The notes beneath the pieces are model-generated. The model was not told where the DNA came from and did no database searches. It saw only the letters and a list, made by a program, of their open reading frames with translations. The translations under genes and the position numbers were made by a program. Shown here one piece after another: positions 1-64,000 of a DNA stretch of 64,000 nucleotides (positions within the stretch are counted from its first letter, which is position 1; every line of letters begins with the position of its first letter). The stretch comes from Yuukianura sp. NJ FZ-2021 (lineage: Eukaryota). The stretch spans positions 1,922,001-1,986,000 of the forward strand of contig CM102286.1 of the NCBI GenBank assembly GCA_046563655.1, read 5' to 3'.

Positions 1-636
1 GATGTCATTTGTCTTTGGAAGATGAAGTAATCAAAAATAAGAAAAATGAATGAATATGGCTTTATGTTCATCGCAAGACGAAATTATCGAACTTTCAATC
101 TTCTCAAATCAACACTTTCTCAGACATAATGACATAAACTGAATGGAACTCTTTCGTACAATCTTATCTTCCCTTCTCCAGTGAAAAACAGATTGAACTT
201 CAATCATTGAAGTGGCTGAAATTCTAAATTTTTGTAAGAAATCGGCAATCGGCGGAAGCCTAATAGCTCGTGCGTTCGGAAATTGTACCGAAAGTGAACC
301 GGTACCGGTTTGTCTCAGCTTACCCCGAAAAGAAATAAACTCAGAGAATTCCAGTCTTATAGAGGGGATGCTTCTGATAGCTTTCTGTTACCTACATCTT
401 AATCGTCATGCCCTCGTCCATTTTTACGTTAATTGTAAATACAGTGGTCACTGGTACACTGATTTGATTGGGTGATGATGGCGGTAACAGAAAACGTTCG
501 TCGCCAAAACGTAGGCCCACACCGGCTTTCCCGGTATCCCGCTATTCAAACTGTACCTGAACTAGTAAGCAGTAAAAATCTGAACTTACTGTCAAGCACT
601 ACCTATAACTTCTAACATTTGCTGTTAAGGACGTAC

Positions 637-708
637 CTTTCCGCTAGTAGTGTGATCAGCTGGCAGTGATTCTGGAACCGTCTGTAGTGTGGTTCTCATG
701 CTTGACAT
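637..708 (-). CDS. par-1: PAR-1/MARK serine/threonine kinase, first coding exon only (rest of gene runs off the left edge); spliced 5' UTR extends to about 1590
   Basis: The exon encodes MSSMRTTLQTVPESLPADHTTSGK and ends in a phase-0 donor AAG|gtacgt. It closely resembles my recollection of the Drosophila PAR-1 N-terminus (MSTAMRTTLQSVPEALPAD). Upstream minus-strand GT-AG exons lie at 943-637, about 1221-1046 and about 1590-1425. The kinase domain is not in the window. Confidence 0.75.
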
Positions 709-1672
709 GGTATGTTGTTGTACCGTTTTGCATTAAACCGGAGCTCCAACACGTTGGAGGACTGAAGCGAAGTCAACTGAACACGGTTACATCGACGCAG
801 GATGTGAGCATATCCTTTCGGTTAGCGCAGTTCCGGAATCAGTCTCAAGTTCCTCAAGATCGTCAGGGATACCGGCAATATTCAGTTGGTAGGCGGTGGT
901 TAGCTCCTGGCCAAGGTAATCTTCTTGTCGATCAAGTCAAAACCTATAAGTCAACAAAAAGATAGGAATTAATTGTCAATCAATCACCATTTCGTGCCAT
1001 GAATATCTTTAGTTATCAAAACCAACTGGGATACTAAAAGCTTACCGACACACATAACTGTACTCTCGTTTCTCGTTAACTTATACCCATCAAATCTTCC
1101 AAAATCAACGTATTCCATTCGTTAATGATCAAAATAGTATTGGTCACTTCCGGTAAGCTGATCAGTAGCAGCACAACTGAAAACGTTCACCTTCGTCTTC
1201 GTAAATTTAGTGGCCGCATAATCTAGTGCTGACGAGGAATTCGATATCCAATTCAAGACCAATTACCTCTGACCTTTACAGAACAGTTGAGCTTTATGGA
1301 ATCAATTGACAAACCACGAACATACATACGTAAAAACCACGTTAGATAACTTTGGGCGGTGACACGGGAGAGAGTCTCTACGTTGAGCAGATCGATTCAC
1401 TCCTTTTTATAAAAGTGAACTTACCTCTACCAAGAGAGAACCGATGACTCAATTTCCAGTGATCCTTGGCTACTGATCGCCCTGTTTTGATACAGCGATG
1501 ATGTTGGACCACAACAATGACTTCAGTTTCTAAGAAATATTTAGAACAGGAGCCCAAGATGGACGAAATAAGTTGTATAATAAGAAAAAGTTGAGTGTAG
1601 AAAGGTAGAGCTGGGTTTACTATAGGCAGAGGAAAGAGGAAGAAAAAAAGAAGCGAGAGATCTTCTGGGTTG

Positions 1673-1910
1673 ATGACGTCAGCAGAGAGGCACCGCCGGA
1701 ACCACTCGTTTGGTCGTAGAGAGCCTATGGTAATCTGTGTACCATCATATCAAATCCCTTCAAATATCCGATAATACCCGTATCCTTGGCACACTTCCGA
1801 AAGTTCGGATTTCGTCATGTCACATGTCCATGTCAAATACAAAAGGTCCTTGGACCGCGCAAAGGTCAAATTCCGAACTCCCTAACTTTTTTCTTTTCAT
1901 GACGTCACAA
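1673..1910. promoter_or_regulatory. Two palindromic CRE (TGACGTCA) sites upstream of the par-1 leader
   Basis: TGACGTCA occurs at about 1674-1681 and 1900-1907. Function is inferred only. Confidence 0.35.
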
Positions 1911-2596
1911 GGACGCTGACCTATTACCACCCTATACCCTTAGCCCTTACTTTTCATCAGGCATGTCAAAAATATTTACCAAAAACTGTCGAAATTGGCA
2001 CAAAATAGCGTAAAATCTTGCGATTTAGTGTTGTTGGATGTGTAAAATATTTCTTCCGCCTACATCAAATTATAGGCGGAAGTATACGGAATTATCCACT
2101 TCTGTCCACCCATTTCTTCCGGATAAAACCGGGCGAAATGCATTATCCATAGAGTATACACTGAATGGTTAAAAAACGTTATTAGAAAATATGAATATGA
2201 ATCAAAACTAGTGGCAAATATTTACTTAAAAAAAGGAAATAGATCTTACTACGGTACTGGTACTAAATATTTTTGGCAGGCCTATTTATTAAGTACCGTT
2301 TTTCCTAACAAAGACACTCATTTCGAAAAAAATAGAACAAAGAACGTTTCCTAAAAAGTTGTTACAAGACAAAATACTTTGGTGTTATTTTAAAAAGTGG
2401 TAATCGTGTAGTCTAAAACTGGGTTATTTAAAAGTTAGAATTTTTGCCAGATTGAAAATTAATAACATTTTTTGAAAAGTTTGAGTATTTTAAAACTAAG
2501 AGATTCCGAACTAGATTAATAATTGTGATGTTTCATGACTAAAAAGTTTCATGGCCTACGAAGTCGAGTCAGTCAATCGTTTTGTTTGCGTTTTCT

Positions 2597-3511
2597 TCAG
2601 GTTGGACACATTTTGTCGGTCATGTCCTTGAGGGGTTCCAGTTCCTTGGAACTGATGAGATTAAACTCGGTGACGAAGTAGTAGAAATGCTTGTAGCAAG
2701 TATTGACGTGCGCTTCAGCGCCAAGCGCAACTACGCGGTCAAAGTGATGGATATAAACGTGAACGAAGACACGGAACAGGCGGGTCAGGATTTTTCGGCA
2801 AATGCTGACAAAGTTTTTTGGAAATGGATGATCTACCAACACAAATCAAGAAATTAGCTTAGTCTTTTCTAAATTTAATTACGAATTTGACTTACCCATG
2901 CTTGTAGGAAACGTTTTCTCATTGTTGATTTGACTTTCAATCCAGTCCATGAGTAGACTAACGTATTTGGGTGCTGATAATTGTGCTGGTTTCTTGTACT
3001 CGCAGCCATCGGCCCACAAGTATTCAAATTTCGGACCTCCGCTCATCTTCGGACAAGATTTGTCACTGCAGTAATCGCAAACTGTGCCATAAATTAGGTT
3101 GATACGGTTGAAGAAATCTACGACTGAAATTCAAAAAAATCGCTTACATTAAAGTTTTCAAAATTCAAAATTTTTATCAAAATTTGGAAATTTACCATGA
3201 ACAGCGATCCAGTCATTCATATCTTCATTCGGTGGTAATTTCACAGCTTCCTTGAGATTAATTCCTGAATTTAGGCTTGCTTGTGCCGCTTTGTGCAGTC
3301 CGTACCGAAGTGTCCCTGGTTCAAATCGTTTTCTAGGCCGAAACGTCTAGAAAACGATTAAAATTGTTAGAAAATCTTTCATAATTCACGAAATTCAAAT
3401 TTTTAACTGAAGAAAAAAGAGTTTTTAAAACAAACTACAACTACTATGGTTAGTGTTACATTTACGTACCTTCTCTTTTTGGAAGAAGTCAAAGAATCCA
3501 TGCAGTGCCAT
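2597..3511 (-). CDS. MOB3: MOB kinase activator 3 (spliced, about 4 coding exons)
   Basis: [64 protein letters not shown]...[48 protein letters not shown], which is typical of MOB3. Splice sites are canonical. Confidence 0.93.
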
Positions 3512-4250
3512 ATTGGTATTTACGTATAACAATCCGTAAATCCGTTTTCAATTACAAAATTATTGCTTTTTACTAATTACTAACTATACTGTACTCTTTC
3601 AAATTTCAATATTTTCTTCAAATCTAACTGACCCGGCTTACGAAAAAATTCGAATTACTGGAAAAAGTTGTTAAAAATCTGCAGAGGATGTTTAAGTAAC
3701 GTGGAAAATTTTAACCGTGGGAACTTACAGTCTGGAGTTACAAAGTAAAAAGCGGATACTTGGAAGTGCAAAACAGTTTGAGAAATGGCGATTTATGTTA
3801 CTTTTTCCCCGATTCTTGCAGATTATAATATCTATCTTCTATGATCTACTAGTGGTAGCTCTAGTGGAGCTTACAATAAGAAAAAAACACCCCTCTTTTG
3901 CAAAGTGTTTCTTTCTTTCCTTGTCATGCGATGAATTTTGTGTAGCCGGAGTCACCCACTAACTCGATATATACCCGGCCCCAAGTAAAGTGTCGTACAA
4001 ATAGATTGTAGTAAGGCTACTTCTTTCAACACTCATCGCAAACCACGCCTCTCAATAGACGCCAAAAGTTCCAAGAAATGAAAAAGTACTTGAAAGTCCA
4101 AAAAATATTGTTGCGGATGTAACAAGTTCTTCTTGTGAAAGAAATTATCTATGAGAGGAAAATGTTTTTGGCGTTTGTCATCCCATCGGAATGAAAAATA
4201 ATCTGCAATTTACTTTTCAGGTGAAAAATAGTCTGCAATTTACTTTTCAT

Positions 4251-5767
4251 TCAAACATTTGAATGAAAAGTGAAATCTGTGTTTGAAAGTTTTAACTTCT
4301 GTGTAACATTTTTAACTTCACGCTTCAACTCTCCTTCTCTTCACAGGAGAACTTACAACTGGACTGTCGGCGGGACAGGGATGAGGGATGTCTAAAGATT
4401 CCATGTTGATGTTCTGCCAATGAGTTGAATCAGGCATACTTAATTGTTCTGTCATCATGACACAGTTTAGTCTCGACTTGAGGAAAAGCTGGCAATGAAA
4501 AGGCGGTAAAAGTTAAAATGTTGAAACAAAGGAAAGATTCTCAAGTTAGTTTGATACCTTTTTGAGTGGTTTCTTTTCGTTGAGGTGGTGGAGATAGAGG
4601 TGGCGATCCAATCCACACGAAACGACATAAGGCGACTCTGGATGCGTTGAAATACTGCGAATACTTCCACTGAAACCTCCAAAATGATGAACTACACTTC
4701 CCTTGTCACCTTTACGTAAATCCAGTAAACCCATTTTCCCTTGCGAACTGCCCACGATTACTTGACTGAAAAAAAAACACAAATTCAAAATTATGAATTT
4801 TACATACAACATGGTCGATTTTGGCAGTTATATAAAAAATCGTAATAGTTTCACCTGTGGTTTTGAGTTGTTGAAATTGACATGAGGGCATGGTCCATAA
4901 ACTGCATGTTGATAACAGGTCGACACCGATTGTTGGCCCTTGTGTCGTATAGCCTCACTTGTCCATATCTCGTAGAAACAGCAACAAGTTCACTTGATTG
5001 TGGCAAAAACGTTAGTCCTTGTACCCATACTTTCACTCTTAGGTCCAGTTCATCGTGAGGAACGTTCTTGGCACTGAACACAGGAACGGTCAAATCCGGA
5101 GATTCTAAGTTCCATATCTTCAAGTCATTTTCTTTCCCGCCAGTAGCAAAAATGTGCTTGTTATGTGGACAATGTTGTATTGTCGACAAGTGTTCCCCGG
5201 ATACCGTTGTCATTATATCTTTGTCCTCAGCGAAACTCCATAACGAAATCTGTCCGTTTTCATATCCTACCAAGTAAGATCTGAAACATGTCGTGAATAA
5301 AAGAGCAGACTCATCAGTTTGTAAAGTTGCCATCAGCGTGATTAAAATGAAATTCAAACTCACCCCATGTAAGAATGAGCTCCGACTATATCGTCGGCAC
5401 AGGAAAGTTTGATACAACTGGTAAATGCCCGTAGTTTAGTGTTGTAGATTTTGATAATTTCATTCTTGAATGCAACCAAGATTTCCTTCTTCGTCTCGAA
5501 GTCGACCCAGGATAAGGCTCGTATCGGTTTTGCGTTAGTCAAGGAATCAAAATCATGGAAATTCTTTAATCGTGGTGTTTCTTGACCAAAGTATACTCCT
5601 GCAAAACAGAACATCAATGGAGAGCACTGAATACATGTCAAAAATATGTCAAATAAATTCAATGATTGAATTTCAATCAATCCCTTACCTTTTAGAACTC
5701 CAGTTTCAGCACCAGCGTAAACGTTAAACGTGCAATCGGGCTCTACTGCGGCTCCTTCGGACTCCAT
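4251..5767 (-). CDS. WDR74: WD repeat-containing protein 74 (Nsa1-like 60S biogenesis factor), 5 exons
   Basis: Motifs VYAGAETGVLKG, ATGGKENDLKIW, FSAKNVPHDELDLRVKVW, GFSGSIRSI, SCGLDRHL and LFLKSRLNCV. Stop TGA at 4253-4251. Confidence 0.92.
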
Positions 5768-6068
5768 TGTTAAAATTCCTAATTAAAAACTAGTGTTGTC
5801 AATTTCCCGAAACCAATTCCGCAATGTTCACCAAAATTTTTTTGACTTTCTGTCCATTTCGACTTCGAGCACGAGTCGAAAGCTAAAACACACCTACACA
5901 AACGCTGAGACTCAATTTTAGCTTATCTGCTGCCTACTTACAAACCAATTTCAATCAATTAAAAACTAATTTAACTTAATTAATCATATACTCAAAATTA
6001 ATGTTGCTGCTAATTTTCGTAACATCAAAAAGTAAAGTGATTTTGAAATTTATCGCTAAACGTTTTTT

Positions 6069-6949
6069 GGTTGGAGAGTAGATCCGCAGTCTGTTTTTCT
6101 TAGTCGTTTTTTCGACATGGACATGCTCCATGATAACCGAAAAAATGACCTATACAAAAGTTGTTCCTCTTGAAAAGATAAGCAACTTTTACGGGAACCA
6201 TTTTTCTCTGTGACCTTTCCTTGAGGTCACAGGTCAAGGTCAAAAGGGGTGTTCCCTGACAACCCACAAAATGGTCCCTACAAAAGTTGTTCCTCTCCTC
6301 AAAAGCTACAACTTTCATTAAGACCATTTTCGTCTGTGACCCTTTCTTCGGGTCAAAGGTCAAGGTCAACTAAGAATCTCCTGACAATCGAAAAAATGAC
6401 CTCTACAAAAGTTGTTCAGCTCAATGAGTAGATCATTTTCTATCCTATGACCTATGGTCCTGTGACGGCTCCCTGAGGCTATAAGTTAGGTTTTTTTAAA
6501 CCTCGAATCCAGGAGACGTACCTTCACCTTGAGATGACACCTCAGGGAGTCGTCACAGGGTCATAGGTCATAGGGCAAAAAATGATCTACTCATTGAACT
6601 GAACAACTTTTGTAGAGGTCATTTTTTCGATTGTCAGGAGATTCTTAGTTGACCTTGACCTTTGACCCGAAGAAAGGGTCACAGACGAAAATGGTCTTAA
6701 TGAAAGTTGTAGCTTTTGAGGAGAGGAACAACTTTTGTAGGGACCATTTTGTGGGTTGTCAGGGAACACCCCTTTTGACCTTGACCTGTGGCCTCAAGGA
6801 AAGGTCACAGAGAAAAATGGTTCCCGTAAAAGTTGCTTATCTTTTCAAGAGGAACAACTTTTGTATAGGTCATTTTTTCGGTTATCATGGAGCATGTCCA
6901 TGTCGAAAAAACGACTAAGAAAAACAGACTGCGGATCTACTCTCCAACC
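6069..6949. mobile_element. 881-bp foldback-type non-autonomous DNA transposon with about 410-bp TIRs and an 8-bp TSD (Merlin- or Mutator/foldback-like)
   Basis: Arms 6069-6478 and 6540-6949 are near-perfect reverse complements with GG...CC termini. CGTTTTTT flanks it at 6061-6068 and 6950-6957. The paralogous site near 12560-12580 is empty. Confidence 0.9.
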
Positions 6950-7436
6950 CGTTTTTTTCAAATTTTGTGCCTGGGTGGTTTGGGTGCCTTAGTTGGCAAA
7001 GGTATCCTTTTGAATTACCCAGTTCAGGAGCAAAATAAAATAAGGAAGCGGAAAACAAAACAAACAACAAAACGGAAACGATTACCTAACCAAGTTCCAG
7101 CTTCCAGCGTTTGATTTAGATTAATTGTAATTGTCATTTGAAGCCTAGAAACTGTCATCGTCATAGGTCACTCTGTTTTATTTCTCGCTGCTCGCGTCGC
7201 AGCGTCATTTGTAAGTTACTTCACTTTTTCACTTTTCCTCATTTTAACATTCGCTTGGTTCATCAATTTGCTGTGTATGTTTGTAATTTGGCAGGAATGT
7301 CGGAGACTTAACACACAATGGATTGGTTTTTGCTGTAAAGTGATTGTGATACGCTGATGAGCTTAAAGTGATTAATTATTCAACTGGGAGGAGCAATTAA
7401 ACAAGAATCGAACACTCATAGTGGCCAGATATCATA

Positions 7437-10400
7437 ATGAACACTACACTAATGAATGGGGGCAATGGTGCTTCCGGAGGTTCGGGAGCGAAGGTTTCAG
7501 TGGCAGTGCGAGTTCGACCACTAATTGAAAGAGAAACTAAACAGAAAAAGGGTAATTCCTGATGTATAAATTGTGGTTATGAATTTAACAGGTTGGCGAT
7601 AAATTATGGTTTATGTGTGCATTAGGTTCAGGAACCAATTGGGTGGTGGACCAAAATTTTATTCAGCCGGCATCTCCCAAGACCGATGAAGCTTTGCCCG
7701 GTGTAGAGCGGTATATGTTTGACCATGTGTTTTCAATGGAGGACGATACAAAGGAAGTTTATAACACCGTAGTTTCGCCCATTGTTGACCAAGCCTTTAG
7801 TGGTTTCAATGGTACAGTTCTCTGCTATGGACAAACTTCATCTGGTAACTTATGATATCTTGTAAACTTTTTCAGTATTTAAACTTTCTAACATTATTTT
7901 AACTTTTAGGGAAAACGTTTACTTTGTACGGCAGTGAAAGGGAGAATGGTATCCTATCTCTTACCGCCCGACACTTGTTCAAACGTATTTCTGAAGACAA
8001 GAACAGAACGTACATAGTCCTGTGAGTTTCGGCCTTTCGCCTTGAGTAATTGTTTTCTGGACTTTTCTGAATATCGTTTTCAATTGTTGTTACAGGCTAA
8101 GTCTAATTGAAATCTACAACGAGAAGGTTTCGGATCTTCTCAACGCTCAGAAGGAAATTCCCATTGTAGAATATTATGGACGCATTATGCTGAAGGAACT
8201 GGAACAGATTGAAATTCGTAAACCCGAAGGCATGCTGGCAGCGATGCAGCAAGTTCAGAAACGTCGTAGGGTTGGAGAAACTCGAATGAACCAAGACAGT
8301 TCCAGGTCTCACACTATCATGAGAATTCTGCTGGAAAGTGTCCCCAAAGCGGAGGAAATCCAAGAAAATGTCAAAGTCACTGTCACCACTGCTCTGCTCA
8401 ACTTCGTTGATCTCGCTGGATCTGAGAAAGTGTCACAAACGTGTGCCGTTGGAGAACGGTTCAAAGAAGCAACGCACATCAACCGATCATTATCCGTTCT
8501 TTCTCAAGTTGTGATGCAACTGAGTCAAGATGAGCCCATTACTACCAGTGGAAGTCATTTACCATCGACTGTTACCCCTGGTATGTCAAAAGTTGGAAGT
8601 TTAATTACTAATTCTTCCAACTCAACCACTAAGAAGACTGCAAGCAAGTACGTCAACTACCGAGATAGTAAGCTCACCAGGATACTTCAGAGTTCTTTGA
8701 GCGGCAATGCCTATATTGCAATGATTTGTACCGTAACGCCTGCGAGTATCGAGGAAACTATTTCTACGCTTCGGTAAGCTATGGACTTAATAATTTTGTT
8801 CTACTTCCTCATCTTAGAATGCAGATCAGCTGATCTCGAAAACTGAAATGTTGAAATGCTTAATCTTTTTGAAAAATGCTTGCAGATTTGCGAGAACTGC
8901 GAAGAAGATTCAGACGAAACCGAAGGCGAACCACAAACTCGCGTCTGATTGTGAATATCAACAAAAAATGTTGAATCTTCAACAAACCTTGGATGTAAAT
9001 CATCTCACTGTCTTTAAAACTCAGTAACTTTAAGTTTAATTAACTTTAATAATTCTGTTTTGTACCTCTTTTCAGAGTACAACGTATGAACTCCAAAGTA
9101 AGACGAATGAAGTGGATGATCTGCAAAATCAAACCACCCTGCCATATCTTTCTTTACTAGAAAAATCAATTACGGAGGAAGATATATTCCAAATACCGAA
9201 CAAATCACCACCACTGTCCAAGAAGCGAAGTTCTCGTGGTGAAATTTCATCTCCATTTCAAAGTGAAAGTAAGTGAAATCTTTGATTTTTGAATATCTGG
9301 AGTACTTTTTTTTTATACTGGCAACTTTCGGTTGTACTTGTTACTTCCGTTACTTGAATTTAATTACTTCACTTTGTAAACTTGTTTTGAATCTGTAGCG
9401 TTCATGACAGATGAACAAGCAAGGAATCTCTTGGACAATGGTGAAAGGACACGTTTAGAAGAATTTACTTGTCCTTCGGTGATGAAGAAACCGAAGTACA
9501 TTGAGACGGGCGACGCCGAATCACAAAATGACCCAGTACCACCATACATGTAAATACTAAAAAATTAAAAAAAAATTCGGAACAGTGTTTCTGAAATAGA
9601 TTTGTTGTGTGATTTTAGACCAGAAGCAAAGCGAATTCACCTAGAAGCAACTCATCCGCCAGGGACTCCTCCCAGTGTACTTCGGTTGCAACGTTCTCAC
9701 TTACGTTTAGCTTGCGAGGAAGAAGTTCAGGAGAAGGCAGAATTGAAGGCGTTCCATTACAATGTAATTGACGTCCTACATCAACAAGTTTCATTTTTGG
9801 AGGATGCTCTCGCCACTTCTGAGGCGAAGTGCAAGGAAATGCAAGAAATTTTTGAAATGTCCAGCGACGGAAACTTCTCTGCCCTTCTGACTGAGCTGAA
9901 AAATTCCATTAACTGTGAAACTCAAATGCATAAACTTTCCGACTCATCAACAACAACCGAAGTCGTTGAAAAATTGGATTTTGGCGCCACTGCAGGAACT
10001 TCACTGGTAAATATCCGTCATACGTGGACAGAAACTGAAGTTACTAAAATTGCCACTCATGACTTTGGAGCAATGGTGTTCATCCCGCCAATAACATGTG
10101 AAGCTTCAACGGAAACAGAAACAACATCATCAGTAGCATCAGCAGTAGAAGTTCACGAAATGGCCATTGAAACCTCAGTTTTTGAAACTAAGAAGGAAAA
10201 TATCCGGGTCGAAACAGCTGATTGTGGAGTAATGGCACGAGTTCCAATGCACGGAGTTGCTGATACTACGACCGAAATGGAATTCGTTGCGGAACCGGAA
10301 GTCCTGACTGAGCTAAAAAATTCAATTGACGGTGAAACTCAAATGCATAAACTTTCCGACTCATCAACAACAACCGAAGTCGTTGAAAAATTGGATTTTG

Positions 10401-10837
10401 GCGCCACTGCAGGAACTTCACTGGTAAATATCCGTCATACGTGGACAGAAACTGAAGTTACTAAAATTGCCACTCATGACTTTGGAGCAATGGTGTTCAT
10501 CCCGCCAATAACATGTGAAGCTTCAACGGAAACAGAAACAACATCATCAGTAGCATCAGCAGTAGAAGTTCACGAAATGGCCATTGAAACCTCAGTTTTT
10601 GAAACTAAGAAGGAAAATATCCGGGTCGAAACAGCTGATTGTGGAGTAATGGCACGAGTTCCAATGCACGGAGTTGCTGATACTACGACCGAAATGGAAT
10701 TCGTTGCGGAACCGGAAGTCCTGACTGAGCTAAAAAATTCAATTGACGGTGAAACTCAAGAGGCTTCTATTGAAGCTGAAGAATCTGAAAAGGCGAGTAG
10801 GCGAGGAGAAACCAGAACAGTTACGCCTGGTTTATAG
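7437..10837 (+). CDS. CENP-E-like kinesin-7, copy 1 (derived, tail lost; may splice on to C2H2 exons ending at 11763)
   Basis: Exons 7437-7551, 7626-7844, 7910-8021, 8096-8773, 8886-8994, 9075-9269, 9399-9549 and 9619 onward. Motifs VAVRVRP, GQTSSGKT, NQDSSRSH, DLAGSE and NYRDSKLTRILQ. The frame stays open to a TAG at 10835-10837 inside a MITE. Confidence 0.85.
9926..10759 (+). repeat. Essentially perfect 417-bp (139-aa) in-frame tandem duplication in kinesin copy 1
   Basis: ATGCATAAACTTTCCGAC starts at 9926 and 10343, and GAAACTCAA ends at 10342 and 10759. The two translated units are identical. Confidence 0.92.
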
Positions 10838-11205
10838 TCTCACTCTTCACTTCATGCTCACTTCGCTGTTATGTCGCTTTCACTATCACTTTTCATGCGA
10901 GTGAACTATAAATTAGGCATACAGTTTCATTACAACATCACTTCACCTTCATTTTCACTCCGTCGTCACTTTGAGAAAAGTTGACTCCGGTTCAACTTTG
11001 AAAAAGTGAAGGAAAAGTGACGACGAAGTGATACGAAAGTGAAACTCAAAATAGGCAGCGAGTAAAAGAGGAAGTGAAGACGAAACCAAAAGTGAGACAG
11101 GGATGATCATGTCCTCATCACTTCCGACTCTAAATACGACAAAGTGACGGAGGAAGTGAAGTTCAGCACAAAAGTGAAGTGAAAAGTGAGACTATAAACC
11201 AGGCG
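10824..11205. mobile_element. 382-bp MITE with TTA TSD (PIF/Harbinger-Tourist-like)
   Basis: TIR CGCCTGGTTTATAGTCTCACT...AGTGAGACTATAAACCAGGCG, with TTA at 10821-10823 and 11206-11208. Confidence 0.88.
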
Positions 11206-11292
11206 TTAGACAAAAAATAGTGTTAAGTATAAACAAAACATAAATGTAGGAAGGAAACGACATAGTAGTTTGATTTTGTTGTATTTTTTTAG

Positions 11293-11763
11293 ACTGGAGT
11301 ACAACCGGATTCTGTAAAAATCTCCAACCCAAACCAATTTGCGACATTTGCTGATTACCAAACTTTTAATCAAAATTTGAGTTACACCAAAGGAATTAAC
11401 CTCGCGGCAAATGTGAAGTTGGCTTGCTGCGTTTGTCCTGTAAGTGAATTCGCCTACAAACACTAAACGATTTTTAATGGTTTGGGTAATTTGTTGACGT
11501 TGTTGTTATTTTAACAGGCGCAACCAAACGGGCAATTCATCATCTACGCCCAGGGATCGTTCTTGAACCACTACAATTCTCATCATTCTCCTAAGGCGAA
11601 GTGTTTCATGTGCCCATTTTGTGCGGAGCAAAGGAGTTTGAGTTCGAAACGCAATTTCAGAGTCCACATCCTTTCGAAACATCGTCATTTGTTGCACACT
11701 CCCGAAGATTGCAAAAAGTTGGAGGATTTGGGATACAGTTTGGAAGACTTCATCACACACTAA
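11293..11763 (+). CDS. Two spliced phase-0 exons (11293-11439, 11518-11763) encoding two C2H2 zinc fingers; no start codon of their own
   Basis: TGVQPDSV...KLACCVCP|AQPNGQFIYAQGSFLNHYNSHHSPKAKCFMCPFCAEQRSLSSKRNFRVHILSKH...DFITH*. Acceptor ttttttag, donor CCT|gtaagt, acceptor ttaacag. Confidence 0.75.
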
Positions 11764-11925
11764 TGGTGATGACCCGAGTTGAGCAAGGTATTACAGTAAG
11801 GTACCAATTTTGGAAACTCCTCTGATTGGCTCCTTCTCATCTCACTCCTCCCACGATTACCGTAAAATTTCTTGTAATGTGCAAAACTGTTACGTAAAAA
11901 GTGTTGGCTTGTTTAACGAGTTTAT

Positions 11926-12325
11926 TTAGGTGAACAAAGCTTTAATTAGCATTTTACACTTCTTAAAACAATTAGCAACTGTAGCAGATTCAATTTCTTC
12001 CCAGGACTCACAAATCATTTCTATACCATTTCTAATTAATAGAAGTGGGAGCTTTCGAAGACCAGCTGAGCCTTTTTTTGATAAAAACTCAAACACTTAG
12101 GTGCCAGAAACCTTGGTCTAGTTCCAATTCAGATAAAATTTAGTCCAATTAATTTACCTTTGCGTTTCCATTGAAACTTATAATTCGGTTTTCTTGCTGG
12201 AATATTTTGCTCACTGTTGCTTTTGTAATTGAATATTGAGCACAGATGTCTTTTCTTGTAGAATTGGTTAACTGTGATAGAATTTTTCGTTTCGTTTCTA
12301 AAGTAAGGAACTTCGACTTTAGCAT
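11926..12325 (-). pseudogene. Internally deleted pogo/Tigger (CENP-B-family) transposase relic
   Basis: MLKSKFLTLETKRKIL...TRKDICAQYSITKATVSKIFQQENRI resembles the HTH_psq/CENP-B N-terminal domain. After stops, it is followed by NGIEMICESWEEIESATVANCFKKC, which resembles the post-DDE motif (W..V...TI.NCF.K). The DDE core is absent. Confidence 0.7.
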
Positions 12326-13103
12326 CGTTAAAGAATAGCCATATAACTAACGATTAACTGTAACTAATTAATAATAAAGAATACCGGGACTACACCTTTA
12401 TCACATGTAAGCAAAAGATTTGTCAACTGTTGGACGCTTACTTGCAAACCAATGTCAATCAATTAAAAACTAATTTAACTTAATTAATCATATACTCAAA
12501 ATTAATGTTGCTGCTAATTTTCGCAACACCAAAAAATAAACTGACTTTGAAATTTATCGCTAAACGTTCATCTTTTCAAATTTTGTGCCTGGGTGGTTTG
12601 GGTGCCTTAGTTCTGGCAAAGGTATATTTTTGAATTACCTATTTCGGGAAGGGAACAAAATCAAAACAACGGAAAACAAAGCAAACAAGAAGAAGGAGAA
12701 CAAATCGGAAATTCGGAAACCATTTAAGTACTACCATGTACTAAACCATGTTCCAGCGTTTTGAGAATTGTATTGTAATTTGAAGAAGCCTAGAAACTCA
12801 TCTGTTCAGGTCATAGGTCACTCTGTCAAGTTCTTGTTACTCGTATTATCATTTATATTTGTAAGTTAGTAATTCATTTTTTGCCCCATTTTAACATTCG
12901 CCCATTCGCCGGGTTCATCAATTTGTTGTTTGTGTTTATGTTTGTAATTTGGCAGGATAATGTTGGCGACTTATCACACAATGAATTGGTTTTTGCTGTA
13001 AAGTGATTGTGCTACTCTGATGAACTTCACAGGCGCTAAGTTATCCAACTGAGGAACGAACAACTAAACAAGAATCGAACACTCATAGTGGCCAGACATC
13101 AAA

Positions 13104-16100
13104 ATGAACACTTCACTGATGAATGGGGGCAATGGTGCTTCCGGAGGTGCGGAAGCGAAGGTTTCAGTGGCAGTGCGAGTTCGACCACTAATTGAAAGAG
13201 AAACTAAACAGAAAGAGGGTAAGTGTTCCAACTGTGAGGTATAAATTGTGGTTATGCATGTGACAGGTTGGAGATAAATTGGATAAATTCTGATTTGTGT
13301 GCACTAGGCGCCGGAATCAATTGGGTGGTGGACCAAAATTTTATTCAGCAGGCTTCGCCCAATACCGATGAAGCTTTGCCTGGTGTAATGCCGTATATGT
13401 TTGACCATGTGTTTTCAATGGAGGACGATACAAAGGAAGTTTACAACACCGTAGTTTCGCCCATTGTTGACCAAGCTTTCAGTGGTTTCAACGGCACTGT
13501 TCTCTGCTATGGACAAACTTCATCCGGTAAGTATTGATCTCATTTGTAAATTGTTTTTAGTTTTTTTTTACTTTTTCATTTTAACTTTTAGGGAAAACTT
13601 TCACTTTGTACGGCAGTGAACGTGAAAACGGTATCCTGTCTCTCACTGCCCGACACTTGTTCAAACGTATTTCTGAGGATAAGGACAGAACGTACATGGT
13701 CCGGTGAGTTTGTCTTTTCGGCTTGAATAACTTTTTTCCTGGACTTTTCTGGATTTCTTAACATTTTTCTTTCACTTTTGGATTTTATTCCTTCAGGCTA
13801 GGTCTAATTGAAATCTACAACGAGAAGGTTTCGGATCTTCTCAGCGCTCAGCAGAAGGAAATCGCCATTGTAGAAATAAATGGATGCATTGTGCCAAAGG
13901 AGCTGGAGGAGATTGAAATTTTTAAACCCGAAGACATGCTGGCAGCGATGCAGCAAGTTCAGAAACGTCGTAGGGTTGGAGAAACTCGAATGAACCAAGA
14001 CAGTTCCAGGTCTCACACCATCATGAGAATTTTGCTTGAAAGTGTCCCCAAAGCGGAGGAAATCCAAGAAAACGTCAAAGTCACCGTCACCACGGCTCTT
14101 CTCAACTTCGTTGATCTCGCTGGCTCTGAGAAAGTGTCACAAACGTGTGCCGTTGGAGAACGTTTCAAGGAAGCAACACACATCAACCGATCGTTGTCTG
14201 TTCTTTCTCAAGTTGTGATGCAATTGAGTCAAGATGAGCCTACTACAACCAGTGGAAGTCATTTACCATCGAGTGTTACCCCTGGTATGTCAAAAGTTGG
14301 TAGTTCAATTACTAACTCTTCCAACTCTACCACCAAGAAGACTACTAGCAAGTACGTCAACTACCGAGATAGTAAGCTCACCAGGATACTTCAGAGTTCT
14401 TTGAGCGGCAATGCCTATATTGCAATGATTTGCACCGTAACGCCTGCGAGTATCGAGGAGACCATTTCTACGCTTCGGTAAGCTATGGACTAACTATTAT
14501 TGTTCTACGTCCTCATCTTAAACGCTTAGAATGCTGATCAGCTGATCTGGTAACGTGAAATCTGAAATGCTTAATTTTTTGAAAAATGCTTGCAGATTTG
14601 CGAGAACTGCGAAGAAGATTCAGACTAAACCGAAGGCCAACCATAAACTCGCGTCTGATTCTGAATATCAACAAAAAATACTGGATCTTCAACAAACCTT
14701 GGATGTAAATCATTCCATTTTCTTAGTATAATTTGTTTCATAATTTTAAATTTTGTTCTACTCTTTTCTCTTTTCAGAGTAAGACGTATGAACTCCAAAG
14801 CAAGACGAATGAAGTGGATGATCTGAAACGCCGTTTGGAGATTTTCATGAAATTCTCTGCTCATCCTAGAGTCCTAGAATCTCAGAATCCAAGTGGCCAA
14901 GCTGTGCCAACACTTGATGTAAGTTAGTGAACTACAACTAATGCTTTTTAAGCAATCGTTACATTTTATTCTATTTGTGTCACAGATGAGACGAAAAACG
15001 ATTTGCTCAAGCTTATTACCACGAAGAGACCAGATCACCTTACCCTGTCTTTCTTTACAATCAATTACGGAGGACGGGATATTCCAAATACCGAACAAAC
15101 CACCACCAATGTCCAAGAAACGAAGTTCTTGTGGTGATTTTTCATCTCCATTTCAAAGTGAAAGTAAGTGACATTTTTGTGATTTTTGAATATTTGAAGT
15201 ACTTTCTTTATACTGGCAACTTTCGGTTGTACTTGCTACTTGCGTTACTTGAATTTAATTACTTCACTTTGTAAACATGTTTTGAATCTGTAGAGTTCAT
15301 GACAGATGAACAAGCGAGGAATCTCTTGGATAAAGGTGAAAAGACACGTTTAGAAGAATTTACTTATTCTTCGGTGACGAAGAAACCGAAATTCATTGAG
15401 ACGGGTGACGCCGAATCACAGACTGATCCAGAGCCATACATGTAAATACTAGAAACGTTGAAAAAAAATTCTGAAAATGTGTTTCTGAAATGGATTTATT
15501 GTGTGATTTTAGACCAGAAGCAAAGCGACTGCGCCTGGAAACAACTCATCCGCCAGGGACTCCTCCAAGTGTACTTCGGTTGCAACGTTCTCACTTACGT
15601 TTAGCTTGCGAGGAAGAAATTCAGGAGAAGGCAGAATTGAAGGCGTTCCATTCCAGGGAAATTGACGTCCTACATCAACAAGTTTCAATTTTGGAGGAGG
15701 CTCTCGCCGCATCTGAGGCCAAGTGCAAGGAAATGCAAGAAATTTTTGAAATGTTCAGCGACGGAAACTTCTCTGCCCTTCTGACTGAGCTGAAAAATTC
15801 CATTGAGCGTGAAACTCAAGATGCTTCTACTGAAACTGAAGAAACTGAACAGGAGACTAGGCGAGTAGAAACTTCAGATTTTGAAGTGATGGTTGGAGTT
15901 CCGATGGACAGAATTGCTCATTCGTCAACAGAAACGGATTCTATCGAGCAGCGGGACTTTGGAGCCACTGTCGGAACTTCACTGGTAAACCTTCGTGATT
16001 CTTCGACCGAAACAACGAAAGTCGAAAAGCAAGATTTTGGAGCCATGGCGTTCGTGCCACCTCTAACAACAGAAACTTCAACGGAAACAGATCTTGAAAT

Positions 16101-18584
16101 TCCTGAAGTTGTGAAGTCAGTAGAAGTTCGTGAAGCTTCTACAGATACGGAATGCCTTGAAGTGGAAATAGAATGCAAAAGAAGTCGTGTTGAGACCACT
16201 GATTGCGGAATTATGGTTGGAATTCCAATGCATAAACTTGCCGACTCATCCACAGCAACGGAATCAGTTGAACTGCGGGACTTTGGCGCCACTGCTGGAA
16301 CTTCTCTAGTAAACATCCGTGACTCTTGGACAGAACCTCAAGTTACTAAAATTACCACTCAAGACTTTGGAGCAATGGTGTACATCCCGCCAATGACATG
16401 TGAAGCTTCAACGGAAACAGAAACAGCATCATCAGTACCATCAGCAGTAGAAGTTCATGAAGTGGCCACTGAAACAGGAATTTTTGAAATTGAAAAGGAA
16501 AGTATCCGGGTCCAGACAGCTGATTGTGGAGTAATGGCGGGAGTTCCGATGTTTGGACTTGCTGATGCTACGACCGAAACGGAATTCGTTGCTGAACCGG
16601 AAGTCCGACCCGAAACAACGGAACGAGGAGTAATGGCTGGTGTTGGCATGGACAGATTCTGCGACTCGTCAACTGGAACAGAACTGGTTGAGCAGCGAGA
16701 CTTTGGAGCTACTGCTGGAGCTTCACTAATAAATGTCTGTGACTCGTGGACAGAAACTGCCAAAATTGAAACTCAAGAAGTTGGAATACTGGCAGTAGCT
16801 TCAACTGCTGACGTTTCAACAGAAACTGCCACAATTCTAACTCAAGAAATGGGAATGTTGGCGGTAGCTACGACTTCTGAATCTTGGACGGAAACGACCA
16901 AGGTTGAAACTAAAGATTTTGGAGTAACGGCACTGATTTTGCCCTCAACTTGTGAAACTTCAACGGAAACTAAAGTTCAAAGTCGAGATTCTGGAGTAAT
17001 GGCAGTGACAGAAACTTCTGAATGTTCAACAGAAACAATCCGGGTTGAAACTAAACATTCTGCCAGCATGACCACTACTGTCCGAACTTGCGACTCTTCG
17101 ACAGCAACTGTTCCTGTGGAAGCAGTTAAAGTACGTGAGGCGTCTACAGAAACTACGTTTACTGAAGCAGGTCAAGGTCAAGGTCACTCTAGCACAACTG
17201 CTACAGCTACACAAGCTCAAGCTCCGCGGAGAACTGTAAACAGAGATGCTCAAACGATGGACGACAGTGACTACAACAGTAACACAGTTTAACATTTGTG
17301 TTTTTTTTCAAAGACTTTTTAACATAACTTTTTCAAAATTTGAAGGCACTAAACATGAATTTTTTTTTCAAATTTTCATTTCAGCTCTGGTGAAATCTTG
17401 TCACAACGAACGCCTCAAACGGAAAACGTTACAGGCAGCAATGGGCTCCGCTGCGCGAAAGTTCGATGCCAAGTTGGAAGTTGAGAAGAAGCGAATTGCT
17501 GAGTTGGAGAGACAAATGGTCCTGAAAGAATCGGAGGTAAGTTGTTATGTAATTTTTTCGTAAAACTGAAATTGTACTTCGTTAATCGATCAATTTCTCA
17601 CAAGAAAGGGTTTTGAATTTTCAGAAGGAGAATTTACAACTTCAAATTACTGTGATCGAAAAGAATTACCGAGAACAGAAGCCCAAGGTAAACAAACATA
17701 ACTTAGAACTGAGAGTAAACAGAACATAATTGAATTTAATGGGAAATCTTTATGTTTTGAATAGAGTTCAAAGGAAATTCAGTGCGATGTTATGAAAGGT
17801 CAACTGGAAAAAGCTATGCAAGGAACAACAGGCATGTTACCTGAAGGTTATCCTAAGGTGGATCAAATGGCCTCTGAAATTAGCTCACTTAAGCGAGAAT
17901 TGTACGTTTCTGCGCTGGATAGACAAAAGAAAGCGAAAGAAGAAGAAGCCATGATGAGACAAATGTAAGAAAAGTTTAAATTGCAGTAATTTTCAAGATG
18001 ATTTTCAAATTGAACTTTTTGGATGTTAATTTGGATGCTTTTTTTGAACTTATTAGTGGGCATGGGCAAAATAATGGACAACAATTTTTCAAAAAACCGG
18101 ATCTGTTGATAGAAAAGGAGGCAGAAGAGAAGTCAAAAGCGAGAGCGGCGTATGTTGAAGACGTTAATTGCAAAGTTAAAAGTGTTAATGATCAATTAAG
18201 TTTAATTTTGATTTGATTTTTGATTCTAGGAGTCTTAATGTCACTGAGAGGAGAGTTTTACGTTCAACTACCAGAGCCACTCGTTCCATCCTGGCACCTT
18301 CCTCTGAAAGTCGTTTGAATGAACCGCCATTGGTGTTTGCTTCTTCATCGTCATCTTCTTCTGACATTACAAAACAAAACACATTTGGTCCAGACAATCA
18401 TCTCGTAGAACCACCCGCTAAACTACAAAAGAAAACTTATACAAAAGTGGAAGACGTGTCAAAAATGGACGCTTCAAATGCTGCGAGGCCCGTGAAACCA
18501 GTAAGCTTAACATCGTTTAGCGGAAGTGGACGTCCTGGGCCCAAGTTGCCCAGCGATTATGAAAAACTGTTTGAAGATTTCTAA
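13104..18584 (+). CDS. CENP-E-like kinesin-7, copy 2 (full length): motor, short coiled coil, Thr/Glu-rich repeat exon, coiled coil and basic Ser-rich tail
   Basis: Same motor motifs as copy 1. About 14 exons (13104-13218, 13308-13526, 13592-13703, 13797-14477, 14596-14704, 14778-14918, 14986-15163, 15293-15441, 15512 to about 17266, 17385-17536, 17625-17687, 17765-17964, 18057-18149, 18230-18584). Some boundaries are approximate. Confidence 0.85.
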
Positions 18585-19378
18585 ACTTATGAACAGAGGA
18601 ACGCGATTGATCACTTTTTGCTGCAAAAACGTAATCAGACTGAGGTAGAATTTCTAATTTCTTAGGAACTAATTAGAACAAATTCATTACGCAGTTTAAC
18701 TTACTTCTACCAAAAAAACTAAACAAATACTTGCTTACTTTTATAACGTTAAACTTTGGTCTTACTTTTTCTAAAATTCTAACATTGTTAACCAGTTATT
18801 GCTCTTTCTGCTGTGCTTTGTAATGCTTATTGAGTTTTAGGCTCAACATTACATTTCTTACCATACGTACGTTATTCTTGCAACTTTACTTGGATTTACC
18901 CATTGTTAAGTGTTAAATTAAAGTCAGAGTTTAATACGGGAACGTGCCGTAAATCGGAGGAATTGAGTCGGTGACGCTAACTATTACATACTAAATTTTG
19001 AGTATGGTTGAAGGTTGAATTTTCATGGAGTGAGTGTGTTGTTTGAAGTTATGGGGATTAATTATAATAATCCTATTGTCATTTGAAGAGGATGAAAGGC
19101 GGAGATGACGCTGCGCGATGAGACTTCGATTTCCTGATTTTTCATTATGATTCCGATAAAGCCGCTAACCAGTACCACCGCTTCCTCTGCTTTTCTAGCG
19201 CAAAAACACGATGGTGCGGTAGCAGAATTTTGGCAGAAGAGGGAGAGTGTGATTACTACTACAGTAATGAAAAATTATGCAGAACGATCTTGCGCAACGA
19301 ATATTTTTCATAATTTTCTTCGATTTCGCTCACTCGTGGCCTTAGTTTTAGTCATTTAGAATTCAAGGTAAGCTTTAA

Positions 19379-19554
19379 CGATTGTCATTGTAGCCATACA
19401 GTGTAGCCTCCCTGGCCATCTTGTATGGCTACAACGAGTTGCGACATTTGCAGCTGCTCAAACCTAAAGCGGCAAAATAACATAAGTAGCCGCAAAGCGT
19501 AGCCACCCATTGTAGCAGCAAAGTAGCTACATCTTGCGGCTGCAATGGCAATCG
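19379..19554. mobile_element. TTAA-flanked palindromic MITE (family also at 47239-47433, partial at 24909 to about 25050)
   Basis: TTAA|CGATTGTCATTGTAGCC...GGCTGCAATGGCAATCG|TTAA, with internal TGTAGCC/GGCTACA subrepeats. Confidence 0.8.
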
Positions 19555-20502
19555 TTAAATCTTCCCCTAACCCCCTTAGTTTCTTTATAATTAGGGTAAA
19601 AATCGTCGTCTAAAAATATGTAATTAAAATAATGATTCTTTGAATTACTGTAACTTGAAAATTTTGTTGAAATAGTTTTTAAGTTCAAATCAACTAGCTG
19701 AAAAAGTTGAAAACGTGGGCGGGCTGCAGCGACTCATTTTTAATTTATTAAATTTAAGAATTGCAAATCATTTTTATTCCGTAATTTTTCTTACCGTAAC
19801 ATCAACATAATACATACGTAGAATGAAAACCAAAATTCCAAGTTAAATGAAGTATTCGATTACTTAGGGGTGATTTTAATCGATTAAAAAGGGTGTTAAT
19901 GACTGAATACGGTGGGAAGTGCTTGGTAAGTGCGGTATTGGGGGATTTGTGAGGAGAAGTTGACGCATTGCAGGTATCATGGTGGACCAATCCGGATTCC
20001 TCCTCCCGTCTCAATCCACCCCACCACAACTAGTTCCCCACTCTTTAAGGCTGGAGAGGGGTCAAAGGGGGGCAGGGGAGCCGATTGACCTCTGCCGAAC
20101 GATGACCTATGACCCCTTGATGTCACTAGCTGGAGATGACCTGTGGTGACCTTTAGTGTCCGGGTGAAGTGGGGTCGGGTAATGGGAATGGAGGGGCTTT
20201 GGTTGTGTTGCAGTGCAGTGGTTTAGGGTGGCTCTGCAGAGGAGGGAGAGAGGCGGAGTTTCCGTACTCAAATCATTATCCGTCGTCTTCAGCCACCACC
20301 ACCACAACAAGTTGGAACTTTAGTTGGAGTTTGTTCGTCTGGCGTATCGGATACACTTTCTTCTATCTCTCGTCGCTTACCCGGTGGTGGTCATCTCCAG
20401 GAATTCCAGGAATTTGGACGTTCCGAAGTACCCCTTCTGTGATTTCCAGAACACCACTCCCTACGTTAACGGCGAAACCGCTACCCGTATCTCTCAGAGA
20501 AA

Positions 20503-29719
<9,217 letters not shown>

Positions 29720-32600
29720 ATCCCTCAAGACAGAACTATAAGAATTTTTTGTGTTTCGAGTGCGAGAGAGAGGACACATTTTAGTATGAGAAATCTTGTT
29801 TTGAATGAATGGAGAAGGCTGGAGATGAAAAATTTATGGAAAGGGATGTAAAAAATGTTATGTAATCTACAAAAACTAAATAACATACATGTAACTCTCG
29901 TTAAACTACAAGAGTGAGAGAGGGAAGTAACCATCAAGGAGGATTGATTCATCAAAAGCACTTAAATGTTATTATTATAATTCTAAATTGTAATATTTGC
30001 AAAAAATTTACTACTGAAATGTTATAAAAGAAAGAGAGGTCCTCTGTTGTAAAAGTTTTGGTTTTCGTTTGTTTTTGGTTTCTTTGGTTTTGATTTTTAT
30101 GATTAGAAGGTAAAAGTACAGTACGATCATAAACGATACTAAAAAAAACTTAGGGGTTACTATAACGTGTTAAATTTTAAGCAGTGTGGTAAAGTGACAT
30201 TTTAGTAACGTCAATGTGTTGTTCCAAACTTGATAAAGTTTTGACTTTGTTTTGGTTTTTGGTAGTGCGTTGTAATGCACACTTTTAAATGGTAAAATTT
30301 TCATATCCTTTTTAAGTTTTCAAATTTTTTGAGAGCTTTTAGGAGTTAATACTAAATTTTAGAACTTTTTTTTTCTTTTAATTTTTTCGAAAATTGGAAA
30401 ACACGTACTACTTTTGTTGTTGCGTAACACACACACGTCACTAAATTTTAAAAGTTACTTAAATCGCTGCTCCTTTGAGGGTTAACCGCTCCAACTTCTG
30501 CTGAGGAGGTCAAAGGTGACGTGTCTTCTTGAGAAATTTCTGTATCTATCTTTAAACTACTTTAACACAGATTAGCGTATGATCTGTGCAGAGTTAAAGT
30601 GTAAAACGTGCTTTTAATTGGCAATTTCTTGGCTTAAATGTGTCATTTCGGATCCGGATTTGGGCGGAAACTTACGAGACATTCGAAATTCAAAAAAAAA
30701 AGTTTTTGAATGTTTGTGTTTTGAAGAATTCGGGCTTTCGCTTGCTTTACAAAATTTTTTTAAAAATAATCCTGCGTATTAACGTGCAAAATTTTGACCG
30801 ACTTTTTTGATTGGTCGCTGTAAGACCGCGGGAATTTTTGATTGGTCGTTTTGTGAACTCTGGTGGTTTTTTGATTGCTTGAACTTTGAACTGTGACGTG
30901 AGTTACAGTTGTTTTCGAATGTCTCAAAGTTCAATCGAAAATTGATTGAAACGCGTAACGGATTCCGTTTTTAACTTTGAATTTAAAAAAAGAAGTAAGT
31001 TTTTGCTGAAACCGTCAATTTTGCGTCAAAATTGGCAGAATTTTGGCAGTCGAATTGCTACTTACACAATGAAAATCAATAATTGTCTTTTTTGTGGAAT
31101 TGACATCATCGCTTTTGTCTTTTTAGGTGTCACTTGTTGGACTTTTGAGACACTTCTTTTTGGGTGTGGAAAAAGTGCATAACGTTTTGACCTTAACTGT
31201 CTAAGGACTAAATATTGGATTTTTAGGGCAGGGGAAGTTGTAAGGTCATTTGGCAGCATTTACAAAAACATTAGATTAACAAGCGGCTAAATCTTAAGAA
31301 AAAACACTATTTCCGTTTTTCAAAAAAACGCTCACTCAAGTACTAACAAAAGCAAAATGGCTGACATGCGATATACGGGAAATAGTTGCTAAAATTGGAA
31401 GTATGAAGAGTTTTTTTAAGTTTGTTCACGGAATGAGTGAGTTTGTCTGTCTGTCTGTCTGTCCATTTACACAGTTCTTAAAATGCAGTACAATTCCAAC
31501 ATTTGCTTGTACAAATTGTAATGTACGATGTTGTTGGAATTTTGGACGAAAAAGTTGTGAGGAATGGACACATTTAATTGGTTTAAGTTAACGTGAGAAA
31601 TGAGCTAAAACTGGAAGAGAGTTAATTAAAAACTATGCTGCAGAATCCGTACCGGTTTAAAACTTAATTGAAAAAAGTTTGAGTAGAAAAGTCTCAAAGT
31701 CCCTAATGTGTAGATTCATATGTTAATAAAAACATACTTTTAGAAACAAAAAAAATGTTTAGTCTGTAAAACTAAAATAGTTAACTTGAAAAACTTTGAT
31801 TTCTTGAACACACAAGACATGAAACAGTTTTATCCAAGACTATGAAACACTATCCTACAATCTCTGAAATTTGCGAACTAATTTGCACTTACGCTAAAAA
31901 AATCAAAAAATTTGAGTTGTGAAAATCGTTGTTCGCTTTAAATCGAAATGAATTCGAGACGGAAACGAGTACACAGTACCGAGTTGTGTACCGTATCGGA
32001 TTCGAAGGAACTTTAAACTAATATTTTAGCGCTAAATGTTGTTAAATTTTCCGGGATTGTAAAACTCCTGTTTAAAAAATCAAACAATAATTAGAATTGG
32101 TTCCATAATATAAAAACTCTCATTGTCAGTGTGTTTAAAATCTTTCTTTCTCACCTGTCTGTCTTTGTGTAATTACGGTAATCATAATCTAACTTACTAT
32201 ACGAGTCACCTTATCAATCCACGTGATTTTTCGCCCTGTCTGGAAACTAAACTGATGAGAAAAAACTTATTCCAATTATGATTCAAGTTATAATGAAGAG
32301 TTATAAATTAATATTAATTATAACCTAAATGGCTTTAACTAATAAAATTTGGAAAATTATAAAAAGTATTACCTCGGATTTTGTCATTTTTTGAATCGTC
32401 GCATGTGAAAAAGTGATTTGGCAAATGAAGCAATAAGTTTACAAGATAAATCGTTTTACACTAAATATTGGCTTATTTTTGACAGAATTTTTAATAGACC
32501 GACCAATCCAGGACTTTCGATCAGAGAAATGTTAGGACATAGTTGAATAATTAATTACTTTTGGAGTAGAATAAAGTATGAATTGACCTATTCCTTATCA

Positions 32601-33999
<1,399 letters not shown>

Positions 34000-35265
34000 T
34001 CAATCAATTAGTAGAGTAATGATATCCGAAACTCGATAAATCTTCAAAATCTTTGTAAAAATCGAACAAAAACAAAAATGTTTCAATTTTGTTGGAAGAT
34101 TTGCAAGAAAATGAATCGGCAAGAAAATAATTTAAAAGTGAGTTGTACAAAAGGTTCCTGTGCTCCTCCCATTTTACATACATAGCTGGGCATCTGTCAA
34201 CATTTGATATTCTGTAGAACAAAAAAGTATGATTTAGTAGTAAGAGACTTTTGTAAAACTTATTAAAGTATTAGCTGTAATTCATTAAATTTACTAGATT
34301 AACTGTTGTTAATTTTTACTAAGTTTTAAGTATCTCAATATATTTCAGTGATGGAGGAACCAACAGCGCGTTCTTTTATTATAGCTTGCCTAGTACTGTT
34401 GAAGGTCTAGCGGTATGGCAGCATGTAAGTTTTTGTTCGACAGAATATTTGCAACCTTTCAAATCTTTTCAAAAAAGATTCAAAATTGTTTTGAGAAGTG
34501 TCAAGATAAGAACAATTTACACCTCTTTTTCATCTTCATCTTCGTCTTAAGTCGTCTTCGTTTCTTCTTCTCTTCATCATCATCTCATCATCTTTTCCTA
34601 AAGTTTGTCATCTTCATTTGAGCTTTTCAACAACACCCACCTCTTCCGTGTCCATGCTTCCTGGTTCATGGTTCTAAACTAAAAAGTAAAGTCAATTTTT
34701 ACAATTATGATTATTATTATAATAACAAAAAAATTTATATACTTTTTGTTAGTATAGGGAAGCTGAAGATTCATATCTGTAAGGCCAAACACTTCTGAAA
34801 GTCTATAAAACGTCAACGCTGCATTGTAAGCGAGTAAAAGCGTAAGTCGTCGTCGCTTGTTGCGTGCAATCTGCAATGTTAGGAATGATTGAGTGGAAAC
34901 AATTCAATTAGCAAAATGAAGATGCAGTTTTAGGAGACTGATGTAGTCCATTGGTAAGATAGTCAGATACAAATTGTGAAGATTTTTACTCTACAATCCA
35001 AAATGTCATGTGAAAATTGTGTTTGCTTTTTTTCAGAAGCTCGAACATCTAAGTCGACTTATTGCTACAAATTATGGATATTTATCTCCTGTTTTTAAAC
35101 AAGGATTGTTTGTAATCCATTGGTATTAGGTTGGATATGTTGTTAGTGTAATTTTTAACGATGCTAGATACGGAATAGCTGAAAATTAAGGAACCGCAAA
35201 CTGTTCTCCCAGTGTTCCGTACGCTACATGTTTAGAATACCAACTTCCAAGGTAGGACTAATAGT

Positions 35266-38151
35266 ATGCGTTGGTCCCGTCCGAAATGGATGATACGCCA
35301 ATTCTTTCGAATTTTCCTACTGTCAGTTTTAGTTATCCTGATTGTTGTTGCGTTTGTTACGTTTTTCTATGTATTTTTCCCAAATGTCGATAGTAGAAAT
35401 GTAAATTACTCAAATGTTAGACATCAAGTAACTAGCAAATCACCGCGAAAAGTTCTTCAATACCTTATCCCCCTTTCACAAGCCCCAAAGCGTCAACTCA
35501 ATGTGTTCACAAATCAAAGCAGTTCAATTAAGCAAAGCGTGTCTACAGTACCTGGAGGGAAAGTACGGAAATGTGGATTCCATTCTTGCTTCGATTTGTA
35601 TCGCTGCGGAAGATTGGGCCAAGATCAACTGTCCATCTACGTATATCCTGTGGAACGTTTCGTCATCAATGGAAAAGTTCTTCAACACAGCATCTCTAAA
35701 GAATTTTACCAAATCATTGACGCCATTGTCCGCAGTCCGTATTATGTTTCCGACCCTAGCGAAGCATGTCTGTTCGTTCCTACAATAGATCTACTCAATC
35801 TCAATCAATTCCTGGCTCACAATTCCCGAGTGACAATGATGGACGTCAAGATTGCGTTGGAAGGCCTCGAATTGTAAGTTTTCAGTTTTTAACATACATT
35901 TCAGCATTCCATGATTCACCATTTTCATTAAAGTCAAAATTCGTATTCTGTTCGTTTTTTTTTAGTTGGGGAAATGATGGGAGCAATCACATTCTGTTTA
36001 CAATGTACCCCAATAGTCAACCACTCACTTCATTGTCAACTGCAGCTATAATCATTTCTTCGTCCTTTTCCAGTACTGATTACCGCCTAGGTTTCCATAT
36101 TCCTTTCATAACATTCAGTCCATTTGGAACTCACCGGATCTCGTTGGATTACACAAATAGTACAAGGTATGCAATCCTAAAAAATTGCATTTGTATTTTC
36201 AACTTCTACAATTTTCAATTTTTTTTTCGTTTTGTTTTTCAGAAAAATATTCTGTATCGCTGCTCAAGGTTCCAAGTCAGAAGATTTATTTCAAGAAAAA
36301 ATCCTTGTTCTTGACTACTGTCGACATAATGTTTCTGATTACTCTATTCGCTGTAAGGACAACATCGTCTACCCATATCCAGAAGTACTTTCAGTGAGTC
36401 GTTTTTTTAACGTTTACAACGTTATTTCGACGTTGCATAACCTTTATGCTTTCGTTTTCATAGTTGTCTGACTTTTGTGTTGTGGAGTCTCTGGCACATC
36501 CTATACTTTGGGATGCGATGAGCATGGGTTGTGTTCCAGTTATTCTTCCAGGACTAAATCGACTGCCGTTTGATGAAGTAATTGATTGGTCCAGGTAAGA
36601 TCTCAAAAATTGAAAAAAAATTTAACAGTTGTAACCAGCTGAGCACTTGTTTTGTGTAATTTCAGAAATGCAATAATATTATATGAGCACCAATTACCTG
36701 AACTCGGATCCATTCTCAAGCGGATTTCAGTGCGGAGAAAAGAACGGCTGAAGTCGCAAGTACGATTCACGTTTGAGCAATACTTCAAATCCGTTCCGCA
36801 TATCGTTTCTACAGTTTTACAACTACTGAAGGAAAGAGTCTTCCCACATACTGCACGCACAATTCATCAATGGAATGACAATCCACAAAATGTAAGTACC
36901 CACATTTTATAAAAAATGAATAGTTTTAAGTATTTTTTGTTCAATATTTTTTGTTGTTTTTATCTGTAGCGTCACAAAATTTCTCCGATCTTCAACCCCG
37001 TAATAGCTTCAAGTTCACCTGGATTTACTGCTGTGATTCTTGCGTACGAGAGGATTCAGAGCTTATTTCAAGTCATAGAACGCATTCAGCACGTTCCTTC
37101 TTTAGCAAAAATCCTAGTTGTGTGGAATAATCAAATGAAACCGCCCCCATCTGGTGAGCAATTGGTGTTGAGCAACGTAGTTTCCTTATTTTACCATAAT
37201 TTTCCAATTCTCTATGTCTAATTTTAATTTTTTGAATTACAGACGCCGCTTGGCCTAAAATTTCGAAACCTTTCAAAGTCATTCAGACAAATGGAAACAA
37301 GATGTCAAACAGATTTTTCCCTTATGCAGAAATCCAAACGGAAGCCATCTTTTCATTGGATGATGACATAGTTATGTTGACAACAGACGAAATTAGTTTT
37401 GCTTTTCAGGTGAAATGTGACTTTTACTTAACTTTAGTTAATTGTTAATTGCTTGATTATTAAATGTGTGATTCAACTTCTGATTTTTTGCATAGGTTTG
37501 GCGAGAGTTTCCGGATCGGTTGATTGGATTTCCCTCACGAACTCACATTTGGGACAACTCTACTTCAAAGTGGAAGTATGAATCAGAATGGACTAATGAA
37601 GTTTCAATGGTACTCACTGGAGCAGCATTTTATCATAAGGTTAGATTTGAAAGTATTAAAAAAAGCATGAATCTTCTTTCGAATCTTATCCTAATTGGTA
37701 TATGTTTGTTCAGTACTGGCATTACGCCTACTTTAACGAAATGCCAAGGGAGATTTTAGATTACGTGGACGACAAAATGAACTGTGAGGACATTGCCATG
37801 AATTTTTTAATTTCCAATCGGACCGCGAAAGCTCCAATAAAGGTATGACTATGATAAAATCTTAATGCTGGAGAAATATATCGAGTTGAAGATAAGTAAT
37901 GTTGACGAAAATGCCTGAATTTTTAGGTAACTCCACGGAAGAAGTTCAAGTGTCCAACTTGTTCCAATAACGAAATGCTGTCTGCTGACACGAGTCACAT
38001 GCGAGAGAGGACAGAGTGCATAAACCATTTTGCCAAAATCTATGGCTACATGCCCCTTCAAGCAGTGGAGTTCAGAGCGGACCCTGTCTTGTACAAGGTT
38101 GAGAAACTGCCGAAGAGACTGAAAAAGTTTGCAGATATTGGCACCCTTTGA
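35266..38151 (+). CDS. EXT2: Exostosin-2 heparan sulfate polymerase subunit
   Basis: N-terminal transmembrane anchor, then [91 protein letters not shown] and [11 protein letters not shown]. Confidence 0.93.
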
Positions 38152-38699
38152 CCTCCTTTAACGTTACTTTGACCTGACGAAACGACGTCTCCATAACCAA
38201 ACCCTCTTGGACAGAAATGAACAAAAGCCAAGCCAAATTGATCTCAGAAAATAATATAAAAATGTAATGAAATCAAAATATTCCTAGTCTTTAAGGACGT
38301 CGCAAATCAAGATGTATATGACTGTCTCAAGAAATTAAAATAAAATTATATCATATCGATCGCCGCTTTTCTTACATTGTGAGAGTGCTGAATTCGAATA
38401 TGCAATTAGATATGGCCCAAACTTAACATTATACGAATCTAATTGCAGTTTCGAGTTCAGCACGCTCGAATTAATGCAGAAAAATGAATCGCCTGTAAAT
38501 AATTTTTTGAAACTCAAAAGAAAAATATTTGCGATGAGGATGTAATGTCATTTCAGATGTAAACGTTACAATCAATGACTAATTCTCTGCCAACATTAGT
38601 CTACAAATAACCTTATTACAAAATAAAACAAGTTTTAGAAAACTCACCTTCGCATTAAACATTTGGTTTCCAACTAAAAGTAAGATTAAATTGCCCTTA

Positions 38700-38984
38700 G
38701 GAGTGTCCGACTAAACGTCGGATCATCGGATTCCTCGGATTTATATGAGGGGTGCACTGGTGCATAAGGTAATGTAGGATTCCTCGGATTATTCAGCTCG
38801 GACTTTTAAAAATCAGTCCCTCAAACTGTACCGATTTGGAGTCACACCTAAACGGTTAGGATTGCTAAGGTTTTTACCAAAGAAAACCTGTTCACTAATA
38901 AGAGTCTGAGGATTAACTGTGTGAACTCCTCATACAAATCCAAGGAGTCCGAGATACGAGATCCGACCTTTAGCCGGACCACTC
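38700..38984. mobile_element. MITE with imperfect TIRs and TTA TSD (Harbinger-like)
   Basis: TTA|GGAGTGTCCGACTAAACGTCGGATC...GATCCGACCTTTAGCCGGACCACTC|TTA. Confidence 0.7.
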
Positions 38985-39262
38985 TTAGGAAAACTGCCCC
39001 CACAAAACAATATTTCCAAACATAACATGACAGTCTGCGAGATTTGCCTCGTTAGTGGAGGATGCGATGTCAATTCAGGGTTTATTTAAATTTTATAATG
39101 AGAATTTAAGTAAATTATCTCCAAACATTCAGTCTAACGATTATAAATAAATACAAATCAAACACTATACTGGTCAAATTAGATTTTTCCCTCTAGGAAT
39201 TTATAACAGTTCAAGATCAAAAATAGTTCATCCAGGCCAGAGCTGTTGGTGCCGAATGATGT

Positions 39263-41514
39263 TTATGCGTCGTCTGTGACCTTCTTTTTCGGAGCTATGC
39301 GACCTTTGCCTCCGTGCATTTTTGACATCATGTGTTGATTTAGGTAGTCCTTCAGCTTGAATACTTTCCCACACAGCCTACACTCATGACGTTCCTTTGC
39401 GTAAGGACCCGTGGTAGGCCTGACTCCATGCTTAGCAACCAAATGTCGTTGAAGTGCCATAGCTTCGAAGAAACTGTCGCCGCAGTAGGTGCACAGTTTG
39501 GATTTTACGCCAGAATGCTTCAGAATGTGACTCCGCAAACTTTTCGCATCCAAGTAGGCCTTACTGCAAACATTACACTCAAAACTTCTCTGTCTTGTCT
39601 TATCGTGTGTCTTTACATGTTTCTTTAGTTCACTCTTGGTTGCGCATGCTTTACCACAAGTTTCACAAATGACGTCCCGGATTCCGTCGTGTACTGTTTT
39701 AATATGAAATTGCAATACATTCTTGCCACGTAGTAATTTGCCGCAAAACTCACAAGGATAACGCTCATCTGTATGACGCTGTCGGCGATGAGTGGTGAGA
39801 TAATTCAAGGTTGGAAACTTCCTTCCGCAACCTTCCACTTCACATTGAAACGGGTTCGCAATATTGTGAGCCGAATTTTGATGCAATCTGAGGTGGCTTC
39901 TCGTCTCAAAAGTTTTGTGACAAACGGGACAACTACGACCTTCCATGTCTTTAGCGGTTAATCCATGACCGTGCTGGTATTTCAAATGCCTCCGTTGTCT
40001 CGCGCGTTGGGCAAAAATTTTTCCACATTGTTCGCATTTAAAACTTGGTTTTTCACGGTGAACGCACATCATGTGTTGCCTGAAGTTCGCTTCTGAAGAA
40101 AACGGAGTTTCACCACAGTCGTGAGGACAAACCAGCGGTTCCATTGTTATGGATGATTGAAGAGAATTTTGTTTTTGTTGAATTTTGTTTGTTGTGTTGA
40201 ATTTTTGTGCAGATTCGTCATCCTCATCAGACACGGACGGATGCTCTGTAATTAAACAATTGGAAGTTGGAGATTCAAGACTGATGCTACTGTCCTGAAC
40301 GCGGAAAATGTCAGGTTGCATTTCTTGCTGGATAATTTTTGTATTGTGTGATGTTGAATTGCAGAAAATGCTCGGTTGCGTTTCTTGCTGGATAACTTTT
40401 GTACTGTGTGATGTTGATGTTGAATTGCAGAAAATGCTAGGTTGCACTTTTTGCTGGATAACCTTTGTACTGTGTGATGTTGAATTGCAGAAAATGCTAG
40501 GTTGCACTTTTTCCTGGATAACTTTTGTACTGTGTGATGTTGAATTGCGGAAAATACCAGGTTGCATTTCTTGCTGGATAACTTTTGTACTGTGTGATGT
40601 TGAATTGCAGAAAATGGTAGGTTGCATTTTTTGCTGGATAACTTTTGCATTGTGGGATGTTGAATTGCGGAAAGTGCCAGGTGACATTTTTTGCTGGACA
40701 ACTTTTGTGCTGTCTGATGTTGGATTGCTTGAGACTCGCATGGGAGCGGGTAGTATTTTCCTGAACTGCTTGACAGTATTTTGCTTCACATCTAAACAAA
40801 GTTGTTCAAATTTTGTATTAGAACGCTTTACTTGCAATGTTTGGGCCCAAAGTATAAATAATAACAAATAATAACCTTTTGATTTGCTCGCTTTCATTTT
40901 TCGTGTTGAATTACGGAGAAGTACTTCGCCTTCGGCTTCGGTTGATAGCGGGTCCTGGTCAATGGCAAAAAATGGATCTTGTTCTTGAATTATGGAAAAG
41001 TTGTCTTCAACTTCAACTGATTCCAACTTCACTTCTACTTCTGGTGTTACCCCATCGTCTTCGAAAGGCTCGTAATCAGAATTCGTTACAGAGGACGACC
41101 AGAGAATGGAACTCTCCAGCAGCGTCTGAACGTATGAGCCCTCGACAGTTAGTTTCATAAATTTTTTGTAACTTGAATTCAGAGTAGTTAGTGTCGACAA
41201 GCATTGGAAGCACATCAGCAATCGACAATCGGGTGGCACTGTCTTCTAAAAAAATACAAAACTGATTTTAACAAAATCAAAAATCAAGTCATTTGACTTG
41301 TGATGCTTACTTTGTGCAACTTGAGACTTGCTTCAAATACTGTAGAAATTGCATCCGAAATGGCAACATCTTGGATGCTTTCTTTCTGTCCGACGCATGC
41401 CTCCTCACTTTCGGAGTTACGAACCAAAACTGTATTACAATGGTCTCCGCCATTGATATTCCCATCTTCATCAGGCAGTGCAGTCAACACCCGTCTGCAG
41501 TTAGCACAAGGCAT
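39263..41514 (-). CDS. C2H2 zinc-finger transcription factor with N-terminal ZAD-like cysteine pairs and about 9 fingers
   Basis: MPCANCRR...MCFQC, an acidic linker, 20-aa repeats, then a C2H2 array. Exons are about 41514-41311, 41245-40876 and 40791-39263. Confidence 0.88.
40304..40720 (-). repeat. About 7 copies of a 60-bp coding tandem repeat (STSHSTKVIQQKVQPSIFCN)
   Basis: Directly visible 60-bp periodicity; one unit has a 6-bp insertion. Confidence 0.92.
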
Positions 41515-42359
41515 CTCCGTTGGCAGAAATTGTGAAATTGATTTTAGATAACGAACGAGTACTATCCAGCAATTTCTCACTCTACGGTGATCAGCTTCAT
41601 TCACTCGTACTACCTTATTTATTACAAAACAAAACTTTCTTAGAAAAATCACTTTCGCAATAAACTTTTGGTTTTTCAATTAAACTTAAGACATTCTACG
41701 ACTGAATTAATTTTACCTGTCATCGAAGCAAATGATCAGCTGTAATTGTGATTTTGGTAGTAAGCAATGGATAACTTCTTTTTACCTGCTTCGCTTTTAT
41801 TTTATTCTTGCAATAACAAATAAAGAAACCCAATAATCGTACTAGCTACGTTTTCAAAAACGTTGTTTCACAAACTTCAGAAAAAATTAAATTACCTAAC
41901 GTCTGTCTGCCGCCTTGTTCACCGTAAAACTGGTTAAGGTTGCCCGAAATTGCACTCATTGTAACCACAGTGCGTAACACTCAACCAACACGACAACCGA
42001 ATTGTAGGTAACAATTGTAAGTTACACCTACAACTTAAGTGTTGTAATAAAAGTCACCTATATAATTTTTATAATTGTATTGATTCGGCTATATAATTAT
42101 GGCGTCGGTGGTTACACTTAGGGTTACAGCTGGTGCAACTCCGGTTTACACCAACAGCGAATGCTTTTTACTTTGTGGTGATTGTGATCTTACGAATCAC
42201 ATGCTTTCGGTAAACTTCTTTTCTGGATTCGGCTCGGCTGGCTGGCATGTCTTTGGTTCTTCCCCTTCTACCTCCATCACTGAGACTGAAGTGCACAATT
42301 GTCAAAACTTTGACAGTTTTTAAACGATTAGAAAAAGGATTAAATAACTAAAACTGGCA

Positions 42360-44115
42360 ATGATGGCAGCAACTTTGACAAGAAATTGTTTAGCATCAGC
42401 AAAGCGATTATCAAATCCGGTATACACTAAGAAAGTTTTCAGCAATTTTACACCTTCACTGGCAAATCCGGTCTCCCTCTCCACATGTGCTGCACGGGTA
42501 ACTTTTTATCATGACACTACACCTAATCAATAATAAACGTTATAATATGAATGATATTTTTCAGGCTGCTGAAGTGTCATCAACAGATGATCGTCCAGAA
42601 TTTCCTGGAGCGCGGGGTAACTGGACAGATACGATGGAATTTATCAAGCCGGATCTCTACCATGGAATTCCGGTGTACCGTGTTATGGACAGGAAAGGAC
42701 GTGTGCTTCGAGAGGATCAAGATCCAAACGTAATTAAGTTTAAGTAATCTTCTATGGTGGTAATAGTTATGCTTAACTGATTGACATAATTTGCAGTTAC
42801 CGGAAGAAATGGTGGTAAAAATGTACAAGAGCATGACCCTACTGAACTCCATGGACAGAATCATGTACGAATCGCAGCGACAAGGTCGAATTTCGTTTTA
42901 TATGACAAACTATGGAGAAGAGGGAACTCATGTAGGATCTGCTGCTGCGCTAACTCTGGAGGATTTGGTGTATGGACAATACAGAGAGGCTGGAATACTC
43001 TGTACGTAATTGAAGTCGCTAAAAACGTTTATCTGGCACATCGCAATATTTGTTATGTTTTTAGTCTGGAGAGGCTTTCCGTTAGATCGGTTCATGAATC
43101 AGTGCTATGGGAATGAATTTGACCTGGGCAAGGCCAGACAGATGCCGGTACACTACGGAACTAAAGAATTGAACTTTGTGACTATTTCATCTCCACTAGG
43201 AACTCAGATGCCGCAAGGTATTTTTACAACTTCAATTAGTAATTGATAATGGCAACCAGGCTTACGGAACGTAATGTTGAATTGTAGCTGTCGGATCGGC
43301 CTATGCCATTAAGCGTGAAAACAAAGGAAGATGTGTGATCTGTTACTTCGGAGATGGAGCGGCAAGTGAAGGCGATGCTCATGCAGCATTTAACTTTTCA
43401 GCCACACTGGAATGTCCAGTGATATTCTTCTGGTAAGTTCCACTTATAACACAATATTCTATGTATGTTGATTACTGGAACTTTTATGTTTAGCCGGAAC
43501 AACGGTTACGCCATCTCCACTCCCACAAGCGAGCAATACCGTGGTGACGGAATAGCAGGTCGCGGTCCGGCATATGGAATCTCTTCTATTCGAGTCGACG
43601 GTAACGATACGCTGGCGGTCTACAATGCCACTAAAGCTGCCCGTAAAATTGCCGTCAATGAGAATCGGCCAGTACTTATCGAAGCCATGACATACCGAAT
43701 TGGGCATCACAGTACCTCTGACGACTCCAGTGCCTATCGCTCTGTGGATGAAGTTCGTTTCTGGGACTCTACGGATCATCCTATTTCCAGGCTACGGAAC
43801 TACATGGTTAACAAAGGATGGTGGAACGATACCAAGGAGGCAGAATGGAAGCAGAAATCTAAAACAAAGGTACGGTGATTTACTAAAAAAGTGTTTAGAT
43901 TAAAAATAATGTTTACGAATTGACAGGTCATGGAATCGTTTGCTCGAGCAGAGAAGCAAAAGAAGCCTGACTGGAGATACATGTTCTCCGACGTGTATCA
44001 AAGGATGCCACCGTCACTTCAGAACCAAATGAAAGAAATGGAGGAGCATTTAGCAAAGTATGGAGAGCACTACCCGCTTAAATACTTTGCCAAAAAGGAG
44101 GGGCCGATTGAGTAA
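42360..44115 (+). CDS. BCKDHA: Branched-chain keto acid dehydrogenase E1 alpha, mitochondrial
   Basis: [63 protein letters not shown] and [16 protein letters not shown]. Confidence 0.97.
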
Positions 44116-44321
44116 AAAGTAGCTCAAAAAACCTTACTTTTAGAATTGGATTTTAGAAAACGAAAAATACTTGAGTCAAAGTAATTCGAAATGACATTAT
44201 TTTACTAATAAAACAAAAGCAAATCCGGATTTATCGTTACTTAGGTTGCTATTCATCATTAAAACAGTGGTGACATGTCGCTTTAACGCAGTATCAACTA
44301 TCAGGTTTTATCAGTGTTACC

Positions 44322-45321
44322 TTAGGTGTCTTTCTTCTGCTCTGACGCTTGCGCATAAGGGAAATTGATTTTACAAAAAGGGAGAACCCGAGTTAAAGTT
44401 TCGATGCAGAACTGTCTATCCCTGATACTAGGAAGATCGTAAAGTAGTAGCGTCTCTAATTTCCTGAAAATAAAGGAAATCAACATGATTAAGGTAATAA
44501 CACATAACAAATTCTCCACAAAAGTTAGCCGTACAACGTCATACGTCAACTTACTTTAGTTGTCCCAAAGACAGAAGTCCTTTATCTGTAACTATACGCC
44601 AACAACGAATCACTCCAAGTTAAGGCATCCCAAAGGAAGAGGAGTCTATGAATTCAACTTACCGTTTCCGCAAGCCGAGACTTGGAGATGCGTCAAGCAG
44701 TTTTTGACATACGCAAGTTGTATAAGGGCATCATCGTCTACGTAATGCGCCCTATGAAGCACAATCTTCTCGCAGTCCTTTAATCCTCCTGAAATCAAAC
44801 AAGAACCCATAAAGCATTAATGCATTTTAGTATTAAAGTGCAAACAGAAACGGTATGCTGCCTCTAAATAACGAATTCAGCCAAGCGTACTTAGAAATGG
44901 AAATCCCATGTGCATGACGGCGGAATCCGTTCCATCAATTTCGTGAATCGTCAAGTGCCGAGACTGATCTAATGAAGGAAGGGCATTATAGTCCTTGAAC
45001 CAGTCAGAATCATGACTCCATTTCACTGCAGCTCCACATCGTATTAGCCATTCTGCGCAGGCTCTGTCTGGTCCAACTTCTTTTACCCGTGATACATCAT
45101 ACCTTATACAGATTCAAAATATTAACTTGTTACTAAATTATAGGAATCAGCAATTAAGCAGGTTGATACTTTTAGCTTACTAACTTGTTGAAAATTGAAT
45201 TCAACCAACCCCAGAAAGAACGTTGCTGCTGAGCATATAACTTTCCAGATGCTGATGAAGACGATACGACTTTGTTCAGTATAGATGACGACCTCACGCT
45301 CATTCCTACCAGGAATGACAT
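44322..45321 (-). CDS. ATP5S: ATP synthase subunit s / coupling factor B (DMAC2L), mitochondrial LRR protein, about 4 exons
   Basis: A presequence is followed by RSFWGWLNSIFNK, GPDRACAEWLIRCGAAVKW, IHEIDGTDSAVMHMGFPF and HLQVSACGN. Confidence 0.88.
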
Positions 45322-45774
45322 TGTTGTTAGAGATAATTCGTCACGAATTATTCTTGTAATCACTGATTTACGCTGAATAACTTGTTTTAATTTCTTTTAC
45401 TGTGTCTTCGTCTTGTTATTTCTCTTGTTTTGCTTCGCGGGCAAAAAATTTCGAATTAATTTTTCGTTTTGAAGATTTTCATTACAAAGAAAGCAAAAAA
45501 GTTCATTCCAAAATTAACAGACACGATTTTAAATGAGGTTACACAAGAAGTACAGTACTTGTAAGTAGTAAGTTGTAAGTAAAGAAATGACAAGTCAGAC
45601 TACCAGATGATGAATTAGCCAGTATAGTACAATTAATTGATACGCAACCGATAGCCACATCATACGCATAACTTATTTACAACATTTTGTCATTGAAATT
45701 AATGTAACAGGCAAATATCGAAAATAAGGTAATTATGGAAGTTGTCATTATGAATTTCGTATTACACACCAGTT

Positions 45775-46385
45775 TTAAGTGCTGTCTGCCCCACTATCTG
45801 ACCCATGTGCTATTTCATCGGCAATTGCGTTAATCATTTTCAGACAATCATCGACGAAAGTCTCCGCTTCTTCGCGAGTCGAGAAGGCAAGGGTGGGAGA
45901 CAGTCGAAGATCTGGGTCGACCGGTGTCACCTCAAATACTTCACCCGCAGGGATTGCCTCGCCGGGGCTGCAATCTACTTCCATTCTCATGACGATAATC
46001 TTCACACGACCCCGGCCTTGTCTCCTGGTAATTGTAAGTAGGCCTCCCTTCAACTCCACCCTTGGGTTTACATGCGTTACTCCCTTGTATGTGACCGACT
46101 TCACATTAACGATCTTGTCCATTCTTAAAACTGAAAACCGTAAAATGAAAAGTGCATTATTATTTGGGTATTCGTATTTCATTTACGTTAAATGGCGGAT
46201 CCGTTAATTCCATTCCATACGTTAAGTTATTAAGTTTAAAACTTACTCCTGGTCGTTTTTCTGGCCTTCAGTAATTTGATCAGGTCACTTTTCTTTTCTT
46301 GAAGCGACGAGTTGAAACTAGAAGTAGTGAGCTCGTTGGTCTCCAGCAGTGGTGTGGTCCCAGCGTTGTTCATTTTCTCGTCCAT
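45775..46385 (-). CDS. Uncharacterised protein of about 164 aa with a possible PH-like fold (exons 46385-46247, 46130-45775)
   Basis: A phase-1 GT-AG intron joins MDEKMNNAG...KARKTTR in frame to ILRMDK...LAFSTREEAETFVDDCLKMINAIA. Beta-strand-like segments followed by a C-terminal helix suggest PH-like topology (inference). Confidence 0.6.
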
Positions 46386-46745
46386 TCAGACCAAGACTTA
46401 ATCGGAAGAAAAATAAGCTGCCCCACCTCCTGTCCAGTAGTGTAACAGTATATACTCTTTTAATTTCTTTATCGGCTACTGCTTGCTGGTCAAAAGCCTT
46501 TGGTATTGGAATTGGACCGTACGATTGTCCAAGTTGTGGTAGTCGTGGAACACTGAAGGACAGAATGTGAGGAAAAGTAAACGTAGAATCCTAAAATTCA
46601 AATGTAATCAAACTTATGTAAATTGGAGATGAAATGACAGATGAGATTACTAAAATGGATAAGAGGAATCCAATGCTTGGGTTGTTTAGTTACGCTTACC
46701 TATTTAATACAAGTTGTTAAGTTACAACTTGTAAATTGGAATTGT

Positions 46746-47159
46746 CAGACCTCGGAGATTTTTGGTCAATTTTTTTCACTCCGCTCCGCTCAAGTTACAG
46801 GTTACCTGAGTTGAGTACCTTTCTGAGCAACATCGCTGAGCGGGGCAATTTTAAAAAAAAAACGGCAGAGCGAAAGAGCGATCCCATTTTTCGAATCTGA
46901 GCCAAGTGGGTTTCGCTCACAGGGTACCGATCAGAGCGCAAAATACAGGTATCTTATAGTAGTTCTTACGTATACGTTATATAGGGGCCGAGCGGGGTAA
47001 CTAAATAGCTCAGCGGAGAGGAGCTGAGCAGTGGGGAAAATCTCAGAGCGGAGCGAGCTGACCTGAGTGGGTCTAAAAGTGGTAGCAGCGGAGCTGAGCG
47101 TCTCTCAGGATTACAAACATTGAGCGGGAGCGATAACGATGAGCGCTCGCCGACGTCTG
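46746..47159. mobile_element. Degenerate hAT-like non-autonomous element
   Basis: Termini CAGACCTCGGAGA / TCGCCGACGTCTG, with many CCGCTC/GAGCGG subrepeats. No clear TSD. Confidence 0.5.
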
Positions 47160-47198
47160 CACCTGACCATATCTGCGTGAATTTGAACCACAGTTTAA

Positions 47199-47519
47199 CC
47201 GCGGTATCTGTTGGGTCGACAATTCCTCAGAAGTTTAACGACCGTCATTGTAGCCGCACAGTGTAGCCACTCCGCCATTTTTAGGGGCTACATTGTGCGG
47301 CAACTTATGTTGCCACTTTAGGTTAGGTTAAGTTAAAGTGGCGACTTCAGTTACCGCACAGTGTAGCCACCCATTGTAGCCAAGCCACTAAAAATGGCGG
47401 AGTGGCTACAGTGTGCGGCTACAATGACAGTCGTTAAAGTTTACTTCCTTCGAACAAATTCTGAGGATTTAGTCACTTCTTCCATGCCGCGATTATAGTA
47501 CCGTCCGTCAATACCGTGG
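47199..47519. mobile_element. TTAA-flanked element (CC...GG termini, piggyBac-like) containing a nested TTAA MITE at 47239-47433
   Basis: Outer element TTAA|CCGCGGTAT...ATACCGTGG|TTAA. Inner element TTAA|CGACCGTCATTGTAGCCGCAC...GTGCGGCTACAATGACAGTCG|TTAA. Confidence 0.7.
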
Positions 47520-47735
47520 TTAAATTTGCCGAGATCCCTACTATTTTTAGTATATCATTGAATCATTGGTTGATTAATGAAGAGTGGAAGGAAGGACTTC
47601 GATCTGTGACGAAGACGAAACAAGGGGATCACGGTAATAAGTCCAAGGTGAGCTCATACCCTTAGGATTCGCTTGGCCTCTTGACCTTTATCGTTTGTAT
47701 TGTTAGATCCAATATCCAATAGTCCTCAATTCGTG

Positions 47736-47956
47736 GGCAGGGGCAGGAGTAAGGCAGGCAACCCGTGTGATAACAGGTCATATCCCCTCCGGTACTACTG
47801 TTAACAGTGTTGCCGCGCCGAAGGCGCGGTGTTAGGTTTCTAATTTGACAATAGTGAATACGTTTGGAGGTTTGATTGGAAGTGGCAACGCTGCTGCTAG
47901 TAGTACTGGAGGGGATATGACCTTTTAGCACACGGGTTCTCTGCCTTACTCCACCC
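47736..47956. mobile_element. 221-bp Mutator-like MITE with TIRs of about 70 bp and a 9-bp TSD, in the PP5 5' UTR intron
   Basis: CAATTCGTG occurs at 47727-47735 and 47957-47965. Arms are GGAGTAAGGCAG..AACCCGTGTG..AGGTCATATCCCCTCC and its reverse complement. Confidence 0.8.
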
Positions 47957-48029
47957 CAATTCGTGTGGTAGCTTTCGTGACCGTGCTGTATTTTTAGGAA
48001 GCGACAAGCTTCTCTGTGCTCTCTGTGCA

Positions 48030-50542
48030 ATGGGGGACTCAAATAGCATGAGGACAGATGCTGGAGACAGCAGTGCTCTCAAAGAAGATGCTGACAAGGC
48101 GAAGGAACTTGCTAATGAAGCGTTTAAGAGTAAGTCCCGTCCCATTGTGGCAAATCGATTCTTGCGGCAGTTCTGGAACTGAAACTACTTTCACTTCTCT
48201 TCTAGAGCATGATTACGATAAAGCAGTGGAGCTGTACACAAAGGCGGTAGACCTCTTCCCCAGCGCCGTATATTATGCCAACAGAAGTATTGCCAATTTA
48301 CGTCTGGAATGTGCAGGATACGCGTTGAGCGATGCTACCAAAGCCATTGAACTTGACAAATCCTACACCAAGGCTTACTACAGAAGAGCTGCTGCTTACA
48401 TGTCCCTTGGGAAGTTCAAACAGGCTCTCAGGGATTTTGAAACGGTACAGTTTAGAAATAGTGTCATCGTCGACAATCGACATTTTGCCCGATATTTTAC
48501 ATTTTTGTACATAGTATAATTTTTTGTAGGTAGTCAAGGCGCGTCCAAGCGATAAGGATGCCAAGTTGAAATGGACAGAATGTAACAAGATTGTGAAGAA
48601 GCTAGCGTTCGAAAAGGCAATTGCTGTGGATGACACCAAGAAGTCAATTGCCGAAACGATTGACATCGCAGCTATAGGTAATTCCTCAAATCTAGCTTTT
48701 CAGTCCGAGTGAAGTGAGGCATGGATGTTTCATGATGAATTTCTTTAATACGGTGTCTAGGCTTCTGAATGGAAGTGATTATACCAACTTAATTCTGATG
48801 TCAATTTTCAATTTAAGCTATCTGAAGTAAGGAAGTAGAAAAACTAATGTACTAATGGCAAATGCGTTTGTATTTTGAAAGCTGTGGAAGATAGTTACGA
48901 AGGACCGCGGTTAGTTGATGGAAAAGTCACCGCAGCTTTCATAGAAGAACTTCTGACTTGGTTCAAGAATCAAAAGCTACTGCACCGAAAGTATGCGTTA
49001 CAGGTAAATGCTGCCAGCATCCAGTATATCCAAACACTTGTCATAGCTAATTTTGATAAAACTCTTTGTTTATTTTTTGATCTTTTTAGATTCTACTTGA
49101 CGTAAAGAAATATTTCATGGTTTTGCCATCTCTGATTGAAATCAACGTTCCAGATGACAAAGAGTTTACTGTCTGCGGAGACATTCATGGACAGTATTAT
49201 GATCTTTTAAATATTTTTGAAATCAATGGCCTCCCATCCGAGAAAAATCCTTACGTAAGAAATTACTTTCAGCATTTCTAAAATTTGTAAGTTTAGTTAT
49301 ACATATTTTATATTTCAGTTGTTCAATGGTGATTTTGTGGATCGAGGCAGCTTCAGCGTAGAATGTATCCTTGTATTATTTAGTTTCAAGTTACTCTACC
49401 CAAATCACTTCTACCTTGCACGAGGTAAGTTGATCACTACGCTTTCTTCATTACCAATCCATTAACTTCTAAATGATGAAATATAAACCGGTGTCTAGGC
49501 TTATGACCACCATGACTTGAGCTATTCAGTATCTGAAACGACAATTTCTCCTACTGACGACTTGTTGTTTCCTTACTACTGATGTCTTTTTATAATCCCA
49601 TGTATTTTTTACTGGATTGCAGGAAATCACGAGTCAGAATCAATGAATTCCATGTATGGATTTTTCGGTGAATGTAAATCAAAATATAATCAACTCATGG
49701 CAGACTTTTTCACTGAAGTTTACAACTGGCTGCCATTGTGCCATTGTATTAACAATCGCGTTTTGGTAAGTCTTCGTCATTTTGTCTAAATAAGAAAAAA
49801 AGTTCTTCCAGCCTTGATGCAATCGTTTTTTTTTCTTGTTCAAAGGTGATGCATGGCGGTTTATTCTCCAAAGACAACGTATCGTTAGATGAAATTCGCT
49901 CAATAGATCGTAATCGTCAACCTCCGGAAGATGGTAAGCCAGACCTATAAAAAAAAAGATTTTGGTTTTTGAGTAACTTGAGTTTGAAAACTTTTTTTAT
50001 GAATTATCAGGTTTAATGTGTGAATTACTTTGGTCGGATCCTCAACATCTCAATGGATATGCTCCATCTAAACGAGGAGTTGGCGTTCAGTTTGGTCCAG
50101 ACATCACACGAAAGTTTCTAAAGTACAACAAACTGGATTATGTTATTCGGAGTCACGAAGTTAAGCCTGAAGGGTATGAAGTTGGTCATGATGGTCTCTG
50201 TATTACAATCTTCTCTGCACCAAATTATTGGTAAGCCCATAAAGTAAATTACACTCTTACAGCATTGGTTCTGCTATTATGACAAGAAAGATTGTAAATT
50301 GACTTTTTTCTGGACAGTGATTCCATTGGAAACAAAGGGGCACTGATACGACTGAAGGGTGACCAACTTGTGCCAAAATATGTCACATTTGAAGCCGTGG
50401 TATGTCGATGACGCTACTCATAAATTGAAAAGTACTGCAAGTATGAAACGATGTTATAAACGTTTGTTTTTCGTTTTTTCAGCCACATCCGGATGTCCGT
50501 CCGATGGCCTACGCCAACTCTCTCCTTTCCATGATGTGTTGA
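48030..50542 (+). CDS. PPP5C: Serine/threonine protein phosphatase 5 (TPR plus PPP catalytic domain)
   Basis: TPRs ([26 protein letters not shown]), then GDIHGQ, GDFVDRG, RGNHE, MHGG, LLWSDP, RSHE, FSAPNY and C-terminal [12 protein letters not shown]. Confidence 0.97.
48728..48802 (+). ncRNA. Intronic box C/D snoRNA; predicted guide for the 18S rRNA Cm1272-equivalent (SNORD66-like)
   Basis: Box C ATGATGA at 48732-48738, guide CGGTGTCTAGGCTT, D' CTGA at 48765-48768, C'-like GTGATTA, D CTGA at 48795-48798. It sits about 80 nt upstream of the 3' splice site in an enlarged intron. Confidence 0.82.
49469..49540 (+). ncRNA. Second intronic box C/D snoRNA paralog with the same guide
   Basis: Box C ATGATGA at 49473-49479, guide CCGGTGTCTAGGCTT, D' ATGA at 49503-49506, D CTGA at 49533-49536. 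It sits about 85 nt from the 3' splice site. Confidence 0.82.
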
Positions 50543-52409
50543 TTCCTAAAGTTAATTATTGTACTGACACTCACTTACACGGTAACTGACCATCTTCTTC
50601 ATTTTCTTTGAGCTGTTAGATCCATAATTAGTTTTTAACAATTACCGTTTTGATAATTACGCTGCAGCGCAGCGCAAGAAGTGAATTGCATTTTGATAGA
50701 ACCTTGCAGCACATTTGCATGAGCACGTATTAGATTCTTCTAAAGTCTTAAATTGTGTTTAGATCCGAGACTCGGGTGTGTATTTAGTAAGTTTGAAATT
50801 CAGATTTATAACACAAAGCTCACTTTAAACATGTTAGCAAAGTTATATGATAGTCCAGTTAGAGGAATCATTTCTATTCCTAGGGATACGATACGGTAAT
50901 AAAAATTTATACGATGAGAGTGACGCTTTCATGCTGTTCACAGTCAAGTTAACGTCAACTTGCTCTTGGAATAGTTCAAATTCAAAACTTCAAGACAGTT
51001 GAATGTTGAAGAGCGTGAGATCAGAAATCAGACGAGGCGGACAGGATTTGGCAAAAAAAATTATGAGGAATAGGGGACTCGATCTCACGATTTCTTTTCT
51101 TGTAACAAACAAGCTTTGGCTTCTTACAAGAAAAGAATTTAGAATTGTTTAATTGTACATGAACGAAGGAGTGTTTAGACTACTGCGCACACTGAATTTA
51201 GAAGTACTAGAAAAAAAATCACGTGCATATTCTAAACTTATGGCTTTAGAAAAAGAAAAAAATTGTGGAGCAAATTACAAACTTTTGTGTTGAAGCGCTA
51301 CTAATGTATGGCCATTGTTTACATGAACAACGAATCATACAAATCAGCAAATTTTAAAGTTTACATGATTTACTTGTGTAACTAGTAAGTCAGTGTAAGT
51401 TATGTAATTCACACATTTACTATAATGTTGCGACATATTTTTTTTATATCAGGCAGTATGTTTTATGTTACCCTATGAAACATTACTCTAAATGTTTTAT
51501 GTTTTCAATCAAGCAGAACTCAATTTTTTCAAAATTTTCATTGATTTCTACATTTTAATACGAAAATTCGAACTACTTCTTGATTACGGTTGAATTCTAT
51601 CGGTTTCTGCGTAACCACTTTAACTTTAGTTTATCAACTTTATTTTCCAGAAGTTTAGTTTACATTAACAAAAGTTATAAAACTAACTGCCTCAGTTTAT
51701 GGCTTGATTCGAGTTTCAAAAAAAATTTTGCACTACGAAAGAACTCCTTTGCCTAACTTTGGATTTTCATAGTCTTCAATCTTCAGTGTATTTTTTTTGT
51801 CGTGCATTTTGTTCAGCTTGGGAGTTTTTCCCCGAACATCCAACAAGCCTCCAGCATTTCCCCCATCTTTTTTCACAATTACATTTAATTGAAGCCGGTT
51901 TTATAAGCCTACAAGCCTCTTATAGGCTAAAACCTCAGAAAAAGTGCATGGAGAGTTTCTAGGCGGCAGGCGAACAGAGCAGCACTTTTTAGCAAAGTGC
52001 ATATGGAACATGGATCGGTCGGTTCCACTCCAGGTCCCTCCGTTTTTTTAGTACTATCATAGGCTTTTTGAGACTATAGACTCTTCAACTGCAAAAACGA
52101 CTTGCGTTGTCCAAAATTTTCGAAAGAGAGGAGAGAGAGTGGCAGCGAAGTTTTCAAAGTCAAGATCAAGTTCTCTCGGCTTGGATCTCTCTTTTCGCCT
52201 TTTCCCTTGGGCCAATCAACAACGCTGAAATTGCAGTCGGTTGTCCCTGGAGGACAAGTCCGAGGTGCCCTTGTGTCTGTTGTTGTTGTTACCCTAAATC
52301 CCGGCTTAAGTCTCTTTACCCTAAATCAGAAAAGTGTAAAATCACCTATCAAGTCTCACAATTTTGCAAATTTAGCACTGTGCCAGAAACATTAGTGTCT
52401 AAGCAGTTT

Positions 52410-52660
52410 TTTTTACACCGGAAATCAATTTTTTCGCATCCAGAATCATTTTCACGTGTCGGGAGTCACTTTTTCCGCGCCTGGAATCACTTTTTAGGCG
52501 TCCGGAGTCACCTTTTTCGGGTCTAGAATCAGTTTTTTGACGTCGGGAGTCAGTTTTTGACGCCGGAATAAGTTTTTTGACGCGGAAATCGGTTTTTGAC
52601 GTCGGGAATCACTCTTCCCGCGTGCAGAATTAGTTTTTTCACGTCGGACTTAAATTTTTT
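52410..52660. repeat. Degenerate 20-21-bp minisatellite (about 11 units, e.g. CGTCGGGAGTCAnTTTTTTGA)
   Basis: Recurring GGAATCA/GGAGTCA followed by T-runs. Confidence 0.75.
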
Positions 52661-53692
52661 GTAGCTTCTTCTCTTCTAAAGTTTGATTCCGGAGAATAGG
52701 AAGAGTTTACTCTTGCTTTTAATGGAAGATGGACTTGGACACAGGGAAGAAACGGGAGGAAATTATTTAACAAGTTTTCCAGAGCATAAGTAGACTACTT
52801 CTATACAATTGCAGTTGGTTAGACTAAACCATACGGCATAACGTGTGCAACTTACACCATTTGCCGCACCGCAACTTTACCAAAATCCAAATGTAGTTTT
52901 AGTTGTTGTGCAGTGTGTGAAGAAGAGGCTTCCAATAAATCATGACAAGCCTCGAGCACTTTTAGGATTTCACAGGACTAATAGTACTTTGATAATCATC
53001 ATCAAACAGACGCATCATCATGGGAATTTAAACAGGACAAAAAAGAGAACTAATTATTCTGTCCAACGACGAAGGAAAGGAGCCAACTTTAGTTTTTTAG
53101 ACAACAACAACAAGTTTACGTAAATGTAAAATTTTGACGTAAATTTACAATCTCTGCAGTGAATCATAGCTTACGGTCTTCCGAATCCTTCCGAGTGACG
53201 CCTAACTTAAAAGTGACAAAAGTGAGTGAAAATTTGAAACTACAAAAATTTGCGACCTAAATTGACTGTGATAAAATTGTTATTTTTTTGGTTTCAAAAT
53301 TTCGGATACTAATCGGTTGCGTCTTGTCAGTGTCTTCTGGTCTTAGCAAAAATTTGTGGTGTTGGTTTACTTTTTCTTGGTTTGAAAGTTTTCAGCGTCA
53401 GAAAACGTCAAGTACCTGGAAGCGTCAATTTGTTCACAAGCTACGTCAACATTCAATTGGACAGTCAAAAAAATTTGAAGAAAAAAATTTACAACCGGTC
53501 CTCCAGCAGTATCCACCCATCAAAATTTTCTCGTGTATCTGAGCATGTCGTGGCGGAATTTTCACCTGGGAAAATTTTCATCGCTGTTTCACCGATAGTT
53601 TTTTTGTGAAAAAAAAAAAACTTTTCGAAAATTTTTCTAAAAAGGAAAGCCCTAACCAAAAACGTGAAAAAAAGTTACGACTTTTGCATGTA

Positions 53693-56600
53693 ATGGATGT
53701 CTGGACAAATCAACAATCTCAAGACCAATTGGTAAGTTTTTAAAATTTGAAAATTTTAAGTGAAAATTAGAAATTTGAAAATTTTAAGCAGAAATTAAAA
53801 ATTTTAGGCACAGTTGAACAGTAAAAGCTGAAATTAAGCGAGAAATTAAAATGGAAATTAAAATCCTGGCGAAAATTATTACCATTTTTTTCATTTTCGC
53901 AAATTCACGAATTTCGTGATTCGTAATTATTATTTTACGATGAAAAATTATTGCCGGGCGATTCAAAACTAATAATTTGAGGCTTTACGGCAGAAGAAGC
54001 AGTGCATTGTAAATTTTTTGTAGATTAGCATGGCCGTGACCGTGACAGTGACAGTGGTAGCCTTGGCAATGAAATGGCGGTTACGTTAGTCTGTTTGATA
54101 GGTTAGTTTTTGAAGGAGGTGATGACGGTGATGTGACCATGAACAGAGCCTATATCTCATCCCAACCCAATCCATCCCATCGTATGTTAACGTAAACCAG
54201 CTTTTACGGCCTAACAGCTCTGCTGGACTGTGGATAAGGTTTAGTCTTATAGGCGTTTTATAGGCTTAGAGCTGCTTTTATAGTCTGGCAGAAAGTGAGT
54301 ACAAATCCACGGAGTCAAGGCCAAGAACTCATATCGATTTTTGCCAAAATTATGCAAAGACTTATAAGACTAGTATAGGCTTTTTTGAAGGCTTTGAGGA
54401 AGGAAATTTCAGTTTTTGAAAAGGAAAGTTGACTCAATTTTGCCAATTTTTGCTTACTTTTAGGTTTGTTCTGTTATTGATATTTATGAACCCGCAAAAA
54501 ATTTAGCAATTCTACCCGGCTTTTCTTTTTTTCTCGCATGATTCGCGAAAAAAGAAAGTTTTGCGTGACAGTATTGATTTTTTTTTTTTTTGCAAAAACC
54601 CGGACCCCGGAGAAAGTTTCCTGCTGCTTTCTCCAGGCCCAATGAACTTTTGGATTTTCAAATGAAAGCGCGGTTGACATGTGGTGAAAGGCTGTCACTT
54701 TTGTTTGTTCTGTAAGGTTCAAGGTAATTCAACTTTTTTGAAAAAAATACGAATATCTGGTCGAGGCAAATCAAAATTTCAAAATTTTATAACATTTTTC
54801 AAAAGATAAAGCCGTTTGTACATTTTTATTTTCAAAAACTGGCGTTTTTATACTTTCGCACCAAAGGCGCGTAGGCTAAAACGTGCCGTAAATTAACCTT
54901 TGACTAGAAAAACTTAATTAATTATTAAATAGAGTTCAGGGTTGTATCATGTCGCGTGTTGTTTTGAATTGTTACCGTAAAATTTATAATACAAGCCCGG
55001 GCTTGTTTTTATTTTGCGACTCCCAGATTCGGCTAATATTTGGTGCCGGCTTCTATTAGAAGTTTTACGGTACTAATTTGTACTAAACTTGTAACAAAAT
55101 GCATGAAAACTTGAAACGTTTTAAGCATCATCAAAAAAACCATGAAGATTAATATTCTGAAGAGGGAAAAACTTTCCTAGCTAGGCTCTCGTGATCTCTA
55201 AAATTTGAAGTTACATTTGAATTTTTTTGAAGTCAAAACATTTGACTGATTTCAGTTTTATCTACGACCACTAAATGTTAAGTGTTTGAACTTTTACAAG
55301 CTTACAGTTAATCAAGTTGAAAAAAGGGGGCGTGGCTAATCCAAAAATACAGATGTCATACTCTATAATGTTTGAAATGATAAAAATTTACACCAATAAC
55401 TAATTGAAACTTGACTAATTAAAGTTTTTTTTCGAATTGACCCAGGTCATGATCAGTTCCGAAGATTCTACGCAACAAATGTTACCAATGTCAAGGGGTT
55501 CCCCCGTGGGGATCAAGACTGAATCGCTCGAACGCAGCCCGTTTCCACCGTCTTCTCCTCAAACCCAACTACATGAGCACATAATCCATGGCAGTAGAGT
55601 TGTGCCCCACCAAACCCACCACCAGCACTCCAGCGCCACCTCGGTGGGGCATCATCATGACAGTATTGTGGCTCAAGCGGCAGAGATGCTCTACTCTGCA
55701 AATGGCGGAGGAGGAGGTGGACCATCCTATGCCTCCCACTCTGCTGGTCCATCGCGGTATCCATCCACTGAAGACGTCGTCATGTCAACGGATGCTGGCA
55801 GTAGTCATCGTCATGGCAACAATGACTATCATCCTAACTTAGCTAGACGAATTAGCAGCTACGACAGTTGCTCGTCTCCGGACTCTCCAGATCGACACTT
55901 CTGCTCGTCCACGACACAGTCCAATGGAGACCTCAATAATTCCATTGCCGAGGTAAAAAATTGGAACAACTTTTTTGTGCAAAAGTGATGTTCGGATTTT
56001 TTGTGCAAAAATTGTGCAAATGTTGACTCATCCCATGCCTTTGCCAAAATTTTTGGCTTGTTGAAATCATGTGCCATTTTTTGTGTTTTAGGAGAATGGA
56101 AAAGACGAGGTTGACAGTCCGAAACGAGTCTGTTTGGTTTGTGGTGATACGGCTTCGGGATTTCATTATGGCGTCGCATCCTGTGAAGCCTGCAAAGCAT
56201 TTTTTAAGAGAACTATTCAAGGTCAGTCCAGCTTTTTCAAAAAATAACTTCAAAATTTTTCGAAAAGTTTGATTTTATGTAACTTTTTCAGGAAATATTG
56301 AATATACCTGTCCTGCCTCAAATGACTGTGAAATAAACAAGCGCCGACGAAAGGCCTGTCAAGCATGTCGTAAGTCAAGTTTCAAATTTTCAAAAAACAG
56401 GTTTTTCAAAATTTTTTAAACTCCTTAGGGTCATTGTGGGCCGCAATGGTAGATCAATTCTTAAATTCACAAAATGACGTCAGTATCGAAAATCTTCAAA
56501 ATTTCATTATTGACTGACAAACATTTCACTTTTTCTGTTTTCCAAAGTTTGTCGAAAATTATTGATATTAGTGTTTAGTCGATTTCGTATTTTGCAGACA

Positions 56601-58376
56601 TGGGCCGATAATTTCGGGAAAAAAAAAGCAAAAAAAGTAGTTTTGCACCGCTCGTGTCCAAGCCAAGGAAAAATCACTTTTTGGAAAAGTTCATTTTTCT
56701 AAAACAAAATTGATTTTGACTTTGGAATTTCTGTTTTTGAGGGTTTCAAAAATGCATTCGAATGGGAATGTTAAAAGAAGGCGTGCGATTGGACCGTGTG
56801 AGAGGCGGAAGGCAAAAGTATCGACGTAGTTCTGAAATGCCGTATCCCATGAACCACTCCTCTTTGCCACAGAGGAAGCAGTCCCTGGAAGGTAATTATA
56901 AAAACTACTACTGGATTGCAGTCTGCAACTTAATTACTTTACTCTGTGAAAAATGTTCTGCTAGAAAGATTTTTAATGTCTATTGTTATTTTTCTTCTTA
57001 GACAACAAGATCCTGGTGGCACTTATGGGAAACGAGCCTGAGCTTCCTACAGCCATTACGCCCGATTCACTCCTCGTCCATGCCGAGATCCGAACGATAA
57101 GCATCCTTAGTGATCTATATGATAAGGAAATCATCTCTACAATTGGATGGGCAAAGCAAGTTCCAGGTCAGAACTGGCTCAAGTTATGATATTTGACATG
57201 CGCAGCTCATTTTATGACCTTGGGCATGAGTGCTCATTTAATGAGTCTGGACATGCGCATGAGCCGAATTGTCATGTTCTTGTCATGGCAGTAGCTGAAA
57301 AATTAATGAGTCGACCAATGTGCTTGTTCGTTTTCAGGATTTACAGACTTGACACTGAATGATCAAATGCGCCTTCTGCAAAGCACTTGGACGGAAGTAC
57401 TTACACTTTCACTGGCATTTCGGTCAATTGCGACTCCCGGGAGACTAATTTTTGCGGCTGACTTTAGTCTGGATGAGAGGCAGGCAAGAGATGCTGGCGT
57501 TTATGAACTGTACCAACCGGTAAGTTGAGAAAACAAAGTGTGTTTTTTTTTTAGTTTTTAGGAAATTTTTGAACCTTTTTTGAATTTTGAACTTCAGTGC
57601 TGCCAAGTTATGGAAAGATTTGAACAAGTTGGACTGCTGAAGGAAGAATATTGTCTATTGAAAGCTCTGATACTAGCCAATGCTGATACAAGAATTGATG
57701 ACCTTGGATCTCTGAAGAAGTTGAGAGAGACTGTCATCGCAGCTCTCTTTGATTGTTCGACGGTGCTAAGGTTAGTCAACTTTTACACAATTACAGTAAA
57801 TCCTCTCTTATGGCAACTTTATTTTATTGACGGATACCGTAAAACCAAAGTTTTTGGCGGGAGCTCTACTTTAACCAAATCAAAGTTATGAGATGGCGCT
57901 CTAGCGAATTTTAAGAATTTCAACAATTTTTAATTTCAAGAATTGGCGGTGTTTTTGTTTTTCAATAGTACAGTAGAACCTCTCGTATAGCAACTTTTTT
58001 CCACCTCGGTGAGATACCGTTAAACCTAAGTTTTTGGAGGAAACTAAAAAAAATGGAGTGTTGCGGGTGTAGGACGATACCTCTGATGTGATCTAAATCA
58101 GAGAGTTTACTGTATTGGAACGAGTTGCTATAAGAGAAGTTTTACTGTATTCAACTTTAATTTAAAATCAATTTCAAATTTGTAATTTTTGTGTGTGTTT
58201 TGATTTTTTTCAGATCAACTAATGCAATTAGCCATGTGAATATGCTACTGATGTGCTTACCAATTTTGAGGCAGGCGGATTTAGCCATCAAAAAGTTTTG
58301 GCTCTCCGTACGACGCGACGGCAAAGTTGGGATGAACAAACTTTTTGTAGAAATGCTAGAAGCCTATTTTCGCTAA
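53693..58376 (+). CDS. ERR: Estrogen-related receptor (NR3B), about 9 coding exons
   Basis: DNA-binding domain [61 protein letters not shown] and C-terminal extension [16 protein letters not shown]. Ligand-binding domain [26 protein letters not shown] with AF-2 [10 protein letters not shown]. The probable first exon is 53693-53731. Confidence 0.95.
57971..58147. mobile_element. pogo-like MITE with TA TSD in the last ERR intron
   Basis: TA|CAGTAGAACCTCTCGTATAGCAACT...AGTTGCTATAAGAGAAGTTTTACTG|TA. Confidence 0.85.
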
Positions 58377-61152
58377 AAACTCCAACACGTAACGGTATAC
58401 TGCCAAGCATCAGTGTATTAATCACTTGCAGAATCACGTTTTCATCAGTTCACTTTCGACTTGGACTCATAGAAGGTTTGGCGCGTCATTGTTTCTGAAT
58501 CAGCATCTTCATGAACATATTTTTGGCAAAAAATGCAAAGGACATAACTCATTTCAAAAAGGACAAGGAGGTTTCTCATTTAAAAAGTTTATGGTTTTTG
58601 AAATGACAAAAGTTGAGTCTGTGCATTTTTTGATTCTTGGAATGACTAAAAGTTTGTTTAAAACACTCCCATTATATTATTCTTCACAGCTAAACTGTAG
58701 TTTACCAAAATATGTCTGAGAGCAATGTACAAATTATAGCTTTAACTTCAATTAATACTTTAATTGTAATTAACACTTAGATTGTTAAAGTTAAAAGTGA
58801 TGGTAATGGGTGTTGGGTTGAATCTTTAGTGTTAAACGCTGTTTAAGGGTTGGTGATGGTGCTAAACACACACAAATTGACTTGTGTGTCCAAAATCCAA
58901 ATTTTTGATTTCCAAATCCAAATTTTCGATTTCAGCATATAATTTTTTTGTTGAAAAAGATTACTCACAATTTTTTCAGTTTTCAACCACCATCAAAAAT
59001 TTAATTTGAATTCTTGGAATTTAAAAACGGCAAAGTGTGTTGAGTTAATTTATTTAAAATTCTCGGTGTTAAAAAAAGTTGGGTGCTTTTTCATTCAAAT
59101 TTTGAAAATTTGAAAATGCTATGAATGTTTATTTGGTGCATACATGGTTTGGTACAGGCGAAAATTGATTTGTTCCAATGATAAAGTACAATTATGTTGC
59201 AAATGTTTTTTGAAAATTGTTGAAAAGTTTAACATTTTCACCCTTGACCTAACCTTTGACTTTGCATTTTAGTTACATGATCCACTTGTACGCTGTATTT
59301 ATTTAATCTTGTTAACTTTAACTAACTACGTTAACGTTGTTATGCAGCCTTGAACTTCTTATATGCAAGACAAAAAGTTAATTGATTAGTTTTATATTTC
59401 GGACTCTGATTCTCCCTCTCGTTTTTTCAAATTTTGGTTTGCTTTGAAACGAAAAGATTCTAATAACGACACTATCCGAAACGCAGAGAGTATGGAACGA
59501 CGTAAACGCTCGAAATTTGTTATAAAATTTTGAAAATTTTTTTGGCAAAGGCAAAAAAAAGTGTAATGCATCTGTAAAATCTCAATCGGCAGCTGGTCTG
59601 CGTAAATTTTGTTAAACTTTCTAAAAGGAATGGAAACAATGAAAAGGACTGAAAATTTTTGGAAAACGTAACTTTTTGGCAGAAATTTTTTTGCAGAAAG
59701 TTTTTCTGATGTTGTAATTTTGTGTAACATTGCGGGAAGCAAAGTTGTTGGGTTGGTGGTAAATTTGGTATGTCGGGATACCGTAAATTTCCAATTTCGG
59801 TAGTTACAACTTGATAATAACAAAAATTTCAAATTGACAAAATCACGTAATTGTTGCTCGACTATTTAAGTTTACGTTTTACGTGCAGTGACTGTTTCAA
59901 GACTCTTTGTTGAGATACGGCAAAAATTGGGTTAAAATTTGTTCAGCTTTATTTAAAGTGTAACAAATTCTCAACTTCATTTGTCTTGATTTTGTTAAGT
60001 TAATGTTGAAATTTAAAACGTACTAATGTGAGTGACATGACCTTTGACATATAACTTGTTGGTCCTTTTCATGTACCTGAAAGAATTCGATGATGATACG
60101 ATACAATACGGTCCTTGTCAAAAAATGGAATGTTTAGGAAGAGCCAAGACTTAAAAGTGTCATAAATTTAGTTTTTCAAAAACAAAATTTAAATTTGTAC
60201 AATGCTAAATACGTTACAACGCCACTTACTACTAATCGAATCTTGTGTAATGCCGCAAAATTCTAAATATTGTTCTAAATTCTAAAACTATGGGAGACAA
60301 AAGGAATTGTTTTGGTTTAAAACTGATTCAATTGGTCATTTACCCCCAAATTACCCACCATACATTCTACTAACTATTTTAGTTGTAGATTTATTTTTGT
60401 AGGACAGACGGTATATGCTGATGATGATGTGATGATTGACACTACACTGCTGCTATAACTTTAGTACTAAAGTAGAATGAAGGGAACTTGGAGTTATCTT
60501 ACGACACAAGACTATACAATTTAATAATGTTAATTATATTATTAGTTATAATTAGTGAAAGAATTGTTATGTATAGACTAAGGCTCCTTTAGCTTCAATT
60601 GTTTTTTCCTGGAGGGTCTACTACTGGGCTCATAATGCTTGTAGGATCCATTTTGTTTTGGTTTAAATTTAACTAATTAATTATTGGTTAGACACGTTTA
60701 CTTGTTATACACGGCGGAGGAGGAACAAATCAGAATAAACATTTAATTTTTCGGTGCTGCTTTAAACTAACGTTAATTGATAGTTTAAATTAGCAACTTC
60801 TCTAAAAAAAATAGAAATTGTTAATAGCTCTATTTAGTATTATTGGAGAAAACAAATTATCTAATGTTAATGCTATGGAGAAATGGCCCTGGAAATTCTG
60901 GGTCGATTTTTTTTCATAATTTTTTTTATGAGACGAATTATATTTTTCGTGGTAGTAACGAAAGCGCGGGAAAATCATACTCGCTACACCTGATTGCATT
61001 ACAAGTGGAACACACTGTACTTTTTCTCGAGTTGTTTACATTTTTTTTCTACCGGATTTGAGCATTGAGCTTCTGAACTTCAGTATTAATTAACAACTTA
61101 ATTAGTTGCTTAATAGCTTAATTTTTAACTAATTAGACCTTACTTAAGGGAG

Positions 61153-61907
61153 ATGGAATTTGTTACTACAACGTATTCAGGTGTAAAGGAATTTAGTATT
61201 CTAGTGTTCAAATTTCCGTACGCTAAATTTCTCATGTCAACAATGTTAACATTTTTGATAACGTTGATGATTTGCCATCGATTTGAAGTTCAAGTAGCAC
61301 TCCGGTACTTGGGTATTGTGTTTCCTGTTACTTTAATTAAGGTTTGCATGGACCTGAATAGCATAATAATCAAAGGTAAGATTCTAATTTTTAAGAAACG
61401 ACGTGGAACTAACGATTGAATCGTAATTGAACTTTTGTTTTGTTTCAGAATCGGTAATTGTTTTTCCATCAATTGGAGTTCAGCTGATGAATACAACTGC
61501 GCTGGGAACGAAAACCGGAATATATTTTGCTCCAATGTCATCCATAAAAAGTGTGGTCATCAACGAAACAATTCAGAAGGTGAGCAGAATATTAATTTAC
61601 TTCAACGATTGTTGAAGCAAAGCGTTAATGTAGTATGTGTATTGTCTTTATAAATAATTGTCATGTGTGTGTTTGACTTTCAGCAACATGTAATCTCATA
61701 TCTAACTTTGATTTTAACACAACCGGATTATCGGGGAAATATTCTTGTTCCAATATTTCAGGTTTGGAATTTAATTGTAGATATATTACATTTATATAAA
61801 GTATTACTTAATTTTCTTTCGTATATCCTTAGGAAACATTACCAAGGCTCGACGTAATTACAAAAGTTTACAGAGAAATGTACAAATCGTTGGAGGAATC
61901 TACATGA
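61153..61907 (+). CDS. PIGH: GPI-GlcNAc transferase subunit PIG-H, 4 exons
   Basis: Two transmembrane segments, then ESVIVFPSIGVQL, IKSVVINETI and LVPIFQETLPRLDVITKVYR. Confidence 0.85.
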
Positions 61908-62414
61908 TACAACAACTATACCATTTGATACCGTAAAGACATCGAGTCACGGGTTTACGACAATATTAGGAATGTTATGATTAGGAATCTGTTGCAAACA
62001 ATTACGATTAATTTTCCTATTAATTAAATGTTAAATCGTAACCCCCAGATAATGGATTAAAAGTAACGTGTACACCGCATAACTTACTGACCTCATTTGT
62101 CGAAACTTTTGAACGATTTTGGCGGTAAAGTTCTTAGTTCATGATTGAATTTGAGGATTTGTTTTGATTGTTCTCTTCATTTGTTTCATTTTTTTTTAGA
62201 AAATCAAACAAGTCGGTGAGTCAAGTCTCAAGTGGAGGACTGTTTCAATCGTACACGTTGAACACCACTGGAAAATCGTCGTCAAATAGCTCAACGAACG
62301 CATCAATCTCTGTTTTTTGGGTAAGCCTACGCGACGGCCCGGCATTTTGTAAAATTACTTTCACGAGATGTCTACCGTTTTCAGTCTAACAACTTGTTTG
62401 TCTTATTTTTCAGA

Positions 62415-63384
62415 ATGGACGGAAGAGAGAGCGATGACGATGACATTCCCCAACTTTCTGATGCAGCACTTGCAGCACTTCGGGAATTAAGCCTTTTAGC
62501 AGAGTGCCAAACCATCACTGATCCAGATAGTATTTCTGAACTAAAAGGCGGTGGTCTTATAAGTCCATACGATACTGATATGGATAAAATGTTTCCAGAA
62601 AATTGGGTAAGGAATTCGTAAGTCGCTTCCTCGAACAAATCTTTTAGCATTTAGCAATAATCACCGTTTAATTCGTTACAGCAAATGAGTCAATTCTGGT
62701 ACGATGATGCCACGTCTGAAACTTTAGCAGAGGTTGTCGGGAGAGCCAGTGATTCATTTGAAAAGAAGGTTGCTTGCATCAGTTGTCCTTCTGTGTTTCG
62801 GGCGATTGGTGACTGCTCAGAGTCCCAATCAGGTATAAGCTCAACTATAGATATTTACGCTCGGTTTGAACTGCTAACCTGTAATTCTCTCTCATTTTCA
62901 GTGCATCTTTATGAATATGATCGTCGTTTTGCAAGATTTGGAGAGGCATACTTTTTCTATGACTACAATTTTCCTGAAGAAATTGGAGCAGACTACATAG
63001 GATTCTACGACATTGTCATTGCAGATCCGCCATTTCTGTCTGAAGAGTGTTTAGAAAAAGTATCGATCACGGTAAAGAAGATGCTCAAACCAGGAGGCAA
63101 AATCATCCTATGCACAGGTAATCGTTTCCGAATAACGTCAAAACACATAATCCATTTACATCAATCAACCTTAAGCTAAACCAAAGTCATATTTAGGAGC
63201 TGTAATGGAAGAAAAAGCTGCAGAATTCCTGGGATTACACAGAACGTCATTCATTCCAACCCATCAGAAGAACCTGGGCAACACTTTTGCCTGTTTTACC
63301 AATTTCCCGCTTGATCTGGAACAATCGACATCGACATGTGGATGTGAAAAAGTTGAATTGACTGACGATAATACTAAAAAATAG
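62415..63384 (+). CDS. EEF1AKMT1: EEF1A lysine methyltransferase 1 (N6AMT2), 4 exons
   Basis: DDDDIPQLSDAALAAL, ENWQMSQFWY, ACISCPS, EYDRRF, FYDYNFP, IADPPFLSEECL, ILCTGAVM and PTHQKNLGNTFACFTNF. Confidence 0.93.
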
Positions 63385-64000
63385 TGGCATTGACTACGAA
63401 TAAATTGGCAACTGGAACATTTGAAGCTGTCGGAAGATCTGTTCTCGACCTTGTCCTTGGACAATGGTCAATTCGCTCATACGTGACCCACTAAACTTTT
63501 ATGTAATCCATTTCTATATTTCTTTTTACCCGATTTTCAGATCTGTCGAGTGCACTTTCATGCAGGTCCGTCGCTTATTGTATTGGTGCACTTCAAAGAA
63601 ATTGGTTTTCAAAGGACAAATCCCGCTTTTAGAAAAAAGTTGAGCCTAAATTCAAGGTTAAAAGCAGAGTTTCTATTCTAACCGGCGTTTTAGGCAACAC
63701 GGCTAAGCTTAACAAGAGATTTCGGTTTTTCGTGTTTTTTTTTAAAAACCTGATCTAAGCCTTGTTGTCTTTTTTAAAAAACGGGATTTCGGGTGACCAT
63801 GATTGATCGTGGACGGAATTGTTTGACGGATTAACTGTCACCTACCTTTCAATTTTGAGGTAAACTAAAACTGATCTCCTTTGTTCACACAAAGTTCGTC
63901 TTCCATCTAAAATCATGAACGTTTACTGTACCAAAGTGATTCGGAAATTGCATTTTTGCATAAGGTTTTTGCACTCTTTTTGATTTTGTGTTAGGTTAGG

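Follow-up and report, generated by a model that had tools for sequence, protein, structure and literature searches.

The question raised by this locus is whether the upstream member of a tandem pair of kinesin genes encodes a motor whose tail has been exchanged for C2H2 zinc fingers, as a preliminary description of the sequence proposed. The stretch of DNA analysed as a whole (64 kb, hereafter the window) is compact, intron-rich animal DNA with the two kinesin genes in tandem on the plus strand. Copy 2 (13119-18584, plus strand) is a full-length paralogue of 13 exons encoding approximately 1407 aa with a C-terminal coiled coil and tail. Copy 1 begins at 7452 and contains seven GT-AG introns; its exons 1-7 (7452-9549, plus strand; 7452-7551, 7626-7844, 7910-8021, 8096-8773, 8886-8994, 9076-9268 and 9399-9549) encode a kinesin-7 motor with intact P-loop, switch I and switch II, a neck coil and the start of the stalk, and the segment from exon 8 to the end of homology (9619-10812, plus strand) encodes a second coiled coil and acidic T/E-rich repeats that are rearranged in frame. 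Read straight through, copy 1 gives 926 aa and ends at a TAG inside a MITE. Homology to copy 2 was found to end at about 10812 (10721-10812 versus 15781-15872, 87%), in agreement with the preliminary description, and all coding length differences checked between the copies are multiples of 3. Copy 1 is on this comparison a springtail-type CENP-E gene that was duplicated only in part, with foreign finger exons joined on at about 10812, and no other single reading suits the locus as well as a putative chimeric kinesin-7/zinc-finger gene.

The identity of the motor was assessed using Pfam, the PDB and a quick tree. The Pfam Kinesin model matched exon 4 with an E value of 3.6e-52, and the motor motifs lie at residues 102, 212 and 249. 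CENP-E ranked first and second among the 93 PDB sequences matched by the motor, the best match being human CENP-E (1t5c; E 2e-38 versus 2e-29 for KIF15). In the tree (31 rows, of which 2 were outgroup rows) both copies grouped with three Orchesella dallaii proteins with an SH-aLRT of 100; these closest named relatives (CAL8105361.1, CAL8149245.1 and CAL8082265.1) are 46-48% identical over exon 4 and 48-51% over the motor, which makes a springtail the probable host. The CENP-E-like genes of O. dallaii lie on three contigs of unequal length and group apart from both copies here, which implies that CENP-E was duplicated independently in two springtail lineages.

Comparison of the motors across 382 codons yielded a dS of 0.222, a dN of 0.037 and a dN/dS of 0.167, a ratio that reaches at most 0.33 when copy 1 is charged with every amino-acid change and with half of dS (Fisher p 4e-4). 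Judged by these substitutions the copy 1 motor is under purifying selection, and the low ratio therefore led to the rejection of copy 1 as an old pseudogene; a reading of the two copies as alleles was also set aside, a dS of 0.22 being in our judgement too large. Copy 1 is the faster-evolving copy, having taken 9 of the 11 motor changes that could be polarised (p 0.065; 16 further changes were unpolarised), and its stalk is less constrained than its motor (0.71 and 0.51). A crude heptad scan predicts that it retains two coils (approximately 395-425 and 568-601); missing are exons 10-13 and the coil 1168-1219 of copy 2, and with them the C-terminal kinetochore-binding tail, so that by its domain content it is a kinesin-7 paralogue and not a full CENP-E.

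Several features of the stalks and of the upstream regions were recorded alongside. The stalk of copy 2 (15513-17278) consists of approximately 590 aa of T/E-rich repeats, unlike the long coiled coil of other CENP-Es, with motifs that we take to resemble sites for the dynein light chain LC8; an Atlas search with the stalk repeat unit of copy 1 returned nothing informative. Copy 1 contains two identical 417-nt units (9926-10759, plus strand, 0 mismatches) in frame, each with one in-frame GT donor (10007 and 10424), and this duplication is either very recent or a duplication made in assembly. The 39-nt block preceding it shows 4 differences from the two copies of that block further on, and an older rearrangement therefore came before the 417-nt duplication. 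A foldback element (6069-6949) with 410-nt arms (8 mismatches), an 8-bp target duplication and internal 126-nt repeats lies approximately 500 nt upstream of the copy 1 start codon and is absent from copy 2; it is a young insertion and may affect expression of copy 1 or of WDR74. A donor and an acceptor are conserved 5' of the ATG in both copies (7212-7294 and 12861-12957), which suggests a 5' UTR intron.

Downstream of the kinesin frame, the two phase-0 exons with a stop on the same strand were borne out. Finger exon 1 (11293-11439, plus strand) comprises 49 codons without a methionine and carries the Cys pair of finger 1, and finger exon 2 (11518-11763, plus strand) comprises 81 codons and a TAA and carries the His pair of finger 1, finger 2 and possibly a degenerate third finger; the exon ends are AG/GT, the 78-nt intron between them splits finger 1, and no methionine precedes finger 2. 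When the 390 finger bases were shuffled 20,000 times, only 9 of the shuffles lacked a stop, and the double C2H2 pattern was reproduced in 11 of 200,000 shuffles of the residues; on the strength of these counts the finger exons are considered real coding DNA and not a product of chance. Their codon score was +0.16 in frame, compared with -0.15 and -0.15 in the other two forward frames and +0.14 in one reverse-strand frame.

The nature of the fingers bears directly on what such a tail might do. Two C-x2-4-C...H-x3-5-H ligand sets with a hydrophobic core were found. A classical Krueppel-type C2H2 finger has a 12-residue spacer and a TGEKP-type linker; the spacers here are 18 and 14 residues, with long loops and no TGEKP-type linker. 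Exon 2 alone matched Pfam zf-Di19 (PF05605) with an E value of 5e-6 and 27.1 bits, just below the cut-off of 27.5, and scored 19.3 bits against zf-C2H2_4 (cut-off 27) and 16.7 bits against Spin-doc (cut-off 27.3); zf-BED gave no match at E values up to 1, and a BED origin is considered unlikely. Its PDB matches were weak (Tramtrack 2drp, E 0.021; KCMF1 chains, E 2-4), a single-sequence fold of exon 2 alone reached a pLDDT of 47.5 and was unusable, and the finger region has a net charge of +8. By their spacing and profile matches the fingers are an atypical, Di19-like pair. Di19-type pairs are known as protein-binding modules in ubiquitin ligases, and DNA binding by the pair here is plausible without being likelier than protein binding. 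Of the proposed replacement of the motor tail by DNA-binding fingers, the absence of the copy 2 tail stands, and the DNA tethering is something that we infer, given the Di19-like character of the pair and its missing TGEKP-type linker.

The searches for a source of the fingers returned a single database relative among 1.84 billion proteins, the multi-finger protein P0123 (E 4e-4, 30% identity). The C-terminus of the fusion aligns weakly with a third finger of P0123 but lacks the second Cys of that finger and stops early, which hints at a degenerate third finger. No finger homologue was found among 8 protein candidates of 143-2000 aa, the one locus retained from 545 metagenome candidates was a chance match without the finger motif, none of 28 viral candidates was confirmed, and the Atlas matches were generic small C2H2 proteins. 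Within the 64-kb window there is no second copy of the finger exons, and 11764-12440 holds no long frame that could be the coding remains of a flanking transposon. A multi-C2H2 gene on the minus strand (39263-41514) was compared as a possible parent and rejected; it carries an N-terminal Cys cluster and a tandem repeat of approximately 20 residues at 40301-40728. In 4,000 simulated runs of neutral decay, the splice sites, frame and eight ligands of the finger exons all stayed intact in 0.1% at 11% divergence, which is the divergence at the age of the duplication, in 1.4% at 6%, in 14% at 3% and in 35% at 1.5%. The junction is older than the MITE and otherwise undated, and the intactness of the fingers therefore favours their use only if the join is old.

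Donor sites were scored using a matrix built from 44 of the 54 modelled introns (10 doubtful ones were left out) together with the 12 introns of copy 2, gene models being confined to GT donors. These 56 local introns have a median length of 83 nt; 41 measure 60-100 nt, 47 are no longer than 135 nt, and just one is at least 400 nt (maximum 443). A GT donor at 10820 (10817-10825, plus strand, phase 0) would before the MITE have defined an 88-nt intron to the finger acceptor and would give a fusion of 1051 aa. It was weak, with a score of 2.4 bits undercut by just 2 of the 56 real local donors, and yet it outscored the other four of the 5 GT sites within 50-135 nt of the acceptor; a GT that lies out of frame at 159 nt exceeds it (5.5). 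The gene model, unprompted, ended exon 8 at 10819 and spliced GT 10820 to the fingers, although such a model rewards coding frames and its join is not independent evidence of splicing. GT 10820 is likely to be the original donor of the join, and since it is in frame (with a prior of 1 in 3) and its intron lies near the local median, the locus before the MITE was most likely spliced as a chimera.

The route to the fingers originally proposed is a GC donor (10790-10800, plus strand, phase 0, 8/11 U1 pairs), AAG|GCGAGT at 10792/10793, with an intron of 500 nt at present and 115 nt without the MITE. At the DNA level this proposal was upheld, as splicing to 11293 and on through the finger exons leaves a single stop-free frame of 1042 aa. 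It is not the sole route, however: four donors are in frame today, with GT 10007, GT 10424 and GT 10820 giving 780, 919 and 1051 aa, respectively. Read as GT, the GC site outscores 50 of the 56 real donors, and GC sites of this strength number 16 in 128 kb. It had been described as not present at this position in copy 2, which is true of the homologous position, but the same 10-mer occurs 8 nt further on (15861), equally strong, in phase 2 and inside modelled exon 9. The out-of-frame GC competitor at 10801 scores 6.8 bits in copy 1 versus 9.4 bits for its copy 2 counterpart. The large exons here contain many strong GT sites that seem to go unused, 5 of them in exon 9 of copy 2, and two further donors near the acceptor (11220 and 11227) were dismissed at -3.1 and 0.5 bits. 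The in-frame routes now available require introns of 473-1286 nt, and the 500-nt intron of the GC donor exceeds all 56 modelled local introns; GC-AG introns make up 0.45% of Drosophila introns in the figure given in PMC1557818.

Beyond the kinesin frame, neither AATAAA nor ATTAAA appears until 12373-12378 (plus strand), 3' of the finger exons; ahead of the fingers the weak variants TATAAA, AGTAAA and CATAAA are present at 5 places. Taken together, the conserved motor, the in-frame GT donor and the position of the poly(A) signal therefore strengthen the case for a chimera. Set against it are the rarity of GC-AG introns, the equally strong GC site of copy 2, the long introns now needed and the stop-retaining donors of the MITE, together with the weakness of the GT donor before the MITE, the undated junction, the faster evolution of copy 1 and the two young transposon insertions beside it.

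The MITE (10824-11205) has 32-nt arms at 97%, a TTA duplication (10821-23/11206-08), from which we take it to be of the Tourist/PIF type, and a hairpin z of -6.7. It was inserted at positions +2 to +4 of the GT donor at 10820, the score of which fell from 2.4 to -2.1 bits on insertion. The element contains the read-through stop (10835-10837) and three donors that would retain this stop, at 11092, 11186 and 11205; 11186 scores 5.1 bits with a 107-nt intron and 11092 has the same score with a 201-nt intron. In fold predictions the terminal inverted repeats form a duplex of -52 kcal/mol in which donors 11186 and 11205 are paired with probability 1.0, donor 11092 is only partly buried and the GC donor at 10793 is approximately 0.65 unpaired. 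The hairpin is thus predicted to hide the two MITE donors nearest to the acceptor, and its looping out would shorten the effective intron. In PMC11282704 the joining of intron ends by pairing of terminal inverted repeats is described solely for euglenid nonconventional introns.

Young chimeric genes can arise through partial duplication and exon capture, which attach the 3' exons of one gene, in frame, to the 5' part of a different one. The history proposed for this locus is of that kind. At about 10812 a partial CENP-E duplicate has been united with the final two exons of a zinc-finger gene unrelated to it, the 5' end of which lies outside the window. The join would have retained 7 foreign bases, along with a canonical donor that was in frame and had an intron of an ordinary 88 nt. 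The MITE would later have inserted in the GT donor at 10820. At present the element would fold back in the pre-mRNA, conceal two of its own three donors and loop out, and the GC donor, which precedes the old one by 27 nt (or GT 10424 or 10007), would be spliced to 11293. The product of approximately 780-1050 aa would comprise the motor, two short coiled coils, the acidic repeats and the finger pair, and would act as a dimeric plus-end motor without the CENP-E tail, with the fingers as its new cargo-binding end. Whether a kinesin-7/finger fusion is made now is regarded as close to an even matter, inclining slightly towards the negative. If it is, chromatin or DNA and a protein partner are held to be equally credible cargoes, each a little short of an even chance, with the absence of any cargo an unlikely third outcome. 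A fuller version, in which a CENP-E-type dimeric motor with a sequence-reading finger pair pulls selected sites on chromosomes along the spindle microtubules without involving the kinetochore, could bias segregation and was saved after the MITE by hairpin loop-out and the GC donor, is considered improbable, and a drive role of the fusion is speculation.

The most serious alternative is that the chimera once existed and has been silenced by the MITE. Having been spliced at 10820, copy 1 would now yield a tail-less motor of 926 aa with the fingers as 3' UTR, or an mRNA that is degraded, and the gene would be in early decay. The position of the MITE at +2 to +4 of the donor, with its loss of score, is what this account would predict, as are the clean 926-aa frame on read-through and the MITE donors 11186 and 11092, which lie nearer to the acceptor; a young foldback upstream of copy 1 agrees with it, and a recent loss would account for fingers that are still intact. 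However, the two nearest MITE donors are predicted to be fully paired, three strong donors, one GC and two GT, still offer an in-frame splice, and the GC site at 10801, which would compete out of frame, scores below its counterpart in copy 2. Silencing is thought possible but unlikely.

Somewhat less probable again is an origin without any chimera, in which a recent deletion or rearrangement set a truncated motor beside a headless zinc-finger relic and the in-frame donors are coincidental. The junction cannot be dated, one chance in three suffices for the frame and cryptic donors are common; moreover, the finger C-terminus, lacking the second Cys of the third finger by comparison with P0123 and stopping early, may reflect decay, and a relative with the same join was not found among the protein, metagenome and viral candidates. 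Coincidence would nevertheless have to place an in-frame GT-AG intron of typical length exactly between the breakpoint and the acceptor, leave no canonical poly(A) signal ahead of the fingers and preserve a finger codon use that fits coding DNA. Assignment of the finger exons to another transcript (MITE-initiated or trans-spliced), or of the junction to an assembly error, is regarded as improbable. The statement that the fingers have no start of their own nearly holds, the exception being an ATG inside the MITE (10871 or 10895) that is formally in frame with them through a donor at 10901; this donor is weak, pairing with U1 at just 5/11 positions, and the two genes modelled upstream both run along the minus strand. 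Assembly may have produced the 417-nt repeat, whose units show 0 mismatches; the copies of the gene differ at a dS of 0.22, which we consider too much for alleles. A chimeric gene thus stands as the best reading of what the preliminary description proposed, resting on the GT donor, the poly(A) position and the conserved motor, with the rarity of GC-AG introns, an intron beyond the local range and the stop-retaining MITE donors against it.

The putative fusion was compared with known systems. With CENP-E it shares the N-terminal motor, the best PDB match and the grouping with three O. dallaii proteins, and it differs in lacking the C-terminal coil and tail of copy 2. The C terminus of human CENP-E is reported to bind BubR1 and corona partners, and truncated constructs to be motile (PMC8905165). 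No zinc finger was detected by Pfam in the three O. dallaii CENP-E-like proteins scanned (3/3). Arabidopsis AT2G21380 (KISc-RING) likewise has a zinc-binding domain behind a kinesin-7 motor in the table of PMC2867816, although this domain is a RING and not a C2H2 finger, and its architecture is an old plant one as opposed to a young animal exon capture here. The sole C2H2 row among the 1,624 kinesins of that table, Takifugu SINFRUP00000154854 (4x(zf-C2H2)-KISc-BTB), is a Kinesin-14A with N-terminal fingers and the BTB behind, and its single gene model is possibly a merge of neighbours. The preliminary description knew of no kinesin-7/C2H2 fusion; in agreement with this, the table of PMC2867816 contains no such protein, and none was found in the literature searched, which was mostly open-access.

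Two analogies had been drawn for function. Chromokinesins are Kinesin-4/10 motors, with leucine-zipper or helix-hairpin-helix binding. If the fingers bind DNA, the fusion would share with Chromokinesin/KIF4, Kid/KIF22 and NOD a motor with a C-terminal DNA-binding part (PMC2120390, PMC13581288, PMC2200005), though DNA binding has been demonstrated there and is putative for the present fingers. Maize KINDR and TRKIN are, as described in PMC7462060, likewise lineage-specific kinesins acting on specific repeats; they belong to Kinesin-14, and how they recognise their repeats (knobs) is stated there to be unknown. Nothing at the present locus points to drive, and the analogy with Kindr found no support in it.

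If the fusion is made, it would place C2H2-type fingers at the end of a kinesin-7 motor from an animal, an architecture not found described in the literature searched, and would show a mitotic motor gaining a new targeting module in a case that is young and can be tested; a finger-bearing motor would also make the recognition of specific DNA by motors directly testable. Even if dead, the locus would preserve within 6.5 kb a three-step history of partial duplication, exon capture and insertion of a MITE into the joining donor.

The remaining modelled genes of the window (2597-63384) are presumed to encode a MOB-family protein, calmodulin, a proteasome alpha subunit, exostosin, BCKDHA, PP5, an ERR-type nuclear receptor and EEF1AKMT1. 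WDR74 was placed among these neighbours by database search, and a search with it for synteny gave no named springtail match among 12. Between 23000 and 31000 the GC skew of the window stays steadily positive (up to 0.33 per kb), and its AT skew is mostly negative.
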